DNA from: Thermoplasmata archaeon
GTDB taxonomy: Archaea > Thermoplasmatota > Thermoplasmata > Lutacidiplasmatales > UBA184
NCBI GenBank assembly: GCA_021802125.1
Contig: JAKAAX010000004.1
Location: forward strand, 4,560-68,559
DNA length: 64,000 nucleotides
Reading direction: 5' to 3'
The notes under the pieces: generated by a model
The model's database searches: none
What the model was told of the DNA's origin: nothing
Seen by the model: the letters and a program-made list of their open reading frames with translations, nothing else
Position numbers and translations under genes: made by a program
Part shown: positions 1 to 64,000 of the stretch, in pieces
Layout: each line of letters starts with the position of its first letter
Numbering within the stretch: the first letter of the stretch is position 1

Positions 1-168
1 TCCCGCCCCTCCTCCTTCCCGCATCCTCTCGCTGATCTCGGACGCCTGGTCCGTCTTCCGGTGCCTTTCGAACTGGCCCGGTCCGCTCCCGGGACCTGGG
101 GCCTTGACGGGAGATGACCCTCGGACCACCGCACCGTCTAATATCGCCGGACGATTGCAGCCCCCGCT

Positions 169-1086
169 ATGGTGGACCTTCCCGCCTTCGTGACCGGGAC
201 CGACCGGCTGAAGCGCGGCTTCGCGCGGATGCAGCAGGGCGGCGTGATCATGGACGTGACCACTCCCGAGCAGGCGGAGATCGCGGAGGAGGCTGGGGCG
301 GTGGCCGTCATGGCCCTGGAGCGGGTCCCCGCGGACATCCGGGCGGCCGGAGGGGTCGCAAGGATGGCCGATCCGGTCAAGGTCCGCAGCATCATGGACC
401 GGGTCTCGGTCCCGGTGATGGCCAAGTGCCGTATCGGTCACACGGCGGAGGCGCGGGTGCTCGAGTCCCTCGGCGTCGACATGGTCGACGAGTCCGAGGT
501 CCTGACCCCCGCGGACCCTTTCCACCACGTCGACAAGCGCGCGTTCAGCGTGCCGTTCGTGTGCGGGGCGCGCAACCTCGGCGAGGCGCTGCGCCGCATC
601 CACGAAGGGGCGGCGATGATGCGGACGAAGGGGGAGGCCGGCACCGGGAACGTCGTCGAGGCGGTCCGGCACATCCGTCAGATCACGGACGAGACCGCGA
701 CCCTCCAGTCCATGAACACCGACCAGCTCCTCCAGTATGCCGAGAAGGAGCGGGTCCCGGTCGAGCTCGTGCGCGAGGTCCGGACGCTGAAGCGGCTGCC
801 CGTCGTGAACTTCGCGGCGGGAGGGATCGCGACCCCGGCGGACGCGGCGCTCTGCCGCATGCTGGGCGTCGACGGGATCTTCGTCGGCAGCGGGATATTC
901 AAGGCCCAGGACCCGGGGAAGACGGCCCGGGCGATCGTCGAGGCCTCGCTCCACTACGACGACCCGGAGCTCCTCGCCCGCGTGAGCGGAGGCTTGGGCG
1001 AGCCGATGAAGGGCGTGGAAATCTCGACGCTCGCCCCGGCGGCCCTGCTCCAGGCCCGGGAGAGCGTCCTACGCCCCACACCATAG
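169..1086 (+). CDS. pdxS: Pyridoxal 5'-phosphate synthase, lyase subunit PdxS (Pdx1/SNZ family)
   Basis: 305 aa. Full-length match to the PdxS family ([40 protein letters not shown]-terminal [10 protein letters not shown]). TATA-like TCTAATATCG about 25 nt upstream suggests a leaderless mRNA. No pdxT adjacent. Confidence 0.9.
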
Positions 1087-1153
1087 GGACGGTCCTTCGG
1101 GTCGGGGGCGTTCCCCAGGACCCGGTGCCGGGGTCCTACGGAGCTCGCAGGAC

Positions 1154-2290
1154 GTGAAGATCCTCCAGGTCTGCCCGTTCTACGCCCCCCACGTCGGCGG
1201 GGTCGAGACGCACGTGGAGATGGTCTCGAACGAGCTCGTACGGCGCGGCCACGAGGTGACGGTCCTCACCTCCGCCCACCGGAAGGACCTGCCGAGGGTG
1301 GAGAGGACGTCCACCGGGGTCGTGGTCCGCCGCGTCCACTCCTACGGGGAGGTCTTCCGCACGCCGCTCGCGATCCGGACCGGGCGCGCCGTCCGGGAGC
1401 TCGAGCCGCGGCCGGAGGTCGTCCACATGCACTATCCTCCCCCGGTCACCTCCTACCTCGCGGCGCGGGCCCTCCGCCGCATGCCCGTTCCGGTCTGCGT
1501 GACCTACCACTGCGACCTGTTCATGGACGGGTGGGTCGGCAAGGCCATGACCGCGGCCTACGAGCGGATCTTCCTTCCGACCACGCTCGACGTGGCCGAG
1601 CGCGTCATCGTCCATGCGGCGAGCTACGCGAGGACCTCCCGGGCCCTCCAGGGGAGGGCGATCGAGGTGATCCCTTCGCTCGTGGACACCGACCGCTTCC
1701 AGCCCCGGGGTGACGACCCAGCCTTGAGGGCCGAGCTTCGGGCGCAGGGCCAGCACGTGGTGCTCTTCGTCGGACGCCTCGTTCCGCACAAAGGGGTGGA
1801 GGACCTCGTGCTCGCCGTCTCCGAGCTCCCTCGCGACGCCCTGCTCGTCGTTGCGGGCGAGGGTCCGAGCCGACACGCCCTGGAGGACCTCGCCCGGAGC
1901 CGAGGGGTGGACCAGCGCGTCCGGTTCGTGGGCGCCGTGAGCGACGAGGACCTGCCTCGGTACCATGCGGTGGCCTCCGTGGTCGCCCTTCCCTCGCAGA
2001 ACCGGCTCGAGGGCTTCGGGCTGGCGATTGTTGAGGCGATGGCCTCGGGTCGGCCGGTCATCGTCGCCGACCTGCCGGGGGTCCGCGAGGTGATCGAGGA
2101 CGGCGTCGACGGCCTGCTCGCCGAGCCGCTGCTCGCCGAGGACCTTGCGCGGAAGTGCACCTCGCTCCTCTCCGACCCCGCACGACGCGAGGCGATGGGA
2201 GCGAAGGCCCGGGAGAGCGCGCTCACGAAGTACCGGGTCCCGGTGGTCGTCGACCAGCTCGAGCGGCTCTACAAGGGCCTGGCCGCGTAG
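1154..2290 (+). CDS. Glycosyltransferase, GT4 family (GT-B fold)
   Basis: 378 aa, GTG start. N-terminal MKILQVCPFYAPHVGGVETHV and C-terminal EX7E-type motif (EGFGLAIVEAMASGRPV) are typical of GT4 retaining glycosyltransferases. Confidence 0.8.
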   Translation: MKILQVCPFYAPHVGGVETHVEMVSNELVRRGHEVTVLTSAHRKDLPRVERTSTGVVVRRVHSYGEVFRTPLAIRTGRAVRELEPRPEVVHMHYPPPVTSYLAARALRRMPVPVCVTYHCDLFMDGWVGKAMTAAYERIFLPTTLDVAERVIVHAASYARTSRALQGRAIEVIPSLVDTDRFQPRGDDPALRAELRAQGQHVVLFVGRLVPHKGVEDLVLAVSELPRDALLVVAGEGPSRHALEDLARSRGVDQRVRFVGAVSDEDLPRYHAVASVVALPSQNRLEGFGLAIVEAMASGRPVIVADLPGVREVIEDGVDGLLAEPLLAEDLARKCTSLLSDPARREAMGAKARESALTKYRVPVVVDQLERLYKGLAA

Positions 2291-2423
2291 ACGTCCCGTG
2301 GGGGCGCGTGGGCCCTCTGAGTCGGGAGCCACTCTCGAGAGGACCTGGGGACATCGAGCGCTGCAGCGCGAGATCCGGGGGCCCTGGCGCCCCGCCGCTG
2401 GTGGTCGTCCTCAGGAACGCAGG

Positions 2424-3251
2424 TCAGGCTGGACCGAGCGCCATCCCTCGGGACAGCCGGACCGCCTCGGCCCGAGCGGCCTCCTTCCAATCGTCGCCGC
2501 TGGACGCGAAGAGGATCCCCCGGGAGCTGCTGATGAGCAGCGCACCGGACCCCGCGCCCTTCCCGTTCCGCATGGCTGCCCCCAGGTCACCCCCTTGGCT
2601 GCCCACCCCGGGGATGAGGAGAGGGACGTTTCCTCCCAGCAGCGTCCGCGCCCGGCCGAGGGCCTCCGGGAACGTCGCGCCCACGACCGCCCCAAGGTTT
2701 CCCGGACCCGAGCGGTCCCGGATCCCCTGGAGGATCGACTCCCACAACGGGTTGCCGTCGATCGACCTTTCCTGGATGTCCCTCGCTCCCGCGTTCGAGG
2801 TGTGCGCGAGGACAAAGACCCCCTTCGAGGGGTCCGTGGCGGCGGCCTCCACGCTCTCCCAGCCGAGGTACGGGGAGACGGTCATGGCGTCGAACCCCAT
2901 CTGGTCGAAGACGGCCCTGGCGTAGAGCGACATGGTGTTCGGGATGTCCCCCGCCTTCAGGTCGAGAATCCGGAGGTGACCCTCCCCGATGCGCCGAACG
3001 AGCGCCGGGAGGAGGGCCATCCCCGCAGGGCCGAAGGAGAGGAAGGAGGCCATCTGGAGCTTGTAGGCGCAGGCCACCGGGCGGGTGGCCTCGACGATGC
3101 CCTCGAGGAAGGTCTCGAGCGCCTTTCCAGGCTCCATGCCGCGCAGAGCGGTCGGGAACTTCGTCGCGTCGGGGTCCAGTCCGACGCACAGGCAGTTCTT
3201 GCGTTCGCCGAGCACCCGGTCCAGACGTTCGGCGAAGCTCCCTCGGGTCAT
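2424..3251 (-). CDS. pyrF: Orotidine 5'-phosphate decarboxylase (type 2 PyrF)
   Basis: 275 aa, from the ATG at 3251..3249 inside the longer track ORF 2424..4775. Sequence MTRGSFAERLDRVLGERKNCLCVGLDP..ILDLKAGDIPNT..LIPGVGSQGG matches long-form OMP decarboxylase. The remaining upstream part of that ORF is an antisense shadow of the RPA gene. Confidence 0.85.
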   Translation of the reverse strand: MTRGSFAERLDRVLGERKNCLCVGLDPDATKFPTALRGMEPGKALETFLEGIVEATRPVACAYKLQMASFLSFGPAGMALLPALVRRIGEGHLRILDLKAGDIPNTMSLYARAVFDQMGFDAMTVSPYLGWESVEAAATDPSKGVFVLAHTSNAGARDIQERSIDGNPLWESILQGIRDRSGPGNLGAVVGATFPEALGRARTLLGGNVPLLIPGVGSQGGDLGAAMRNGKGAGSGALLISSSRGILFASSGDDWKEAARAEAVRLSRGMALGPA

Positions 3252-3632
3252 GATGACGGGCCCCCTCGTCGGCGTGAGAGGAGCATCCACATAGAGCCTG
3301 TCCGTCCCCTCCCAACGAGCACCTCGCGCACGGTTTCGTCCACCCCCCCGGCTTTTTCTCCGTACCTCCGCCTCGAGGACGTTGCGGAGGCATGCTGGAC
3401 GATGGAGAACGAGATGGGACCCTACGCCGAGGAGCCCGTCGGTGTGACGGGGGAGAGGGTGGGCCGACATGGGCTCGCGAAGGAGACCGAGAACTACGGC
3501 GCCCACCCCCGGGTAAGCCCTGAGGTCGGTCGGAGCGGGCCCCCGCGGAGCCACGCGGCACGGGCGCCAGGATCGGCCGAGGCCGGTGCGCCCCGTGCGG
3601 ACCCCACCCCTGCGACCTCCCCGGGCGCATCC

Positions 3633-4808
3633 ATGGAGGGTTCCCCCACGATCGAGGAGCGGAGGCTGCGGGACATCCAGGAGGGATCGACCCCCATCCG
3701 TTGCACCGCCCGTGTCCTTTCCGCCGAGCTTCGGGAGGTCCCGAAGAAGGACGGGTCCGGCCGGGTGAAGGTCCTGTCCGGCCTCCTCTCGGACGGCTCG
3801 GCCACGATGCGCTTCAGCTGGTGGGACCCCCCGACTGCCGCGGAGATCGAGCGCGGGACCGTGCTGCGCGTGACGAACCCGCGGGTGCGAAGCTGGAACG
3901 ACCGGCGGGAGCTCAGCTTCGGATGGAAGACCCAGGTCGAGCTCGCGAGCGAGATGGAGCTCCCGCGGCTCGAGGACCACGAGTTCATCACGAGGACCGT
4001 GGCCGACCTTCGGCCCGGTGACGAGGGGCTTCACCTCCTGGTCCGGGTGCTCTTCTCCGAGCCTCGACGTCTGCGAGTGGGCGAGCGCGAACGCGCGATA
4101 CGCTCCGGGCTCCTCGCCGACACCTCCGGCCGCGTCCCGTTCACGGCCTGGACCGATCTCGACCTTCCGGCCGGTGCGGTCGTCGAGCTCTTCGGGGCGT
4201 ACGTGCGGAGCTACCAGGGCGAGCTCCAGGTGTCCCTCGACGAGCGGACCCGGGTGGAGCGGCGGGAGGACAGCGCGCTCGGCCAAGTCACCGGACCCGA
4301 GGGGGACCTTCCCGCCGAGATCGGGCTTCTCGAAGAGCGGGCTCACGGGGGACGGCAGGTCATCGAGGGTGTGGTCGTGGAGGTCCGCTCGCCGAGCGGT
4401 CTGGTCTACCGGTGCCCCGAGTGCTCCCGCAGCCTCGCCAAGGGGATCTGCCGCGAGCACGGAACGGTCCGGGGGGAGCCGGACCTCCGGGCGCGCCTCG
4501 TGCTGGACGACGGGACGGGAACCTTGACGGCCCAGGTCCCGCGCCCGATGGTCGAAGAGCTCCTGGGCATGGACCTGGGGAAGGCCCTCGAGATGGCCCG
4601 AGAGAAGTTGGACGCCGGCGCGGTCCAGGAGCTTCTCGTCGAGCGGGTCGTAGGTCGGAGGGTGCGCCTGATGGGCCGCCCGGTGCCCGGAGAGTGGGGG
4701 CTGACGTTCTTCGTCGACCGGACGCTCCCCGTCCCCGCCTGGGCGGAACGCGAGGCTCAGCGGCTGCTCGACCACCCTGAGGCCGCGCTGCGGGAGGACC
4801 CCGCATGA
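3633..4808 (+). CDS. rpa: Replication protein A (single-stranded DNA-binding protein; one OB fold plus C4 zinc ribbon, Rpa3-like)
   Basis: About 391 aa from the ATG at 3633. An in-frame ATG at 3402 is possible, but the added N-terminus is low-complexity. OB-fold region and zinc ribbon YRCPECSRSLAKGICREHG. The track ORF 2145..4808 further upstream is GC-shadow overlapping pyrF. Confidence 0.7.
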   Translation: MEGSPTIEERRLRDIQEGSTPIRCTARVLSAELREVPKKDGSGRVKVLSGLLSDGSATMRFSWWDPPTAAEIERGTVLRVTNPRVRSWNDRRELSFGWKTQVELASEMELPRLEDHEFITRTVADLRPGDEGLHLLVRVLFSEPRRLRVGERERAIRSGLLADTSGRVPFTAWTDLDLPAGAVVELFGAYVRSYQGELQVSLDERTRVERREDSALGQVTGPEGDLPAEIGLLEERAHGGRQVIEGVVVEVRSPSGLVYRCPECSRSLAKGICREHGTVRGEPDLRARLVLDDGTGTLTAQVPRPMVEELLGMDLGKALEMAREKLDAGAVQELLVERVVGRRVRLMGRPVPGEWGLTFFVDRTLPVPAWAEREAQRLLDHPEAALREDPA

Positions 4809-5542
4809 CTTCTATGCAGCCATCCTCGGGAGGCCCGAACGCGCCTGCGGGTGGAACTGCGGAGACGCGGCCCGATGGAGGGCGCCCGGGCGACGGTCGC
4901 CCGACTCGCCCCCGTGAGGTCGCCTGGCGGATCTTTGCCCACGAGCTCACCTCGTCCTCCCTGCAGGAGCGCGGGGAAGGAGAGAAGGCGACGACCCATG
5001 TCCTGACCCCGTTGGGTGCCCGGGTGGGCCGACTGCTGATGGTCGGTTCCCTCGGCCAGATCGAGCGCGTGGGAGAAGGGCCCATCCCGCTCTGGCGCAG
5101 TCGTCTCAGCGACCCCACGGGCGGGGTCTCCGTCACCGCCGGCTCCTACCACCCCCGTGCGGCCGCGTTCCTCGCGCAGGCGAAGGCGCCGGTGCGGGCG
5201 GTCGTGGTCGGCAAGCCTCACCTCTTCGTCGGGCGGGAAGGGGTCCCGGTCGTCTCCGTTCGCGCGGAGGTCATCGCCCCCGTCGGTCCGCTGGAGGAAC
5301 GGGCCTGGGTGGTGGAGACCGCCCGCGAGACCCTTCGGCGCATCGCCCTCTCCGTGGAGCTTGCGTCGCGGTCCTCCGAAGGCGCCACCCTCGACCCCGC
5401 GCGTCCCCTCCCGGGATTCCCACGTCGGCTCGTGGCCTCGGCGGTTGCGGTCCGGGGGCGTTACCCGGCCCCGGAACCCGAGAGGTTCCGAGCTCCGGTC
5501 CTGACGGCCTTGCGGGCTGTCGTGTCGTCCGCCGCCTCGTAG
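4805..5542 (+). CDS. RPA-associated protein (COG3390/RPAP-like OB-fold protein), hypothetical
   Basis: 245 aa. Start overlaps the RPA stop (ATGA), indicating translational coupling. The rpa-rpap operon arrangement is known in Euryarchaeota. The beta-rich region AWRIFAHELTSS..HVLTPLGARVGRLLMVGSL fits an OB fold. N-terminal 40 aa are low-complexity. Confidence 0.4.
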   Translation: MTSMQPSSGGPNAPAGGTAETRPDGGRPGDGRPTRPREVAWRIFAHELTSSSLQERGEGEKATTHVLTPLGARVGRLLMVGSLGQIERVGEGPIPLWRSRLSDPTGGVSVTAGSYHPRAAAFLAQAKAPVRAVVVGKPHLFVGREGVPVVSVRAEVIAPVGPLEERAWVVETARETLRRIALSVELASRSSEGATLDPARPLPGFPRRLVASAVAVRGRYPAPEPERFRAPVLTALRAVVSSAAS

Positions 5543-5654
5543 GGGACGTCCGGACCCGCTCCGACCGGGACCGGGGGCACGGGACGGAGCGTTGGCGATC
5601 CCCTGAGGGGGGTCACCGGCGAAGCTATCCCCCTGTGCATCGTCTCGGTCGTCC

Positions 5655-8255
5655 GTGGAAGCCCTTGCGGCGGGCGGTCCGCGAGGTCCGGAGGCCTGCC
5701 CCGGCCGTCCGGAGGCCTCCCGTCAGCTCTACGAGGCGATCGGCCGCGCCCGGGAGGGACGCGGATCGACATGGCTCCTGACCGGTGCACCGGGGATAGG
5801 CAAGTCGTTCTTCCTCGACTGGGTCGCCAAGGAGGCCGCCGGAGCCGGCTTCGGTGTGCTGCGGTGCGGTTTCCCCGACCGGGCGGCGCCTCCGCTCGCA
5901 CCCCTCACCAAGGCGCTCGACGGTCTCGTGGACGGCGGCGGGGATCGGCCCCACGGCCCCCGCGCCCCTACGCCCCCCGCGCTGACGATCCTCTCGCACA
6001 TCCGCGCGCTCATTCGAGCGACCGCGGAGCGCCCGGTCGCCCTCCTCCTCGACGATGCGCACCGTGCGGACCCCGAGTCGGTCATCGCCTTCCAGCTCTT
6101 CTCCCGGGCGTTCGGTGGGCTGCGCGGGATCATGGTCGGCACCCTCGCGGACCGCACCGTCGAGGACGGCCCGGAAGGGGGACCTCTCTGGGAACGGACC
6201 CTGGAGCTCCTGAGCGACGAGGGGACGATCCGCAGGCTCCCGCTCGAGGGATTGGACGGGCCGGCATGTCGTGGGGTCATCGAGGATGCGGCGGGAGGGG
6301 AGCTCTCCGGCCCGGAAGGCGACGAGCTCGTGGAGGGGCTCGTCGCCCGCACCGGCGGCAACCCGCTCTTCCTGAGGGAGATTGTGACGTTGCTCAAGGA
6401 CCAGCATCAGCTCCTGGTGGAGGGGGGAAAGCTGCGGCTCTCCCCGGTCCCGTTCGTCGAGGGTGGGAGCCCTATCGGAGGCGGATGGGGCAGGTTCCCC
6501 CTCCCCCCGACGCTGCGTCGTCTCGTCCTCTCACGTCTGGACCATGTCCTTCCCGCGGACCTGCTGCTGCTCCAGACCGCGGCTCTGATCGGGGGACCCT
6601 TCGACCTGCTCCCGCTGGTCGGCGTACTCTCCAGGACCCTGCGGGACGTCCGCGCGACCTGCCGAGACCTGGAACGCCTGGGTCTCGTTCGCCCCTGCGG
6701 GGGCACGGAAACGACGGCGGCGGGGGCGGGCGAAGCCGGCGAGGAGGCCTGGGAGTTCTCGCACGACCTGGTCTGGGAGGTGGTCCTACGGGACGCCTCC
6801 AACTCGGACCTGCGAACCACGTCGCGGAAGCTGGCGGGATGGTGGAGCGCGAACCGCCCCGAGGAGGTGGAGACCATCGCCCGCCTTTTCCACGACGCAC
6901 AGGAGCCCCTCGAGGGTCTTGCGCACGTCCGGGAGGCCATCGATCGCGCGCTTCGCAGCGAAGCGACGGCGGCGGCGGAGACGTACTTCCGGTGGTACTT
7001 CGACCTGCTCGCCCTCGTGGGGGACCGACATGGGGAACTCCCCCGAGAGGCCCTCGGGCTCGTGGACGGACTGCTCGTGCGCCGTCTGCGCCGTGAGACT
7101 CTGGCGGTGCTCGAGGAGCTGGAGAGGGCCTACCCGTCCGAAGAGATGCATTGGGAGGTGGGCTGGCGGCAGGTCCACGTGCTGGTCTCCTTCGACCTGA
7201 CGCAGGCGGAACGGAAGCTCGACGAGCTCTCCCGAGAGCTCGAGACCGTCACGAACGACCGTCGAGGGGTGCGACCGGCCCAGCTGGCCTTCGTTCGATG
7301 CGAGGTGCTGGGGGCCCGGCTGCGGTGGCCGGAGTCCATCGCGGCGGGGATCGAGTCGCTCGCGTTGTGGGGGGATCTCAGTTCCGCCTGGGAGAAGGGC
7401 CGCACGTTGTACGAGGTCGGATGGGCCCAGCTGATGCTCGGCCGCCTGCCGGCCGCCCGGGAGTTCTTGGAGGAGCTGAGGGCCTTGACCCTGCGCACCG
7501 AGGCCCCGGCTCTGATGGCCACGAGCCTCGTCTTTGAAGGGACCCTCTCGCTGATGGAGGGGAACCTGCGGGCCGCGTCGCGGGCCTACGAGGAGGCCAG
7601 CACCCGTCTTCTCGAGCTGGGCGCAATGGAGGGGTACGGCATCGCGAAGAACAACCTCGCCGAGGTCCTGGTCCACCAGGGGAAGCTGGAGGAGGCCCGA
7701 GCGGCGCTCGCGGAGGCCGAGCTGGTGGGCGGCCGCTTTGGCTACCCTCGAGTGGTCCAGGGATGCGCCCTGAAGTGGGCGTGGCTGGATGCTTTCGAGG
7801 GCCGCTGGGCCGACGCGCTCCTTGCCCTCGAGGACGCCCAGAAAGGCGCGCGCGACGGGGACTTCGATGAGGAGCTCCTCGAATCCCAGCTCCTCCACGC
7901 GTGGGCCGTCGGTTGCGCCGGGGCCCCCGAGGTCGGGCTCCGGGAGCTTGAGACCGTCCGGAAGGCGTCGGAGAAGCTCCAACCCCACGTTCGCCCCTGC
8001 CTCTTCCGGGTCGAGGGTGAGCTACTAGAGCTCGCGGGCCGCCCAGGTGCCCGAGAAGCGCTGGAGCGTTCGCTCGAGTCCGCGCGACGTTTCTCCGGTC
8101 CCGAGGGACAGGCCGGTGCGCTCCGTTCGATCGCACGCTGGGAGCGGCGGCACGGGGGCATCCAGGCCGCGGAAAAAGCGGAAGCCGAGGCCTCGCGGAT
8201 CCTGGGTGGGACGGGCGGGGAGGGCGGGGGAAGGCCCCCCCTGCCTCACGGATGA
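5655..8255 (+). CDS. STAND-class AAA ATPase (AAA_16-like P-loop NTPase) with C-terminal TPR/alpha-solenoid region
   Basis: 866 aa, GTG start. Walker A LLTGAPGIGKS, Walker B LLLDDAHRAD, then a long alpha-helical repeat region. No HTH or effector domain recognised. Confidence 0.7.
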   Translation: MEALAAGGPRGPEACPGRPEASRQLYEAIGRAREGRGSTWLLTGAPGIGKSFFLDWVAKEAAGAGFGVLRCGFPDRAAPPLAPLTKALDGLVDGGGDRPHGPRAPTPPALTILSHIRALIRATAERPVALLLDDAHRADPESVIAFQLFSRAFGGLRGIMVGTLADRTVEDGPEGGPLWERTLELLSDEGTIRRLPLEGLDGPACRGVIEDAAGGELSGPEGDELVEGLVARTGGNPLFLREIVTLLKDQHQLLVEGGKLRLSPVPFVEGGSPIGGGWGRFPLPPTLRRLVLSRLDHVLPADLLLLQTAALIGGPFDLLPLVGVLSRTLRDVRATCRDLERLGLVRPCGGTETTAAGAGEAGEEAWEFSHDLVWEVVLRDASNSDLRTTSRKLAGWWSANRPEEVETIARLFHDAQEPLEGLAHVREAIDRALRSEATAAAETYFRWYFDLLALVGDRHGELPREALGLVDGLLVRRLRRETLAVLEELERAYPSEEMHWEVGWRQVHVLVSFDLTQAERKLDELSRELETVTNDRRGVRPAQLAFVRCEVLGARLRWPESIAAGIESLALWGDLSSAWEKGRTLYEVGWAQLMLGRLPAAREFLEELRALTLRTEAPALMATSLVFEGTLSLMEGNLRAASRAYEEASTRLLELGAMEGYGIAKNNLAEVLVHQGKLEEARAALAEAELVGGRFGYPRVVQGCALKWAWLDAFEGRWADALLALEDAQKGARDGDFDEELLESQLLHAWAVGCAGAPEVGLRELETVRKASEKLQPHVRPCLFRVEGELLELAGRPGAREALERSLESARRFSGPEGQAGALRSIARWERRHGGIQAAEKAEAEASRILGGTGGEGGGRPPLPHG

Positions 8256-8286
8256 GGCTCCCCGGACTCGGCGCCTCGATTCGTAG

Positions 8287-8294
8287 TATTTATA
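8287..8294 (+). promoter_or_regulatory. TATA box (TATTTATA) positioned to drive the C/D-box sRNA
   Basis: AT-rich octamer in otherwise GC-rich DNA. Its centre lies about 26 nt upstream of the predicted sRNA 5' end (8317). Confidence 0.4.
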
Positions 8295-8316
8295 CCCCCT
8301 TCTGTTTGCGCGGCCT

Positions 8317-8377
8317 CGGGGATGATGAGCACCTGTCTCGCCGATCTGGTGAAGAGACCTGCGACGTTCTGACCCAG
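8317..8377 (+). ncRNA. Candidate C/D-box sRNA (2'-O-methylation guide)
   Basis: About 61 nt. C box AUGAUGA (8322-8328), D box CUGA (8369-8372), terminal stem GGG(8318-8320)/CCC(8373-8375). Internal degenerate D' (CCGA 8341-8344) and C' (UGGUGA 8347-8352) boxes. Guide-length spacers of about 12-13 nt. Confidence 0.45.
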
Positions 8378-8396
8378 GGCACTACACACTGCGTAC

Positions 8397-9311
8397 ATGG
8401 CCGAACGACCTGAGAAATTCCCCTGGCTGGGGTTCATCGTACTCGCCGTCATTCTCGTGGCCTCCGCCGGAGGCGGATACTACGCGATCACCCAGACGGT
8501 GCTCAAGCCCAAGCCGGCGCCCAGCGTCCTGATCGTGTCGGAGGGGGACAACGTCACAGTGAACTACGTCGGGATATTCGGCAGTGGCATCGACAAGGGG
8601 AAGGTCTTCGACACCTCCCTGCTCTCCGTCGCACGCGACAACGCCAGCTGGCCGAAGGCGTTGAGCTTCGGCTTCCGGGGCGCGAGCGGGTACACGCCGC
8701 TCAAGGCCCACGTGGGCCCGCAGTCGTTCGGCTCCTACACCAGCCTCATAACCGGGTTCTGGACCGCGATGGTCGGTCTCCCCGGGAACCAGACGATCAC
8801 CACGGTCATCCCCCCCGGCCAGGGGTACGGGTTTGCCGATCCCGCGAAGATCATGACCTTCCCGATGAAGCAGACCGTCCCGATGCTCTACACCTACACC
8901 CCAGCGCAGTTCGCCTCCACCTACTCGGGGATCCCCGCGCAGCCCCTCGAGACGTTCCTCGACCCGCATTGGGGCTGGAACGACACGATCCTTTCCGTGA
9001 ACTCCACGGCCGTGGTTCTCGAGTACACTCCGAACGTGGGGGAGCACATCAGCCCCCTGGGATGGACGGACGTCGTGACCGGGGTCAGCAACACGGTGAG
9101 CCCGACGGGCTTGATCACCTTCGTCAACGACCTCGTCCCGCTCGACGTGGGACAGGTCCAGGGCGTGGACTGGCAGCAGGGTGGCGGGCAGTTCTACCTC
9201 ACGAACGTCAACCCGACGGCGGGCACCTACACCCTCGACTTCAACACCGAGGTCACCGGCAACACCCTGATCTTCGAGATCACGGTCGTCGACATCCTGC
9301 CCCCGGCCTGA
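8397..9311 (+). CDS. Membrane-anchored FKBP-type peptidyl-prolyl cis-trans isomerase-like secreted protein
   Basis: 304 aa. N-terminal signal-anchor (FIVLAVILVASAGGGYY), FKBP-like segment VTVNYVGIFGSGIDKGKVFDTS, several N-x-S/T sequons. Confidence 0.65.
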   Translation: MAERPEKFPWLGFIVLAVILVASAGGGYYAITQTVLKPKPAPSVLIVSEGDNVTVNYVGIFGSGIDKGKVFDTSLLSVARDNASWPKALSFGFRGASGYTPLKAHVGPQSFGSYTSLITGFWTAMVGLPGNQTITTVIPPGQGYGFADPAKIMTFPMKQTVPMLYTYTPAQFASTYSGIPAQPLETFLDPHWGWNDTILSVNSTAVVLEYTPNVGEHISPLGWTDVVTGVSNTVSPTGLITFVNDLVPLDVGQVQGVDWQQGGGQFYLTNVNPTAGTYTLDFNTEVTGNTLIFEITVVDILPPA

Positions 9312-9384
9312 GCCCGGTCGCGGACTCCTTGTCCGCACTCGCCCTCTCTCAACCCAGGGCTCCTCGATGGAGCGCCCTTTCACC

Positions 9385-11544
9385 TCACCATAGCTGGACC
9401 TCTGGGGACGGAGGAGGGACCTCGGCAGGTCCTTCGAAGGGCGGGTCCTCAGGTTTCGGCGGAGGGCCCTTCACCATCTGACTTCGTCGACGTCGAAGGA
9501 GCACGGTCGCCGCGGCCAAGAGCAGGAGGGTGACCACGCCCACGACAAGCAGGAGGATGAACGGCCACGTCGGCGGGCCCGTGATGGGAGGAGGAGGAAG
9601 AGCGGAGAAGCTGGCGGAGAGCGTCCCGTTCCCCGAGACCGAGACCGTGGCGTTCAACCCGTTCACCGACTCCAGCACCAACCCACCGGAGACCGACCAG
9701 CCCAGGAAATTGCGTCCGGCGCAGAGCGACACCGTCGCGGGGTAGGTGCCGATGGGAACCGCCACGCTCGGGGACGGGCTGTAGGGAGGCTGCGAATCGA
9801 AGGGACTCCCGTTGAAGGTGACCGGTCCACAGGACGCGGGCACGACCACGAGCGTGACCAGCGGGTAGTCCTCGAAGATGGCCAGCAGGGTCCCGTTGGC
9901 CGAGACCGTAACCGTTGTTGGACTGCTCGCGATCGGGGAGACGCTCACCCCGCTCGCCCCTGACCAGCCGGCAAAGATGTGCGCTTGGCACGCGCGGATC
10001 CCGGCGGTGTAGGCCCCTGGGACCCAGGGGTTCATGTCGTACCCGTTCGAGGCCTCGAGCGTGCCATCGAAAGTGATCGGCCCACAACTGCCGGGCCGAA
10101 CGAGGAACTGGACGATGGGGTACGGGGAGAACGCCACCTCGAGCGAGGCGCTCCCGCCGACCGTCACTCCACCCGCTCCCAAGGACGCAGCTCCCGTGGC
10201 CGTGATCTGCCCCAGCGCCCAGCCGGGCGCAGGTTGGGCGGAGAGCGGGAGCGTCCAGCCCTCGAAGAACCATCCCGTCGCTCCGGACCCGAACACTCCC
10301 CCGCTCTGGGAGCCGCCCAGACGTGGCGGTGCGTTGACCGCGAGAACCCCGTGCCCGGCGGTGACCACGACCTGCACGGGCCAGGCCGGGAACCCGTAGG
10401 TCTCTCCGCAGTACGTCGCCGCACCCCGACAGCCGGGGTCCGTCAGGACCGCGAAGCCGTCGACGGGGTCATCCGCGAGGGGGCCCTCCATCCCCGGCAG
10501 GGTCGAGGGGAACGCTCCCAGAGCGGGGTCGGTCAGGTTCTTCCAGGCCCCGCTAGAGTACGTCCACGTCTCGTTGAGGTCGCTTCGACCGAGCGAATCG
10601 GTGGGCCGGCCGTAGACCATGACCACTGCCCGGAGGCTCGAGACGTAGGCGAGGTCCACGTCCTGCCGAGGGGTCGGGGCGTAGGTCAGGTTGAGCGAGC
10701 TCCAGGTCCCGTTCCGGAAGGTCCAGGTGGTGGACTGGCGACCGGCAGAGTCGTTCCAGAACCCGAAGAAGACCACGTAGCCGTCGCTGACGTCGTAGGT
10801 GAGCTCGACGTCGGCGTTCGGGCTCGGGATGACCTTCGAGGGCGGCAGCGGCGTCCACGTTCCCCCGCGATAGGTCCAGGTGGTCGTCCACGGTGAGGAA
10901 TAGGTCTGGAAACCTCCGTACATCACGATGTATCCGTCCGCGGCGTCGTAGGTCATCCCCGCGTCCGTCGCCGGTGGGGGTGTTGCCTTGAGGGTCGGGG
11001 TCAGGTTCGTCCAGGTGCCGTGCGAGAACTTCCACGTGTCCCCCAGGACGACCGAGCCCGACTCCCCTCCGAAGAGGAGCACGTAGCCATCGGCGGCGTC
11101 GAACGCCATCGCGGTTTCTTGTCGAGGCGACGGAGCCGTGCTCGTCACGAGGCTGGTCCACGTACCCGCGCGGTACGTCCAGGTGGTGCCGGTCTCGTCG
11201 AAGAGAACTTCGTAGCCATCCGCGGCGTCCCACGCCATCGCTCCCGTGAGACCCCCGGGTCCGGAATCGTTGTTCGCGAGCTCGACGGGGGTCCACGCCG
11301 GCGAGGCGAGCGCCGCAGAAGCCGGTCGGTCGAGCTCCGCCGGGAGACTCGCGGTCCGGATTCCCGCGGGGAGCGCCCTGCTGCTCCGTTCTACGGAGAC
11401 GGTCGGGACGGACTGGCCCGCGGGATGCGAGGCCGCCACCAGGTCATTGTTCGAGGAGAACAGGAGTAGAAGGAGGATCAGCAGCGCCGTCACTGAGACC
11501 GGTCCCACGTCGCGCGTTACGGTTCCGCGGGCGACCGTGGACAT
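9385..11544 (-). CDS. Kelch-repeat (beta-propeller) cell-surface glycoprotein with C-terminal TM anchor
   Basis: 719 aa. N-terminal hydrophobic signal. Six or more repeats of the DGY(V/I)(V/L)(L/F)FGG...DTWT(Y/F)..GTW(T/S)NLT type. Beta-sandwich-like Cys-containing region. C-terminal TM (FILLLVVGVVTLLLLAAATVLL) followed by RRRR and a Pro-rich tail. More than 10 N-glycosylation sequons. Confidence 0.75.
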   Translation of the reverse strand: MSTVARGTVTRDVGPVSVTALLILLLLLFSSNNDLVAASHPAGQSVPTVSVERSSRALPAGIRTASLPAELDRPASAALASPAWTPVELANNDSGPGGLTGAMAWDAADGYEVLFDETGTTWTYRAGTWTSLVTSTAPSPRQETAMAFDAADGYVLLFGGESGSVVLGDTWKFSHGTWTNLTPTLKATPPPATDAGMTYDAADGYIVMYGGFQTYSSPWTTTWTYRGGTWTPLPPSKVIPSPNADVELTYDVSDGYVVFFGFWNDSAGRQSTTWTFRNGTWSSLNLTYAPTPRQDVDLAYVSSLRAVVMVYGRPTDSLGRSDLNETWTYSSGAWKNLTDPALGAFPSTLPGMEGPLADDPVDGFAVLTDPGCRGAATYCGETYGFPAWPVQVVVTAGHGVLAVNAPPRLGGSQSGGVFGSGATGWFFEGWTLPLSAQPAPGWALGQITATGAASLGAGGVTVGGSASLEVAFSPYPIVQFLVRPGSCGPITFDGTLEASNGYDMNPWVPGAYTAGIRACQAHIFAGWSGASGVSVSPIASSPTTVTVSANGTLLAIFEDYPLVTLVVVPASCGPVTFNGSPFDSQPPYSPSPSVAVPIGTYPATVSLCAGRNFLGWSVSGGLVLESVNGLNATVSVSGNGTLSASFSALPPPPITGPPTWPFILLLVVGVVTLLLLAAATVLLRRRRSQMVKGPPPKPEDPPFEGPAEVPPPSPEVQLW

Positions 11545-11608
11545 GAGTTGACACTAGGCCGCCACCCTGGCTTAACCCTCGTGCCGCCGCTCGCGCGGGC
11601 CAGCCGGG

Positions 11609-12514
11609 TCAGAGGGCGATCTTCCCGTTCTTGAAGAGGGTCTTGAGATTGTCCTCGGCCGTGCGCGAGATGATCTCCTCGTTCCGGGTCATCTGACGGA
11701 CGGAACGGTTGTGCTCATCGAGGAGCTTCCTCGCCTCGTTCTTCCGGTCCCTCGACTGGTGGAGCAGTCCCATGACGCCCTTCTCGAGGTCGCGGATCTC
11801 GTCGCTGACCTTGTCGACCTTGCTGATGAGCTCGGCCCGAGCTTTCCCCTTCGCCCGGATCTCCGCGACCAGGTGACCGACCTCGGTGAGTCGGCTCTTC
11901 ACCAGGCCCATGACCTCGTCGCGGCGACGGAAGAGCTTCTCGACCTCGACCGAGATCTCCTCGTCGCGCTTCCGGGCGGCGTCCATCTCCTCCCGGAGGC
12001 TGTGGATGGTCTCGTCCTTGGCCTTCCACATGGTCTGGTTCTTCTCCGCCTCTCCGAGCTGGGCCCGCAGGGCACGGATGTGGTCGATGAGCGCGTTCTC
12101 CTCCTTCAGAGGCATCGCGGTCGTCTGCTGCTTCTTCTCCAGCGCCGCGATCTCCTGGACCAGCCGGTCGGGACGGGGGCGACCCTTGCGGTCGTGCCCA
12201 TCGCCCTCCTCGCGCAGCTCGATGCGCAGCGCGTCCATCCGGCCCCGGAGCTTCTCTCGCTCCGAGCGCAGCTCTCCCGCCTTCTTCCCGAGCTCGCGGA
12301 ACTCCTGATGGAGCACCTCGACCTCCTGATGCAGGGGTGCGCGCCGGTTCTGCAGGTCGAAGGCTTCCTCGGCCAGACGGCGGGCGAGGGCCAGCATCTC
12401 CGCACGTCGCTCCTTCATCCCTCGGAGCTTGTACTCGCCCGAGCGGATGTTCTGCCAGAGCTCCTTCTCTTGCCCTTCCTCCTCCTCGGAGAGAAGACCG
12501 CCTCGAGATGGCAC
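11609..12514 (-). CDS. Archaeal coiled-coil protein (COG1340-like), hypothetical
   Basis: 301 aa, almost entirely heptad-type E/K/R/L-rich coiled coil. The size and composition are typical of the conserved archaeal coiled-coil family. Confidence 0.55.
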   Translation of the reverse strand: MPSRGGLLSEEEEGQEKELWQNIRSGEYKLRGMKERRAEMLALARRLAEEAFDLQNRRAPLHQEVEVLHQEFRELGKKAGELRSEREKLRGRMDALRIELREEGDGHDRKGRPRPDRLVQEIAALEKKQQTTAMPLKEENALIDHIRALRAQLGEAEKNQTMWKAKDETIHSLREEMDAARKRDEEISVEVEKLFRRRDEVMGLVKSRLTEVGHLVAEIRAKGKARAELISKVDKVSDEIRDLEKGVMGLLHQSRDRKNEARKLLDEHNRSVRQMTRNEEIISRTAEDNLKTLFKNGKIAL

Positions 12515-12546
12515 GAGAGGTCCAGCCCCTCACCCCGTTAATACGG

Positions 12547-13425
12547 TTACCTACTCTTGGCGGAACGAGGGGGTCTCTTACGGCGGTGGGGCGCCCCTGA
12601 GGCACGTCCGGCAAGCTGCAATATCTGGGTGGCGACGAGGGCCGCCGGGACCCCTCCATCGATGTTGACCACCGCCAGGGGCGCGCATGACTGCAGCATG
12701 GACGTGAGCGCCCCCTCGCCGGCTCCTCCCCGGCCGTAGCCCTGGGAGGTCGGGACCCCGATCACCGGACGGTCGACGAGACCCGCGACCACTGTGGCCA
12801 GGGCGCCCTCGCGACCGGCGCAAACGATGTAGACCGAGGGTCGCGCAGCGGCCAACCGGGGCAGCTCGCGGAGCAGGCGATGGATCCCCGCCACGCCCAC
12901 GTCGTGTGACGTGATCACCTCGGATCCCAGCGCCTCAAGGACCAAGCGCACCTCTTCCGCGACGTGGGCGTCCGCGGTCCCTGCGCTGATGAGGGCCGCC
13001 CGGCGACCTGCGAGCGACCGCTCGATGCTGTCCCGGTTGAGCAGGGCGAGTCGGGGCCCCGTGTGGATCTCGAGGTCCCAGCCCTCGAGCCGGTGCCTTT
13101 GGAGCGAACGGAGCTGCGGCCGGGTCAGCCTGGAGATGATGACGCCCGCCCCGGAGCGACGCAGCTCGACGAGAAGCTCCTCGAAGTGTTCGAGCGACTT
13201 CCCCTCCCCCAGCAGGATCTCGGGGAGCCCGGTGCGGGAGGCCCGGGGAAGGTCGAACTTGGCGTGCTTTCCTCCGGGAAGATATCCCTGTTCCAGAAGG
13301 CGCGCAGCCTTGGCGATGGAGAGATCCCCGCTTCGGACCGCCCTCAGGATGTGTTTCACCACGGCCGCGCTCTCGACCCGTGGCCGCAGGAGGGCTTGAT
13401 GCGGCCGTCGGACCGAACCCGTCAA
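12547..13425 (-). CDS. larB: PurE-related protein, LarB-like (COG1691; nickel-pincer cofactor biosynthesis carboxylase/hydrolase family)
   Basis: Track ORF has a TTG start at 13425. The true start is probably a GTG near 13350. PurE-like C-terminal domain ([55 protein letters not shown]) after an N-terminal extension. No larA/larC/larE nearby. Confidence 0.65.
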
Positions 13426-13434
13426 CCGGGAGCG

Positions 13435-13443
13435 TTCAAATAG
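13435..13443 (+). promoter_or_regulatory. TATA-like element TTCAAATAG upstream of the acyl-CoA dehydrogenase gene
   Basis: About 30 nt upstream of the ATG at 13473. The same motif recurs upstream of other genes (21280, 30650, 45206 reverse complement). Confidence 0.35.
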
Positions 13444-13472
13444 ACCTCCCTCCTCGGTCGGCCGCCAGTCCT

Positions 13473-14624
13473 ATGCCGATAGGTTTCGAACTCACCCCGG
13501 ATCAGAAGGAGCTCCAGACCCTCGCCTCCAAGTTCGCCCGCGAGGAGATGGCTCCCCGGGCGTCGGAGTGCGACAAGAAGGCCCTCTTCCCGGAGGACAT
13601 CTATCGCCGGGCGTTCGATCTCGGCCTCATGAACCTCAACGTTCCGACCGAGTACGGCGGGAGCGGGCTCGCGCTCCTAGACCAGTGCATCATCACCGAG
13701 GAACTGGCCTCCGCCTGCGGTGGGATGACCACCTCGATCCTCGCGAACTGCCTCGCGATCCAGCCGATCAACCTGGGGGGAAGCCCGGAACAGAAGGAAC
13801 GGCTGCTCAAGCCCTTCTGTTCGTCCTACCACCTCGCGTCGTTCGGGCTCACCGAACCTTCCGGTGGGAGCGACGCGGCGGCGCTGAAGACCCGGGCGGA
13901 GCGCCGGGGCAACCACTACGTCCTGAACGGCCAGAAGTGCTTCATCACCAACGCTCCGCAAGCGTCGCTGTTCACGATCTTCGCCACCATCGACCCCGCC
14001 AAGCGCGACAAGGGGATCTGCGCCTTCGTCGTGCCGCGCGACACTCCGGGCCTCTCCATCGGTAAGGAGGAGGACAAGATGGGGCAGCGCGCCTCCTCCA
14101 CGGCCACCGTCATCATGGAGGACGTCAAGGTCCCTCTGGAGAACATGCTCGGTAAGGAGGGCGAGGGGTTCAGGATCGCGATGCAGACGCTGGACTCGAC
14201 GCGCACGCCCATCGGCGCGCTGGCCGTCGGGATCGCCCGCGCGGCTCTGGAGCAGGCGTCCAAGTATTCGCTCCAGCGCACGTCCTTCGGCAAGAAGATC
14301 GCGGAACACCAATCCATCGCCGCGAAGATCGCGAACATGACCATCGAGCTGGACGCCTCCCGTCTGCTCACCTGGAGAGCGGCGTGGCTCGTCGACCAGG
14401 GTCACCGCGCCTCGCTCGAGAGCTCCATCGCGAAGTGCTTCTCCTCTGACGCCGCGATGCGGATCTGCGACGAAGCCATCCAGATCTTCGGCGGCTACGG
14501 GTACATGCGGGACTACCCCGTCGAGAAGTACCTTCGCGACGCCAAGCTCTGCCAGATCTACGAGGGCGCGAACGAGATCCAGCGCCAGGTCATCGCGCGC
14601 GAGTTCCTCAAGCGATTCGCTTGA
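13473..14624 (+). CDS. Acyl-CoA dehydrogenase
   Basis: 383 aa from the ATG at 13473 (track ORF starts at 13380). Full-length ACAD family match, with C-terminal [15 protein letters not shown]. Confidence 0.9.
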
Positions 14625-14639
14625 ACGGGGGGGCCGAGG

Positions 14640-15440
14640 GTGGACGTCATCGTCTGCGTCAAGCACGTTCCTGACGCCGAGACCCGTCTCCGCGCGGCGT
14701 CGAGCGGGAAGTGGATCGACCCGGACGGGGTCAAGTTCACGGTCAACAACACGTACGACGAGGCGGCCGCCGAGGAAGCTCTCCGCCTGAAGGAGAAGTG
14801 CGGGGCCAAGTCGGTGCGCGTCATCACCGTCGGTCCCGCTCGCGCGGAGGAAGCGCTCCGCTACGTGCTTTCGATGGGCGCGGACGAGGCGACCCACATC
14901 GAGACCCCTCCGGACGCCCAGTTGGACCCGCTCACGATCTCCCGGCTTCTGGCCGGCGTCATCAAGACCCTGCCGCACGACATCGTCATGGTCGGGAAGC
15001 AGGCCGCGGACGACGAGGCCGGTGTCGTCGGCAGCGCACTCGGCGCCCTCCTGGGGCTCCCGAGCTACGCTTTCGTGACCGAGCTCAACCCCGACGCCAC
15101 GACCAAGACGCTGAAGATGCGTCGGTACGTCGAGGGGGGCGAAGAGCACTTCAATGGCCCCTTCCCGGCGGTAGTCTCTCTGCTGAAGGGAGCGGCCGAT
15201 CCGCGCACTCCAACGCTTCCCAACATCCTGAAGGCGAGGAAGAAGCCCCTGACGAAGGTGCCGCTCGCTGACGCCCAGGCGAAGGCCCAAGCGTTGCCCG
15301 GGGCCCCTGTGGCCGGTACGGTCCGTTCCTTCGTGCTCCCCCCGCCGAAGACGGGGGCCAAGATGGTCGAGTTCCAGACCCCGGAAGAGGCCGCGGAGAA
15401 GCTCGTGAAACTGCTCCGCGAGGAGGCGAAGGTCCTCTGA
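14640..15440 (+). CDS. etfB: Electron transfer flavoprotein beta subunit (EtfB/FixA)
   Basis: 266 aa, GTG start. MDVIVCVKHVPD...VITVGP...LPSYAFV...KARKKP matches ETF beta. Confidence 0.9.
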   Translation: MDVIVCVKHVPDAETRLRAASSGKWIDPDGVKFTVNNTYDEAAAEEALRLKEKCGAKSVRVITVGPARAEEALRYVLSMGADEATHIETPPDAQLDPLTISRLLAGVIKTLPHDIVMVGKQAADDEAGVVGSALGALLGLPSYAFVTELNPDATTKTLKMRRYVEGGEEHFNGPFPAVVSLLKGAADPRTPTLPNILKARKKPLTKVPLADAQAKAQALPGAPVAGTVRSFVLPPPKTGAKMVEFQTPEEAAEKLVKLLREEAKVL

Positions 15441-15505
15441 CGCTCAATCTTCTCGTCCTGACGGACCAGCGCGATGGCTCGCTCAAGGTCTCCTCCTTCG
15501 AGGCG

Positions 15506-16438
15506 GTGTCCGAGGCCCGGCGACTCTCCGCGAAGGCTGGCGGAGGGCAGGTCGTGGTAGGGCTTCTAGGGAGTGGGCTCTCTGCCGCCGCCGAGGCCGT
15601 CCGTGCCTACGGACCGGACCGGGTCCTCGTCGCCGACGATCCCCGCCTGAAGGCCTTCTCGGCGCAGGGCTATTCGGCGGTCGCCGCCAAGATGCTCTCA
15701 TCGCTTCCCGAGCCCCGTGCGGTCCTCGCTCCCGCGACGGCCATGGGCCGTGAATTGCTGCCTCGGCTTGCGATCGAGGTCGGAGGCACCGTCGCACCGG
15801 ACGCGACCGACGTCGTTCCACGCGAGGGGGGCGGTCTCGTGGTCACGCGACCCGTCTTCGGGGGTCGCGCCACCCTCGTCGTCGAGCTTCCCACAATACC
15901 CTGCGTATCGCTCCGACCCAACGCCTTCGCCGCCGAGAAGAGTCCCGGGGCGTCGACCAAGACCGAGCCTTTCCCTGTGGGCGACCTTCCGGCCACGGCG
16001 ACGTCCGTGGTGGTCGAGAAGACCGTCGTGACCCGCGGGGACACCCCTGAGCTTACGGAGGCGCCGATCATCGTCTCGGGCGGCCGGGGGATGAAGGGAC
16101 CGGAGAACTTCGCCCTGGTCGAGAAGCTCGCGAGGGTCCTGGGCGCCGGTGTGGGGGCCTCGCGCGCGGTCGTTGACGCGGGCTGGCGTCCGGCGTCGGA
16201 ACAGGTCGGACAGACCGGGAAGACCGTCTCCCCGAACCTCTACGTCGCCTGCGGGATCTCCGGGGCGATCCAGCACCTCGTGGGCATGTCGAGCTCGCGG
16301 TGCATCGTCGCCATCAACAAGGACCCGGCAGCTCCCATCTTCAAGGTGGCCAACTACGGGGTCGTCGGGGACGCCCTCACCATCCTGCCCGCGCTCACCG
16401 CGACCATTGCGCGATCGAAGGGTCTCCCGAATCCCTGA
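15506..16438 (+). CDS. etfA: Electron transfer flavoprotein alpha subunit (EtfA/FixB)
   Basis: ETF alpha FAD-binding C-terminus ([21 protein letters not shown]). The first canonical start is the GTG at 15506. However, the in-frame upstream peptide [24 protein letters not shown] (from 15437) matches the conserved EtfA N-terminal strand. The real start is probably a non-canonical codon, CTG at 15437 overlapping the etfB stop. Confidence 0.85.
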
Positions 16439-16550
16439 ACCTTAGCCCCGGCGCGCGTCGCGGGCCCCTCGGCACTCCAACGACCGTCCTCTCGGCTACC
16501 GGTCGTCTGCGGACAAGCCTCTTAGGTGAGGTCGGACCTAGCGTCCTCGC

Positions 16551-18098
16551 GTGTCGCCCGCGGTCACCCCGGCCCCACTTGTTCCCGGAACGGACGGCGA
16601 GTACTCCCTGGCACGCCCGGCGGATGCGCTCGAGTCCGCCCTGTTGCTCACGCACCGTTTCGGACGGGAGGACGTTCGAGAGGCCGTCATCGCCCAGATC
16701 GCTGCGGGTTGGGTCCTTCTTGGAGACGGGGACAAGGCCCTTCCCCTGGCCGACCGCATCCCTCCCGGGCAGGACCCCTTCGGGAACTCCGCGTGGGGCG
16801 CTCTCCATCGCATCTGCGCCGCCCAGGTGCACGCGGCCGTAGGGGCGGTGGACACCGCTCTCAAGGAGATGGAGGAAGGGCTCAACCGGCTCAAGCAGGT
16901 CGCGCCGAACGAGCGGGTGCACGTCATCCTGGAGGTCGCCGAGGCGATCCGGGCCGCCCACGAGATGACCGGCGACCCCCGTTTCGCGGCGTTCCCGGCT
17001 CGCCTGAGGGAGCTCTTCCATGGCGCAGAGGAACGGGCCGCATCGGACCGCGCGGCCGTGCGGGTCCATCTGGCCGTCTTCCGGCCCGAGCCCGCAAGGG
17101 CGATCGTGGAAGCCGGCGTCGAACCTCTGCGTGCTGCTCCCAAGCCCATCGAGGGGGACGTGCCCGCCTACCAGCTCGAGACGTTGGCCGAGTACACCGA
17201 GGAGACGGGGGACCGCTCGCTCCTCGGGGGAGCACTCGAGCTCCTGCCCAAAGTGGGGACGGCCCACCAGCAGTTGAGGGCCAAGGCCTCCCTGGGCCGC
17301 GCGCTTCGCGAGGTGGGCGATCTGCTCGCTGGAGAGCGCCTCCTTCGGGAGGCCCAGGGCGACCTCCCCTCCCTTCCTCCCGGCGAGCGTGTCCTTGGTG
17401 CGGTCCACATCGCGCGGGTGAGCGCCAGGGACGGGCACCTGGCGGGAGCGGACGCCCTGCTCCAGTGGGCGCGTTGGCAGCTGACCCAGATCACGCCCAA
17501 GGAGGACCAACCGATGTATCGACGGCGCCTGGCGAGCGGCTTCGCCCACGTCGGCGCCCACCTGGGAGACCCCGCGCGGATCGAGAACGGGCTCGCGCTT
17601 CTCCGGGGCATACCCCCGGGGCTCGAACAGGACCTGGCGCTGGAGTCGGTGGGGCGTTGCCTCGTCGCGTACGCCACGCTTCAGCCGCGGATGCTGAGGC
17701 GGCTAGACCGTCTGGAAGCTCGCGTGGGAACCTCTCCGCCGTGGGGATTCAAGGGCCTCGTGGCCGAGACCCGGGAAGCCCTCGCCGCGGGGGCCGTCCC
17801 CTCCGCCCGTCAGGCCTACGGACGGGCGCGCAGGGCGGTCTTCCATCACATCCAGGAGGTTCCCGACATGGAGGAGCTCTGGAGGCTGATGAAGCAGCTT
17901 CACGAGTCCTTCACGCACTGGGACCCGAGCTGGGGGAACAAGGGTGACTTCGTCCGTCTCCTGGACGAGGCCCAGGCCGCGCTGAAGGTGCGCGACTGGA
18001 GGACCCTGCGCGACCGTCTTCGGCGGGCCCAACACATGCTCAGTCAGCGACGGGCCGCTACGGCCTCCCCCGCCTCGCCCTCGCAAGAGGGGACCTGA
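16551..18098 (+). CDS. Hypothetical alpha-helical protein (possible TPR/HEAT-like repeats)
   Basis: 515 aa, GTG start. Coding-like composition, no recognisable catalytic motif. Confidence 0.45.
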   Translation: MSPAVTPAPLVPGTDGEYSLARPADALESALLLTHRFGREDVREAVIAQIAAGWVLLGDGDKALPLADRIPPGQDPFGNSAWGALHRICAAQVHAAVGAVDTALKEMEEGLNRLKQVAPNERVHVILEVAEAIRAAHEMTGDPRFAAFPARLRELFHGAEERAASDRAAVRVHLAVFRPEPARAIVEAGVEPLRAAPKPIEGDVPAYQLETLAEYTEETGDRSLLGGALELLPKVGTAHQQLRAKASLGRALREVGDLLAGERLLREAQGDLPSLPPGERVLGAVHIARVSARDGHLAGADALLQWARWQLTQITPKEDQPMYRRRLASGFAHVGAHLGDPARIENGLALLRGIPPGLEQDLALESVGRCLVAYATLQPRMLRRLDRLEARVGTSPPWGFKGLVAETREALAAGAVPSARQAYGRARRAVFHHIQEVPDMEELWRLMKQLHESFTHWDPSWGNKGDFVRLLDEAQAALKVRDWRTLRDRLRRAQHMLSQRRAATASPASPSQEGT

Positions 18099-18152
18099 GC
18101 GGATCTCCGACCAAAGAGGGCGGCGGAAACCGGAGCCCGGTGCGGGCGGGTC

Positions 18153-19481
18153 TCAGACCTCGCGCGCGGAGTCGACCAGGTCCCGCAGGAGCGGCATCCA
18201 GCCCACCTTCGAGGAGATCGCAGTTCGGAGGGCGACGCCGGCCACGGCAGGGTGGCCCGAGGGCCCCGCCGTCATCCAGTCATGGAAGAGCTGGGTGAGC
18301 ATCTCGGGGTACTCGGAGTAGATCCTGGAGTTCCATTTCACACGGTCCATTCCTGCGAACCGCTCGAAGTCCGGCAACACGTGGGCCCGGACGAGCCGGT
18401 CCCCGTAAGCTGAGAGCTTCGAGGAGGAGAAGTCCTTCGAGCTGAGCGCGTCGAGCGCGGTGTCCGCCGCCAGGATCCCGCTGCGTGCCGCGTAGCTCAT
18501 TCCCTGGATCACGATCCCGTTGGAAAAGACGAAACCCGCCGCGTCCCCCGCGACGAGATAGCCGTCCCCCCACAGCCGGTCCGGCCGGGAGGCGTAGCCG
18601 TCTGGGATGAGCTTCGCGCCGTACTCCACGAGCTCGCCTCCTCTCACGAGCGGCTCGATCGCAGGGTGCAGTTTGAACCGCTCGATGATCTCGTGCGAGG
18701 CGACGCCCCGGCCTTTGAGCGAGCCCAGCTGGACGATCATGCCCAGCGACAGGGTGTCCCGGTTCGTGTAGAGGAACCCGCCCGCCATGATCCCTGGAGG
18801 CAGGAATCCGAGGACCCACTCCTGGGCCCGGCCTTCCGTGCCCTGCACCCCGAAACGGTCCTCGATGACGCTCGGGTCGAGCTTGTACACCTCCTTCACG
18901 CCGACCTCCGTGTGGTCCTCCGGAAGGCGCTGCTGGCCCTGGTTGGCGCGCGGCGGGTTCCCGCGACGGATCTCGGTGCCGAGGGTCGTCCGGGAGTTGT
19001 AGCCGTCCGTGACGATGGTGACCGGGGCGGTCATCACCTCCCCGCTCTGCACCACTCCGCGAACCTTGCCGTTCTCGACATGCAGCTTGTCCACCGGGAC
19101 CGCGCTCACCAGCGTCGCTCCGGCCTCCTCGGCCTTCTTGGCCAGCCAGGCGTCGGTCCTCGCCCGCAGCACGGAGTGCGCGTTGTAGGGCGGACGGGAC
19201 CAGCTCTCGTCGCGGTACTCGAAGCTGAGCGCCTTATCGTTGGTCAGGAACCCGAACCGCTTCGAGACGATGTGCCGCTCGAGCGGCATCTCCTCCTGCC
19301 ACTTGGGCAGGATGGGGTCTAGGTCGTGGCCCCAGAGTATCCCTCCAGAGAGGTTCTTCACACCCGGTTCCGCGCCACGCTCGAGCAGGAGGGTGTTCGC
19401 CCCCTTCTGGGCGAGCCGGATCGCTGCGGAGCACCCCGCGAAGCCGGCCCCCACGACGATGGCGTCGAAGTCGTCCCCCAT
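18153..19481 (-). CDS. fixC: FAD-dependent oxidoreductase FixC (ETF:quinone oxidoreductase-like; geranylgeranyl-reductase fold)
   Basis: 442 aa. N-terminal dinucleotide-binding motif DAIVVGAGFAGCSAAIRLA. Homology to FixC/EtfD-family proteins. No fixX ferredoxin gene next to it. Confidence 0.85.
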   Translation of the reverse strand: MGDDFDAIVVGAGFAGCSAAIRLAQKGANTLLLERGAEPGVKNLSGGILWGHDLDPILPKWQEEMPLERHIVSKRFGFLTNDKALSFEYRDESWSRPPYNAHSVLRARTDAWLAKKAEEAGATLVSAVPVDKLHVENGKVRGVVQSGEVMTAPVTIVTDGYNSRTTLGTEIRRGNPPRANQGQQRLPEDHTEVGVKEVYKLDPSVIEDRFGVQGTEGRAQEWVLGFLPPGIMAGGFLYTNRDTLSLGMIVQLGSLKGRGVASHEIIERFKLHPAIEPLVRGGELVEYGAKLIPDGYASRPDRLWGDGYLVAGDAAGFVFSNGIVIQGMSYAARSGILAADTALDALSSKDFSSSKLSAYGDRLVRAHVLPDFERFAGMDRVKWNSRIYSEYPEMLTQLFHDWMTAGPSGHPAVAGVALRTAISSKVGWMPLLRDLVDSAREV

Positions 19482-19538
19482 GGCCCGGTGGGCCGAGGTC
19501 TTTCGGGCGATAAAGGGCGCGGGCGAACGTCGCCCCGT

Positions 19539-20294
19539 TCAACGAGCGGGGGGCACCAGTCCGCGCAAGCGCTGCTGCGCTTCCTCGATGGTCCTTTCGA
19601 ACTCGATGGGGCGAGGCACCCCGGGCCACTCTTCGTTGCCCATGGCCTGGCGGTTGCCCCCGAACTCGGCGCTGATCCGGACCGTGCCGTATCTGAAGAG
19701 CCTCTGCCAGATCTTCTGGCTAACGTCCACCCCACGCACCTGAAGGAGCTGGACCTCGTCGTAGTCCCTGCCCAGGATCCCGCTCTGGCGGATGACCCGG
19801 GTGCTGGTCACGACGTACACCGTGCTGGCGTAGTGCAGCCAGCGTACGCCGAAGTAAAGGATCCCGATGATGAGCAGAACGACCGCCGTGATCTCGTACG
19901 CGCTGACGAGTGACGCGCTGGGGTTGGATTGGGACAGGGGGCCCGGGAGCGCCGGGACGAACCCGAGGGCGGCCGCGTTCGTCGCCGACTTGAGGATCAT
20001 GAGGTCGAGCACGACGATCACCGCAAGGACCAGCGTGGGGACCGGCAGGTAGGTCCATCGCGTGGGACGGGTCTCCCAGAGCAGCTTCTCGCCCTGGGTC
20101 ATGTACGTCGCTCGCAGGAAACGAGGGAACTTCGTGTCGAGAGATACCGACGGTCGGGGGATATCCGGGATCACCGGCGGAGGAGGGACCGCCGAGGGGC
20201 CGATATCTCCGGTAGGGGTTCGGGCGGAAGAGGAGCTCCCCACTCCCGGGCCCGGAGGCAGACCCTGAGACCCTTGCGGACTCGGTGTCGACAT
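19539..20294 (-). CDS. Membrane protein with bacterial-type PH domain (bPH_2/DUF304, YdbT-like)
   Basis: 251 aa. Pro/Gly-rich N-terminus, two TM helices, then C-terminal segment YVVTSTRVIRQSGILGRDYDEVQLLQVRGVDV typical of bPH_2. Confidence 0.55.
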   Translation of the reverse strand: MSTPSPQGSQGLPPGPGVGSSSSARTPTGDIGPSAVPPPPVIPDIPRPSVSLDTKFPRFLRATYMTQGEKLLWETRPTRWTYLPVPTLVLAVIVVLDLMILKSATNAAALGFVPALPGPLSQSNPSASLVSAYEITAVVLLIIGILYFGVRWLHYASTVYVVTSTRVIRQSGILGRDYDEVQLLQVRGVDVSQKIWQRLFRYGTVRISAEFGGNRQAMGNEEWPGVPRPIEFERTIEEAQQRLRGLVPPAR

Positions 20295-20321
20295 GTTCTC
20301 TCAGATGGAGAACTCTCCGCT

Positions 20322-20393
20322 TTATACCTAGGTGGTGGACCCGGGGCGGCGGTCGGGGCCCCCTGACCGCACGCGCACTCCTCGGCTTCAAAT
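20322..20393. promoter_or_regulatory. Divergent promoter region with two TATA boxes (CTTTATACC for the minus-strand gene, TTCAAATG for the plus-strand amidohydrolase)
   Basis: Each element is about 25-30 nt upstream of its respective start codon (20294 minus, 20418 plus). An inverted repeat GTTCTC-N7-GAGAAC sits at the start of the minus-strand gene (20295-20313). Confidence 0.4.
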
Positions 20394-20417
20394 GCGAGGG
20401 GGGGTCCCAGGGTCCGG

Positions 20418-21272
20418 ATGGGGATCACCGACTGCCACGTGCACATCAACCCCGTCTGGGAGATGCTGCCCGTGGCTCGTGCCACCATCTCTGACCACCA
20501 TCAGGACTTCCAGCAGATCGAACGCTACCTTCGCGAGCCCGAGCTCTTCCTCGCCTACATGGACCGCTGCGGGGTCGAGCGGTCGGTGCTCATCAATTAC
20601 GTGAGCCCCGAGGTCATCGGCTACACGGAGAAGGCCAACGACTTCGTGGCCGACTACGTGAGGACCGACCCCAAGCGGCTCGTGGCGGTGGGGTCCGTCC
20701 ATCCCCGACGCCATACCGACCCGTTGCGCGCGATCTGGGAGCTTCGGGAGAAAGGCATCCGGGGGATCAAGCTGCACCCCTCGCATCAACTGTTCGCCCC
20801 GAACGAGTACACTCCGGACCGCGGGAACAACACGCAGCTCGGAGCCATCTACCGCGCGTGCGAGGAGCACCGGCTCCCGGTCATCTTCCACACCGGGACC
20901 TCGATCTTCCCTGGCGCAAGGAATCGGTACGCCCAGCCGATCCTTGTGGAGGACGTGGCGATCGACTACCCCGACCTCACGATCGTCCTCGCGCACGGGG
21001 GACGTCCGTTCTGGACGGAAGAGGCGATGTTCCTCACCCGACGCTTCAAGAACGTCTACCTCGAGGTCTCGGGGGTCCCCCCCGAGAAGCTGCTCAGCTA
21101 CTTCCCCGACCTGGAGCGGCTTTCGGACCGGGTCATCTTCGGGAGCGACTGGCCAGGGCCGGGGGTCAAGGACGTGGCGGACAACCTCGCGCGGTTCGCG
21201 AAGAGCGGCCTTTCGGCAGAGACCCGGGAGCGCATCCTCACGCACAACGCGGAGCGGGTCTTCCCGCGGTGA
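20418..21272 (+). CDS. Amidohydrolase-2 family metal-dependent hydrolase (TIM barrel)
   Basis: 284 aa. N-terminal metal-binding HxH (ITDCHVHINP) and conserved His/Asp positions of PF04909-type amidohydrolases. Confidence 0.8.
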   Translation: MGITDCHVHINPVWEMLPVARATISDHHQDFQQIERYLREPELFLAYMDRCGVERSVLINYVSPEVIGYTEKANDFVADYVRTDPKRLVAVGSVHPRRHTDPLRAIWELREKGIRGIKLHPSHQLFAPNEYTPDRGNNTQLGAIYRACEEHRLPVIFHTGTSIFPGARNRYAQPILVEDVAIDYPDLTIVLAHGGRPFWTEEAMFLTRRFKNVYLEVSGVPPEKLLSYFPDLERLSDRVIFGSDWPGPGVKDVADNLARFAKSGLSAETRERILTHNAERVFPR

Positions 21273-21310
21273 GCCCCGCTTGAAATAGTCCGGCTCTTCT
21301 CGGAGCCCTC

Positions 21311-21787
21311 GTGCAGGACGGAGCACCCCCCCAGAAGGTGGCTCCACCCCCGGACGGCGAGGAGCCGGAAGACGGGGAGGAGGAGCCCTCAGATGCCCCG
21401 GCTGCGCCCGCGCCTGGGGCCGGCCAGAAGGTCATCGACGCGGGGGAGGAGATCGGTCGTCTTCCGCTTCCCCGACGCGACCGAGGGGAGATCTACGCGG
21501 TCTCGAACCAGCTCCTAGGCGCCGCCCGCATCCGGGTGATGTGCGAGGACAACGTCTCGAGGATGGGACGGATCACCGGCAAGATGAAGAAGAAAATGTG
21601 GGTTCGTGAGGGCGACCTTCTCATCGTCCGGCCCTGGGGCTTCCAGGAAGGGAAGTCCGACATCATCTTCCGGTACAGCCGAACGCAGTCGAACTACCTC
21701 TCACGCCACAAGATGCTACCCGCCTCCGTGGACTTCTTTGGCGGGGACCTCCCGCCGGAACCGGAACGGCCCCGACGGAGACGATAG
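21311..21787 (+). CDS. eif1A: Translation initiation factor 1A (aIF-1A/eIF-1A)
   Basis: 158 aa, GTG start. S1-like OB core RVMCEDNVSRMGRITGKMKKKMWVREGDLLIVRPW..KSDIIFRY. Acidic/Pro-rich N-terminal tail. TATA TTGAAATAG 21280..21288 about 26 nt upstream indicates a leaderless transcript. Confidence 0.85.
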   Translation: MQDGAPPQKVAPPPDGEEPEDGEEEPSDAPAAPAPGAGQKVIDAGEEIGRLPLPRRDRGEIYAVSNQLLGAARIRVMCEDNVSRMGRITGKMKKKMWVREGDLLIVRPWGFQEGKSDIIFRYSRTQSNYLSRHKMLPASVDFFGGDLPPEPERPRRRR

Positions 21788-21795
21788 GTCCGACG

Positions 21796-23337
21796 ATGGC
21801 CGCACGACCCCTGGACCCCAGGGAGGTCCAGGTCCTCGAGGCCAACGCGGTGGCCCGGGGAGTCTCGATCGACCAACTGATGGACAACGCTGGCCACGCC
21901 GTTGCCGCCGAGGCGAGCCGCCACCTGCCGCCTCCTCCTGCCGCCGTCGGGATCGTCTGCGGACTGGGGAACAACGGAGGAGATGGGCTGGCCGCAGCCT
22001 CCGTGCTCGCCTCGCAAGGTTACCAGCCCCGTATCTGGCTCATCGGAGAACCGGGCAAGCTGCGCACCGTCGCGGCCCGCCGGCGATGGGACCTGGTCTC
22101 GGGCCTTCGCTACGTGAAGGCGGGCGCCCCGACCGCCGCGGACCTTCGCGGCCTCCCCCTCGTCATTGACGCGATGTTGGGCACCGGGGGACGAGGTGCT
22201 CCCCGGGAGCCCTACCATTCCGCGATCGAGGAGATCGTCTCCTCAGGGGTCCCGGTGCTCTCGGTCGACCTTCCTACCGGGCTCGGCAGTACCTCCGTTC
22301 TCCGCGCGCGCTGGACCGTCGCGTTGGAGGTGCTCAAGGAGGGGATGGACGGACCGGCTTGTGGGGAGGTCACGGTGAGCTCGATCGGCATGCCTCCGGA
22401 GGCCCACCGCGAGACCGGAGTGGGAGAGATGGCGCTCTTCCCGGTCCCTTCCCCCGGGACGCGCAAGAGCGACTCGGGTCGCGTCGTGGTGGTCGGGGGA
22501 GGCCCGTACGCCGGCGCGCCTTTCCTCGCGGGGATGGGCGCCCTCCGAGCCGGCGCAGACATGGTGATCGTGCTTGTGCCGGGCGCGGTTGCGGACATCG
22601 TTCAAGGGTACTCCCCACAACTGATCGTTCGGGCGGTAGGACTCGGGGCGGAGTTCACTGAGGAGGACTCGACGGAGCTTGCGGAGCTCACCTCCAAGGC
22701 CCGACCCACCGCGGTCCTCGTGGGCAATGGCGTCGGCGAGTCCCCCGAGACCTTGGGAGGGCTCGAGAAGTTCCTTCAATGGGCCCTCCCGAGCTACCCC
22801 TGCGCGGTGGACGCGGATGGGTTGCGCGTCCTCTCGCACCGCGGCGGACGACCCTTCCCTGGGCAATCCGCGACCCGGCTGCTCCTCACCCCGAACCTGA
22901 GGGAGTTTGCCCATCTCGCTTCTCCCGAAGCTCGGGCGAGCGAAGCTCCCGGGGAGGAGGATGTGCGCCGAACCGCCGCCCGTTTGAGGGCGACGGTGCT
23001 GGTCAAGGGCGCGGTGGACGTGGTCTCGGACGGCGAAGAGACCAAGGTCAATCGGACCCACCATCCGGCGATGGTCGTCGGGGGAGCCGGCGACGTGCTG
23101 GCGGGAGTCACGACCTCGCTGCTCGCCAGGGGACTGTCCCCCTTCCAAGCCGGACGTCTCGCGACCTACTGGACGGGTCGGGCCGCCGTGGAGGCGTTCG
23201 AGCGGGTCTCCTACGGCCTACTTCCCTCCGACCTGCTCGATCAGCTCGGGCCTGCCTTGAGGCGTGGGCTCGAAGAATTGAGACGGATCTCCGACCCGGG
23301 CCGGCCGGTCTCCCCGTCCTCTTCTCCTCACGAGTAG
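21796..23337 (+). CDS. nnr: Bifunctional NAD(P)H-hydrate repair enzyme Nnr (YjeF-N epimerase + YjeF-C ADP-dependent dehydratase)
   Basis: 513 aa. N-terminal YjeF_N (GLGNNGGDGL) and C-terminal carbohydrate-kinase-like YjeF_C (GGAGDVLAG). Confidence 0.9.
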   Translation: MAARPLDPREVQVLEANAVARGVSIDQLMDNAGHAVAAEASRHLPPPPAAVGIVCGLGNNGGDGLAAASVLASQGYQPRIWLIGEPGKLRTVAARRRWDLVSGLRYVKAGAPTAADLRGLPLVIDAMLGTGGRGAPREPYHSAIEEIVSSGVPVLSVDLPTGLGSTSVLRARWTVALEVLKEGMDGPACGEVTVSSIGMPPEAHRETGVGEMALFPVPSPGTRKSDSGRVVVVGGGPYAGAPFLAGMGALRAGADMVIVLVPGAVADIVQGYSPQLIVRAVGLGAEFTEEDSTELAELTSKARPTAVLVGNGVGESPETLGGLEKFLQWALPSYPCAVDADGLRVLSHRGGRPFPGQSATRLLLTPNLREFAHLASPEARASEAPGEEDVRRTAARLRATVLVKGAVDVVSDGEETKVNRTHHPAMVVGGAGDVLAGVTTSLLARGLSPFQAGRLATYWTGRAAVEAFERVSYGLLPSDLLDQLGPALRRGLEELRRISDPGRPVSPSSSPHE

Positions 23338-23993
23338 CGCACGCGCCCCTGGATCTCCTGCGCGCGCTCCTCGACCTCGGCATGCCCCTGGGGGAACGCC
23401 GCGCGGTACCCGGCGAGGAACCGCGCGAAGAGAGGCTCCGCATCGGAGCAGAGCGTGTTCAGGTCCTCACGGACCAGGTGCAGGTCGACGCCGAGGGCTT
23501 CGAGGCTGGCGGCTCGCGCGCCCAGAGAGAGGTCCAGCAGGGCCACGTTGCCCTCGCAGGAGAGGACGTTCGACGCGGTGAGGTCGCCGTGCGAGATCCC
23601 TGCGCGGTGGAGCTGTCCCAGGGCGTGGCCCCATTGCTGGCACGCGGTCCCCCGGGTGGCCTCCGTCCCCCCAGCCTCGGTGAGCACCGCGGCGAGGGTG
23701 GGTCCCTCGAGCTTCTCCAGCATGAGGGAGGAGGCCTCGAGGTCCACGTCGAGGACCACGGGGGTCCGAACCCCCGCGCGTCGGGCATCCCGCAGCAAGC
23801 GCACCTCGGTTCGTAGACGCTCGCCCCTCAGGCGGCGGTCCAGGGCGGGGTGTCGGTAGCGCTTGACCGGACGGGTCTTCCTCACGCACGAGAGCCCGAG
23901 GAAGGTCTCCTCTCCGACGACCGCCTCGGCGCCTTCCGCTTGGACGACCAAGGGTCCTACCTCCGGGCGAAGTTCAGGGGGCGGGGTGGCCAT
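23328..23993 (-). CDS. bud32: KEOPS complex kinase Bud32 (Kae1-associated Ser/Thr kinase)
   Basis: 221 aa. Small RIO-like kinase: AEGAEA, K..YRHPALD, catalytic ISHGDLTASNV, DLSLG. Overlaps the agmatinase 3' end by 20 nt. Confidence 0.85.
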   Translation of the reverse strand: MATPPPELRPEVGPLVVQAEGAEAVVGEETFLGLSCVRKTRPVKRYRHPALDRRLRGERLRTEVRLLRDARRAGVRTPVVLDVDLEASSLMLEKLEGPTLAAVLTEAGGTEATRGTACQQWGHALGQLHRAGISHGDLTASNVLSCEGNVALLDLSLGARAASLEALGVDLHLVREDLNTLCSDAEPLFARFLAGYRAAFPQGHAEVEERAQEIQGRVRYS

Positions 23994-24867
23994 TCCCTTG
24001 GCGGTGCTTCTCGACCCTGAGGATCGCCTCGCGGGCGATCCGGGCGGCCAGAGCGCTGGTGTTGCCCTGGTCCCAGGGCGGGGAGACCTCCATGATGTCG
24101 AGGCCGACCAGGCGGTCGGCGGTAGTGTCGATGATGGTCTTCACATCGAAGGGGGAGAGGCCGAACGGCTCGGGGGTCCCGGTGGCCGGAGCGTAGGCGG
24201 GGTCGATGCCGTCAATGTCGAGCGAGATGTAGACCTTCTCGGTACCGAGGTGCTCGACCGCCTTCCGGAGGACCGCGGCGACCCCCTGTTCATGGATGTC
24301 GTAGCTCGAGTAGTAGCGCATGCCGATCCGGTCGTTGTCCTGCTTCTCCTCCCGGCACATGGACCGGACCCCGAGGACGACCAGGTGCTTCGCACCGAGG
24401 TGCTCGACCATGCGGCGGGCGGAGCATGCGTGGCTGCGTCGGTCCCCCAGGTAGACCTCCCGGAAGTCGAGGTGAGCGTCCAGGTAGAGCACTCCGACGG
24501 ACTCGTTCTTCTTCAGGGCCTCGACCACCGGGGCGGCGCAGGCATGGTCCCCCCCGAACGTGATGACGAACTTCTCCTCCTCCCAGAGGGGAGCCACGAC
24601 CTCGCGGACCCCCTTCGCCATGTCCTCCGCGTTGCCAAACTCCTCCGTGTTCCCCATGTCGTGGATCGGCACCTCGGAGAGGTCGATCCCGGTCTCGAAG
24701 TTGTAGGTCTCGAAGTTCCACGAGTGCTGCCGGATCGCGTCAGGTCCGAACCGGGCCCCCGGTCGGAACGAAGTGGTCCGGTCGAACGGGACCCCCAGGA
24801 CCACGTAGCGGGCTTCCTTGAGGTCGGCGTTCGCGTCCGCGAAGGTCGGAAGCTGCATGGCGGTCAT
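23974..24867 (-). CDS. speB: Agmatinase (arginase/ureohydrolase family)
   Basis: 297 aa. Mn-binding motifs GGDHA, DAHLD, SLDIDGIDP. Confidence 0.9.
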   Translation of the reverse strand: MTAMQLPTFADANADLKEARYVVLGVPFDRTTSFRPGARFGPDAIRQHSWNFETYNFETGIDLSEVPIHDMGNTEEFGNAEDMAKGVREVVAPLWEEEKFVITFGGDHACAAPVVEALKKNESVGVLYLDAHLDFREVYLGDRRSHACSARRMVEHLGAKHLVVLGVRSMCREEKQDNDRIGMRYYSSYDIHEQGVAAVLRKAVEHLGTEKVYISLDIDGIDPAYAPATGTPEPFGLSPFDVKTIIDTTADRLVGLDIMEVSPPWDQGNTSALAARIAREAILRVEKHRQGNGHPAP

Positions 24868-24982
24868 CGACGGACGTCGGCCACGCCGGGCACCCTATAA
24901 GCCTCCGCCGACCGAGGGCTTCCGTCCCCGTACCCGAACGGAAGCGGAACCGGCGAGAGTACGTCGTGGCTCTCGCCCAACT

Positions 24983-26314
24983 TCACGGCATGGAGGTCAC
25001 GATGGCCATGACCACCGTGTCGGAAGCGACCTGCGTGGGGAGGGCGATCCCCGCGAGAAGGTCTGCCTCCGCGAAGTATGCTTCGAGGTAGTTCTGCGTC
25101 GCGTTCACCGCGTCGTAGATCGTCCCGTGGCCCGAGCTCAGGTTCTGCTCGACCTCCGCGGGAGAGAGACCTGTCCCGCTCGCGTTCAGCAGCAGTTGCG
25201 GGTTCTGAAGGGTCCCTAGATGGTAGGCCACGCCCCCGACGACGAGGAAGGGTATCCCTCCCGTCGTGTCGTAGGTGGACACATAGCTGACCTCCGGGAG
25301 TGCGACCGAGGGGATCGAGATCTGTTGATTGTTGGTCCCGACAATGGGGTCCCACGAGAGGATGGGGCTCATGGACCCGGCGCCGGCGAGGTCGATCCCG
25401 GGTGTCCCGGGATAGATGTCGGTGGGAGAGGAGGTGGTGTACTGACTTCCCACCCCGATGCCGAATGCCGTCAAGGCCCGGGCGAGCGCCCAGCTCGACG
25501 CGTCACAGTACGGGCAGGCGTTCGAGCCCAGGAAGAACACGACAGGTCTCCCCTGGTCCATGAAGGGTTCGCACGTCGCGTTCCCGTGCACATTCCACCC
25601 GGCATCGCCCGCTACGGAAGGTCCGGTCGAGAAGCTGCTGACGGGGGCCAACGAACATGAGGCCGTCAGCGGCGTGGGGGTCCGGGTAGCTCCCAGGTAA
25701 TGCCAACCGACGAGTCCGACCGCCAGCCCGGAGGCGAGGATGACCGCGCCGATCGTCAGAATGGCCAGGCTCCTGTGGGCGGGGGATGACAGGCCTCCGA
25801 AGGGCCGCGAGGGCGATGAAGCGCGGCCCCTACGCCGCAGGATCGAGGTACCTGGCACTCCCGCCGCAGCTCCTAAAGTGGGGGTGGTGTCCACGTGCCC
25901 CAGGTGCGAGGCGAGGCTCGTCACCGGTCCCAGGAGGAGGACCGGAAGCAGGGCCCCCGTTCCTCGGCGATCCGCTTGGCGGTGCAGGATCCTTAGCCGC
26001 GTGCCCGCCGGGACGGGCGAGAGCTCGAACACCACGTTCTCGGGGTCCCCCCGGTCAGGCGTCCACTGAAGCTCGAGGCGTCGGGTCGGCAGGCTCTCCA
26101 GGACCGTTCCCCTGACGTGCTGGCGGCGACCGGACTCATCTTGGACCTCGAGGTCGAGGTGCCCCGCAGGTCTCAGCTCGAGAATACCTGGGCCCAACCA
26201 TCGGGACCGAAGAGCGGGATCGACAAGGTAATTCCAGACCACCTCGGGAGGCGCGGGCAGAACGCGGTCGATCTCGACCGCCCCTCCCTCCAACTCGGGA
26301 GCCCCGGCGCTCAT
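24983..26314 (-). CDS. Fusion protein: cytoplasmic SRPBCC/AHSA1-like domain, one TM helix, and extracytoplasmic thioredoxin-fold domain with CPYC motif (paralogue of 43914..45119 and 45282..46475)
   Basis: About 443 aa from the ATG at 26314, which overlaps the arsR stop (ATGA). The track ORF extends to 26407. N-terminal EIDRVLPAPPEVVWNYLVDP..LRSRWLGP is an AHSA1/polyketide-cyclase-like fold. TM helix ILTIGAVILASGLAVGLVGW. C-terminal VVFFLGSNACPYCDASSWALARAL is the classic beta1-CxxC-alpha1 of a Trx fold. Confidence 0.6.
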   Translation of the reverse strand: MSAGAPELEGGAVEIDRVLPAPPEVVWNYLVDPALRSRWLGPGILELRPAGHLDLEVQDESGRRQHVRGTVLESLPTRRLELQWTPDRGDPENVVFELSPVPAGTRLRILHRQADRRGTGALLPVLLLGPVTSLASHLGHVDTTPTLGAAAGVPGTSILRRRGRASSPSRPFGGLSSPAHRSLAILTIGAVILASGLAVGLVGWHYLGATRTPTPLTASCSLAPVSSFSTGPSVAGDAGWNVHGNATCEPFMDQGRPVVFFLGSNACPYCDASSWALARALTAFGIGVGSQYTTSSPTDIYPGTPGIDLAGAGSMSPILSWDPIVGTNNQQISIPSVALPEVSYVSTYDTTGGIPFLVVGGVAYHLGTLQNPQLLLNASGTGLSPAEVEQNLSSGHGTIYDAVNATQNYLEAYFAEADLLAGIALPTQVASDTVVMAIVTSMP

Positions 26315-26643
26315 GACGCGGTCCCTCCTTTGGGCAGGCGCTTTTTGAGCTCGCGCTCCAGAGCACGCACCCTGCGGTTCCAGGACCCGCGGGTACGGTC
26401 CAACCACTCCTCGGTCTCCCGCAGTCCGTCAGGGTTCAGCTGGTAGACGCGACGTTGCGCCTCGGCGCGCACGGAGACGAGGCCCGCCTCCCTCAGCCTT
26501 CGCAGATGCTGGGAGACCGCCGGCTGGCTGAGCTGAAAGGTCCGGACAATCTCACCTGCGGACCTCTCACGTTCGGCCAGGAGCTCCATGATCCGTCGCC
26601 GGGTCGGGTCCGCTAGCGTTTCGAAGGCCAGCACAGCCATCAT
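26311..26643 (-). CDS. arsR: ArsR/SmtB-family transcriptional regulator (winged HTH)
   Basis: 110 aa. LADPTRRRIMELL..SAGEI..FQLSQPAVSQHLRRLREAGLV is a textbook ArsR HTH. ArsR is commonly paired with AHSA1-domain proteins. Confidence 0.85.
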   Translation of the reverse strand: MMAVLAFETLADPTRRRIMELLAERERSAGEIVRTFQLSQPAVSQHLRRLREAGLVSVRAEAQRRVYQLNPDGLRETEEWLDRTRGSWNRRVRALERELKKRLPKGGTAS

Positions 26644-26653
26644 AATGCTACGC

Positions 26654-26677
26654 GAATATAAGTGGATTTGGATATTC
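26654..26677. promoter_or_regulatory. Inverted repeat GAATAT-N12-ATATTC in the AT-rich divergent promoter between arsR and the enoyl-CoA hydratase gene (candidate operator)
   Basis: Perfect 6-bp arms at 26654-26659 and 26672-26677 within an AT-rich island (26644-26754) that also holds TATA-like elements for both flanking genes. Confidence 0.35.
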
Positions 26678-26754
26678 TACTGCCGCCCGTCCGCCCAAGG
26701 GGTCGGTTTTTAATGCCCGCTTCCGTGCCTCGCCCCCGAGGCCAGGTGCGCACC

Positions 26755-27555
26755 ATGACGTACGAACACGTGAACGTGAAGAAGGAAGAGGACGGCGTCG
26801 TCATCCTCTCGCTCAAGAATCCCCCGATGAACGCGCTCTCGACCATCCTCGTCAAGGAGCTCGGAGAGGCGGTGGCGGAGATCGGGAAGGACCGGAGCAA
26901 CCGCGCGGTCGTGCTCACCGGCGAGGGCCAGTACTTCTGCGTCGGCGCCGACGTGAAGGAGATGGCGGCCATGGCCATGTCGGGCAGCTTCCTCGAGGAG
27001 GCCCCCAAGATCGTCGCCAAGGGCCACGAGGTCTTCTCCTCGCTCGAGGCGCTCCCTCAGCCGGTCATCGCCGCCCTCAACGGGATGGCGCTTGGCGGCG
27101 GGCTGGAGCTCGCCATGTCCGCCGACATCCGGATCGCCGGGGACTCGACCAAGCTCGGCGCGCCGGAGGTCACCCTCGGACTCATCCCCGCCTACGGGGG
27201 CACCCAGCGTCTGCCTAAGCTCGTGGGGCTCGCGAAGGCCAACGAGCTCATCCTCACGGGGAGCATGATCCCGGGGCCTGAGGCCCTCAAGATCGGGCTC
27301 GTGAACAAGGTCGTGCCCGCTGGACAGGAGCTCCGGGCGGCGCGCGACCTCGCGCACACCATCGGAGCGAAGTGCTCTCCCCCCGCCGTGTCCGCCGCGA
27401 AGGCCTCCATCCGTCAGGGGCTCGCCAAGTCCCTCACGGAGGGCTTGAAGGGCGAGGCCGAGATCTTCCAGAAGCAGGTCCTCACCTCCGAGGACCTGGC
27501 CGAAGGCATCACCGCGTTCAGCGAGAAGCGCCCGCCCAAGTACAAGGGCAGGTAG
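26755..27555 (+). CDS. Enoyl-CoA hydratase (crotonase family)
   Basis: 266 aa from the ATG at 26755. Crotonase fold motifs VVLTGEGQYFCVGADVKE and ALNGMALGGGLELAMSADIRIA. Confidence 0.9.
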   Translation: MTYEHVNVKKEEDGVVILSLKNPPMNALSTILVKELGEAVAEIGKDRSNRAVVLTGEGQYFCVGADVKEMAAMAMSGSFLEEAPKIVAKGHEVFSSLEALPQPVIAALNGMALGGGLELAMSADIRIAGDSTKLGAPEVTLGLIPAYGGTQRLPKLVGLAKANELILTGSMIPGPEALKIGLVNKVVPAGQELRAARDLAHTIGAKCSPPAVSAAKASIRQGLAKSLTEGLKGEAEIFQKQVLTSEDLAEGITAFSEKRPPKYKGR

Positions 27556-27578
27556 GTCCTCGCGAGAGGGACGAGATC

Positions 27579-28820
27579 ATGGCGACAGCTCAAGAGGCGA
27601 CGATGGAGCACGGCGCGCCGACCATCCAGATGAAGTTCACGGAGGAGCAGAACGCTCTCCGCGAGACCGTCGCGAAGTTCGCCGAAGAGGAGATGGCTCC
27701 CATCCTGGAGGAGATGGACGAGAAGGAGGAGTTCCCGCAGAAGACGGTCCAGCGGATGAAGGAACTCGGGTTCTTCGGCGTCCCCATCCCCGAGGAGTAC
27801 GGGGGCCTGGGGATGGGCAAGGTCGGCTACTGCATCATGCTCGAGGAGCTGTCGAAGTTCGACGCCTCCCACCCGGCCATCCTGGGCGCTCACACCTCGC
27901 TGGGGATGACCCCGCTCCACTACTACGGGACCGAGGAGCAGAAGCAGAAGTTCCTGGTTCCGGCCGCGAAGGGGGAGAAACTGATGGGCTTCTCCCTCAC
28001 CGAGCCGCACAGCGGCTCCGACTCCGGCTCGTTGAAGACCGAGGCGAAGGCCGAGGGCGACTACTGGATCCTCAACGGAAACAAGATCTACGTCACCAAC
28101 GGGAAGGAGGCCGACCAGATCGTCGTGATGGCGGCGAACGACCTCAAGCTCGGTTCGAACGGCGGGATCTCCGCCTTCCTCGTCGAGAAGGGGATGAAGG
28201 GGTTCCGCCTCGGGCGGTGCGAGAAGAAGATGGGGCTGCACGGCACCAGCACCGCGGAGCTCATCTTCGAGAACTGCGCCGTTCCGAAGGAGAACATCAT
28301 CGGCGGGGTGGGGCGCGGATTCTACGTCGCCATGACCGCGCTCGACGTCGGCCGGGTCTCCCTGGGCGCAGGGTCCTGCGGAGGCATCTGGGGTGCGCTC
28401 AACGTCTCGCTCAACTACGCCAACAACCGGATGCAGTTCGACGCCCCGATCGTTCAGTACCAGGCGATCCAGTTCAAGCTCGCCGACATGGCGATGCACC
28501 TGCACGCGCTCCGGACGATGGTCTACCAGGCGGCAGCGTTCCAGGACGGATTGGGCTACGACCCGACGAAGTGGCCTCGCTCGGACCGGCTGAAGAAGTC
28601 GCGGGACAGCGCAGTGATCAAGTGCCTCGGGAGCGAGTGGGCCTCCAAGGCGGTCAACGACGCGCTCCAGATCCACGGCGGGATCGGCTACATCCGCGGG
28701 ACGCCCATCGAGCGCGCCTACCGTGACGCGCGGATCAGCGAGATCTTCGAGGGGACCAACGAGGTCCAGCGGATGATCATCGCTGGGGACCTGATCGGTC
28801 GCGGCGGCTTCGTTCCGTAG
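27579..28820 (+). CDS. Acyl-CoA dehydrogenase (second paralogue)
   Basis: 413 aa from the ATG at 27579. ACAD family. RBS-like GAGAGGG 10 nt upstream. C-terminal FEGTNEVQRMIIA. Confidence 0.9.
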   Translation: MATAQEATMEHGAPTIQMKFTEEQNALRETVAKFAEEEMAPILEEMDEKEEFPQKTVQRMKELGFFGVPIPEEYGGLGMGKVGYCIMLEELSKFDASHPAILGAHTSLGMTPLHYYGTEEQKQKFLVPAAKGEKLMGFSLTEPHSGSDSGSLKTEAKAEGDYWILNGNKIYVTNGKEADQIVVMAANDLKLGSNGGISAFLVEKGMKGFRLGRCEKKMGLHGTSTAELIFENCAVPKENIIGGVGRGFYVAMTALDVGRVSLGAGSCGGIWGALNVSLNYANNRMQFDAPIVQYQAIQFKLADMAMHLHALRTMVYQAAAFQDGLGYDPTKWPRSDRLKKSRDSAVIKCLGSEWASKAVNDALQIHGGIGYIRGTPIERAYRDARISEIFEGTNEVQRMIIAGDLIGRGGFVP

Positions 28821-28874
28821 GGTGGGGAGCGGCGAACGCTCCCTCCCCTCCCCTTCCGAACGCCGACTTCGAGG

Positions 28875-30620
28875 CTAGGGCGTACCGGGCGCTTTCGGCG
28901 CTGCTGGACGGGTCGCCGAGGGGCTGCCGGCGGTCGTGCCCGCAGCGGTCGTGGTCCGGAGCTCCCTCCGAAGGACCTTCCCGACGAGGGTCTTCGGGAG
29001 GCTCTCCCGGAACTCGACGCTCCTCGGGGCCTTGAAGTGCGCGATCCGGGACTTGACGAAATCGATGATCTCCTTCTCCGTGGCGTGGGTCCCGGGCTTC
29101 AGCACCACGAAGGCCTTCACGACCTCCCCTAGGGTGTCCTGCGGAACCCCGATCGCCGCGGCCTCGGAGACGGCGGGATGCTGGTAGAGGATCTCCTCGA
29201 CCTCGCGCGGATAGACGTTGAAGCCGCCGACCAGGATGAGGTCCTTCTTCCGGTCGACGATGTAGGCGTAGCCTTCCTCGTCGATCTTCGCGATGTCGCC
29301 CGTGATGAGCCAGCCGTCCTTGAGGACGTTCGCCGTCTCCTCCGGACGGTTCCAGTACCCGAGCATCACCTGGGGTCCCCGGATCGCGAGCTCGCCCTCC
29401 GCGCCCATGGGAAGTTCCTTCGAGGAGTCGTCTGGGTCCAGGACTTTCGCGTCGGTGGAGGGAAGCGCGAGCCCGATCGACCCGATCTTCTTCTTTCCTG
29501 AAACGGGGTTCGCGTGCGTCGCGGGGGAGGTCTCCGAGAGCCCGTAACCCTCGATGAGGTTCGCACCGGTGAGCTCCTCGAACCGCTTCCAGACCTCCAC
29601 GGGGAGGGGAGCGGAACCGCTGAGACAGATCTTCATACCCCGAAGGTCCGTCTTCCCGGCGTTCGGGTGATTGCAGACCGCGGCGTAGAGCGCGGGAACG
29701 CCGGGCAGCTGCGTCGGACGGTAGGTCACGAGGAACTTGAGGAGCGAGTCGGGCTCCGGGCGGTCGGGGCTGACCACGACGGTGGCTCCGTAGAACAGGG
29801 GGAAGTTCATCGCGACGGTCATCCCGTACACGTGGAAGAACGGGATCACCGCCAGCACCGTCTCGTCGCCTTCGGTGGCTTCGGTGAACCAGGTCCGGGC
29901 CTGGACCGCATTGGCGACCAGGTTCCGGTGTGAGAGCATGGCCGCCTTGGGGCGACCGGTCGTGCCGCCCGTGTACTGGAAGACGGCGACGTCCTTCGCA
30001 GGATCGACGGGGACCCTGGGCGCGCGGGTCTTGGACCTCCGGAGGTCCCGGAACCGCTTGTAGGGGATGCGGGTGGGCAGGCTTGGGTCGAAGCCTTTCT
30101 TCTTGAGCCTGCCGTTCACGACCAGGCTGGGGATGAACGTCGCCTCCTCCTTGAGGCGGCCGACGATCACGATCGGGTGGGGGATCCGGTCCCAGACCTC
30201 CTCGAGCTTATGGGAGAGGAAGTCCAGGGTCACGAGCGCCTTCGCCCCTGAGTCCTTGATGGGGAAGACCAGGTCGTCCCCCAGGTACAGGGGGCTGATC
30301 TGCACCACGGTGAGGCCGAGTCGGAGCGCGGCGAAGTAGCTGATGATGTACTGGGGGCAGTTCGGAAGGTAGAGCGCGACCCGGTCGCCCTTCTTCAATC
30401 CCAGCTCGCTGAACCCTCCAGAGACGCGTTCGATCTCCTCCTGAAGGTGAGGGAAGCTCCACTTCTTGTGATGCCCAGGTGCCAAGGCGAAGACGATCGC
30501 GTCCCGCTGGGGCCACTTCTTCACAGCGGCTTCGAGCATCTCGGGGACCGAGGTGTTCGGGATCTCCACCTCCGCCGGCACTCCCTTGGGGTAGGACTTC
30601 AGCCAGGGGCGCGCTGCCAT
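28875..30620 (-). CDS. fadD: Long-chain fatty-acid--CoA ligase (AMP-dependent synthetase/ligase)
   Basis: About 581 aa from the ATG at 30620. AMP-binding motifs YTGGTTGRPKAAMLSHRN, GYGLSET, and C-terminal KTLVGKVLRREL. Confidence 0.9.
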   Translation of the reverse strand: MAARPWLKSYPKGVPAEVEIPNTSVPEMLEAAVKKWPQRDAIVFALAPGHHKKWSFPHLQEEIERVSGGFSELGLKKGDRVALYLPNCPQYIISYFAALRLGLTVVQISPLYLGDDLVFPIKDSGAKALVTLDFLSHKLEEVWDRIPHPIVIVGRLKEEATFIPSLVVNGRLKKKGFDPSLPTRIPYKRFRDLRRSKTRAPRVPVDPAKDVAVFQYTGGTTGRPKAAMLSHRNLVANAVQARTWFTEATEGDETVLAVIPFFHVYGMTVAMNFPLFYGATVVVSPDRPEPDSLLKFLVTYRPTQLPGVPALYAAVCNHPNAGKTDLRGMKICLSGSAPLPVEVWKRFEELTGANLIEGYGLSETSPATHANPVSGKKKIGSIGLALPSTDAKVLDPDDSSKELPMGAEGELAIRGPQVMLGYWNRPEETANVLKDGWLITGDIAKIDEEGYAYIVDRKKDLILVGGFNVYPREVEEILYQHPAVSEAAAIGVPQDTLGEVVKAFVVLKPGTHATEKEIIDFVKSRIAHFKAPRSVEFRESLPKTLVGKVLRRELRTTTAAGTTAGSPSATRPAAPKAPGTP

Positions 30621-30637
30621 CGACACGGTGTTCGGGA

Positions 30638-30661
30638 AGTGAACGTGGCTATGAACGTTCA
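30638..30661. promoter_or_regulatory. Palindrome GTGAACGT-N8-ACGTTCAC overlapping the predicted fadD promoter (candidate repressor operator)
   Basis: Perfect 8-bp inverted arms. The spacer contains TTCATAG, the TATA-like element for fadD, 18-40 nt upstream of its ATG. Confidence 0.35.
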
Positions 30662-30815
30662 CGTGGAAGGTTTACGCGGATTTTCTGCCCTCGCGATGGG
30701 TGGGAGCCCCGATCCGTCCCTGACCGAGCGTCCGGCGCTTCCCGGTTGCGCATCCCCCCCGTTCGCTCGGCCACGGACATTAAAGGGGAGGCAGGGCGAG
30801 ACCCCGAGGAGGCTC

Positions 30816-33269
30816 ATGCGTACCGTTCTGCGCCCCCGTGGGCATGGGCTTGTGCCACGATGGCTGTTGGTCTCGGCCGTGGTCGGCCTCCTCTGCGGGG
30901 CCCTGCCCTCAGCCTTGCCGCAACTCCCGTCAGAGTACGGGGGGAGCGTGGGTCTCTCTGCATCCACGGCCGTGCATCTGGTGGGGCCCGAGCGAGGAGG
31001 ATCCCCCGTTCTTGCCGCGACCCCAAACAAGGACGGCGTGTCGGGCGTGAAGGGAGGCTTGGCTGGCACCGCCCTCCCCGCGCTAACCTGGAGCAACCTT
31101 TCCGCCGTCGCTTCGGGGACCGGCCCTTCCCCCCGGGAGGGTGCGGCAATGGCCTACGACCCGAAGGACGGGTACGTGGTCCTCTTCGGAGGGAGCAAGC
31201 CGAGCGGAGCCGAGCTTGGCGACACCTGGACCTACCACAACGGGACCTGGGCGAACCTCACGGCCTCGCTCTCATCCTCGCCGTCGCCCAGGTCCGGCGC
31301 CGGGATGTCGTGGGACCCCTCCAGCACCCGGCTGGTCCTGTTCGGGGGTCAGGGAGCCTCCGGGTCTCTGCTCAACGACACCTGGGTCTTCTCCGGAGGC
31401 TCCTGGACGAACGTCACCTCCGCACTGCTGCGCTCTCCACCGCCGACCTACGCCCCCTCGCTCACCACGGATTCCGCCGACGGGGCCGTGATCCTCTTCG
31501 GGGGAGCTTGGGCCAAAGGCGCGTTCGGGCAGACGTGGGAGTGGAGGGGTAGCGGGTGGACAAACCTGACCGGCTCCTTGACCGTCGCCCCTGCGGCGCG
31601 GCTGTGGGTCGCCTCCGCGGACGATCCTTGGGATGCAGGGGTCCTCGTCTTCGGCGGGTACGATGATAACGCCACGTACTTCTCCGATACCTGGCTCTTC
31701 CATGCGGGGACCTGGACGAATCTCACACCGGGTCTCTCGATCTCGCCCGGACGCCTGATCGAGGCCTCGCTCCTGCAGGAGGGGGGAGAGCAGGGACTGG
31801 TGCTAGCCTTCGGTTCGTCCGTCTCGGGGGGAGGTGTACCGTCGGAGAATCCCTCCACCTGGGTCTGGCGTTCGGGGAAATGGGTGAACGCCTCCGCTAC
31901 GGTCTCGAACGCTCCCGCGCTCCGGGACCTGGCAGGTCAAGCTACGGTCCCGTACGGTGGAGGTGATGGGGTCGTCTTTGGAGGCGTTGGTGGAACCTCC
32001 GACCTCTCTGACCTCGAGCTTCTGCATCTCCCTCTGGACGCGAACGCCAGCGTAGGGCCCACACCGGTCCCCCTGGGAACCGCGGTCCGGTTCAACGCCC
32101 AGATCGTCGGAGGCGTTCCCCCGGTAGCGGTCCGTTGGGATCTCGGCGACGGGACGGTCAGTACGATTCAGAATGGGACGCACACCTACGTTTCCCCCGG
32201 AACCTACGCGGTCGCTTTCCTCACCACCGACAGCCTGGGGGCGGCCATCTTCGAGAACTTCTCGGTCAGGGTCGTGTCCGGGCTTGCGGTGACAGCTACC
32301 GCTTCGCCTGGGGCGATGGACCTCGGGATGCCCACGAGCTTCTCCTCTACCGTTCTCGGTGGGTCGCCGCCCTTCAGCTACGCCTGGGACTTCGGCGACG
32401 GCAACACGTCGACGGGCACCTCGCCCACGCACGACTACGGGCGGACAGGGGTGTTCACCGTCCGGCTTTCCGTCACCGACACGTTGGGGACGTCGGGGAG
32501 CGCTTGGGCCAACGTCACCGTAGCCTCCCTACCCACGGTCACGATCACCGATAACCCAAGCTCCGCCTCCATCGGACAATCCGTCCAGTTCAGCTCCTCC
32601 GTGTTCGGAGGGACGCGGCCCATCACGTTCTCGTGGGCCCTAGGCGACGGGAGCGTGACTACCTCGCCCAACGCGACCCATGCCTATGCTGCACCGGGCC
32701 GGTTCACGGTGGCTCTCGAGGTCACGGACGCCCTCGGACGATCTTCCAACGCATCGGTCATCTTGCCGGTCACCTCCACCGGGTCTCCGCTGATGGTCGT
32801 GGCCACGGCCCTCCCCTCCCAGGGGAACACCTCCACGAGCTTTGTGTTCAACGCGACCGCTTCCGGGGGAAGCCCGCCGTACACGTTCGTGTGGTCGCTG
32901 GGCGATGGATCGACGGCTGCTGGGCGGCAGGTCACCCACAAGTTCGCACGAGGAAGGACCGCCCCGTACAACGTCACCGCGAACGTGACCGACCTGGTGG
33001 GCGACCGGTCCGAGGTCTCGCTCCAGGTCCTCGTGTCCTCGGTCCCGACCACCTCTCCCGGAGGGGGAACCTCCCAGCACGGCGGTGGAGGGTGGCTCAC
33101 GACCACGGTGACCGAGGTCGTGCTCGCCGCCGTTGGAGTTCTCGTAGCGGTCGTCGCAGCCGCACTATTCCTCTCGCGGAAGCGCAAGCGACAGCGAGAG
33201 GGGTCGAAAGAAGGAGCGCGGCCGCCGCCGGACCCCAGCGAGGAGTCGGCGGCCGGAGCACCACCCTAG
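30816..33269 (+). CDS. Kelch-repeat + PKD-domain cell-surface glycoprotein with C-terminal TM anchor
   Basis: 817 aa from the ATG at 30816 (RBS GAGGAGG). Signal peptide. Kelch-type repeats paralogous to 9385..11544. Four or five PKD repeats (WDFGDG..THDY..GVFTVRLSVTD). TM GVLVAVVAAALFL followed by RKRKRQ. Many N-x-S/T sequons. Confidence 0.8.
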   Translation: MRTVLRPRGHGLVPRWLLVSAVVGLLCGALPSALPQLPSEYGGSVGLSASTAVHLVGPERGGSPVLAATPNKDGVSGVKGGLAGTALPALTWSNLSAVASGTGPSPREGAAMAYDPKDGYVVLFGGSKPSGAELGDTWTYHNGTWANLTASLSSSPSPRSGAGMSWDPSSTRLVLFGGQGASGSLLNDTWVFSGGSWTNVTSALLRSPPPTYAPSLTTDSADGAVILFGGAWAKGAFGQTWEWRGSGWTNLTGSLTVAPAARLWVASADDPWDAGVLVFGGYDDNATYFSDTWLFHAGTWTNLTPGLSISPGRLIEASLLQEGGEQGLVLAFGSSVSGGGVPSENPSTWVWRSGKWVNASATVSNAPALRDLAGQATVPYGGGDGVVFGGVGGTSDLSDLELLHLPLDANASVGPTPVPLGTAVRFNAQIVGGVPPVAVRWDLGDGTVSTIQNGTHTYVSPGTYAVAFLTTDSLGAAIFENFSVRVVSGLAVTATASPGAMDLGMPTSFSSTVLGGSPPFSYAWDFGDGNTSTGTSPTHDYGRTGVFTVRLSVTDTLGTSGSAWANVTVASLPTVTITDNPSSASIGQSVQFSSSVFGGTRPITFSWALGDGSVTTSPNATHAYAAPGRFTVALEVTDALGRSSNASVILPVTSTGSPLMVVATALPSQGNTSTSFVFNATASGGSPPYTFVWSLGDGSTAAGRQVTHKFARGRTAPYNVTANVTDLVGDRSEVSLQVLVSSVPTTSPGGGTSQHGGGGWLTTTVTEVVLAAVGVLVAVVAAALFLSRKRKRQREGSKEGARPPPDPSEESAAGAPP

Positions 33270-33697
33270 TCCTTCTCGAAGACCATCCCGATCTTGTAGG
33301 ACTTCGTCCAGTGGACCTTGTCGCCGATCTTCAGGTCCTCGGGGCGCTTCGCGTTGGGCAGCCATCCGGAGACGACGGACCCGTCGTCGAGCTGAACGAG
33401 CGCGTAGGCGTAGGGCGCGTCGTTCACGAACTCGTCCGCCGGGACGTTCTGGAGCGAGAAGGCGATGACCGAGCCGTTCCCCTTGAACGTCGCGTCCTTC
33501 AGGCTGTTCTGCTTCCCGCACCTCGGGCACTCGAGGATGAAGGTGAGGGTCTTGTACCCGCAGGAGCACTCGTACCCGACGAGCTTCCCTTCCTCCTCGT
33601 AGGCCTTGTAGAACTCCCCCACCGAGTGGGTCGGGGTCACGGGCGCGGTCTTGGTCGCGGCAGGCTCGTGTTTGGTCGTTGCAACGTGCATCGCCAT
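33266..33697 (-). CDS. DUF35 family Zn-ribbon/OB-fold protein (thiolase-associated)
   Basis: 143 aa from the ATG at 33697. C4 zinc ribbon (CSCGYKT..CPRCG) plus OB fold. Sits directly downstream of the thiolase, with RBS GGAGGAG. Confidence 0.8.
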   Translation of the reverse strand: MAMHVATTKHEPAATKTAPVTPTHSVGEFYKAYEEEGKLVGYECSCGYKTLTFILECPRCGKQNSLKDATFKGNGSVIAFSLQNVPADEFVNDAPYAYALVQLDDGSVVSGWLPNAKRPEDLKIGDKVHWTKSYKIGMVFEKD

Positions 33698-33723
33698 GGT
33701 GGTTCCTCTTCTCCTCCGATCTT

Positions 33724-34881
33724 CTACTTCTTCTCGAAGATGTGGACCGAACAGCTCCCGCCCGTCGCGCCCACGTTGTGGCAAAGGGCCCACTGAGGGT
33801 CCTTCACCTGGCGCTTACCGGCGTGGCCGTTGAACTGCTCGAAGACCTCCACCACTTGCGCCGCGCCCGTCGCGCTGACCGGGTGTCCCTTGGCCTTCAG
33901 GCCACCAGAGACGTTGATCGGCGTGCTCCCGTCGACCGCGGACTGCCCCTCCCTCGCTGCAGGGGCGGCCTTCCCCTTCGGGTAGAAGCCCAGGTCCTCC
34001 ATCGCGAGGACCTCGGCGATGGTGAAGCAGTCGTGCACCTCGGAGAAGTCGATGTCCTTCGGGGTCACCTTCGCCTGCTTGAACGCCTTCTCGCCTGCCG
34101 TTCGGGCGGCCGGGAGGGCGGTGAGGTCCGGCCGGTCCTGCAGGGCAGCGATGCTGCCCGCGCGAGCCGACGCCCGGATCACGGCGGAGGTGCCGGGGAT
34201 GTCGCGCCGGTACTTCGCGGGGTTCACGACGACCACCGCGGCCGCCCCGTCCGAGAACGGGCAGCAGTCGTACAGCTTGAGTGGCCATGCGATCGGGGCC
34301 GAGTTGAGGTAGGTCTCGATCGTGATCGGCTTCTGGAAGTGGGCGTGCGGGTTGCCGGAGGCGTTCTGGTGGTTCTTGACCGCGACCGCGCCCAGCTCCT
34401 CGGGCTTCGTCCCGTACTTCTGCATGTGGGCGCTGGCGAGCGTCGCGTAAAGGCCCGGGAAGGTCGCGCCGTTGCGCGCCTCGAAGGCATAGTCCGCGCC
34501 CATCGCGAAGTAGCTCGTCGCGGAGAGCGTCTCCATGTGCGAGAGCTTCTCGACACCCACGACCAGCGCGGCGTTGAGGAATCCCCCAGCCACGTGCACG
34601 TAGGCCTCGTGGAGCGCCGCGGAGGACGAGGAACAGGCGGACTCGATCGTGGCCGAAGGGACGTCCGGGATCCCCAGGGAGGTGTTGATGAGCGGGCCGA
34701 CGTGGGCCTGCCTCTCCGCCACACCGAAGCAATTGGACACGAACGTGTACTCGATGTCCTTGGGCTCGAGCCCGGCCGCTCGGATGGCCTCCAGCGAGAC
34801 CTTCGCTGCGGCTTCCCGACCGGTATCGGACATCTTTCCGAACTTGTTCATCGCGGCTCCGGCGACCCAGACTTCCTCCAT
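33724..34881 (-). CDS. Thiolase (acetyl-CoA C-acyltransferase, archaeal SCP-x-like type)
   Basis: 385 aa. Thiolase fold with an active-site Cys region. Typical archaeal pairing with a DUF35 protein. Confidence 0.9.
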   Translation of the reverse strand: MEEVWVAGAAMNKFGKMSDTGREAAAKVSLEAIRAAGLEPKDIEYTFVSNCFGVAERQAHVGPLINTSLGIPDVPSATIESACSSSSAALHEAYVHVAGGFLNAALVVGVEKLSHMETLSATSYFAMGADYAFEARNGATFPGLYATLASAHMQKYGTKPEELGAVAVKNHQNASGNPHAHFQKPITIETYLNSAPIAWPLKLYDCCPFSDGAAAVVVVNPAKYRRDIPGTSAVIRASARAGSIAALQDRPDLTALPAARTAGEKAFKQAKVTPKDIDFSEVHDCFTIAEVLAMEDLGFYPKGKAAPAAREGQSAVDGSTPINVSGGLKAKGHPVSATGAAQVVEVFEQFNGHAGKRQVKDPQWALCHNVGATGGSCSVHIFEKK

Positions 34882-34952
34882 GGTGGTTGCTTCCTCCGGC
34901 CAGCGTATCCCGTACGGAATCCGGACCGGCCAATGTCGCAGAGGCCGTGTCC

Positions 34953-35708
34953 TTAAGCTACTTTCGGACGCCGAAAACGCGGCGTCACATGCCCTCCCCC
35001 GGAAGGGGAGGTTGGGGGCTCCAAGGTGGGAGCGGGACGGCCCGACAGGACAGCGAGGTGTCGACCCCTGAGCTGCACCAGGTCGGCTTGCAGTTGCGCG
35101 ACCATGTCCCTCAACTTGGGCAGGTTGTTCGCGAGCGCGTCCTTGAGGGACCGGGCCGCCGCCAGCGCCTCGTCAGGGGAGAGCTCCCGGAAGTTCGTGA
35201 GCGCTACGCGCATCTGAGAGGGCAGTCGTTTCCAGGCGGCGCCGTCGAAGAGCGAGGTGGCGTGGAGCAAGACGTGGCGAAGGGGCACGGGGGGAGCCAC
35301 TCGCGGCCGGAGCAGGGTCCAACGTGCCCAGAGCTCGATCTCGCCGGCGAGGACCATCAGCCCGTCGCTCACGGTCCGCAGATCGTCCTCGACCGGAAGA
35401 AGCGCCTCATAGAACCTCCAGGGCGCGAGGTCCTTGCCCAGCGAGCGGAGTCCCCGTGAGATCTCTTGGAGCTCGGAGGCCATCACCTCCCGCTCGCAGG
35501 GTGCGAGCCATCGAACGCCCTCGTCACCGATGCCCAGGAGGTTCTCTTCCAGGTTCCGCAGGCCCACTTCGAGGCTGGGATCCGAGCTCTCGGCGAGCTC
35601 TACCCGTGGGGTTTGGCCGGCTTCCGTCAGCATAAGGTCTCCTCGATGACCGACAACAGAAGTAGGGCAGAAGGGCAGAGGGCGGCGCTCCCGGGTGGGT
35701 GCGCACAA
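34953..35708 (-). CDS. Hypothetical protein
   Basis: 251 aa. An alternative ATG at 35633 would give 226 aa. No recognisable domain. TATA-like CTTTAATAT sits about 30 nt upstream of 35708. Confidence 0.4.
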   Translation of the reverse strand: MCAPTRERRPLPFCPTSVVGHRGDLMLTEAGQTPRVELAESSDPSLEVGLRNLEENLLGIGDEGVRWLAPCEREVMASELQEISRGLRSLGKDLAPWRFYEALLPVEDDLRTVSDGLMVLAGEIELWARWTLLRPRVAPPVPLRHVLLHATSLFDGAAWKRLPSQMRVALTNFRELSPDEALAAARSLKDALANNLPKLRDMVAQLQADLVQLRGRHLAVLSGRPAPTLEPPTSPSGGGHVTPRFRRPKVA

Positions 35709-36084
35709 ATACGTATAGCTCGGCCCCGATATTAAAGCGTCCTCAGGCGCATCTGGAGGGATCGGCCCGAGCCTACGGGTTCATCCGGGCGGTGTTCGCC
35801 CGACAATGCACCGAGGAGGAACCCTGACCTGAAGCGTGTCGATTCCTCACCTGCTCCAACCATCGTGGCTCCCCGTTACAACCAGGTAACGGGCTGGTTC
35901 GAGCTCAAGCACATCCTAATACGACCCCATACCTGTGAGGGGCGAGGAAAATAATGTCCATGAATGCAAAAGAGCTGCGCGCGCCTATTGCGGCGCGGCT
36001 CAATGGAAGAGGGCCGACGTTCTACAACCGTCACTCCGACGAGACGAGCGCCTTCGGTCCCTCCGGTAAGGTTCGAGGGGAACC

Positions 36085-37071
36085 GTGACCGCGACCCCTA
36101 CCCCTTCCACTGGGGCCCCTGCCGCCACGCCTGCGACGACGCCGATCCCTGTGAGGCGAAAGTCCCACGCGAAGGCCGCGGTGGGCGCAATCATCCTCGC
36201 GATCGTCGTTGTCGCGGCCGGCTACTACTACTTCGAGCTCCGCCCCACCACAAAGACCACGGCTCCGCTCGAGGAGGGAGGGTTCGCACAGGGCTCGCCG
36301 GTGACGTTCGTGTACAACGGGACGAACACGTTCCTTTGCAGGCCGGGCCTCCTGACATTCTACCCCACCGCGACGAGCGCCGCGAGTACCACACCGTGTG
36401 AAGTCGGGGCCGCAAACCAGAGCCTCATCCTCCAGTACCCGGAGTGGGTCTTGGTCCCAGCCTTCGCTGGCCTCTCGATCTTCGGGATCACCAGCTTGGG
36501 GGCGAGCTCCCAAGGGTTCCCCCAGTTCCAGTCCGGGGCGATCCAGACGGACTGCGGCGGCGGTGGGTCGGCCACGGCCTGTGTCGACCACCCGACCAAC
36601 ATCTATTCCCCGCTCTTCACCTCGGTGGAACAGTTCCTGAACATCTCCACCGGGGTGAACGGCCTCCCCGAGGGGGTCCTCCCCACGCCCGCGCACGACC
36701 ACCTCCTCAACACGAGCACCACGTTTCCCAACGTGGAGTGGGGCACGATCGTGGTCCTGGTGATGGACCCGAACATCTGGCCGAACCGGGCGACCGGGGC
36801 CTGCACCAGCACCGTAGCCTCGAACCTGTCGAGCCCGACGGGCAACTGCCTCACCTCGATGAGCGCCCTCGAGAACGCCCTGTGGACCCACTCGACCGCG
36901 GTGAACGGCGCCAACCACGGCAACCCGATATGGCAGACCCTGGGGGCTCCGACCAACCAGGTCATCGTGCCGGGCGACCTTACGGTGGCCACGCTCAACA
37001 ATCTCAACTCGAACCTCTACATCCCCTTCTCCGTCCAACCAGGGGCACCGGCCTCTGGCTACCCCACATAG
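36085..37071 (+). CDS. Membrane-anchored secreted Cys-containing glycoprotein, hypothetical
   Basis: 328 aa, GTG start. Thr/Pro-rich N-terminus, signal-anchor AVGAIILAIVVVAAGYYYF, 8 Cys in the ectodomain, multiple N-x-S/T sequons. Confidence 0.55.
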   Translation: MTATPTPSTGAPAATPATTPIPVRRKSHAKAAVGAIILAIVVVAAGYYYFELRPTTKTTAPLEEGGFAQGSPVTFVYNGTNTFLCRPGLLTFYPTATSAASTTPCEVGAANQSLILQYPEWVLVPAFAGLSIFGITSLGASSQGFPQFQSGAIQTDCGGGGSATACVDHPTNIYSPLFTSVEQFLNISTGVNGLPEGVLPTPAHDHLLNTSTTFPNVEWGTIVVLVMDPNIWPNRATGACTSTVASNLSSPTGNCLTSMSALENALWTHSTAVNGANHGNPIWQTLGAPTNQVIVPGDLTVATLNNLNSNLYIPFSVQPGAPASGYPT

Positions 37072-37165
37072 TCGTCCTCCGCAACGGAGGGAGGCTCGGG
37101 TCGGGTTCGAACTCTCCCGGTCCCTCTCGAGGAGCATCTCAACGCGGTGATCTGGCGGGTTCGGG

Positions 37166-37462
37166 CTACCGCTCCCGGACCAGCGGGGGGACCTCGGACG
37201 GGAGGTCGAAGAGCCGTACCAGCTCGCGGAAGGCCCGGTCGGCCACCCCGGCGTCGTGGGTCTTCACGACGATCTTTCCGTCGCGGGTGACGGTGACCTC
37301 CGGTTCGCCCGGCAGGATCAGCATCACCCGGGCATCGACCACCGCACGGCCCGAGGACTCCGCCGCTGCACGGACCTTGGCGAGGTCCAGACGGAGCTTC
37401 GGCTCTGGGATGGCCTCGAAGGCTCCACCGTTCGAGCAGAGCTTGAGGGACCGGTAGCTCAC
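37166..37462 (-). CDS. Small hypothetical protein translationally coupled to the ThiI-like gene
   Basis: 98 aa. Its GTG start (37462..37460) overlaps the ThiI stop (GTGA). Alpha/beta composition (LILPGEPEVTVTRDGKIVVKTHDAG). Function unknown. Confidence 0.4.
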   Translation of the reverse strand: MSYRSLKLCSNGGAFEAIPEPKLRLDLAKVRAAAESSGRAVVDARVMLILPGEPEVTVTRDGKIVVKTHDAGVADRAFRELVRLFDLPSEVPPLVRER

Positions 37463-38085
37463 TGGAGCACCGCGTGGCGGACCACGTCGTCCAGCATCCG
37501 GTCCACGTCGATCTTCTGCTCTTCGCCCAGGATCTGAACGAGCCGCGTCCGAGTCGCCGGGCGGTCCGGAACAGCCTGGCAGCAAAGGCCGGGTCGCGTA
37601 GAGATGCCGTAAGTGCCGAGCGCCCGGGCACGCTCCTCGATCTCGTGCTTGTCGAAGCCGACGAGCGGGCGGACGATGGGCATCTTCACCGCGACGGTCG
37701 CAGACCGCATGTTGGAGAGCGTCTGGCTCGCGACCTGCCCGAGAGCCTCGCCCGTGAGAAGGAAGGTCGCGCCCTCGCGCTCGGCCACCTTCTCGGCCGA
37801 CCTCCACATGAAGCGTCGGCAGAGCACGCAGCCGACGTGCCGGTCCGTGTTGCGCATGAGGGTGACCTGCGTCGAGCCGTGCGGAAGGACGTAGAGCGGG
37901 AGGGTGACCCCGTACCGGGCGCGCAGGACGTCCAGGTGGTCCCGGACCTTCTCGAGAGGGGAGTCATCGGTGAAGGGGCGGTTGTCCATGTGCACAGCGA
38001 CCAGCTCGTGGCCCCGAGAGAGGAGCATATCCGCCGCGACAGGGGAGTCGATCCCCCCGGACATGAGCACGACCCCTTTCGCCAT
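37459..38085 (-). CDS. thiI: ThiI-like tRNA sulfurtransferase, PP-loop ATP-pyrophosphatase domain only
   Basis: 208 aa. PP-loop SGGIDSPVA, ThiI signature LLTGEALGQVASQTLSNM, and a CxxC motif. No THUMP or ferredoxin-like N-terminal domain is encoded. Confidence 0.75.
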   Translation of the reverse strand: MAKGVVLMSGGIDSPVAADMLLSRGHELVAVHMDNRPFTDDSPLEKVRDHLDVLRARYGVTLPLYVLPHGSTQVTLMRNTDRHVGCVLCRRFMWRSAEKVAEREGATFLLTGEALGQVASQTLSNMRSATVAVKMPIVRPLVGFDKHEIEERARALGTYGISTRPGLCCQAVPDRPATRTRLVQILGEEQKIDVDRMLDDVVRHAVLQ

Positions 38086-38302
38086 GGACGCTGCTCAAGC
38101 TGGGCCGGGCTATTTCAGACCTCTCCAGCCCCCCTCCCTCTGGGCCGGGCAGGGAGAGGTGGCTCGCGCGGGGGGGTGAGGGTCGCCCGCTCGCCGAGAC
38201 CCCGACCGAGAGGTCGGACCAACCCTTATGCGTCCGGCGAGGCATAATACCGCAGACTCGACACCCCCGTCATTTTGTCCATTGGGAAGGCAGGGGGACC
38301 CC

Positions 38303-39385
38303 GTGTTCTCTACATCGAAGGTGAGGTCGATCGCGGACCAGCGAAAGTCGGAAGGCCGGACCCCTGTGCCCAGCAAGGACCCGTTCGCCCAGGGCCCACG
38401 CCGCTTCCTCGCGATGCCCGCCGACGAGGTGGCGTTCCTCAGGAGCACGCTCAGCCTCTATCTCGGTCAGCCGCGCGTGGAGGAGCTCCTCCGGCTCTTC
38501 GGTCGCCGCCTCGGTCGGAGCATGGCGACGCTCGACCCCGAGGCTCCTGACGTGGCAGAGATGATCTGCCAGCTGGGGGCTCAGGTGGGACTCGGAAAGC
38601 TCTCGCACGTGGCAGGGACCGCTCCCGCGCTGAACCTGGGGGATGCGGACCCAGAGGCTGCGGAGCGGCCTGGGCCATCCGCGGGAGAGCGAGGATGGGT
38701 CCTCTTGCTCGAGCGGCTCGCCGAGCAGGTGCCGGCCGGTGGGACGAAGGGCGCCCCGGTCTTCACCGCGGGTCTCGTAGAGGGGCTCTTCGAAGGGGTG
38801 CTCGGGGTCCGGGTCAAAGGCGAGCTAAGGTCGCGGGGCGACGGACGGTGGGAGCTCTCCATCGGCCTCCTGCCGAGTGTGGGGCCGGAAGCGAGGGGCA
38901 CGACGCGCTTCCACCTGCCCACGACGCGAGCCTACCGTCTTGAGGTCCCGGCAGGAGGGGCCTTCTTCGACCGATTGGCCCCTTACGTCGTTCCAGGGTC
39001 CACGTTGGGGTTCACGCGTGAGCCCCCGCGCAGGCTGCGGGCCGAGTTCGGGTTCGCCGGGGTGGAACTGCATTGGTTCGCGGTGACGAACCGTCCCGGG
39101 GAGTCGGTCGTCTCGCCCAGGCAGATCGGCCATGTCGTCGAGGTTCTGGAGACCTACCTCCGCGCCCACCAAGGACCCGTGCTGGTCTTCCTCCAAGGGC
39201 TCGATTATCTCGAGAACCGGAACGCGCACTCCACCATCGTTCGTCTTGTCGAGGTCGTGAAGGAAAGGGTGACGTCGGCGGGAGGGGTGCTGGTGGTGGA
39301 ACTGCCGGTCGAGACTCTCGACCCCGACACCGCGCTCCAGCTGCGACGCGAGGTGGTCGACATCCTTCCCGCCGACGCCGCGTGA
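38303..39385 (+). CDS. Hypothetical protein with C-terminal DUF835 domain
   Basis: About 360 aa from the GTG at 38303 (RBS-like AGGCAGGGGGA). The track ORF starts at 38228, and an alternative ATG lies at 38414. C-terminal HWFAVTNRPGESVVSPRQIGHVVEVLETYL..VLVFLQGLDYLENRNAHSTIVRLVEVVKE matches the DUF835 pattern. Confidence 0.55.
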   Translation: MFSTSKVRSIADQRKSEGRTPVPSKDPFAQGPRRFLAMPADEVAFLRSTLSLYLGQPRVEELLRLFGRRLGRSMATLDPEAPDVAEMICQLGAQVGLGKLSHVAGTAPALNLGDADPEAAERPGPSAGERGWVLLLERLAEQVPAGGTKGAPVFTAGLVEGLFEGVLGVRVKGELRSRGDGRWELSIGLLPSVGPEARGTTRFHLPTTRAYRLEVPAGGAFFDRLAPYVVPGSTLGFTREPPRRLRAEFGFAGVELHWFAVTNRPGESVVSPRQIGHVVEVLETYLRAHQGPVLVFLQGLDYLENRNAHSTIVRLVEVVKERVTSAGGVLVVELPVETLDPDTALQLRREVVDILPADAA

Positions 39386-39489
39386 GACGCTCTCGGGCGG
39401 TCCCGCTCGACGGCTGTTGGACAGCGGTCCCTCGCCCGGGTGAGCGCCCCCCCGAGAAGCGCTTAGATAGGCCACGTCCTCGGGGCTCC

Positions 39490-40332
39490 GTGGCCGAGGC
39501 GGAGATCCGCGGCTCGTCGTTCCATTACGAGGATGTGGGGCAGGGCCCGGCCGTCGTTCTGCTACACGGACTGGGGGGCGATGGCCACGAGTGGGTCTAT
39601 CAGAAGGCCGCGCTCGCGTCCCGCTATCGCGTGGTCATCCCGGACCTGAAAGGCCACGGGCTCTCGGCAGCTCCCTCGACACCGGTCTACAGCCCCTTCG
39701 AACACGCCAAGGACGTGGTCGCGCTTCTCGACCACCTCAAGATCGACCAGGCGTTCATGGTCGGAATCAGTGCGGGCGGGTTCACCTGCCTCGCCCTCGC
39801 CCTCGACCACACGGCCCGTGTCCGCGGGATGGTCTTGCTCGCGACGACCGCGCACATGGACAAGTTCACCATCGCGGTAGGAAAGAAGTGGGTGGACCTC
39901 TTCCAGAAGGTCGGGTTCGACGCCTATATGGACCAGGAGATCCGGGACATCTTCTACCCGGACTGGCTCATGGAACACCTCGACCAGATGGCGAAGTTCA
40001 AGGATAGCCAGCGCGGCCGGGACCTCTCGGGCATCGCGCCGTCGGGAGCGGCCAACGTCACTTGGGACGTGCGGTCCAGGATCGGCAAGATCAAGCTGCC
40101 GACCCTCGTGGTCCACGGACTGGACGACCGTGTCGTCGACCCGACGTCGGCCCGGATCCTCCGCCAGACGATCCTGGGGTCGGAGATGAAGCTCTACCCG
40201 AACACGGGCCACATGCTCATCATCGAAAGGCCCCAGGAGATCAACGAGCTCCTTCTGGGATTCCTCGAGCGCGCGGCCGCCAAGACGTCCCCGCCGACCA
40301 CGTCTGAGGCTGGGCCAAAGCCCGAGGCCTGA
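39490..40332 (+). CDS. Alpha/beta-fold hydrolase
   Basis: About 280 aa from the GTG at 39490 (track ORF starts at 39073 with a junk N-terminus). HGLGGDGHEW, nucleophile elbow GISAGG, and a C-terminal His (NTGHM). Confidence 0.8.
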   Translation: MAEAEIRGSSFHYEDVGQGPAVVLLHGLGGDGHEWVYQKAALASRYRVVIPDLKGHGLSAAPSTPVYSPFEHAKDVVALLDHLKIDQAFMVGISAGGFTCLALALDHTARVRGMVLLATTAHMDKFTIAVGKKWVDLFQKVGFDAYMDQEIRDIFYPDWLMEHLDQMAKFKDSQRGRDLSGIAPSGAANVTWDVRSRIGKIKLPTLVVHGLDDRVVDPTSARILRQTILGSEMKLYPNTGHMLIIERPQEINELLLGFLERAAAKTSPPTTSEAGPKPEA

Positions 40333-40346
40333 GGCTGGGAGGGAAC

Positions 40347-41276
40347 ATGGTCGCCCGCCGTTCTTCCCGTGCTCCCATCCTCCCCTATCGACGGGCTGAG
40401 CTCTCGACCCCCGGCCACGACCTGAAGATGCTGAGAAAGGCCGCGGGTACGTCGGCGGACATGGTCCTCATGGACCTGGAGGACGGCTGCGCCCCGAGCC
40501 AGAAGGTGCCCGCCCGGGGCGTGGTGGTCGAGGCGGCGAAGACCCTGGACTGGGGGGGGAAGGTTCTCGCGTTCCGGCCCAACGGCTTGCGCACCCCGTA
40601 CTTCTTCGACGACCTCACGGAGGTCGTCGGGCAGGCGGGCGAGTTCCTCGACGTGATCGTCCTGCCGAAGGTCGAGGGACCAGAGGACGTCCGTTACGTG
40701 GACCGGCTCCTGGAGCACCTGGAGTGGAAGCACGACCTCGACCCCGGAAGGCTGCGACTCGAGGTGCTGATCGAGACCGCCCAGGGCGTCCTCAACGCGG
40801 GGGCCATCGCGAGGTCCTCGCCGAGGCTGGTCGCGCTCCTTTTCGGGATCTACGATTACGCCGGAGAGGTCGGGGCCACGGTGGGCAGCGACACTTTCAC
40901 GGACTTCACTTTCGCCAAGCAGTCGGCCCTCGCCGCCGCCCGCGCGGCGGGACTCCTCGCGCTGGACGGCATCACGGCCCGGTTCAAGGACCTCGAACTC
41001 ACCCGGACCGAATCGGAAAGCTCACGCCGGATGGGCTTCGACGGCAAGTGGGCCATCCACCCCTCGCAGGTCGACGTCATCCAGCGGGTCTTCACCCCGA
41101 GCCAGGAGGAGCTCGACCGGGCCGTCCGGCGGGTGACCGCCTATCGCCACGCGGACCGGGAGGGACGAGGAGCCATCGTGGTGGGCGAGGAGATGGTCGA
41201 CGAGGCCACCCTCCGGACGGAGATGAGGCGGGTCGCCCTGGGCCGTCGGCTCGGCCTGCTTTCTCCCGAGACCTAG
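40347..41276 (+). CDS. citE: CitE-like lyase (citrate lyase beta subunit / citryl- or malyl-CoA lyase, HpcH/HpaI aldolase fold)
   Basis: 309 aa. The MVLMDLEDG, VLPKVE and IETAQGV motifs are typical of CitE-family lyases. Confidence 0.85.
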   Translation: MVARRSSRAPILPYRRAELSTPGHDLKMLRKAAGTSADMVLMDLEDGCAPSQKVPARGVVVEAAKTLDWGGKVLAFRPNGLRTPYFFDDLTEVVGQAGEFLDVIVLPKVEGPEDVRYVDRLLEHLEWKHDLDPGRLRLEVLIETAQGVLNAGAIARSSPRLVALLFGIYDYAGEVGATVGSDTFTDFTFAKQSALAAARAAGLLALDGITARFKDLELTRTESESSRRMGFDGKWAIHPSQVDVIQRVFTPSQEELDRAVRRVTAYRHADREGRGAIVVGEEMVDEATLRTEMRRVALGRRLGLLSPET

Positions 41277-41309
41277 GCGGCTTATACCGGGACCGGCCCT
41301 GGGTGCCCT

Positions 41310-42275
41310 GTGCTTCGGTTCGCAGGGGTGTCCAAGCGGTACCCGGCGAACCGCTGGCTTCCTGCCCGCGACCCGGGAGGACCGGCCGCGTGGGGGCACC
41401 GAGAGGACCAGCGCCCTGCGCTGGACGGGCTAGACCTTGAGGTGCGCAACGGGGAGATCGTGGGCCTGGTCGGCCTGAACGGGGCCGGGAAGACCACGGC
41501 CATCCGGATCGCGGTCGGGGTGTCCCTCCCCACGCGAGGGTCCGTGAGCGTGGACGGCCACGACATCGTCGAGGAGAAGATCGAGGCGGCATCCACGCTG
41601 GGCTGGGTCCCGGAGTTCCCCAACTTCGAGCCGCAGGCCGGGGCGCTGGATCTTCTCCAGTACTTCGCCGGATACCATGGGATGGCGGGCGCTCCGACGC
41701 GGGAGTGGTGCATCTCCCTTCTCAAGCAGGTCGGGCTCGAGGGGCGGGAGCGGGACCGCGTCGGGACCTTCTCCCAGGGAATGAAGAAGCGGTTCGCCAT
41801 GGCCGCGGCGCTGCTCAACCGGCCGAAGAACCTGTTCCTGGACGAGCTCCTGAACGGGCTCGACCCTCAGGGCATCCGGTTCTCACGCAACCTGCTGCTG
41901 TCGCTCCGCCAGCAGGGCTGCGCGATCCTGCTCTCCTCCCACATCCTGACGGAGATCGAACAGCTGTCCGACCGTATCGCGTTCGTCCACCAGGGCAAGC
42001 TGATCAAGACGATCTCTCACGAGGAGCTCGAAAAGGCCCCCGGCAGCCGGCTGCGTATCCGGGTCACCTCCCCGGACCAGGGGGCCCTGGAGTACCTGCG
42101 CAGCGTGGGACCCACGGAGACCGACGGACCCACGTTCGTCCTTGCGGCACCCCAGGTGGACCCCGCCGAGGTGAACGCGCAGCTGGTCCGTCGGGGATAC
42201 CGGGTCGTGGACCTCCATACCGAACGCGAGGACCTGGAGGCGTACTTCTTCCGGCTCATCGGGGAGGATACGTGA
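41310..42275 (+). CDS. ABC transporter ATP-binding protein
   Basis: 321 aa, GTG start. Walker A GLNGAGKTT, ABC signature FSQGMKKR, Walker B LFLDEL. Confidence 0.85.
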   Translation: MLRFAGVSKRYPANRWLPARDPGGPAAWGHREDQRPALDGLDLEVRNGEIVGLVGLNGAGKTTAIRIAVGVSLPTRGSVSVDGHDIVEEKIEAASTLGWVPEFPNFEPQAGALDLLQYFAGYHGMAGAPTREWCISLLKQVGLEGRERDRVGTFSQGMKKRFAMAAALLNRPKNLFLDELLNGLDPQGIRFSRNLLLSLRQQGCAILLSSHILTEIEQLSDRIAFVHQGKLIKTISHEELEKAPGSRLRIRVTSPDQGALEYLRSVGPTETDGPTFVLAAPQVDPAEVNAQLVRRGYRVVDLHTEREDLEAYFFRLIGEDT

Positions 42276-43102
42276 ACTCGTTCGTCTACGACGTGCTGCG
42301 CGTGCTCCGCAACCGGGGCGTCCTCCTGGTGATGTTGCTGACGACGCTGCTCTCCTTCGTCGCGCTGACGATCTTTGTTGCGGTCGCGCGACCGCTCAGC
42401 GCGTTCCAGGTGAACGCTGACCAGACGATCGTCGTGCTGATCATGGGGATGATCTACGCCTTCTTCGTCCCCATCCTGGGGATCCAGTCCGGCTACAGCA
42501 CCTACGCGAGGGACCGGGCGACCGGCGTACTCGAGTCGGTGATGGTCCGACCCGTCACCCGGGAACGCATCATCCTCTCCCGGTACCTCGCGGTGGTGAT
42601 CGCCTCGGCCTTGGCCATCGCGGTCGCGCTGGGGCTGCTGGACCTCATCTCGGTCTTCGAGACGGGCTACGCTCTGCCGACCTTGCAGCTCGTGGGCCTC
42701 TTCCTGGGGCTGCTGGTGGAGTCGGTCGCCTTCGCCGGGCTGCTCTTCCTGCTCGCCCACCTGCTCCGTTCACCCGGCGCGATCATGGGCTCGGCGGTCG
42801 TGGTCTTCGTCCTCATCGACATCGTGTGGTTCTTCCTGCTCCTCTTCGTCGGGGTCTTCTTCGGTGGGCTCTCGACCACCTCCGGCCTCTCCCGTGTCGT
42901 GGGGTTGGAGTACGTGGACCCGTCCGGCTTCCCCCTGCTGGTCATGGCGTTCGTCCAGGGCGGCCTGTTCGGAGGGCTCATCCAGCCTCCGGGGGGGCTG
43001 GGCAGCATCGGGATCTCGGTCCCGTTCTTGGTCGTGGCCGGCCTCTTCTGGTCCATCGTGCCCTTCTTGCTGGCCCTATGGCTCGCGCGCACGCGCGACT
43101 GA
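42272..43102 (+). CDS. ABC-2 type transporter permease
   Basis: 276 aa. Its GTG start overlaps the ATPase stop (GTGA). Six predicted TM helices. The track ORF 41705..43102 has a junk N-terminal extension. Confidence 0.7.
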   Translation: MNSFVYDVLRVLRNRGVLLVMLLTTLLSFVALTIFVAVARPLSAFQVNADQTIVVLIMGMIYAFFVPILGIQSGYSTYARDRATGVLESVMVRPVTRERIILSRYLAVVIASALAIAVALGLLDLISVFETGYALPTLQLVGLFLGLLVESVAFAGLLFLLAHLLRSPGAIMGSAVVVFVLIDIVWFFLLLFVGVFFGGLSTTSGLSRVVGLEYVDPSGFPLLVMAFVQGGLFGGLIQPPGGLGSIGISVPFLVVAGLFWSIVPFLLALWLARTRD

Positions 43103-43270
43103 GCCGCGGCCGACTTCTCGACGGGGACAACGAGCGATCGGTCGGCGAGGGCAGGTGGCCCCGGTCGTCCGCCGTGTGAATCCCCAGGTTCCACCCCGTT
43201 TGTGTCCCGACGCGAGGATGGTCGATGGGCCGCAGGCCCACATGGTCCTGGGTGGGAGACGCCCTTCCCT

Positions 43271-43843
43271 CTACGCCTCGGGAGCGCCGCCCTCAGCTGG
43301 AGGGATCGTAGCGTCGCGCCCCGCGGAGCTGGCGCTCTTGGAGCCTTTCGAGGGCCGGTCCTGTTCCGCGGGCTCGTCCTGACGCTCTTCCTCAAGGCCG
43401 CGTCGGCGAAGTCGCAGGAGCCCGAGGGCGCAGGCGAGGACCCCGACGTTGGAGAAGTAGGCCCCGAGGCAGATCGGGCAGAAGACGAAGTGATGGGGGT
43501 CGATCAGGAACATCTCGGTGTATCCGAAGCCCACCGACGCCACGACACCAAGGAAGCTCAGTCCCAGGAGCGCCTGGAGGAAGCGCGGGTCGTACGTCCG
43601 GAGGAGGAGGACCTCCACCACCAGCATTGCGACGAAGCCTCCGATCCCGATGGCGTAGTCGGGGACTGGCCCCACGTGAGAATACGCGCTCTGGTCGACG
43701 GCGCCGCACTGGACCCAGGCGTTGACGTTGCAGGTCGACTGGAGGGAGGGGGTCAGGCTCTCCGCCATGGCGTAGAAGCTGAAGGCCAGCCCCACCACGA
43801 GGCAGAGGATGGTCGCTCTGTGGAGGACCTCGGCTGAGACCAT
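43271..43843 (-). CDS. Vitamin K epoxide reductase (VKOR) family membrane thiol oxidoreductase
   Basis: 190 aa from the ATG at 43843 (RBS GGGAG). Four TM core. Loop cysteine pair C-x7-C (TCNVNAWVQC). Active-site CxxC at the start of TM4 (FVFCPICLGAYFSNV), with the Y and N positions aligning to human VKORC1 CIVCITTYAINV. Confidence 0.8.
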   Translation of the reverse strand: MVSAEVLHRATILCLVVGLAFSFYAMAESLTPSLQSTCNVNAWVQCGAVDQSAYSHVGPVPDYAIGIGGFVAMLVVEVLLLRTYDPRFLQALLGLSFLGVVASVGFGYTEMFLIDPHHFVFCPICLGAYFSNVGVLACALGLLRLRRRGLEEERQDEPAEQDRPSKGSKSASSAGRDATIPPAEGGAPEA

Positions 43844-43913
43844 GGCGCTCCCGGTTTCGCGCTCCGCCAAAGCTCCAGACCTTCGTGGCTCAAGAAGTCG
43901 CGGGTTCTCCTGC

Positions 43914-45119
43914 TCAGCTGATACCGTCGAAGACCCCGATGACGTTGGGGTCGTTCTTCACCGCGGGGGGGCCGGCCCCCGCGCCCTGGGCGAGCTGGAC
44001 CGCCTTGAGCATGTAGGCCTCGAGGTAGTACTGCGCTTCGTGGACGGCGCCGTAGACCGGCCCCGTGGTCGAGTTGAGGTCGGCCTGCACCTGTTGCCAG
44101 GTGAGGGGGGTCCCTCCCGAGCCGCCACAGCCGGCGGTGGTGAGACAACCGGGGTCCACGAGGGTACCGATGTGGGCGTAGAGACCGCCCACCATGACGA
44201 AGGGGAGATTGCCGCCGGCGTACGCCTGGATGTAGGCGCCCTCGGGGCAGGAGGGGACCACGGGGCTCACGTGGGCCTGGACCGTCTCCTGGGGGTCCCA
44301 GGAGACGTAGGAGCTTTGCAGGCTCGAACTTGAGTCCAGGACGACCTCGGCGATGCCGACCTGCCCGTTCCCGTAGACATCCCCGGGGTCCGACATCCCG
44401 TAGCTGGTGCCGGTGAGGCTCCCGAACGACTGGAGAGCGCCTTTGAGCGCCCAGCTCGAGGCCGAACAGTACGGACAGGCTGTGGAGCCCCAGTAGAGCA
44501 CGATGGGGGCGTTCCCGTTCGTCCAAACGGGGTTGCTCGATTTCTCCCACGTCCCGCCCCGGTCGAAACCGGGTTCGGGCGAGACGGAAGAGGAGAGGCT
44601 AGGGCAGTGGCTCGCGAGGGAGAAGCCGACGAGCACCAGGCCCACGAGCAGGCCGGCCACGAGGCCGGAGGCGACGTTGCGCTTCCAGTTCCGGACCGAC
44701 TCCCGGCTCGCGACCACGAAGCTCGCTCCGAGCAGGACCACGCCGATGACCGCCACCACGGCGACCGCGGTGAACGGGACGATCGCCACGACGATGGGCC
44801 ACTCCAGACTGAGGACGAGAGGGACCGCCCCCGCGAGCGCCACAAGGGTGCCGACGAAGGCGACACGGCGCCACGTGGCCTTCTTGCGGGTCTCCGCCGA
44901 GCGCCCCTCCCGGGAGCGCCCGGCACCCTCGGTCCTGGGCGCGCCGGAGCGCATCGCCCGGCTGAGCTTCGAGCGACGTTGAAGGTAGAGAGCCTTCAGC
45001 GCGAGGCCCGGACGGCCCGAACCGGAGGGCGGGGAGAAGCCGACCTTCTCGTCGGCGGCGATCTCCTCCCAGCTCAGTCCCTTCCTGCGGAGCCGTTCCA
45101 CGCGGTCCCAGTCGGTCAT
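43914..45119 (-). CDS. Membrane protein: cytoplasmic HTH-like N-terminus + 3 TM + extracytoplasmic thioredoxin-fold CPYC domain (tandem paralogue 1)
   Basis: 401 aa. N-terminal MTDWDRVERLRRKGLSWEEIAADEKV (sigma-70 region-4/terminase-like HTH). Three TM helices. Ectodomain with IVLYWGSTACPYCSASSWALKGAL (DsbA/Grx-like beta1-CxxC-alpha1) plus extra Cys pairs. Confidence 0.65.
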   Translation of the reverse strand: MTDWDRVERLRRKGLSWEEIAADEKVGFSPPSGSGRPGLALKALYLQRRSKLSRAMRSGAPRTEGAGRSREGRSAETRKKATWRRVAFVGTLVALAGAVPLVLSLEWPIVVAIVPFTAVAVVAVIGVVLLGASFVVASRESVRNWKRNVASGLVAGLLVGLVLVGFSLASHCPSLSSSVSPEPGFDRGGTWEKSSNPVWTNGNAPIVLYWGSTACPYCSASSWALKGALQSFGSLTGTSYGMSDPGDVYGNGQVGIAEVVLDSSSSLQSSYVSWDPQETVQAHVSPVVPSCPEGAYIQAYAGGNLPFVMVGGLYAHIGTLVDPGCLTTAGCGGSGGTPLTWQQVQADLNSTTGPVYGAVHEAQYYLEAYMLKAVQLAQGAGAGPPAVKNDPNVIGVFDGIS

Positions 45120-45281
45120 GAACCGTCTCTCCCCCGGCTATGGACGACGGGCGCGGGAGAACGACCGAACAGAGCATCCCGCACGGGGGGTCTACCCCCG
45201 GGGGTCCTATTTCTCCTCCACGTGCGGGTCGGTCCACCTGGGAGGGACCGACCGGAGCGGGGCCCGAGACGTCCGAGCGCT

Positions 45282-46475
45282 CTAGGTGATGGCCTGGAAA
45301 TCTCCAGAGGCCGGAGAGTTAGGGTTCGTGACCACGCTAGGCAGGGGGAGCCCCGCCAACTGGTCGGCCTTCCCCATGTACGCTTCAAGCCAGAACTGGG
45401 CGGGTAAGATCGCGCTGCACACCGCGTTCTGGTTCGGGTTGTTCCCGCACGACGCGAGGTCGGAGGCCACGACCTGGGGGCTGTAGGGGGTACCCTGCGG
45501 CGAGAGAAGGGCGGGGTTGACCAGGCTGCCCGTGTGCATGAAGACCCCACCGACCACCACGAAGGGGATCCCTCCCTGGGTGTTGTACTGGGCCACGTAC
45601 GCCGACTCCGGGCAACCGACGTTCGGGACCGTGATCTGGGTGTCGTCCGCGCCCTCGTGGGGGTCCCAGCTGATGTAGGTGCTCGAGACCGAGGAGGAGA
45701 CGAAGTTGACCTCGGGGGTGTTCGGGTAGACATCCGTCGAGCTCGAGGTACCCATCGAGACGCCGCTCATGGAGGAGGAGACGTTCAACAGAGCGCCTTT
45801 GAGCGCCCAGCTCGAGGCCGAGCAATAGGGACAGGCGATGGAGCCCAGGTAGAAGACCACCGGCGCACCGTTCTGAGACCACACGGGGTTGTCCGCGCGG
45901 ATCCAGCCCGTGTCCCCTGCCGGACCGGGCTCCCCGTTCTTCGTCTGCGCGAGGTTGGGGCAGCCCTGGGAGAGCGAGACGGACGCCAGGACACCGGCCA
46001 GCACGATCCCTAGGATGACCCCTGCGATGACCCCGCCCTTCCACATCGCGAGGGCCCTGCCGCTGCCGGCGATGAACGCGGCACCGAGCAGGATGCCTCC
46101 GACCGCGGCCACCACGACGAGGGCAAGCTGGGGCACCAGGTAGACGATGAGGCGGAGCTCGAAGCTCAAGAGCAGCGGGATGGCTCCCGCGAGGGCGACG
46201 AGGATCCCCAAGAACGCGGTGGTGCGGAAGATCTTCCTCTTCGTCCATCCGCCCTTCGCGCCGCTTCCCGACCCTCCGGAGGCTCCGCCCGTCTCCGAGC
46301 CGCCCTTGGCCTGACGGCGGGTGCGCGACCGGCGCTGGAAGTAGAGCGCCTTGAGGGCGAGCCCGGGCTTCTCCGTCCCCTCGGGGGGCTTGAACTCGAC
46401 CCGGTCGTCGGCCGCGATCTCGTCCCAGCTCTGGCCCCGTCCCCGAAGCCTCTCGACGCGTTCCCAGTCCGTCAT
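45282..46475 (-). CDS. Membrane protein: cytoplasmic HTH-like N-terminus + 3 TM + extracytoplasmic thioredoxin-fold CPYC domain (tandem paralogue 2)
   Basis: 397 aa. N-terminus MTDWERVERLRGRGQSWDEIAADDRV is nearly identical to paralogue 1. VVFYLGSIACPYCSASSWALKGAL. Same architecture. Confidence 0.65.
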   Translation of the reverse strand: MTDWERVERLRGRGQSWDEIAADDRVEFKPPEGTEKPGLALKALYFQRRSRTRRQAKGGSETGGASGGSGSGAKGGWTKRKIFRTTAFLGILVALAGAIPLLLSFELRLIVYLVPQLALVVVAAVGGILLGAAFIAGSGRALAMWKGGVIAGVILGIVLAGVLASVSLSQGCPNLAQTKNGEPGPAGDTGWIRADNPVWSQNGAPVVFYLGSIACPYCSASSWALKGALLNVSSSMSGVSMGTSSSTDVYPNTPEVNFVSSSVSSTYISWDPHEGADDTQITVPNVGCPESAYVAQYNTQGGIPFVVVGGVFMHTGSLVNPALLSPQGTPYSPQVVASDLASCGNNPNQNAVCSAILPAQFWLEAYMGKADQLAGLPLPSVVTNPNSPASGDFQAIT

Positions 46476-46772
46476 CGTTCTTCAGTGAGGCCGTGGGTCC
46501 GCCGGAGCCTCAGCGGCTTCCGTTCGTACGCCAAGCCAACGCACCCACAGCGGGGGTATTCAAGGCCTTTGCTCGCCGACCCCGAACCGGGCGTCCACGC
46601 TTTTTCCCGCTCCTCGCGCGCGGTAACCCTTCCGCGGGCGACGCGGACCGAGAAGGTGAGCCCCCACCCTCCTCGCCCCGGTTCCCCTGCCCCCGCGGTT
46701 CCCGGTATCCGGGGGGAGACTCGGAAGGGCTTGGGCAAGAACCCATAACCTACCTGCGATATCCCCGGGCGC

Positions 46773-47987
46773 ATGTCCCGGGACCTTCTCAGCGGGACCA
46801 TCGACGCCGTCGGAGTGCCCGACGAGGCGGCCCGGCAGGCCGCCCATGCCCGGTGGGCCATCCTTGCCACGGCGGAGGGCAGCCTCGGGCGCTTGCAGAC
46901 CCTGGGGGAGCAGCTCGCGGCGATCCGAGGGAACGAGCAGCCCACCTTTCATCACAAGTCGATCGTGGTCTTCGTCGCGGACCACGGGGTGACCGAGGAG
47001 GGCGTCTCCTCTCACCCGAAGGAGCTCACCGCAGCGATGCTCCAGAACCTCTTGGAGGGCGGTGCCGCCATCACCATCTTCGCACGCTTCCTGCGTGGGG
47101 ACCTGAACGTCGTCGACGTGGGCGTGGATGCCCCGTCCTTGCCCCCCCGCCACGGATTCTTCCCCCGAAAGGTGGCCCGCGGCACCCGGAACTTCGCCCG
47201 CGAGCCGGCCATGACCGCCTCGCAGGCCAGGGAGTCGGTGCGCGTCGGCATCGAGGTCGCGCTGAACCTGATCACCGCGGGCGCGGACCTCCTCGCCGTG
47301 GGGGACCTGGGGATCGGGAACACCACGTCGGCCTCCGCCGTCCTGGCGGCCCTCACCGGGCTACCGGTGGAGAAGCTCGTGGGGCAGGGGTCCGGCTCCA
47401 ACGACGACCTCGTGAAGCGCAAGGTGATGGTGATCTCGAGCGCCTTGGAACGTCACTCTCCTCGCCGAGAGGACCCCTGGGAGGTCCTGGAGTCCGTCGG
47501 CGGCTTCGAGATCGGAGCCATGGCCGGGGCCTACATCGCGGGCGCCTCGCGTCGCGTCCCGGTGATCGTCGATGGGCTCACCGCTTCCGCCGCCGCCCTC
47601 TTCGCGACCGCCATCTGCCCCCGGGTCCGTCCGTTCCTCGTGCCCTCGCACTCCTCGGAGGAGCCCGGGCACCTGATCGCCCTCGAGGCGTTGGGGCTCC
47701 AGCCCTACTTCGACTTCTCGACCCGGATGGGGGAAGGGACGAGCGCCGCCCTCCAGATGGGCCTCTGCGAGCTGGCGAGCCGCCTCTTGAGGGAGATGGC
47801 CACCGTCGAGGAGGTTGCGGCCGCCCGGCGCGACGCCATCGCCGCCGCCGCAGCCTCGCCCCCGCCGGGGGCGGGCCCGACCGACCCCTCCACCCCCTTC
47901 TCTGCCCCGCTGTCCTCCGATATCCCCCCGCCAGGTCCTGGCGCGCCAAGGACCCGCTCCTCTCCTCCTCCCGCTCTGGCCCGCTGA
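46773..47987 (+). CDS. cobT: Nicotinate-nucleotide--dimethylbenzimidazole phosphoribosyltransferase (CobT)
   Basis: 404 aa. The family match covers most of the length (HGV..EGVS, GDLGIGNTT, EGTSAAL). The last 55 aa or so are a low-complexity Ala/Pro tail. Confidence 0.85.
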   Translation: MSRDLLSGTIDAVGVPDEAARQAAHARWAILATAEGSLGRLQTLGEQLAAIRGNEQPTFHHKSIVVFVADHGVTEEGVSSHPKELTAAMLQNLLEGGAAITIFARFLRGDLNVVDVGVDAPSLPPRHGFFPRKVARGTRNFAREPAMTASQARESVRVGIEVALNLITAGADLLAVGDLGIGNTTSASAVLAALTGLPVEKLVGQGSGSNDDLVKRKVMVISSALERHSPRREDPWEVLESVGGFEIGAMAGAYIAGASRRVPVIVDGLTASAAALFATAICPRVRPFLVPSHSSEEPGHLIALEALGLQPYFDFSTRMGEGTSAALQMGLCELASRLLREMATVEEVAAARRDAIAAAAASPPPGAGPTDPSTPFSAPLSSDIPPPGPGAPRTRSSPPPALAR

Positions 47988-47995
47988 ACGGCTTG

Positions 47996-48637
47996 GTGTC
48001 GGCCGTGGCCGGGGTCCCTGGAGCCGTCTCCTGCCAGACGCTCTACGCGCGGCTGAAGGCCGCGCCGCCCTGGGACGACCGGCCCGGGGGTTCCCATCGC
48101 GCCGTCGCGCCCATGACCGGGGAGGCCGCGGTACTTTCGCTCTTCCGTCGGAACCGGGGGCGGACCGAGGTCTTCCTCATCCGACGTGCCGAGCGGACGG
48201 GCGACCCGTGGTCGGGCAACATCGCATTCCCGGGGGGACGTCGTGACGCCGGTGATCCCGACATCCGCGCCACGGTCCTTCGAGAGGCCGAGGAGGAGGT
48301 GGGGCTCTCTCCCGGCGACCTGGTCGGGCCCCCGCTCCTGATCGGGACCCGCGCTCCGGCCAACCGCCCCTGGTTGCACGTGTCCGTCTTCGTGGACGTC
48401 CTTGCCGAGGAGGGAGGAGTTGGACCCACGGGCCGGAACGAGGAGGTGGCGGAGAGCTTCTGGGCGCCCATGGGGGAGCTCCACGAGTCGGACGCCCCCG
48501 TCGACGTCAACTCCTCGATCGGCCCGCTGAAGGTGGAGGCCCTCACGTTCCAGGGACGGATCGTGTGGGGGTTCACCCGAAGGGTCCTTCTGGACCTCAT
48601 CGAGACCTACGGGACGATCCTCTCGCTGCAGGGTTGA
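47996..48637 (+). CDS. NUDIX hydrolase (CoA pyrophosphatase-like)
   Basis: About 213 aa from the GTG at 47996 (alternative ATG at 48113). Nudix box GNIAFPGGRRDAGDPDIRATVLREAEEEVGL. The track ORF 46493..48637 is otherwise a shadow across cobT. Confidence 0.75.
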   Translation: MSAVAGVPGAVSCQTLYARLKAAPPWDDRPGGSHRAVAPMTGEAAVLSLFRRNRGRTEVFLIRRAERTGDPWSGNIAFPGGRRDAGDPDIRATVLREAEEEVGLSPGDLVGPPLLIGTRAPANRPWLHVSVFVDVLAEEGGVGPTGRNEEVAESFWAPMGELHESDAPVDVNSSIGPLKVEALTFQGRIVWGFTRRVLLDLIETYGTILSLQG

Positions 48638-48656
48638 AGCGCGGTCCGTCCGCGGC

Positions 48657-49280
48657 TCAGCTGGGGAGCGGCCGGCCGAGGGGGCTCGTGGACCGGTAGG
48701 TGGAGGTCACCTGGTTCGCCCGCCTCACCCCGTGGCGGAACGCGGCGTAGGTGATGAAAAAGGCCACAAGGACCGAGATGAGGAGGATGGCGACCAGGTT
48801 CACGTCGTCCTTGCGGCTTCCGCCGCGCAGGGTGGAGTAGGCGCTCCGGAAGCCTTCCGCGTAGATCGCGATGTCGAGGACCTCGGCGAAGACGTTCCAG
48901 GCGGAGATCGCGATCGTCCCGAAGGAGCGCTGGCGGTAGGCGACGGCGAGGGACTGGGCGGTGACCACCAGACCGAACCCGATGATCATCGCGCCGAAGA
49001 CGAGGAAGTCGAAGGCGAGGATGACGTTCAGCGAACCCGCCGTCAGGTAGCCCAGGTAGAACGAGAGGTAGCCCAGGACCACCATCATCACGTAGGACAT
49101 CCCGGCGAAGGCCAGGCCGAGGGCGGCGTAGGAGGCGTATCTGGGCAGCTTCGGCGCCGCCTGTCCTGGAGAGTTCTTCATCAGGGTCAGGGAGAAGCCC
49201 GACATGTAGGCGTTCCAGATCGAGATCGCGAAGTCCGCGATGAGGAAGATGACCAGGAGGAGGAGCCCGAGATCGACCAC
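48657..49280 (-). CDS. Integral membrane protein, hypothetical (5-6 TM)
   Basis: About 207 aa from the GTG at 49280. TATA-like GCTTCAAAAC about 22-30 nt upstream. The track ORF extends to 49349. Confidence 0.5.
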   Translation of the reverse strand: MVDLGLLLLVIFLIADFAISIWNAYMSGFSLTLMKNSPGQAAPKLPRYASYAALGLAFAGMSYVMMVVLGYLSFYLGYLTAGSLNVILAFDFLVFGAMIIGFGLVVTAQSLAVAYRQRSFGTIAISAWNVFAEVLDIAIYAEGFRSAYSTLRGGSRKDDVNLVAILLISVLVAFFITYAAFRHGVRRANQVTSTYRSTSPLGRPLPS

Positions 49281-49396
49281 GGGCCTTCCAGCGGTGCAGG
49301 GTTTTGAAGCCTGGCCCCGGGGTGGCAGGGGCGCGCTTCGGTGGCGCACGACCCCCCTTCCGGGGTCCGGGGGGGTCCGGTCCGCGTCGCCACAAC

Positions 49397-49420
49397 ATTT
49401 AAAAACCCACCCTTAAATAC
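49397..49420 (+). promoter_or_regulatory. tbp promoter with two tandem TATA-like elements (ATTTAAAAA and CTTAAATAC)
   Basis: The only strongly AT-rich patch in the divergent intergenic region. The proximal element is centred about 24 nt upstream of the tbp ATG, implying a leaderless mRNA. Confidence 0.5.
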
Positions 49421-49439
49421 TCACGCGGGGCCGTTCGAG

Positions 49440-49988
49440 ATGGCAAAGATCCGTATCGAGAACGTCGTCGCGTCAACATCGCTCGGGGACGAACTTGACC
49501 TGCAGGCCATCGCCCTCGCGCTCGACGGCGCCGAGTACGAACCGGAGCAGTTCCCTGGGCTCATTTATCGTCTGAAGGAGCCCAAGACGGCGATCCTGCT
49601 CTTCCGCAGCGGGAAGGTCGTGTGCACCGGCGCGAAGAGCATGGCCGAGGTGGAGGAATCCATCCACAAGGTCGCCCAGCAGATCCGCAAGGCGGGCCAG
49701 AAGGTCAACACCCGTCCGAAGATCGAGGTCCAGAACATCGTCGCGTCCTCCGACCTGGAGTCGGAGATCAACCTCAACGCCATCGCCGTGACCCTCGGGC
49801 TCGAGCGCGTCGAGTACGAGCCGGAACAGTTCCCGGGTCTCGTCTGCCGGATCGACGAGCCTCGCGTCGTCGTGCTGCTCTTCGGGAGCGGCAAGCTGGT
49901 CTGCACGGGAGCGCGCAAGCCCTCGGACGTCGAGGTCGCGGTCCAGAAGATCACGAAGGAGCTGCAGGGCGCGGGACTGCTCCGCTGA
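49440..49988 (+). CDS. tbp: TATA-box binding protein
   Basis: 182 aa. Two direct repeats (ENVVASTSLGDELDLQAIA..EYEPEQFPGLIYRL and QNIVASSDLESEINLNAIA..EYEPEQFPGLVCRI) are diagnostic of TBP. Confidence 0.95.
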   Translation: MAKIRIENVVASTSLGDELDLQAIALALDGAEYEPEQFPGLIYRLKEPKTAILLFRSGKVVCTGAKSMAEVEESIHKVAQQIRKAGQKVNTRPKIEVQNIVASSDLESEINLNAIAVTLGLERVEYEPEQFPGLVCRIDEPRVVVLLFGSGKLVCTGARKPSDVEVAVQKITKELQGAGLLR

Positions 49989-50048
49989 GAGGACCGCCCC
50001 CCTCCCGACGGTCCGTCGTGGGCGAGGTCGCAGGGGTCGGCCCACCCT

Positions 50049-50957
50049 ATGGCCCCTGACGCGCGCCCCTTCCCGCTGCCCATCGTGGACCACCACGCGC
50101 ACCTTCGCCCCGGTCCGAGCGGGATAGCCGCCGCGCGAGCGTTCGCCGCCCACGGCGGGACCGACCTCTTCCTCGCGACCCAGAACTACCTCCCCCGACC
50201 TCCGAGGTCGCTCGAGGAGTACCGGGAGCAGTTCTCGACGACCGAGGCCCTCGCGAAGACGGTACGAGAGGAGACCGGCCTCCGCGTCTACGTGGTCCTG
50301 GCCCCCTACCCGATCGATCTGGTCCACGCGGTGCCCGACCTTCCGCTCGAGGAAGCTGAGGCACTGCAGACGCGCGCGCTCGAGCTCGCCTCCCACGAGG
50401 TCGTGGAGCACCGCGCCGTCGCCCTCGGGGAGGTCGGGCTCCCCCACTTCCCGACCGAACCGCCGGTGCTTGAAGCCCTGGAGCGCGTGCTCGAAGTGGC
50501 GCTGCGACTGGCCAAGGAGGTGGGGTGTCCGGCGGTGCTGCACACCGACGACCTCGACGCGGCCGGGTATCGTCGGCTCGCCGAGAGGGGAGCTCATTGC
50601 GGTCTCGCCCCGCAACGCATGGTCAAGCACTACGCCCGTACCTACCTTCCCCCGGAAGAACGATCGGGGTTGACCGCTTCCTTCCTGGCCAAACGCGACC
50701 TGGTCCGACAGGCCCTTCGCGATCCCGGTCCGTGGTTCCTCGAGACGGATTTCCTGGACGACCCGACGAGACCCGGGGTGGCGTTGCCGCTGGATACCGT
50801 CCCGCGACGTGCACGGGCGCTCTGGACCAACCCCGCCCTACCCGGTGTGGACACCGAGGCCGCGCTCCGGGTACCCTTCGTTGAAGCGCCCCAGCAGATC
50901 TACGGTCTCGACCTCGCCCGCGAGACACCCTTCGTCTTCCGGGAGGGAGGGGCATGA
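50049..50957 (+). CDS. TatD-family metal-dependent hydrolase (archaeal TatD-related DNase)
   Basis: 302 aa. VDHHAHL metal site and amidohydrolase TIM-barrel pattern (GEVGL, HTDD). Confidence 0.75.
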   Translation: MAPDARPFPLPIVDHHAHLRPGPSGIAAARAFAAHGGTDLFLATQNYLPRPPRSLEEYREQFSTTEALAKTVREETGLRVYVVLAPYPIDLVHAVPDLPLEEAEALQTRALELASHEVVEHRAVALGEVGLPHFPTEPPVLEALERVLEVALRLAKEVGCPAVLHTDDLDAAGYRRLAERGAHCGLAPQRMVKHYARTYLPPEERSGLTASFLAKRDLVRQALRDPGPWFLETDFLDDPTRPGVALPLDTVPRRARALWTNPALPGVDTEAALRVPFVEAPQQIYGLDLARETPFVFREGGA

Positions 50958-51634
50958 GCCCAAGCCCGCGGAGCCCAGGCAGGACAGCCCGCCCTCGTCC
51001 CTCGGGGAGGCTCGTGGCCGTCGAGGGCATCGATGGGACGGGAAAGACCACCTTGATGTCGCAACTCCTCCGGGCCCTTCGCTCTCGTGGGTGGAAGGTG
51101 GCGCGGTGGCAGGAGCCTTCGGACGGTCCCCTGGGCCGCGCGGCGCGCGAGGCCTCCGGGAGCGATCCGGCCCAGGCCGCGCTGCTCTTCACGCTCGATC
51201 GAGGCTCCGAGCGGGCCCGGCTCGAGAAGATCCTCCAGAAGAGCGACCTGGTCCTCTCGGATCGATCTTTCTACTCGACGCTCGCCTACCAGGGGAGCGT
51301 GCTCTCCCCTCGCGAGCGAAGGGGTCTGGAGACGTTGCAGCGCGTGGTCGCACGGCGCCCCGACCTGGTCCTGTGGTTGGACCTCACTCCGGCGCGGGCG
51401 ATGGAGAGGATCTCCTCACGCGGCGCGGTCCGCTCACCGCTGGAGCGGTTGGGGACCCTGCGAAGGGTCTCGGGAGCCTACCGGTGGTACGCACGTTCGG
51501 AGAGGCGGCGGTTCGTCCGCCTGGACGCCTCGCGACCCCCCGAAGAGGTGTGCGCGGCGGCCCAGAAGGCCATCCTCGCGCGCTGGAAGGCCCCGAGAAG
51601 GGGGAAGGCGGGACCCCGAGGCGCGAGGCTTTAG
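50954..51634 (+). CDS. tmk: Thymidylate kinase
   Basis: 226 aa. Start overlaps the TatD stop (ATGA). P-loop VAVEGIDGTGKTT, DRSFYSTLAYQG and LDLTPARAMERI motifs. Confidence 0.85.
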   Translation: MSPSPRSPGRTARPRPSGRLVAVEGIDGTGKTTLMSQLLRALRSRGWKVARWQEPSDGPLGRAAREASGSDPAQAALLFTLDRGSERARLEKILQKSDLVLSDRSFYSTLAYQGSVLSPRERRGLETLQRVVARRPDLVLWLDLTPARAMERISSRGAVRSPLERLGTLRRVSGAYRWYARSERRRFVRLDASRPPEEVCAAAQKAILARWKAPRRGKAGPRGARL

Positions 51635-51676
51635 ACCCAGGCGGTCCTGTCGACCTTCGCACACGAGCCAAGAACC

Positions 51677-52834
51677 ATGCCGGAAGGGATCATCCTCCGA
51701 GAGGAGACGCTCGACGCCTCCTACCTTCCCCCCTCGCTCCCTCACCGCGAGAAGGAGCTCGCGCTGCTCCGGGAGCGCTTCGCCCGCTCGATGGACGCCG
51801 GCCAGGGGTGGAGCCAGCTCCTGACCGGAGGGATCGGGAGCGGGAAGACCGCGCTCGCCCGGGCCCTGGGTCGGGAGCTCGCCAACCGACGGCAGCGCAA
51901 GGACAGCGCCGCGGGCGTGAAGGAGATCTACGTGAACTGCTGGCGGCGGAACACCGACCGCGCCGTCGTCCTCGAGATGCTGAACGCGGTGGACCGTCCG
52001 GTGCCGGACCGGGGGTTCTCTGTGTCCGAGATGCTCGACACGTTCGAGAAGGGGCTGCGGGAGGTCCCCTCCCCCACCCTGGTGATCCTGGACGAGGTCA
52101 GCGTCCTGCTGAAGGGCGGAAGCAAGCTCGTCTACATGCTGACCCGGGGCCGCGAGGTCGGGCTCGGGCCGCTCTCGCTCCTGCTCATCGCCCCGCGCGA
52201 CGTCCTTCCCTACCTGGACGCGGCCAGCCGGAGCGGCTTCGGGGTGACCCACCGACTCCAGCTGCCGAAGTACCTCCGAGAGCCGCTGACGGACATCGTG
52301 CTGGCCCGCGGCGCGCTCGCCCTCCGACCCGGTTCCCTCTCTCGCGAGGTGGCCGAGCAGATCGCGCGCGTGGCGGAGCCGCAGGGGGACGCCCGTCTGG
52401 CCCTCGAGCTCCTCTCCGGCTCCGCGCACCGCGCCGAGGAGCGGGGGGCCCGCGAGCTCACCCCCGAGGACGTTCGCTGGGCGAAGGCCTCGACCTACCC
52501 CACGATGACGGAGGAGAAACTGGACGGGCTCTCCCCCCCCTCCCTCCTGGTCCTGCTGGCCCTCGCGCGGACGCTTCGTGCGCCAGGAACCTGGGTGCGG
52601 ATGGAGAAGGTCCGGAAGGCCTACGGTTCGGCCTCCGAGGAGTACGGGCTCCCGGCCGGGAGCAGGGTCACTTTCTGGAGGATGGTCAAGGCGCTGGAGC
52701 AGGAGGGTCTGCTCGAGATGGAGTACACGCGACCCGGCGCGCCTGCCAAACTGACCCAGGACGAGATCCCCGCAAGCCTCCTCGAACTCGTCCTCCAGGA
52801 ACGCCTGGCGCGTCCGTCCTCGGCCCAAAGTTAA
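51677..52834 (+). CDS. cdc6: Orc1/Cdc6 replication initiator (AAA+ ATPase with C-terminal winged helix)
   Basis: 385 aa. Walker A GGIGSGKTA, Walker B LVILDEV, sensor motifs, C-terminal wH. Confidence 0.9.
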   Translation: MPEGIILREETLDASYLPPSLPHREKELALLRERFARSMDAGQGWSQLLTGGIGSGKTALARALGRELANRRQRKDSAAGVKEIYVNCWRRNTDRAVVLEMLNAVDRPVPDRGFSVSEMLDTFEKGLREVPSPTLVILDEVSVLLKGGSKLVYMLTRGREVGLGPLSLLLIAPRDVLPYLDAASRSGFGVTHRLQLPKYLREPLTDIVLARGALALRPGSLSREVAEQIARVAEPQGDARLALELLSGSAHRAEERGARELTPEDVRWAKASTYPTMTEEKLDGLSPPSLLVLLALARTLRAPGTWVRMEKVRKAYGSASEEYGLPAGSRVTFWRMVKALEQEGLLEMEYTRPGAPAKLTQDEIPASLLELVLQERLARPSSAQS

Positions 52835-55333
52835 ATGGCCAAGGCCCTGTGGCCAACGCCGATGACCAGCAGCCGCCGGGGATTTGCCACGCACTCGGGG
52901 TCGCACGGTAGCCCGGGGGGCCGGCCCAGGAAGACGGAGCCAGCCTCTCAGAGCGCTCCCGGGCAGGCACCACCATCCGAGGGGGCGCCTGCGGCCACGT
53001 CCTCGACCCCGGCGTCCGGCGCCCCGGACCCCCTCGCACCCATCCGGGAGCTGAGGGCGGAGGGGCAGTTCGAGCAGGCCCTGAGCCAGGTCGACCTCAT
53101 GGTCCGCGCCTCTCCTCACGACGCCCTGGCCCGCGAGCAGCGCGGTCTCGTTCTCCTCGAACTCCGACGGGCCAGCGAGGCTCTGAGCGAGCTCGACCAG
53201 GCCCTGTCGCTGCGGTCCGACCTCGCGGCGGCGCACGCCGCGCGGGGGGATGCCCTCCGCGTGCTGGGCGACAAGGAACGGGCGCTGTGGGCCTACGCGA
53301 AGGCGCTCCAGCTCGTTCCCGGCTCGGAGGCCTGGCGCAAGGCCCGGCGCGAGACCGCGGCGGAGTTCATGGGGATGGACCCCAACCTCGACTCCCACAC
53401 CCTCGCCATGGAGGCCATGCGCAGGGGACAACGGGGGCTCGCGGTCGAGCTCTCGGAGGAGGCTCTCTCGAACGGGGAGACCGACCCGGAGGCGTGGAGG
53501 GAGGATGCGCGGCAGCTCAAGCAGGAGAAGCTCTACGACGACCTGCTCACCCGGGCCAGGGCGAGGCTGGCCCGCTTCTCCGGAGACCCCGTTGCCCAGG
53601 CCTACCTGGGCTACGCCCTCTTCGGCAAGGAGGATTGGAAGGGCTGCCTCGAGCCTCTGACCGCCGCGGCGCGCGACCCGAAGGAGCGACGCGAGGTCAC
53701 GCTCTGCCGCGCCCGTGCCCTCTACCGGCTCAAGCGCGAGGAAGAGGCCACGCCCCTCGTCGACGGGCTCCTGGCGGAGGACGTTGACGACATGGATCTC
53801 CTCCGGATGGCCCTCTCCTCCCCCTGGGCGAGGCAGAGGCCCTTCCCGGCGCTCAAGGGAGCCCACCGCCTGGTCCTGAAGTTCCCCAAGGACCCGGAGA
53901 CCTGGCGGGCGCTCGTCGTCGCCTCCTTCCGCGTGGGCCACTACGCGGAGACCGCCGAAGCGGCCGGCAAGGTCCGCGCCCTCGACCCCAAGCAGGTGGG
54001 GGTGGCGCTCCCGCAGGCGATCGCGCTCGCACGGCTGGGACACCTCGACCAAGCGGCCCAGCTCCTCGAGGATTACCTGAAAGAGGACGCGGAGCACCCG
54101 GAGGCCTGGAGAGAGCTCGGGCTCATCCTCCACCGTCAAAAGAAGCTCCCCGAGGCCGAGGCCGCGCTGAAGAAGGCGGTCGAGCTGGACCCCGACCACG
54201 TCGGAGCCCGGATGGCCCTCGCGACGTTGCTCTCCAAGCTCTCGAAGGACGAGCAGGCCGAGGCGGAGTTCCTGGAGGTCACCCGCCGCGATCCCAAGAA
54301 CGTCGAGGCCTTCTACGACCTCGGGGTCGTACGCCAGAAGCTCGAGAAGGACGCGCTCGCGGTGGAAGCGTTCCAGGCCGCGCTGGCGCGCGACCGGTCC
54401 CACGTGAACGCCGCTTCGAACCTCGCTGTCGTCCTGGCGAAGGGGAAGCGGTACGACGAGGCGGCCAAGGAACTGGAGGCCACGCTTGCCTTCCGTCCCG
54501 ACGCCAAGGACCTCAACTTCAACCTGGGCCAGGTCTACCTGCTCCAGGGCCGGTCGGACGAGGCCTATCTCCAGTTCAAGCGGGCCCACCGGCTCGATCC
54601 CTTCGACTACGAGAGCTGGAACCACCGGGGCGCGGCGCTCTCGAAGATGCACCGCATCGACGAGCGGAGCGCGGAGGGGTGGATGGCCCTGGGCCGGGGG
54701 TTCCTCCGGCGTCAGGGGTTCTCGGAGGCGCACGAGTGCTTCCGCCGCGCGCTCGAGCTCGACCCGCAGAACGAGGAGGCGAAGCGCCTGCGTGCGGAGA
54801 GCCTGTCCTCCGTCTACGGGGTCGCTCCGACCGCGACGGAGGAGTGGCTGCAGACCTCTCGCATGCTGGTGGAGATGCACCAGTTCGCAGATGCGCTGGA
54901 CGCGCTCTCGGTGGTCCTGATGCTCGAACCGGAACAGCCGCAGGCCCGTGTGCTCACCGGCCGTGCCCTCCTCTCCCTGGGGAAGGCGCAGGTCGCGGTC
55001 CACCAGGCCGACCTGGCCCTCCGCTCGGAGAAGGACAACGCGGGGGCCTGGGCGCTCAAGGGGGAGGCGCTGCTGGAGCTCCAGAAGCCCGCGGAAGCCT
55101 TGACCTGCTTCGACTGGCTCTTGGAGCACGGATCGAAGGACCCCGCCGTCCACACGTTCCGAGGTGTCGCGCTGGCGGCCCTGGGGCGCGGGGAAGACGC
55201 GGTGAAGGCGTTCGACGACGCGCTCAAGCGCGACCCTCACTTCCGTGAGGCGTGGCACCACAAGGGTGTCGAGCTCGAGAAGGAAGGCCACTACGAGCGG
55301 GCGGCCGAGGCCTTCACCAAGGGCTTCAGCTGA
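52835..55333 (+). CDS. TPR-repeat protein (more than 15 TPR units)
   Basis: 832 aa. Start codon directly follows the cdc6 stop (TAAATG). Repeated W-LG-Y..A...AL-P motif throughout. Confidence 0.7.
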   Translation: MAKALWPTPMTSSRRGFATHSGSHGSPGGRPRKTEPASQSAPGQAPPSEGAPAATSSTPASGAPDPLAPIRELRAEGQFEQALSQVDLMVRASPHDALAREQRGLVLLELRRASEALSELDQALSLRSDLAAAHAARGDALRVLGDKERALWAYAKALQLVPGSEAWRKARRETAAEFMGMDPNLDSHTLAMEAMRRGQRGLAVELSEEALSNGETDPEAWREDARQLKQEKLYDDLLTRARARLARFSGDPVAQAYLGYALFGKEDWKGCLEPLTAAARDPKERREVTLCRARALYRLKREEEATPLVDGLLAEDVDDMDLLRMALSSPWARQRPFPALKGAHRLVLKFPKDPETWRALVVASFRVGHYAETAEAAGKVRALDPKQVGVALPQAIALARLGHLDQAAQLLEDYLKEDAEHPEAWRELGLILHRQKKLPEAEAALKKAVELDPDHVGARMALATLLSKLSKDEQAEAEFLEVTRRDPKNVEAFYDLGVVRQKLEKDALAVEAFQAALARDRSHVNAASNLAVVLAKGKRYDEAAKELEATLAFRPDAKDLNFNLGQVYLLQGRSDEAYLQFKRAHRLDPFDYESWNHRGAALSKMHRIDERSAEGWMALGRGFLRRQGFSEAHECFRRALELDPQNEEAKRLRAESLSSVYGVAPTATEEWLQTSRMLVEMHQFADALDALSVVLMLEPEQPQARVLTGRALLSLGKAQVAVHQADLALRSEKDNAGAWALKGEALLELQKPAEALTCFDWLLEHGSKDPAVHTFRGVALAALGRGEDAVKAFDDALKRDPHFREAWHHKGVELEKEGHYERAAEAFTKGFS

Positions 55334-55481
55334 GGAGAACGCGGCGGGGGGGGACCCCCTGTGCCACCTCCCAGTCCACCTCCAGGTCCACTCCCAGCCC
55401 AGTTCCTGAGGTCGGGCGACGACCCTCCCTGCGGCCGTCGGCCCCGGGCCCTGGTCTGAAGGGGGGTGAGAGGGAGGCTTG

Positions 55482-56417
55482 ATGCGACAGGCCCGCTCGG
55501 TACCTCGGATGAGCGAGTCGCTGGTGCAGCTGGTCCCGGGGTCCAGGCTCCCACCCTGGATTCGGATGTCGCTCCCGCGCGAGCAGTACCCGCGTGTGCG
55601 GACCCTCCTTCAGGAGCAGAGGCTCTCCACCGTCTGCCGCGAGGCCCGCTGTCCGAACCTCACGGAGTGCTGGTCCGCGGGGACCGCCACGCTCATGCTC
55701 CTGGGGGACACCTGCACGCGCCGCTGCTCGTTCTGTGCGGTCACGACACGGTCCCAGGGCGGACACTTGGACGAGACCGAACCGGACCGCGTCGCCCGGG
55801 CGGTGGACGACTGGGGTCTTTCCTACGTGGTCCTGACCCAGGTCTGCCGAGACGATCTCTCGGACCAGGGGGCGGGGGCGCTCGCCCGCACGGTCCGGGC
55901 GATCCACGAGAGGCGGCCGAAGGTCCGGGTCGAGGTCCTCGCCTGCGACCTCGGGGGATCGGAGGACGCCGTCGGAACGGTACTGGGCTCCAAGCCCGAG
56001 GTGTTCGCGCACAACCTGGAGACCGTGCGTCGGCTATCCCCCGAGGTCCGCGACCGTCGGGCGGCCTACGACCTCTCTCTCAGGACGCTGCGGCTCGCGA
56101 AGGAGATCGGGCCCCGCGCGCGCCTGACGAAGTCTTCGCTCATGCTCGGTCTGGGCGAGGAGCGCGCCGAGGTCGTTGAGGCGATGTCGGACCTCCGCCG
56201 GGCGGGGGTCGACCTCCTGACGCTCGGGCAGTACCTAAGGCCGGGAGGGGACCGGTTCCGTCAGGTCTCACGGTACGTGTCCCCGGAGGAATTCGCAGAC
56301 CTGGCGGCGGAGGCGCGCCGCATGGGCTTCCTTGGAGTGGCGTCCGGGCCGCTGGTGCGCTCCTCCTACCGCGCCGACGAGCTTTTTGAGCGCGCGACCT
56401 CGGTCAGGGGGGACTGA
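55482..56417 (+). CDS. lipA: Lipoyl synthase (radical SAM)
   Basis: 311 aa from the ATG at 55482 (RBS GGGAGG). N-terminal CPNLTECW and radical-SAM CTRRCSFC clusters. Confidence 0.9.
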   Translation: MRQARSVPRMSESLVQLVPGSRLPPWIRMSLPREQYPRVRTLLQEQRLSTVCREARCPNLTECWSAGTATLMLLGDTCTRRCSFCAVTTRSQGGHLDETEPDRVARAVDDWGLSYVVLTQVCRDDLSDQGAGALARTVRAIHERRPKVRVEVLACDLGGSEDAVGTVLGSKPEVFAHNLETVRRLSPEVRDRRAAYDLSLRTLRLAKEIGPRARLTKSSLMLGLGEERAEVVEAMSDLRRAGVDLLTLGQYLRPGGDRFRQVSRYVSPEEFADLAAEARRMGFLGVASGPLVRSSYRADELFERATSVRGD

Positions 56418-56419
56418 AG

Positions 56420-56806
56420 ATGGCGAAGAAGGTCCGCAAACGCCTGGAAGAGGACCAGAAGGTCAAGGAGTTCCAGTTCCCGCACTTTGACGCCCGGGGC
56501 TTCATCCAGCACGAGCTGGAACAGTCCTACGCGACCGCGGTCTCCCTCACCTTCGCGCTGATCTTAGCCGTGGTCTCCTGGCAGCTCACGGCGATGGGAC
56601 TCGCGAACTCGACCGTGGGTGTCCTGCCCTTCGCGCTCGGTTCGCTGGCCCTGGGCGCCGCGGGGGGTGTCGGGATGTCCCTGGTGATCCGACGCTTCCG
56701 ACCCAAGGCGGAGGAGTACAAGCGGGGAGACTGGGTGGGGCTCATCATGACCTACGTCTTCCTCTGGGCGGGGATCTGGGCCCTCCTCGTCAACGTCTGG
56801 GGCTGA
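56420..56806 (+). CDS. Small membrane protein (3 TM), hypothetical, co-transcribed with lipA
   Basis: 128 aa. ATG 2 nt after the lipA stop. Basic N-terminus followed by three hydrophobic helices. Confidence 0.5.
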   Translation: MAKKVRKRLEEDQKVKEFQFPHFDARGFIQHELEQSYATAVSLTFALILAVVSWQLTAMGLANSTVGVLPFALGSLALGAAGGVGMSLVIRRFRPKAEEYKRGDWVGLIMTYVFLWAGIWALLVNVWG

Positions 56807-56911
56807 TCTCGCCCGGGAAGCCCGCGACGAGCCGACGACGCGGGCCGCGTCCCACCCGTACGGGGGGCTCGCGGTCGCCTTCCACCGGTCGGCCGACGGG
56901 AGATCGGCGCG

Positions 56912-58303
56912 CTAGCCCCAGGTGGCCCAGGGGAAGCCTTTCTCGAAGAGGACCCGCAAGGCCTCGGTCACCGCCGGAGAAGCCCCGGGCTCGGGAAGGA
57001 CGGAGAGCTTCCCCTGCCGGACGACGACCTCCTGTAGGTTCTTTCCGAACCCCATCTGCGGGAGCTCACGCTGCAGCAGCTCCCTCGCGTCGCGAAGTGA
57101 GCGTCGCACGTCGACCTGGAGCTTCCCCTCGGCCGTGAGGTACGGTCCCGCGATGCGGCTCTCCGAGGCGGGGCCCCACTTCTGCAGGAAGTTCCCCACC
57201 TCGTGGGAGCCCGCCGGAGGGCCCGGGTGTCGGGCCAGGGGGCCCAAGGTCCTCCGGTCGATCTCGACGAGGATCGCCGCCTCGCCGTCCGACTTCGCGG
57301 AAGCCGTGGCCAAGACCTCGAAGCCCCACCTCTCCAGGGGGCCCGCCAGGGCCCTCTCGCACTTGCGAAGCTGCGGATAGAGGATGTCGTCGACGAGGTC
57401 GGGGGACGGGAAGGTCAGCACCACGACCTCGGTCCCCCGCTTCCGCGCTTCGGAGAGGAGGTCGTCGAACGACGGGACCTGGCGTTTCGGGGGGAGGAAG
57501 AACTCCCGACGGGGAGCCGCCGTGTACGCCTCCACCGCCATGAGGAAGAGGGCGAGGTTCCGCTTCGAGAGGGCGGAGGCCACGTTGCGGTGGGGGTCCA
57601 CCGGGTCCGGAAGCACGAGGGCGACCTCGGGGACCGTGGCGGGTTCCGGCCCCGGAGGGCAGAGACGTTGGGGCACGTGCCAGCGGGCGGCGTCGGCCAT
57701 GAGCCCCCCGAAGGAGCCGTAGCGCACGATGAGAAGCTCGACCAAGTACCCGGAGAACCCCTCGGTCCGGGTGTCCGCGCCGTAGATCCCCAGCGTCTTC
57801 AGGAAGCGCTTCAGCAATCGGACATCGTCGCGCGTCCTCTCGTTGAGCCTGGGAGAAAGGTAGGCGTGGTGGAAGGGGGTCCGGTCGACGGCGGTCTGGG
57901 GCCGGTCCGAACGCTCGACCTGGAAGCCGGGTACGGCGTCCACCGCGAACCCTTCGTAGATCCCCCGAAGGTACGGATGCTCGGCGTACCGCTTTTCCGG
58001 GGACTGAAGGAACGTCTGCGCGAGCTCGAGCCCCAACGACGCGAGCCGCTCGCGAGGGAGCGAGGGGTCGAAGAGCATGAACAGGTCCATGTCGAGCCGG
58101 CCGCCCGCCGCCGGCGGAAGGTAGGTCTCTCTCGCGGCGCTTCCGGCGACCAGGGCTCGCTTGAGAGGGATGCCCCGGGCGGAGGCCTCCGACTGGGCGC
58201 GGGAGACGATGCTCTCCCGAGCGCGCGCCAACCTGGCGAGCTCCTCAGGGTCCGGACGCAGCCGGAGCGCGACCTCCTCTTCGAGCGGGGTCAGGGGCAC
58301 CGG
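56912..58303 (-). CDS. cca: CCA-adding enzyme (archaeal class I tRNA nucleotidyltransferase)
   Basis: Motifs GSAARETYLP, DMDLFMLF, RYAEHPY, VDRTPFHH and FSGYLVELLIVRYGSF are diagnostic. Start uncertain: GTG 58303 (chosen, about 463 aa), GTG 58366, or GTG 58414 as in the track ORF. Confidence 0.8.
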   Translation of the reverse strand, partial: PVPLTPLEEEVALRLRPDPEELARLARARESIVSRAQSEASARGIPLKRALVAGSAARETYLPPAAGGRLDMDLFMLFDPSLPRERLASLGLELAQTFLQSPEKRYAEHPYLRGIYEGFAVDAVPGFQVERSDRPQTAVDRTPFHHAYLSPRLNERTRDDVRLLKRFLKTLGIYGADTRTEGFSGYLVELLIVRYGSFGGLMADAARWHVPQRLCPPGPEPATVPEVALVLPDPVDPHRNVASALSKRNLALFLMAVEAYTAAPRREFFLPPKRQVPSFDDLLSEARKRGTEVVVLTFPSPDLVDDILYPQLRKCERALAGPLERWGFEVLATASAKSDGEAAILVEIDRRTLGPLARHPGPPAGSHEVGNFLQKWGPASESRIAGPYLTAEGKLQVDVRRSLRDARELLQRELPQMGFGKNLQEVVVRQGKLSVLPEPGASPAVTEALRVLFEKGFPWATWG

Positions 58304-58451
58304 CGCCTTGGGGGGGTCCCCCCCCTCGGCCGTAGGGCTCCTCGACGCCGGGGGACCTCGCGACACCCGTCGGGCATCTCCGTGCCCCTTCTTGAGCCCT
58401 CCCCCGTCCTTCACCGAGACATTATCCCTCGCGGGCCGGTCTATCGATAGA

Positions 58452-59534
58452 ATGGCGAGCGGTGCGACGTCCGCAGCGCCCGGGCACGCAGGCCTCCTCT
58501 ACGAAGCGCTGCCCAGCGGGAAGGTGCGGTGCACCGCGTGCGCGCGCTACTGCGTGATTCCCGAGGGCTCCCACGGTTTCTGCTTCGTCCGGGCGAACCA
58601 CGGGGGGAAGCTCGAGCTCCTCACCTACGGGAGGGTGGCGGCGGTCCAGGTCGACCCGGTCGAGAAGAAACCGCTCTCCCACTACCGGCCCGGCACCCGG
58701 GTCTTCGGCATCGGCACCCAGGGATGCAACTGGCGCTGCCAGTACTGCCAGAACTTCGAGATCAGCCAGGACCCTCGCGTATCCGGCCGCGACCTCTCAC
58801 CGCAGGAGGCCGCCTCCTGGGCGGTCCGAAAGGGGTGCCAGGGGATCACCTTCACCTACAACGAGCCTACGATCTTCATCGAGTACGCCTCCGACGTGAT
58901 CGACGAGGCGCACCGTCGCGGCCTCTACGCGAACTTCGTCACGAACGGCTACATGACCCCCGAGTCCGTCGAACTTCTCCGGGGAAGGCTAGACGCCGTC
59001 TCGGTCGATTTCAAGGGCAGCGGCGAGCCCTCGTTCATGCGGAAGTACATCCAGGCGAAGGGACCGGACCCGATCTTCGAGTCCCTCGAGGGCCTCGCCA
59101 AGAACGGGACCCATGTCGAGGTCACGAACCTGATCGTCCCCCAGGTGGGGGACGACACCGAGGCGCTCCGCCGGCTGGCCTCCTGGGTCCGCGACCACCT
59201 GGGGGCGGAGACCCCGTTCCACCTGCTGCGCTGGCACCCCGATTACAAGATGCGGGACCTGCCCGAGACGCCGGTCCGGACCCTCGAGCGGCTTCACTCT
59301 GTCGCCAAGGCCGAGGGGCTGGACTACGTCTACCTGGGCAACGTCTGGGGCCACCCCCTGGAGCACACGTACTGCCCGAAGTGCGGAGCGATCGCGGTCG
59401 ACCGCTACGGGTTCTACATCCGAGCTTGGAACCTGGACCAAGAGAACCGCTGCCGGGAGTGCAAGCACCCCATCCCGATCGTCGGCACGCTTCCGAAGGA
59501 GTACGAGCCCACCTTCGTCACTCCCCTCATGTGA
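58452..59534 (+). CDS. AmmeMemoRadiSam-system radical SAM enzyme (PFL-activase-like)
   Basis: 360 aa from the ATG at 58452. N-terminal Cys cluster CTACARYC, radical-SAM GCNWRCQYC, C-terminal CPKCG..CRECK. Confidence 0.8.
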   Translation: MASGATSAAPGHAGLLYEALPSGKVRCTACARYCVIPEGSHGFCFVRANHGGKLELLTYGRVAAVQVDPVEKKPLSHYRPGTRVFGIGTQGCNWRCQYCQNFEISQDPRVSGRDLSPQEAASWAVRKGCQGITFTYNEPTIFIEYASDVIDEAHRRGLYANFVTNGYMTPESVELLRGRLDAVSVDFKGSGEPSFMRKYIQAKGPDPIFESLEGLAKNGTHVEVTNLIVPQVGDDTEALRRLASWVRDHLGAETPFHLLRWHPDYKMRDLPETPVRTLERLHSVAKAEGLDYVYLGNVWGHPLEHTYCPKCGAIAVDRYGFYIRAWNLDQENRCRECKHPIPIVGTLPKEYEPTFVTPLM

Positions 59535-59567
59535 CCCGACCCCTGCGGCGGGGCTCTCGAGGCGGCC

Positions 59568-60674
59568 CTACTTGGTGCCCCAGACCAGGACATGGATCGG
59601 GGCGAGCTCGGAGGAGCTCACCTCGCGCATGCCGTTCCGCCGGAGGAAGTTCATGAACTGGGCCGAGGGGAGCAGCTGGTCGTCGAGGATCGCCTCGACG
59701 TACTGGACCCCGGCCATGACCTTTCCCGCTGGGGTCCGGAGCTTCTCGATCTCGCCCCACTCCGGGAACGGGAACTCGCTGATGAGGAACGCACCCTTCG
59801 GACGTAGGGCCCGGACGACCTGCCGGACCACCTCCTCCTTGTCCTGGACCTCGTGGAGGGCGATGTTCATCAGGACGATGTCGGCCGCGGGAACCGGGTC
59901 CTTGCCCAGAATGCCGTGCGAGATGGTGACCCGGTCGCCCAGGCCCGCCGCCGCGACCGCGGCTTTCGCCACCTCGACGCTCCTTTCGTCGCCCTCGACC
60001 CCATGGACCTTGAGGTTCGGGAAGGCCTTCGCCAGGCGCACCAGCCCGTCCCCTCGGCCGCAGGCGAGCTCGACCAGGGTGAGCGGGGTCGGGCCGTTCA
60101 GCCGCTCGATCAGGCCGGGGACCTGCGCGAAGCCCTTCCGCAGAAGCCGGGTGTAGAACGTGCGGGAGCTGTCGGCCTGGGACGCGGGAAGGTCCTTCGA
60201 GAACTGGTCCCACCAGGAGCGTTCGCCGTCGGCCACGTGCTGGTCGAGGAACGTCCAGGCCTCGCGCAGGGCGCCAAGGAACCGGACGGTGCCCGCGAAG
60301 TAGACCGGGCTTCCCGGCTCCAGAAGGGGGGCCTTCAGGCCCTCGGCGAGGAAGAACCGCCCCTCCTTGAATTCCACGAGCTCCGCGCTGTAGGCCGCGT
60401 TGCACCACACGGTCACGTAGAGCCGGTCCAGGTCGAGCTCCCGGGCCAGGAACTCCGCTGACAGCCCCTCCGGGTGTCGCGAGAGGCACTCGAAGAGCCC
60501 GTGTCGGACCCCCAGGTCCAGGGTCCAGGTCGCAAAGAACCCGGCCGCGAAGTCCTGGAGGCGGCCGATCTGTCGGCTAGTGGCCTCCTTCTCCTGAGGG
60601 GAGGGCCCGCTGGAAGCCGGTGAAGAGGGTGGAGGAGCCGCGTTCGGGACTTCGGGGGCGGGTGGGGTGGTCAT
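59568..60674 (-). CDS. Class I SAM-dependent O-methyltransferase with N-terminal dimerisation/winged-helix domain
   Basis: About 368 aa from the ATG at 60674. SAM motif LVELACGRGDG, acidic D(I/L)VLM motif. TATA-like CCTTATAGG about 25-30 nt upstream. Confidence 0.7.
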   Translation of the reverse strand: MTTPPAPEVPNAAPPPSSPASSGPSPQEKEATSRQIGRLQDFAAGFFATWTLDLGVRHGLFECLSRHPEGLSAEFLARELDLDRLYVTVWCNAAYSAELVEFKEGRFFLAEGLKAPLLEPGSPVYFAGTVRFLGALREAWTFLDQHVADGERSWWDQFSKDLPASQADSSRTFYTRLLRKGFAQVPGLIERLNGPTPLTLVELACGRGDGLVRLAKAFPNLKVHGVEGDERSVEVAKAAVAAAGLGDRVTISHGILGKDPVPAADIVLMNIALHEVQDKEEVVRQVVRALRPKGAFLISEFPFPEWGEIEKLRTPAGKVMAGVQYVEAILDDQLLPSAQFMNFLRRNGMREVSSSELAPIHVLVWGTK

Positions 60675-60934
60675 CCCGGGGCCGAGCCGAACGCCCCTAT
60701 AAGGGGCGCACGAAGGGCGTCCCGGGCCCAACTACCCCCTCACTCCCTCTGTCCTCTCCCGGGTCGGCCTCCTTCTCTCCGTCTCTTTCCCCATAGACCC
60801 CGTCCGTTGCCCTCTCGGCTCAGAGATGCGACGTGGCTGGGAAACTGGGGACCGGTCTCTCCGCGACATCCTGGACCGGCGCCGAACACCCGTCGATCCG
60901 GTGAACGCTGGCACCACGACATAGGAACGAGCTT

Positions 60935-60948
60935 CCCGACATGTCGGG
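60935..60948. promoter_or_regulatory. Perfect 14-bp palindrome CCCGACATGTCGGG upstream of the 61037 gene (candidate transcription-factor site)
   Basis: Lies about 55 nt upstream of the TATA-like ACTTATATT (61001-61009) and about 90 nt upstream of the ATG. Confidence 0.3.
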
Positions 60949-61036
60949 GGAAAAGCCACGAGCTATCCTTTAGCACGGCGGGGGACGCCACCCGGGACCA
61001 CACTTATATTGCCACGGCGACCATAGTCACTTCAGG

Positions 61037-61708
61037 ATGGGGCAGAAGGTCCCCGCGAGCATTTCGGGTGCTCGTAGGGTCTCCCTGAAAGGTCCGCTAC
61101 CGCTCGAAAACGTGGGGCTCAAAACGAACGCCAGGTCCAGGGTTGCCGAGACCCGGGCCGAAGCCCCCCGCCCAAGCGGTAGTACGGCGGCCGTCGACCT
61201 GCCATCGCTCTCGCGGGCGATCCGCCGGGCGGTGGGCCATGACGGCATGCGGCGAGAGGACGCGGACGCGATCGCGGGCCATATCCTGAACTTCTTCGGC
61301 TTCAACGAACGGATCATCGACAACGTTCTGGAGCCTGACGACCGAGACACGTTCTACATGCTCGAGGACTCCGGCATCCTCGAGACCGAGCGCGACGAGA
61401 CCACGCTCTACGACGGCCGGGAGTGGCGGATCCACTACTGGATGTTCCGGAAGGACCGCATCCTCCAGCTGGCCAAGGAGGAGGCCGACGCCTCCCCCGA
61501 AGAGAAGGAGGAGGAGGTCCCGATCGCCCCGCTCCCCCGCGTCAGCGCCCCTACCCCCCTCGTCGTCCCCACCGCAGACTCCTCCGTCTACCACCACCTT
61601 TCCGACGAGGCGTGGGGGAAGCGGGAGGAGGAGGGCGAGGAGGCCGAGTCGCCCCAGCTCTCCCTGCCCAACTCGCGCTTCACGCGCGCACCGCTCTCGC
61701 CGGGTTGA
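61037..61708 (+). CDS. Hypothetical protein with acidic C-terminal tail
   Basis: 223 aa. Conserved-looking core AIAGHILNFFGFNERIIDNVLEPDDRDTFYMLEDSGILETERDETTLYDGREWRIHYW. Glu-rich C-terminus. Confidence 0.45.
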   Translation: MGQKVPASISGARRVSLKGPLPLENVGLKTNARSRVAETRAEAPRPSGSTAAVDLPSLSRAIRRAVGHDGMRREDADAIAGHILNFFGFNERIIDNVLEPDDRDTFYMLEDSGILETERDETTLYDGREWRIHYWMFRKDRILQLAKEEADASPEEKEEEVPIAPLPRVSAPTPLVVPTADSSVYHHLSDEAWGKREEEGEEAESPQLSLPNSRFTRAPLSPG

Positions 61709-61786
61709 TCTCCGGACATCCTTCGGGCGGGCACCCTCCTTCAGGGTGGCTTGAGCGCTCATGTACTGGACCCCCTAGCCTCCTCC

Positions 61787-62431
61787 GTGCGCAGGTTCCT
61801 CCTCCTGGTCCATCGTGTCCCCGTCGACGGGGAGTTCACCCTCAACGACCTCGCGGGAGCCGGAGGGCGCGTGGACGAGGTGGCCTCCGTGGTGGGCGCG
61901 GCGTTCCTCATCTCCAACGGGCTCCGGCGCGACACCGAACTGACGCTGCTCTTCGCCCACCCTCCCGAAAGGGCCCGCCGGATCCGGATGGTCGGATCCC
62001 GCCTGAAGTTCCTGAATCCAGACGAGCGGTCGACCGCCGCCCTGCTCAAGAACGCGCTCGTGCGGAGCTGGACGCGGCCGGACGTTGAAATGGAGACGAC
62101 CCCCGGGATCTTCGTCGGCCCGGGTCATCCGGAAGAGGACCTGCGCTCGTTCCTGGCGACCCCGTCGACGTACTGGGCCACCGAGGGGGGACGACCCCTC
62201 CGCGGTCTCGAGCTACCCGAGAGCTGCGGGTTCGTGGTCAGCGACCCCTGGGACCCCACCCAAGCCGAGAGGGCGATCCTGACCGGGTCGGGAGTGCCCC
62301 AGGTGGCGCTGGGCCCCCTCTCCTTGAGGGCCTCCCAGTGCGTGATCCTGCTCCAGAACGCGCTCGACCTTCGGGCGAGCCCTTCGCCTTCGAGCCCCAA
62401 CGAGGCCCCGACAGGGGCTAGAACCCCGTAG
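61787..62431 (+). CDS. trmY: tRNA (pseudouridine54-N1)-methyltransferase TrmY (SPOUT, DUF358/MJ1640 family)
   Basis: About 214 aa from the GTG at 61787 (track has a TTG at 61751). FTLNDLAGAGGRVDEV...IRMVGSRLKFLNPDERSTAALLKNAL matches the TrmY family. Confidence 0.8.
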   Translation: MRRFLLLVHRVPVDGEFTLNDLAGAGGRVDEVASVVGAAFLISNGLRRDTELTLLFAHPPERARRIRMVGSRLKFLNPDERSTAALLKNALVRSWTRPDVEMETTPGIFVGPGHPEEDLRSFLATPSTYWATEGGRPLRGLELPESCGFVVSDPWDPTQAERAILTGSGVPQVALGPLSLRASQCVILLQNALDLRASPSPSSPNEAPTGARTP

Positions 62432-62462
62432 CGCGCCCAACGGCCGCCCGCTTGCCCGCCTC

Positions 62463-63530
62463 TCAGGTGGTCAGGGCCTTGTCCAGCGTCCGAGGCTCCA
62501 GCCCGCCCACCACAGCGGTGAGCCGGACCCGGTCCCAGCGCTCCGGATGGGTCCGGAACCCGGGAGTGATCTCCGCAGGGTCGTGCAGCTCGCGTCGGAA
62601 GGCCTCCACGATCCGATGGTAGGCCCCGAACGTCAGGTCGCTTCCTCCCTCGACGAAGAGGATGGCCGGTCCCGCTCGGTCCTTCACCTCGAAATCCAGG
62701 AGGCCCTCCCGCAGCGCCTGACGGACCAGACCGTCGGGGTCGCTGGGATGCCCTTCCGCGAAGAGCAGGGTGGAGAGCCCTCCCCCCTCGAGCAGCCGCC
62801 GGACGTGGGCCAGGTCGATGTTCATTTCGGAGGGGTGCCGGACCATGTCGACAAGGCCGGAGACGAGGGCGCGAAGGTAGGAGTTCCGGTAGTGGAACAC
62901 CTGCTTGATCGGAAGCCGGTCGAACTTGCGGAGCCGCTCGTTGGCGAAGGCCAGCAGGGCTCCCCCATTGGCCTGGAGCTCCGACAGGGCCTTCGAGGTG
63001 TTCTCCCGGATCCTCGCGCTCGTGGCGAGCTCCGCGTGGAACGGAAGGAAGACCACGCTGATCGGCAACGCGCCCACCTCGCGGGTCAGCGAGAGGCAAA
63101 GCGGCGCGAGGGCGCTCCCCGTCCCGCCTCCGAGGCCGGCCATGAGGAAGACGATGTCGAAGTCGCGAAGCCGCGCGAGAAGGTCCTCCCGGAACTCCCC
63201 GAGACTGGTGAGGACCGCCTCGCGGTCCCCGCCGCTCCCCCGACCGGAGAGCGCCGCCTGGCCCACCAGGATCCGGCGGTGGGCCCGCGCGTTCAAGAGA
63301 TGGTGGCCATCGGTGTTCACGGCGAGAGTCTCGACCCCGAGCAGCTGCTGGTCGAAGAGGTCCGTGACCGCTTCGGACCCGGCGCCCCCCAGGCCCACGA
63401 CCAACGCCCGCGGCGCGCGGGCCAGTTCCCCCCAGGGATACTCGTGAGGGCCGGAAGCGGGAGGCGCTGCCGGCCGGGGGCTCGCCGTCTCTCCCATCGT
63501 CCCTCCTGGGGCTCCACCCCGCGGTGACAC
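62463..63530 (-). CDS. Divergent FtsZ/tubulin-superfamily GTPase (FtsZ-like, short form)
   Basis: 355 aa. G1 region VVGLGGAGSEAV, tubulin signature GLGGGTGSALAPL, T7-loop-like NIDLAHV. No long C-terminal linker/tail. Confidence 0.7.
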   Translation of the reverse strand: MSPRGGAPGGTMGETASPRPAAPPASGPHEYPWGELARAPRALVVGLGGAGSEAVTDLFDQQLLGVETLAVNTDGHHLLNARAHRRILVGQAALSGRGSGGDREAVLTSLGEFREDLLARLRDFDIVFLMAGLGGGTGSALAPLCLSLTREVGALPISVVFLPFHAELATSARIRENTSKALSELQANGGALLAFANERLRKFDRLPIKQVFHYRNSYLRALVSGLVDMVRHPSEMNIDLAHVRRLLEGGGLSTLLFAEGHPSDPDGLVRQALREGLLDFEVKDRAGPAILFVEGGSDLTFGAYHRIVEAFRRELHDPAEITPGFRTHPERWDRVRLTAVVGGLEPRTLDKALTT

Positions 63531-63546
63531 TCAGCCAGGACGGAGC

Positions 63547-63927
63547 CTAGCCGCCCTCGGTCACGAGCCCATCCCCTTCAGGAGAGGTGCCTCGGTGCGA
63601 GCTGCTTCCGCCGTGCGCCGAGTGACGGCCGATCTGCTCGAGCTTGCTGCGGACGTACTCCCGCACCGCCGTGCGGATCGCGTCCTCCATGTCGACGTTG
63701 ACCCCCTCGTCGGCGAGCTCTTTCAGCTGAAGGTAGTCATGGTGGGGAAGGCTCACGAGGGTCTTACGCGCACGGGTCGTCGGCAGCTGCACCTGAATGT
63801 ACTCCTCGAGCGCGGCGCGTATCGTGTCCGAGATCGTGGGCTGGCCCAGGTTCTCCTGGATCCGCTTGAGCCCGTCCACCAGTTCCTGGGGGATGCGGAC
63901 CGTCACGCGCTCCGACGTATCCGGCAT
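63547..63927 (-). CDS. Tandem ribbon-helix-helix (CopG/Arc/MetJ-type) DNA-binding protein
   Basis: About 126 aa from the ATG at 63927. Two RHH units (ERVTVRIPQELVDGLKRI and KTLVSLPHHDYLQLKELA). Immediately upstream of the FtsZ-like gene on the same strand, 16 nt apart. Confidence 0.65.
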   Translation of the reverse strand: MPDTSERVTVRIPQELVDGLKRIQENLGQPTISDTIRAALEEYIQVQLPTTRARKTLVSLPHHDYLQLKELADEGVNVDMEDAIRTAVREYVRSKLEQIGRHSAHGGSSSHRGTSPEGDGLVTEGG

Positions 63928-64000
63928 GGGCGTCTGACACTCGTCCGACAGATACATGCGGCTCGGGGGAGATAAGCGTATCGGAATTTCGTCCCCTGCC

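Follow-up and report, generated by a model that had tools for sequence, protein, structure and literature searches.

The window, by which we mean the whole 64-kb stretch of DNA analysed, has a G+C content of about 68%. The element described here lies in an intergenic gap of 141 nt (8256-8396; 140 nt in the earlier note). The upstream neighbour of the gap encodes an 866-residue AAA_16/TPR_MalT ATPase, and its stop codon ends at 8255. The downstream gene (8397..9311, plus strand) begins with the ATG at 8397 and encodes a membrane-anchored FKBP-like protein of 304 residues. Pfam FKBP_C matches this protein weakly (18.5 bits); its homologues are named FKBP-type PPIase in Thermoplasmata MAGs, with source labels reading Thermoplasmata or Euryarchaeota archaeon. 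A class I (archaeal) CCA-adding enzyme and DUF835/DUF929 proteins are also encoded in the window and, together with the naming of the homologues as Thermoplasmata or Euryarchaeota archaeon, they identify the host as an archaeon. The region is found in identical form on the NCBI MAG contig DAIFFN010000082.1 (GCA_027376565.1) and in more than 20 other assemblies. No gene for fibrillarin, Nop5 or L7Ae was found within the 64-kb window; fibrillarin is encoded in a related lineage (L270).

The box C/D unit occupies 8318-8375 of the plus strand and is 58 nt long. It is as compact as had been proposed from the sequence, though shorter than the suggested 61 nt or so. The terminal stem pairs GGG (8318..8320) with CCC (8373..8375), the 3′ strand being assigned from pairing and from RNAalifold. 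G8321 follows as the first loop nucleotide of the k-turn, and GGGG spans 8318-8321. The C box AUGAUGA sits at 8322..8328; U2, G3, A4, G6 and A7 are invariant among the orthologues described below and position 5 is U, G or A. Position 5 is the 3b position of the k-turn, which may vary. The D′ guide, GCACCUGUCUCG, comprises 12 nt (8329..8340) and is antisense to helix 93 of 23S rRNA, with U8336 as its N+5 nucleotide. It is followed by the D′ box CCGA (8341..8344; consensus C[C/A]GA, with C1, G3 and A4 invariant), by the variable loop of the k-loop, UCUG (8345..8348), and by the C′ box GUGAAGA (8349..8355; consensus RUGAnGA, with U, G, A, G and A invariant). The D guide, GACCUGCGACGUU, is 13 nt long (8356..8368) and is an orphan guide with a conserved core. 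The D box CUGA lies at 8369..8372. A spacer of 21 nt (8376..8396) separates the sRNA from the start codon; it is unconserved and contains neither a TATA box nor a T-run terminator. Upstream, a TATA box TATTTATA is located at 8287..8294 with its core ATTTATA at 8288-8294, and is the promoter of the sRNA and probably also of the FKBP-like gene. All four boxes, the GGG/CCC stem and the guide-length spacers of 12-13 nt thus lie where the earlier note had placed them, as does the TATA octamer, whose centre is 26-27 nt before the first G of the stem (26 nt in that note).

Conservation and rarity of the unit

Loci were fetched around homologues of the FKBP-like protein, and an alignment of nine orthologues, including that in the window, was made. 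Nine Thermoplasmata lineages, spanning 36-100% protein identity, retain the unit upstream of the FKBP-like gene. In the eight lineages other than that of the window, protein identity falls from 78% to 36%, G+C content is 57-72%, and the unit again immediately precedes the gene. In the four boxes no G or A varies, which includes the GA dinucleotides expected of the tandem G.A pairs of a k-turn. Variation within the boxes is seen at the 3b and 3n positions of the k-turn, giving UGA[U/G/A]GA for the C box, UGA[A/U/C]GA for C′ and C[C/A]GA for D′. In full, the outer boxes read RUGA[U/G/A]GA and CUGA across the nine orthologues; the variable 3b nucleotide (U, G or A) lies opposite the invariant U of CUGA. 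The k-turn pairing of the sixth nucleotide of the C box with the first of the D box is G-C in 9/9 orthologues, and the same holds for C′ and D′ (also G-C in 9/9). The internal boxes can form a k-loop in which 3-4 nt separate D′ from C′ and the G and A residues are invariant in 9/9. The D′ spacer is 12 nt in all nine orthologues. The D spacer is 13 nt, with the exception of L262, where it is 14 nt. Positions 2-11 of the D′ guide (10 of its 12 nucleotides) are invariant and are thus more conserved than parts of the boxes themselves, while the loop between D′ and C′ and both flanks of the unit are unconserved.

The terminal stem comprises 3-6 base pairs, and alignment columns 2-6 pair with columns 60-64 in all orthologues. 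Compensatory changes are observed, from G-C to C-G beside the boxes in one orthologue (L007) and from G-C to U-A further out. Three stem pairs change on both sides. In total 91.7% of the cells are paired, a value equalled by none of 500 column shuffles, and RNAalifold, run without an imposed structure, recovered the same terminal stem. The aligned loci are conserved in the way expected of a C/D sRNA, and not as a promoter or coding region would be.

The architecture was also searched as a regular expression (RUGAnGA, 10-14 nt, CnGA, 2-8 nt, UGAnGA, 10-14 nt, CUGA, plus a 3-bp terminal stem). It is matched once in the 64-kb window with both strands scanned, and not at all in 200 dinucleotide-preserving shuffles or in 652 kb of related archaeal DNA. 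Neither this expression nor the Rfam scan with E-value reporting found other C/D sRNAs in the window. Gathering scores are not reached by any Rfam family in the window. The best score among 4227 families is that of snoPyro_CD (RF00095), which at 29.8 bits is sub-threshold and falls short of the gathering score of 45 that membership of RF00095 requires; the E-value is 0.034 for 64 kb and 1.3e-4 for the 251-nt region. Ten further archaeal C/D families match the same coordinates when reported by E-value. The alignment to the Pyrococcus family snoPyro_CD runs from end to end without gaps (58/58 positions), with agreement in the stem, the four boxes and the spacer lengths; its guides are unrelated to those of the window unit, and the match is one of architecture only. 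The earlier note had named a covariance-model search as a check and the lack of a hit, combined with a lack of rRNA or tRNA complementarity for either guide, as a ground for rejection. The search returned a hit that is below threshold yet the best in the window, and the lack of a hit is not a decisive ground, since the Rfam C/D models are lineage-specific. Folded as a single strand the unit is no more stable than its shuffles (z=0.22). Such unremarkable fold stability is normal for C/D sRNAs.

The sub-threshold Rfam score and the ordinary fold stability are what would be expected if the unit were a chance resemblance, or a decayed pseudogene, within a conserved promoter region. We regard this as extremely improbable. 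A chance arrangement would not be expected to be absent from 200 shuffles, to have a terminal stem that covaries, or to persist through nine lineages down to 36% identity in the neighbouring protein while its flanks are unconserved. It would also leave unexplained that the rRNA sequence predicted from the guide was found, as described below.

Promoter and leader position

The sequence ATTTATA (ATATATA in the orthologue L264) is found 32-35 nt before the C box in 9/9 loci, and the sequence between the two is unconserved. ATTTATA occurs once in the 64 kb, where 0.02 occurrences are expected. The usual distance from an archaeal TATA box to the start site is about 25 nt. Transcription would accordingly begin about 25 nt downstream of ATTTATA, at the 5′ strand of the terminal stem; this distance places the putative start of the sRNA at about 8317-8318, at the first stem nucleotides.

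In the orthologues the spacer from the stem to the start codon of the FKBP-like gene is 11-33 nt long. The spacer sequences are unrelated to one another and show no AT-rich box and no T-run. The linkage of sRNA and gene persists although the upstream neighbours differ (a STAND ATPase, DUF3311, a Kelch/PKD protein and others). The sRNA is absent from the two homologues that are most distant among those examined, and in these a TATA-like box lies about 25-30 nt before the ATG. Taken together, the arrangement of these loci indicates that one promoter almost certainly drives both the sRNA and the FKBP-like gene. Since neither a promoter nor a terminator is found between the sRNA and the start codon, the sRNA appears to be the 5′ leader of the FKBP-like mRNA, with which it is apparently co-transcribed. 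The TATA box that had been described as the sRNA's own is at promoter distance as claimed, and is not private to the sRNA: the 11-33-nt spacer before the FKBP start codon has no TATA box. As reviewed in PMC7994747, Tripp et al. 2017 found that only about 20% of archaeal C/D sRNA genes have their own promoter, that many lie within 25 nt of a gene, and that archaeal C/D sRNAs mature by the trimming of longer transcripts to protein-protected k-turns. The leader arrangement fits this account of promoter-poor, trimmed sRNAs. We note an annotation error at L262, where the deposited gene call runs through the sRNA and so gives the protein a false extension at its N terminus.

The position of the unit raises the question of whether it acts in cis only, as a leader whose two k-turn motifs would bind L7Ae within the 5′ UTR and so regulate how the FKBP-like mRNA is translated or how stable it is, without any guide acting in trans. 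In all nine orthologues that have it the unit follows the TATA box and stops 11-33 nt short of the FKBP ATG, and distant homologues that lack it have their TATA box about 25-30 nt before the ATG. In Sulfolobus, L7Ae on 5′ UTR k-turns is reported, in PMC5539422, with translational repression. A pure L7Ae site needs only one k-turn, however, and two motifs are present here, 12-13 nt apart, which is the geometry of an sRNP. The D′ guide spacer, with 10/12 positions invariant, is moreover the most conserved part of the unit and is perfectly antisense to a lineage-specific variant of helix 93. A role confined to cis is for these reasons very unlikely. A cis role and a guide role could coexist.

Pairing of the D′ guide with helix 93

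The earlier note held that both guides could be matched to rRNA targets. This is borne out for the D′ guide, which pairs 12/12 with 23S helix 93, and not for the D guide, for which nothing significant was found in 23S rRNA. In the archaeal 23S alignment in the supplement of Dennis et al. 2015 (PMC4644070), helix 93 reads GACCGUCG[C/U]GAGACAGGU[C/U]GG, within which GUCG[C/U]GAGACAGGU is contained. The D′ guide is antisense to CGAGACAGGU, corresponding to E. coli 2596-2605 (the numbering was checked on E. coli rrlH). Position 11 of the guide is an invariant C and predicts a G at E. coli 2606, which in turn needs a flipped 2588-2606 pair. A G at 2606 is absent from 8/8 reference rRNAs. The prediction was tested by scanning metagenomes with TGGGTTNNNNCCGTCGNGAGACAGGTG, which located at least 120 archaeal 23S loci. 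The matches, mostly on high-GC contigs, read CGAGACAGGUGU at the D′ target; in context they read UUUACACCGUCG[C/U]GAGACAGGUGUGUUGC, in which the pair is indeed flipped to C2588-G2606. Nine of the loci were checked with Rfam and all nine are full-length archaeal LSU rRNA.

Several features connect these 23S genes with the right kind of organism. For most of the 120 loci listed the contig flanks have a G+C content of 65-75%. Motifs of 16S rRNA lie beside the 23S gene in only 2 of the 120 listed loci, both from lower-GC lineages, which indicates that the 23S gene is unlinked to 16S. Unlinked rRNA genes are known from Thermoplasma (PMC3608112). A PntA protein encoded in the flank has 100% identity with an NCBI protein labelled 'Thermoplasmata archaeon', and all of its named relatives bear the same label. 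One of the scan loci shares its source, the Yellowstone metagenome Ga0080006, with the sRNA locus L010.

These 23S genes lie on other contigs and in other assemblies than the sRNA, and are linked to it by class-level taxonomy, G+C content, the shared sample and the prediction that was borne out; against this Thermoplasmata-type 23S rRNA the D′ guide forms 12/12 pairs (11 Watson-Crick and a terminal G-U) with nucleotides 2596-2607, at -22.1 kcal/mol. Helix 93 is the best site for the D′ guide in every 23S tested, the next best being at -16 to -18. Each of the nine orthologous guides (9/9) makes 10-12 contiguous pairs around N+5, where at least 9-10 are expected of an archaeal C/D guide, and only 10 of 5000 shuffled D′ guides score as well. 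The N+5 partner of U8336 is A2600 in E. coli numbering (about nucleotide 2648 of these 23S genes), and the U5:A2600 pair is Watson-Crick. A2600 belongs to the 3′ strand of helix 93 and is two residues away from A2602 of the peptidyl-transferase centre. The complementarity is observed directly; that the D′ guide directs 2′-O-methylation of A2600 is what we infer from it. In the genomes that bear the sRNA, helix 93 is predicted to read GAGACAGGUG / CGAGACAGGUG[U]. A search for archaeal rRNA in viral contigs gave one chance match, which is not rRNA.

Other placements of the D′ guide were considered and rejected. The guide core is perfectly complementary to 11 nt of E. coli 16S helix 34 (1041-1051). 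This is a coincidence, because archaeal 16S rRNA reads GCUGAGAGGAGGUGCAUGG / GAGAGGAGGUGCAUGG at this position, and the helix 34 site has no match in two Thermoplasmata-related 16S genes. An arrangement with the targets of both guides adjacent near E. coli 23S 2364 (GCGAGCAGGUGCGAAAGCAGGUC) was sought by scanning contigs with GAGACAGGTGC N{0,15} GTCGCAGGTC; six matches were obtained, all bacterial and none of them rRNA, which is about what chance would give.

Guides to the same helix are known from other archaea, and those of two sRNAs from characterised sets are nearly identical to the D′ guide. One of the two is sR3 of Sulfolobus acidocaldarius (Sac-sR3), reportedly the subject of Omer et al. 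2000. Sac-sR3, whose sequence is given in Dennis et al. 2015 (PMC4644070), likewise belongs to the archaeal dual-box C/D sRNAs. The guide that it carries, ...AACCUGUCUCGG, runs antisense to the same part of helix 93 (GAGACAGGU) and has a 9-nt core, ACCUGUCUC, in common with the D′ guide of the window; this core is also present in Iho-sR411. The two units nevertheless differ in several respects. The helix 93 guide is the D guide in Sac-sR3 and the D′ guide here, and in Sac-sR3 it is located one nucleotide further from its box, so that N+5 falls on G2599 and not on A2600. Opposite position 2606 Sac-sR3 has an A (facing C2606), whereas the window guide has a C (facing G2606). The other guide of Sac-sR3 is unrelated, its host is a crenarchaeote and its genomic context is different. 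In Ignicoccus hospitalis, the other of the two, sR411 (Dennis et al. 2015), carries the guide GGACCUGUCUCAA beside a CCGA box and has the same helix 93 target. Its register is also shifted by one (G2599), and it places a G opposite C2606 where the Thermoplasmata guide places a C opposite G2606. This exchange of G/C2606 for C/G2606 between Iho-sR411 and the Thermoplasmata guide is, on the sequences compared, a covariation of guide and target between lineages.

A second group of sRNAs (Pca sR30, Tte sR152, Sac sR13, Mka sR3, Neq sR10 as well as Iho sR6) targets C/U2606, where helix 93 has its base; in the seven-species study (PMC4644070) this is the only site for which methylation is predicted in each of the six thermophiles. 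These act on the same helix of the peptidyl-transferase centre, at a site six nucleotides downstream of A2600. For them nucleotide 2606 is C or U, whereas in Thermoplasmata-type 23S rRNA it is G and the 2588-2606 pair is flipped.

The D guide and the role of the sRNA

The D guide is conserved in a different manner. GA (positions 13-12) and GCGAC (positions 8-4) are invariant, and positions 9-11 and 1-3 vary. Nine 23S genes and two distant 16S genes were searched and offered no significant site for it; when the guide was shuffled and matched to 23S, an equally good score was obtained in 4737 of 5000 cases. Many archaeal sRNAs have a target for their second guide, though the class does not require one. 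We note that the invariant GAGA of the D guide can pair with UCUC of the D′ guide inside the sRNA, and part of the conservation of the D guide may be explained by this pairing. Several individual targets were rejected. A site in the loop of 23S helix 91 gave no matches when metagenomes were scanned with GGGGCTGTCGCWGGTCCCAAGGGT. Sites at 23S ~1765 (GGUCGCAGUGAC, the Sac-sR2 site), ~905 (UCGCAGGU) and 2457 (GUCGCGGG) and at 16S 1405-1410 (GUCGCA) provide 6-8 bp, are inconsistent across orthologues and are not above shuffles. A target in helix 93 with five nucleotides bulged (GUCG + CAGGUC) fits the crenarchaeal sequence. It was dropped because nucleotide 2606 is G in the Thermoplasmata type and because positions 9-11 of the guide vary; it survives only in a reduced form, as GCGAC pairing with GUCGC. 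Outside rRNA, a guide whose ends are invariant and whose middle varies would suit tRNA nucleotides 46-55 (GUCGC-nnG-UU, N+5 at U47), and a T-stem target has a precedent in Pyrobaculum (Pae sR64, G51). The tRNA-Val(GAC), the sole tRNA of the lineage with GGUCGC among those compared, mismatches the D guide at 51-52.

The reduced pairing in helix 93 bears on the function of the unit. GCGAC(G) is antisense to CGUCGC (2591-2596), which lies directly 5′ of the D′ target, so that the D′ and D guides would between them cover 17 nt without a break, which is all of helix 93. The unit might on this basis form a real C/D sRNP that serves mainly as an rRNA-folding chaperone, or acts on another substrate, with A2600 not methylated. 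PMC7994747 discusses two guides that act cooperatively or as a bridge, and the offset of the related Sulfolobus and Ignicoccus guides by one nucleotide would also sit comfortably with such a role. The pairing of the D guide to helix 93 is however limited to 5-7 bp. The rules for methylation cited in PMC6009581 are a duplex of 10-12 bp and a Watson-Crick pair at N+5, and the D′ duplex satisfies each of these published rules. We therefore give a chaperone without methylation very little probability.

The element is most probably a box C/D sRNA gene of an uncultured high-GC Thermoplasmata archaeon, which guides methylation of helix 93 and forms the leader of the FKBP-like mRNA. The archaeal C/D sRNA reading proposed at the outset is upheld by nine orthologues that keep boxes, spacing, stem and TATA box, and by one guide that is a perfect 23S antisense. 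In the mechanism that we propose, the C and D boxes would form a k-turn closed by the GGG/CCC stem, and C′ and D′ would form a k-loop. By analogy with every archaeal C/D sRNA studied, L7Ae, Nop5 and fibrillarin would assemble on these motifs. The D′ guide would then pair with 2596-2607, that is with the loop and the 3′ strand of helix 93, and so place fibrillarin on A2600, which would receive a 2′-O-methyl group. The 3′ end of the sRNA would presumably be made, as in other archaeal C/D sRNAs, by trimming to the protein-protected k-turn. A stable RNA of about 58 nt, inside the 50-70 nt that is typical of the class, its RNP and the methyl group are thus expected products of the locus.

A more extended reading, which we consider unlikely as it stands, makes the sRNA an obligatory promoter-proximal part of a bifunctional transcript, with both guides possibly acting jointly on helix 93. 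The sRNA may have entered a gene that has no leader in related lineages, at a point after the TATA box and before the start codon, and assembly and processing of the sRNP on the leader may set the survival or translation of the FKBP-like mRNA. The D′ guide may occupy the loop and 3′ strand of helix 93 while GCGAC of the D guide occupies the 5′ strand; the helix may in this way be kept from closing as the peptidyl-transferase centre assembles, with A2600, and perhaps U2593, being methylated meanwhile.

The locus leaves knowledge of how C/D RNPs work unchanged, and is a well-supported but ordinary member of its class. Its novelty is mild and resides in three points: the uncultured high-GC Thermoplasmata clade in which it occurs, a guide change matched by one in the rRNA at 2606, and the conserved leader position. 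Archaeal genomes are poorly annotated for C/D box sRNAs, for Thermoplasmata there is hardly any record of them, and no C/D sRNA catalogue covering Thermoplasmata was found in the literature searched. The locus provides a clean, conserved sRNA family for an uncultured clade of soil, peat and hot springs, and a conserved example of an sRNA that would double as an mRNA leader. It also provides a case in which guide and target appear to change together, the flipped 2588-2606 pair being matched by a C in the guide. For the ribosome of these archaea it makes a concrete prediction, namely that Am would be present at the helix 93 nucleotide that corresponds to E. coli A2600 and lies two nucleotides from A2602.

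Base pairing and near-matches of the D′ guide

The RNAalifold consensus of the nine aligned sRNA orthologues pairs nucleotides 8336–8340 of the window with 8354–8358 (alignment columns 21–25 with 40–44). It thereby joins GUCUC of the D′ guide to GAGAC, a segment made up of the C′ box's final GA plus the D guide's three initial nucleotides. The pairing shows no covariation because all positions but one are invariant in the alignment. It may account for the D guide's initial GA being invariant.

A second near-match to the D′ guide, UGACACAGGUGC, is located at about nucleotides 1703–1714 of L221, one of the archaeal 23S loci (E. coli 23S about 1611–1622), and is kept in every 23S gene examined. 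It offers eight contiguous pairs, the guide's 5′ GC included, followed by a C·C mismatch at guide position 4, adjoining the N+5 nucleotide.

Variation in 23S helix 93 and in the 23S genes

The predicted target of the D′ guide, helix 93, has a flipped closing pair in at least 120 archaeal 23S genes (L142–L261; for example L221:2693–2725). The pair is C2588–G2606 and not G–C, within the sequence UUUACACC...GGUGU. In the alignment published by Dennis et al. (2015), neither E. coli nor any of the seven archaeal reference sequences has this variant.

In five Thermoplasmata loci (L162, L219 and L266–L268) the 23S gene is solitary, with 16S not found within 8–19 kb, and sits in conserved synteny with an RNase_H_2-like gene, a glycosyltransferase, a DNA methylase, a DAO oxidoreductase and pntA–pntB. 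Gene callers place short spurious ORFs in or beside the rRNA (L267:3901–4275 and 4574–4918). The 23S gene at L197:1264–4569 measures 3306 nt, compared with about 2940 nt for its relatives; the excess implies an inserted segment of about 365 nt that may be an rRNA intron. Close to the 23S gene in a further lineage, ARAGORN reports a candidate 96-nt tRNA-SeC(TCA) (L164:5154–5249, − strand; L191:4480–4575, + strand), which may be a genuine selenocysteine tRNA or one that contains an intron; the rRNA of this lineage is GC-rich (62%) and the flanks are about 39% GC.

Gene neighbourhood and promoter of the sRNA

The sRNA (window 8318–8375, + strand) and the FKBP-like gene (8397–9311, + strand) lie between genes for an 866-aa STAND-type ATPase with AAA_16 and a MalT-like TPR region (5655–8255, + strand) and a Kelch-repeat protein of 719 aa whose C terminus carries a membrane anchor (9385–11544, − strand); in other lineages the sRNA is linked to neither. 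Fibrillarin is the methyltransferase of the C/D RNP. In L270, a distant lineage without the sRNA whose FKBP-like protein is 38% identical, a fibrillarin gene (PF01269; L270:788–1453) lies directly 5′ of the FKBP-like gene (L270:1501–2346), 47 nt away. This adjacency was seen once and may be coincidence.

The deposited FKBP-like call of the sRNA-bearing orthologue L262 (JGI Ga0326724_0000655) is 363 aa long and begins 5′ of the TATA box. In the region L262:1501–1690 its false N-terminal extension spans the entire sRNA; translation probably begins at the ATG lying 11 nt 3′ of the sRNA.

Upstream of the distant FKBP-like homologues (L269:1300–1503 and L270:1454–1503) the sRNA was not found, and a TATA-like box (CCTTTAAGG, CCTTTATATCC) sits about 25–30 nt 5′ of the ATG; the layout there is leaderless. 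The order in the sRNA-bearing clade is TATA-like box, sRNA, FKBP-like ATG. Nucleotides 8288–8294 hold the sole ATTTATA on either strand of the 64 kb, with 0.02 expected, and this sole consensus TATA box of the window is the sRNA/FKBP promoter.

Follow-up and report, generated by a model that had tools for sequence, protein, structure and literature searches.

A tandem-RHH regulator and a tail-less FtsZ2-type GTPase: a probable lineage-specific derivative of the archaeal cdrS-ftsZ2 operon in an uncultured Thermoplasmata archaeon

A pair of genes was identified on the minus strand of the 64-kb stretch of DNA analysed here (the window). The upstream gene (63547..63927) encodes a tandem-RHH, CdrS-type regulator of 126 aa plus stop, assigned from its matches to RHH_1 and NF058555. 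The downstream gene (62463..63497) encodes a tail-less FtsZ2-type GTPase of 344 aa plus stop, assigned from profile, fold and FtsZ2-side evidence. The domain matches of both ORFs confirm the original prediction of an operon that combines a tandem-RHH protein with a short divergent FtsZ-family GTPase. The regulator start at 63927 also stands as first proposed, since it is fixed by homologues; an alternative RHH ORF of 136 aa would run through the operator boxes described below. The GTPase, first given as 355 aa, is shorter: its start is the ATG at 63497, where the methionine is invariant in homologue alignments and an AGGAGG Shine-Dalgarno sequence (63502..63507, minus strand) lies 4 nt upstream. 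With this start the spacer between the two genes becomes 49 nt instead of 16 nt, and it includes the AGGAGG ribosome-binding site. The two genes probably form a single transcription unit.

Pfam RHH_1 matches the regulator in two stretches. RHH unit 1 (63784..63909, minus strand; residues 7-48) has the beta-strand RVTVRIP, and RHH unit 2 (63640..63765, minus strand; residues 55-96) has the beta-strand KTLVSLP. The two halves align in register over 42 columns (hhalign E 2.7e-5), which bears out the two RHH units read from the sequence at first, and a trace of the duplication is found at the DNA level as a direct repeat (D1) with a spacing of 144 nt. The best NCBIfam match of the protein is CdrS (NF058555, 1e-8), as it is for the RHH proteins upstream of three other FtsZ2-type genes, with a score of 35 bits that is far under the haloarchaeal cutoff of 100. 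The same haloarchaea-built model gives only 59.5 bits on a canonical single-RHH protein from metagenomes. A PDB sequence profile search retrieved marginal RHH matches only. The AF2 monomer model contains four helices, as expected of two RHH units, at a pLDDT of 58 and with the strands unpaired. The regulator is an internally duplicated CdrS-type RHH protein with two units in a single chain, which may pair with each other as a pseudo-dimer or pair between chains. Its C-terminal tail is conserved and disordered. Two linker-joined RHH motifs in one polypeptide are also found in AvtR of Acidianus filamentous virus 6, a protein reported to act as a DNA-binding monomer and autorepressor (PDB 4HV0). 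AvtR, however, is viral and unrelated to FtsZ, and no sequence relationship between it and the window RHH protein was detected.

The GTPase is FtsZ proper, neither CetZ nor TubZ. Pfam Tubulin (82.5 bits, 6e-23) and FtsZ_C (30.2 bits, 5.8e-7) both match it over their cutoffs, and Tubulin_2 stays under its cutoff of 27 at 21 bits. Against PDB profiles the GTPase scores 159-244 bits with FtsZ, 59-65 bits with CetZ, 31.6 bits with TubZ/RepX and 29.7 bits with gamma-tubulin. The AF2 model has a pLDDT of 92, and in a Foldseek search against the PDB its best 50 matches are all FtsZ, with TM-scores mostly of 0.75-0.93. The suggestion that it belongs to a poorly characterised FtsZ-like family also held. 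The GTPase is a member of a distinct subfamily, most members of which are annotated as 'hypothetical protein' by NCBI, and it scores 185.9 bits with the FtsZ equivalog model TIGR00065, under the curated cutoff of 295.2.

Several near-invariant FtsZ residues in T1, T3, T4 and T7 are substituted throughout this family, while its GGGTGS and NTD motifs are kept. The T1/G1 loop of the window protein, GLGGAGSEA (63369..63395, minus strand), had been reported as lacking; it is present and, by its residues, follows the GGAG pattern of archaea, with Glu standing where Asn is otherwise invariant. Family alignment places E or D at this position in 69/69 members, against N in 147/152 reference FtsZs. The T4 signature GGGTGSA (63111..63131, minus strand) and the T7-like NxDxxH loop are found as first described, the latter as NIDLAH (62805..62822, minus strand). 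In T4, GGGTGS is intact in the window and the last Gly is changed to Ala; the family alignment has A here in all 69 members and G in all 152 references. The T7 hydrolysis motif is defined as NxDxx[D/E] (PMC12583498), and the second, catalytic acidic residue is His in the window protein. Among the 69 family members this last T7 position is S in 51, H in 10, T in 4, L in 3 and N in 1, and D or E in none, compared with D in 143/152 references. An Asp-to-Asn change at the guanine contact of H7 was considered as a further family-specific mark and rejected, as N also occurs in 22/152 references. The protein ends with ...GGLEPRTLDKALTT directly after the globular core, in line with the C-terminal tail noted as absent at the outset. 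The GID-type C-terminal motif, which in archaeal FtsZ is a SepF-binding peptide (motif definition from PMC8178401), is missing from all family members; the form G[IVL][DE]F persists in FtsZ1 of Thermoplasmata and in canonical FtsZ2.

For phylogenetic placement, anchors were labelled by gene context, with FtsZ-SecE-NusG-L11 taken as FtsZ1 (L033-L036) and a small RHH gene directly upstream taken as FtsZ2 (L030). In neighbour-joining bootstrap quartets the family joins FtsZ2 in 81-84%, FtsZ1 in 2% and bacteria in 17%. An FtsZ2 HMM outscores the FtsZ1 HMM by 29-55 bits in every intact member tested, and this classifier sorts the controls labelled by gene context correctly. A 'PS..N' signature before T7 is also common to the family and FtsZ2-type sequences. 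The family is monophyletic in 100/100 neighbour-joining bootstraps (L008 and L041, whose ORF translations were faulty, left out) and sits on a long stem, with 324 bits within the family and at most 205 bits to anything else. Its sister is a tail-less FtsZ of 320 aa from a Sysuiplasma-like genome (48-60/100 bootstraps), which is likewise preceded by a homologous tandem RHH (hhalign E 5e-24) and lies 1 kb away from a canonical FtsZ1-SecE-Spt5-L11 cluster. These results suggest that the GTPase belongs on the FtsZ2 side, in a derived clade with a long branch. Support for this placement is moderate: it comes from neighbour-joining quartets and from HMM score margins, not from a maximum-likelihood tree, and the FtsZ2 side has a single independent reference anchored by an RHH gene.

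The family was found only in uncultured Thermoplasmata (Lutacidiplasmatales and relatives). It is under strong purifying selection, with a mean column identity of 64% over 70 sequences. A tblastn search of the 64-kb window found no second FtsZ, and the adjoining 10 kb (L001) contains none either; the five Thermoplasmata FtsZ1 loci looked up all come from assemblies in which the family is not known to be present. A literature search on Lutacidiplasma and FtsZ returned nothing useful.

A tandem RHH gene lies directly upstream of the GTPase gene in 24/24 species-representative genomes carrying the family, so the pairing expected from the window is conserved in related genomes and is far above chance. 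The RHH-FtsZ spacers are 12-49 nt in 23/26 loci examined, most of them with GGAGG-like purine runs. Neighbouring genes encode TrmY, a CCA-adding enzyme, Cdc6, TBP and radical-SAM enzymes, and the GC content is flat around the locus (0.66-0.71). The setting is a housekeeping chromosome. A chromosomal archaeal GTPase of this kind with an RHH partner had been thought undescribed, and here the original prediction overlooked the published cdrS-ftsZ2, a co-transcribed and widely conserved archaeal unit (PMC7439475, PMC8406309). RHH_1 or 'parD' genes are usual beside ftsZ2 (PMC9871819, PMC8178401).

Upstream of the regulator, two 7-nt boxes with the palindrome GTCNGAC were found by motif scan: a distal box GTCGGAC (63943..63949, minus strand) and a proximal box GTCAGAC (63932..63938, minus strand) that starts at -11 from the RHH ATG. 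They sit between the RHH start codon and a TATA-like element, TTATCT (63970..63975, minus strand), read from the sequence as the putative operon promoter. At an equivalent distance upstream of the boxes, the TATA-like position reads TTCATATAC, TTCAAATAC or TTTAAGC in relatives. This pair is the only GTCNGAC pair at most 30 nt apart in the 64 kb. A GTCNGAC box pair is present in 26/26 related loci, with no further pair in 228 kb, and in every one of the 26 the proximal box begins between -10 and -12. The distance between box centres is 11 nt in the window and 21 nt in one locus (L021), and almost every other locus has 22 nt; in three loci a third box follows another 22 nt upstream. The spacings of 11, 22 or 22+22 nt are multiples of the DNA helical repeat, one turn in the window and two turns in relatives.

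The operator is also found beyond the family. In a metagenome scan with the 22-nt-spaced motif, 63/74 matches lie directly upstream of RHH-ftsZ operons, compared with 2/28 and 0/18 when the spacing is one base off. Behind three of the matches stands a canonical cdrS of 59-62 aa with one RHH, and the FtsZ2 encoded next carries a GHLIDFL tail; the operator of these canonical cdrS-ftsZ2 loci takes the form GTCNGAC-N15-GTCNGAC. The strand residues R-x-T-x-R of unit 1 are identical to those of RITIRLP in single-RHH CdrS-type proteins behind the same operator. A DHVE2 ftsZ2-type gene has the boxes without an RHH gene between. Evidence for a wider regulon was not obtained, as the strict pattern in metagenomes is not enriched outside RHH-ftsZ loci (about 11 'other' matches at the correct spacing and 18-26 at wrong spacings). 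The text and supplements of the two published CdrS papers hold no CdrS motif sequence comparable with GTCNGAC.

The same repeat could in principle act in RNA. Written as an inverted repeat, GTCAGACAA-N11-TTGTCTGAC, it lies in the predicted leader with its 3' arm ending a few nt before the ATG, and most loci show 9 nt of complementarity between its arms, with 94% of cells pairing, as a 5' UTR hairpin controlling translation or stability would require. Compensatory changes, however, are absent, and 11/11 variant cells break the pairing. In the window the hairpin would consist of a 7-bp stem interrupted by a G·A mismatch and a loop of just 4 nt. The 7-nt cores are each palindromic with a free central base, which fits a two-fold symmetric protein site, the box spacings follow the DNA helical repeat, and the boxes co-occur with RHH proteins of the same beta-strand residues across distant lineages. 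We therefore regard a hairpin in place of an RHH operator as improbable.

The position and form of the boxes also bear on the DNA-segregation role first envisaged for this pair. In the TubZ/TubR systems of Bacillus pBtoxis, pXO1 (RepX) and phage c-st, as in the window, a DNA-binding protein and a GTPase of the tubulin superfamily share one operon, and an RHH protein that binds a centromere could couple DNA to a treadmilling tubulin-family filament in a type III system. The shared operon of a DNA-binding protein and a cytomotive-family GTPase, the tail of the RHH protein as a possible partner-binding peptide, and a cdc6/orc1 gene about 10 kb from the locus would all suit such a role. TubR, however, is a winged-HTH protein and not RHH, and TubZ engages TubR-DNA through its C-terminal tail, which the window GTPase lacks. 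The GTPase has a far higher profile score with FtsZ (244 bits) than with TubZ/RepX (31.6), has Tubulin_2 below threshold, and has no TubZ among its best 50 fold matches. The iterons or centromere-like repeats that had been anticipated upstream of 63927 are not there: the 200-nt upstream region holds two 7-nt boxes and no repeat family, and across loci the boxes number just 2-3, within the promoter or 5' UTR, in place of an array. The locus is also chromosomal and vertically inherited, with flat GC, and the same operator and RHH type stand ahead of canonical ftsZ2 genes. Given these differences, a TubR/TubZ-like function is very hard to credit. The box pair has the look of an operator for autoregulation and not of an iteron array. 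Of the outcomes that the original prediction had named as counting against it, one was found, the GTPase falling with FtsZ2, as a derived clade; the RHH gene proved to be conserved beside it, and flanking repeats do exist, in the form of operator boxes.

Taken as a whole, the locus is quite likely the archaeal cdrS-ftsZ2 cell-division operon in a derived, lineage-specific form, carried by an uncultured Thermoplasmata archaeon of high GC content. Halobacterium salinarum VNG0194H-VNG0192G and Haloferax volcanii HVO_0582-HVO_0581 have the same arrangement, with a small RHH gene directly upstream of ftsZ2. The haloarchaeal regulators have 55-61 aa and one RHH, whereas the window regulator has 126 aa and two RHH units. 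The window FtsZ2 differs from its haloarchaeal counterparts in having neither the second T7 aspartate nor a C-terminal peptide of the GID type and in its altered T1 and T4, and CdrL is absent. Published CdrS is mainly an activator with sites upstream of promoters, and the 18 listed CdrS ChIP sites of H. volcanii exclude CdrS's own promoter (PMC7439475, PMC8406309). The published sites are activating and are found 40-110 nt ahead of transcription starts; the window boxes lie between the TATA-like element and the ATG, which suggests autorepression.

Within this cdrS-ftsZ2 derivative, the RHH protein would bind the GTCNGAC boxes and autoregulate the operon, most likely, to judge from the position of the boxes, as a repressor acting at the transcription start or close to it, and FtsZ2 abundance would be controlled in this way. 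Because it has lost neither the complete FtsZ fold nor the glycines that bind phosphate, the FtsZ2-type protein is probably still able to bind GTP and to take part in the division ring. Since the second T7 aspartate is lost, it probably does not activate hydrolysis in the neighbouring subunit, and since the GID-type SepF-binding peptide is lost, recruitment would take another route, for example via FtsZ1.

The GTPase could instead have degenerated into a pseudo-enzyme and act on FtsZ1 filaments as a cap or antagonist, or serve a role outside division, while still under CdrS-type regulation. The near-invariant T1, T3, T4 and T7 residues replaced in the whole family, the lost SepF-binding tail and the long branch are in keeping with such a protein. 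Strong purifying selection, the intact high-confidence fold model, the retained GGGTGS and NTD motifs and the continued linkage to a division regulator and its operator argue against it, and we consider it unlikely. The evidence from selection, fold and linkage fits a ring component and a modulator alike. A broader proposal is that throughout a large Thermoplasmata clade FtsZ2 has become a hydrolysis-inactive, tail-less subunit that works only with a tail-bearing FtsZ1, as a non-catalytic partner, stabiliser or capper dosed by a single-chain CdrS via an ancient GTCNGAC operator. We offer this as a speculative possibility. If true, it would be a prokaryotic parallel to the split between catalytic and non-catalytic subunits in tubulin heterodimers. 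Alpha/beta-tubulin has one paralogue with a non-catalytic T7 residue, which leaves the nucleotide in the contacted subunit unhydrolysed. The GTPase family, with S, H, T or L where the catalytic T7 Asp would stand, resembles this paralogue split by analogy only.

The RHH-ftsZ2 pairing itself is already known, and the claim of a pairing is therefore an ordinary one. The novel part is the variant, with its duplicated CdrS, tail-less FtsZ2, lost T7 aspartate and changed T1 and T4 residues. Most family members are labelled 'hypothetical protein', and FtsZ2 of Thermoplasmata is therefore probably undercounted in genome surveys. The model-organism papers did not settle whether CdrS acts directly on the cdrS-ftsZ2 promoter, or at which place (PMC7439475, PMC8406309); an operator kept from canonical cdrS-ftsZ2 loci to Thermoplasmata offers a testable answer on direct CdrS action. 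The duplication of the regulator arose along with the loss of the FtsZ2 tail, in Sysuiplasma-like archaea and the GTPase family, which hints at co-evolution of regulator and target. An FtsZ2 clade without the T7 aspartate and the tail, and under strong purifying selection, is a natural experiment on what FtsZ2 does beyond hydrolysis and SepF anchoring.

The locus is most probably a derivative of the cdrS-ftsZ2 module in which the regulator is doubled and a tail-less FtsZ2 carries altered catalytic residues. The original prediction of an RHH gene paired with an FtsZ-family gene was confirmed, with gene starts corrected. The RHH ORF, as first called (63547-63957, minus strand), matches Pfam RHH_1 in two stretches, and the tubulin/FtsZ ORF (62463-63530, minus strand) matches Pfam Tubulin (6e-23) and FtsZ_C (5.8e-7). 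Alignment of homologues shifts the start codon of both ORFs. Because the N-terminus M-x-[DE]-T-S-E-R-V-T-V-R-I-P is common to all relatives of the RHH protein, its start was set at ATG 63927, giving a tandem-RHH regulator gene of 126 aa (63547-63927, minus strand). The FtsZ2-type GTPase gene (62463-63497, minus strand, 344 aa) starts at ATG 63497, an invariant Met, with AGGAGG located 4 nt before it. The RHH-ftsZ spacer is therefore 49 nt, not 16 nt as originally predicted.

The GTPase is an FtsZ, neither a TubZ nor a CetZ. A single-sequence PDB search matched it to Methanocaldococcus jannaschii FtsZ1 (1.6e-42), with CetZ reaching only about 1e-8. The family profile scored 159–244 bits against FtsZ, 59–65 against CetZ, 31.6 against TubZ/RepX and 29.7 against gamma-tubulin. 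The confident AF2 model (pLDDT 92.2, pTM 0.89) contains a complete N-domain, the H7 helix and the C-domain core, and each of its best 50 PDB hits in Foldseek is an FtsZ. In a large protein database, the family comprises hundreds of 330–345-aa proteins with 48–83% identity; the named members all come from 'Thermoplasmata archaeon' MAGs, and NCBI labels them mostly 'hypothetical protein'. Among GTDB species representatives, 24 Thermoplasmata genomes carry the family, one of them Candidatus Lutacidiplasma silvani. In an all-against-library HMMER search, the family representative scored 324 bits and the next full-length proteins at most 205 bits, with 26–36% identity. The family is thus tight, long-branched and confined to Thermoplasmata. 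Three proteins of 744–840 aa with two complete FtsZ units per chain rank near the top of the GTPase's relatives outside the family: Pfam confirmed two copies each of Tubulin and FtsZ_C in P0243 and P0246, and P0244 has two HMMER-matched stretches.

For want of an annotated FtsZ2 reference, phylogenetic anchors were labelled by gene context in the fetched loci. In the FtsZ1 anchors L033-L036, FtsZ is followed by SecE-NusG/Spt5-L11, the published FtsZ1 context (PMC9871819, PMC8178401). A further FtsZ1 anchor (P0253) is from Methanobrevibacter, whose model species M. smithii has FtsZ1 only (PMC8178401). In the FtsZ2 anchor, from Bathyarchaeota (L030), a 51-aa RHH gene overlaps the FtsZ start, which is the published FtsZ2 context. 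In quartets from 100 neighbour-joining bootstraps, the family joined the FtsZ2 anchor in 81–84%, bacteria in 17% and FtsZ1 in 2%. HMMs were built from the resulting classes: for every intact family member tested, the FtsZ2 HMM beat the FtsZ1 HMM by 29–55 bits and the bacterial FtsZ HMM by 20–43 bits, and the context-labelled controls were sorted correctly by these HMMs. Family monophyly was recovered in 100/100 neighbour-joining bootstraps (two faulty ORF translations left out), with P0270, a 320-aa FtsZ of Candidatus Sysuiplasma, as the commonest sister. These neighbour-joining and HMM comparisons moderately support the siding of the family with FtsZ2. No second FtsZ was found in about 74 kb, the window and the 10 kb beyond it. 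Thermoplasmata commonly have a canonical FtsZ1, and one Sysuiplasma-like genome has it together with the tandem-RHH module. In several other Thermoplasmatota lineages, canonical FtsZ genes are doubled in tandem (364–387 aa and 368–375 aa) directly upstream of SecE-Spt5-L11 (L086 1730-4113; L090 1253-3625; L091 2501-4873; L094 2501-4899), which looks like a lineage-specific FtsZ1 duplication.

The original prediction did not recognise a chromosomal archaeal version with an RHH partner as described, but the pairing is already in the literature as cdrS-ftsZ2. The cdrS gene encodes a 55–61-aa RHH regulator co-transcribed with ftsZ2; CdrS is reported to be needed for normal division, and the locus to be conserved across archaea (Darnell et al., 2020; Liao et al., 2021; PMC7439475, PMC8406309). 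An RHH_1 gene is usual in ftsZ2 neighbourhoods (Santana-Molina et al., 2023; PMC9871819), and the ftsZ2 neighbour was named 'parD' by Pende et al. (2021; PMC8178401). Among NCBIfam models, CdrS fits the RHH protein best (1e-8, 35 bits, not reaching the haloarchaeal cutoff of 100), and it is also the top-scoring model for the RHH proteins encoded upstream of three further FtsZ2-type genes. The pairing is conserved: a tandem RHH lies directly upstream on the same strand in 24/24 species-representative loci, on the window's own contigs and in a relative with 63% identity. Of 26 loci examined, 23 have a spacer of 12–49 nt, mostly with a GGAGG-like run. In the Sysuiplasma-like locus L088, a homologous 107-aa tandem RHH (hhalign E 5e-24 over both units) is followed by a 320-aa FtsZ, and a canonical FtsZ1-SecE-Spt5-L11-L1-L10-L12 cluster, its FtsZ1 376 aa long, lies 1 kb from this pair.

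The GTPase has no C-terminal peptide. Elsewhere, the C-terminus reads G[IVL][DE]F[VIL]R in Thermoplasmata FtsZ1 and LIDFL or LISFV in canonical FtsZ2; the GID-type motif is SepF-binding (PMC8178401, PMC12583498). The C-terminal tail is also missing from the Sysuiplasma-like FtsZ, so tail loss coincides with the tandem RHH. The predicted motif readings GGGTGSA and NIDLAH and the absence of the tail were correct; the G1 motif, whose canonical GGGGNN form was predicted to be lacking, is present as a loop reading GLGGAGSEA. Throughout the family, three nearly invariant residues of the nucleotide site are replaced. The T1 Asn (147/152 reference FtsZs) is E or D in 69/69 family members, and the last Gly of T4 GGGTGxG (152/152 references) is A in 69/69. 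The second acidic residue of T7 NxDxx[D/E] is D in 143/152 references and S, H, T, L or N in the family (D/E 0/69). Five further conserved columns differ, including T3 Pro to Arg. The Sysuiplasma-like FtsZ keeps T1, T4 and the second T7 Asp and has lost the first T7 Asp. In FtsZ and tubulin, hydrolysis within one subunit is activated by the T7 acidic residue of its neighbour. From the loss of the second one, we infer that self-activated GTPase activity is weak or absent in the family. Most family members also carry a W-x-x-L motif before the first beta-strand (PWGELARAP here; residues about 22-30, window about 63405-63430, minus strand), modelled as a short helix, which might replace the missing tail as an interaction or membrane motif.

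The RHH protein is an internal duplication: its unit 1 (residues 7-48) aligns with unit 2 (55-96) with an E value of 2.7e-5. Four helices, as expected, are present in the low-confidence AF2 model, with no paired strands. A natural precedent is the viral AvtR, an autorepressor with a tandem RHH in a single chain. The unit strands differ (RVTVRIP in unit 1, KTLVSLP in unit 2), yet the operator boxes described below are palindromic; unit 1 might therefore pair between chains. The C-terminal tail (residues about 97-126; window 63547-63639, minus strand) is disordered and shared by the whole family, with an invariant Gly and a terminus of E-G-G or E-G-S-P-P-P. It is missing from canonical single-RHH CdrS and could be a partner-binding peptide.

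Two copies of the 7-nt palindrome GTCNGAC precede the RHH start in every family locus. Start positions are -10 to -12 for the proximal box and -32 to -34 for the distal one, with a third box at -54 to -56 in three Lutacidiplasma-type loci; in the window's clade the boxes are 11 nt apart instead of 22 nt. The predicted boxes in the window are at 63932-63938 (proximal) and 63943-63949 (distal). The pair is present in 26/26 loci, with no other pair in the 228 kb of those loci. The 64-kb window has no other close pair, and single boxes are rarer than expected (22 found, 43 expected). Since 11, 22 and 44 nt correspond to whole numbers of helical turns, the sites fall on one face of the DNA. A TATA-like element lies about 20–25 nt upstream of the distal box, so the boxes would straddle the transcription start and leader. 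A repeat search of the 200-nt intergenic region found no array; where the original prediction had suggested looking for iterons or centromere-like repeats, only this operator-type pair exists. An RNA hairpin formed by the boxes gains no support: 6/9 possible pairs are invariant, there is no compensatory change, and 11/11 variant cells break pairing. The RHH-ftsZ spacer holds GGCCGAGTGTC (L001 9962-9972; window about 63526-63536), which resembles the two-box-spanning sequence GGACGAGTGTC; this may reflect a third, degenerate site or be a coincidence. No earlier description of the GTCNGAC operator was found in the accessible literature.

JGI metagenome contigs were scanned for GTCAGACAA-N10-12-TTGTCTGAC, and at least 120 loci matched. 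Among the matches listed, 63/74 with N11, the family spacing, lie directly upstream of an RHH-ftsZ operon, against a chance background of 2/28 for N10 and 0/18 for N12. Sixty of these 63 listed N11 matches have the tandem RHH. The remaining three (L154, L159, L175; 56–59% GC) encode a single-RHH protein of 59–62 aa (CdrS model, 59.5 bits), followed by an FtsZ classed as FtsZ2 (479 vs 384 bits) that ends in GHLIDFL, a GID-type tail. Their DNA-facing strand residues, R-I-T-I-R-L-P, match R-V-T-V-R-I-P of the tandem RHH. The operator thus also marks canonical cdrS-ftsZ2 loci. In a DHVE2 genome (L029 277-305), two boxes 22 nt apart lie just after a TTTATATA element and directly before an ftsZ2-type gene, the second overlapping its ATG; no RHH gene is adjacent on this short contig, so the cognate regulator must lie elsewhere or past the contig end. 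The Sysuiplasma-like locus has the pair with one box degenerate. The Bathyarchaeota locus has no boxes, so the operator is not universal.

Identical RHH and GTPase proteins occur on 88–180-kb contigs of the uncultured Thermoplasmata MAG GCA_027376495.1. The window has a GC content of 68.5%, with no compositional step seen at the operon in GC along the window. The neighbours are housekeeping genes, including CCA-adding enzyme and radical-SAM enzymes, and no plasmid, virus or island signs were found around the operon. A convergent TrmY-like tRNA methyltransferase gene (61751-62431, plus strand) lies 31 nt from the ftsZ stop, beside a DUF6015 gene (61037-61708, plus strand). Both keep their position in the 63%-identical relative; the upstream flank differs. 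At a distance of about 10 kb from the operon is a Cdc6/Orc1 gene (51677-52834, plus strand), and a gene for an 832-aa TPR protein (52835-55333, plus strand) comes immediately after it. The TBP gene (49341-49988, plus strand) is 2 kb further on, its internal duplication visible as a direct repeat with 279-nt spacing. A quick repeat scan showed no obvious ORB-like origin repeats adjoining cdc6. A TubR/TubZ-type segregation system, as originally proposed, is not supported: the GTPase is an FtsZ, the boxes are not iterons, and the setting is chromosomal housekeeping.

The RHH-ftsZ2 pairing itself being known, the novelty lies in the variant features and the sharply defined operator. The operon runs from the RHH gene through a ribosome-binding site to the ftsZ2-type gene, and the conserved pair of operator boxes lies before the start codon, downstream of the TATA-like element. 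The CdrS-type regulator would bind cooperatively to the boxes along a single face of the DNA and autoregulate the operon. Judging by where the boxes lie, it would act as a repressor and thereby fix FtsZ2 dosage. The FtsZ2-type protein would bind GTP and join or modulate the division ring, acting without SepF tethering and without activating hydrolysis.
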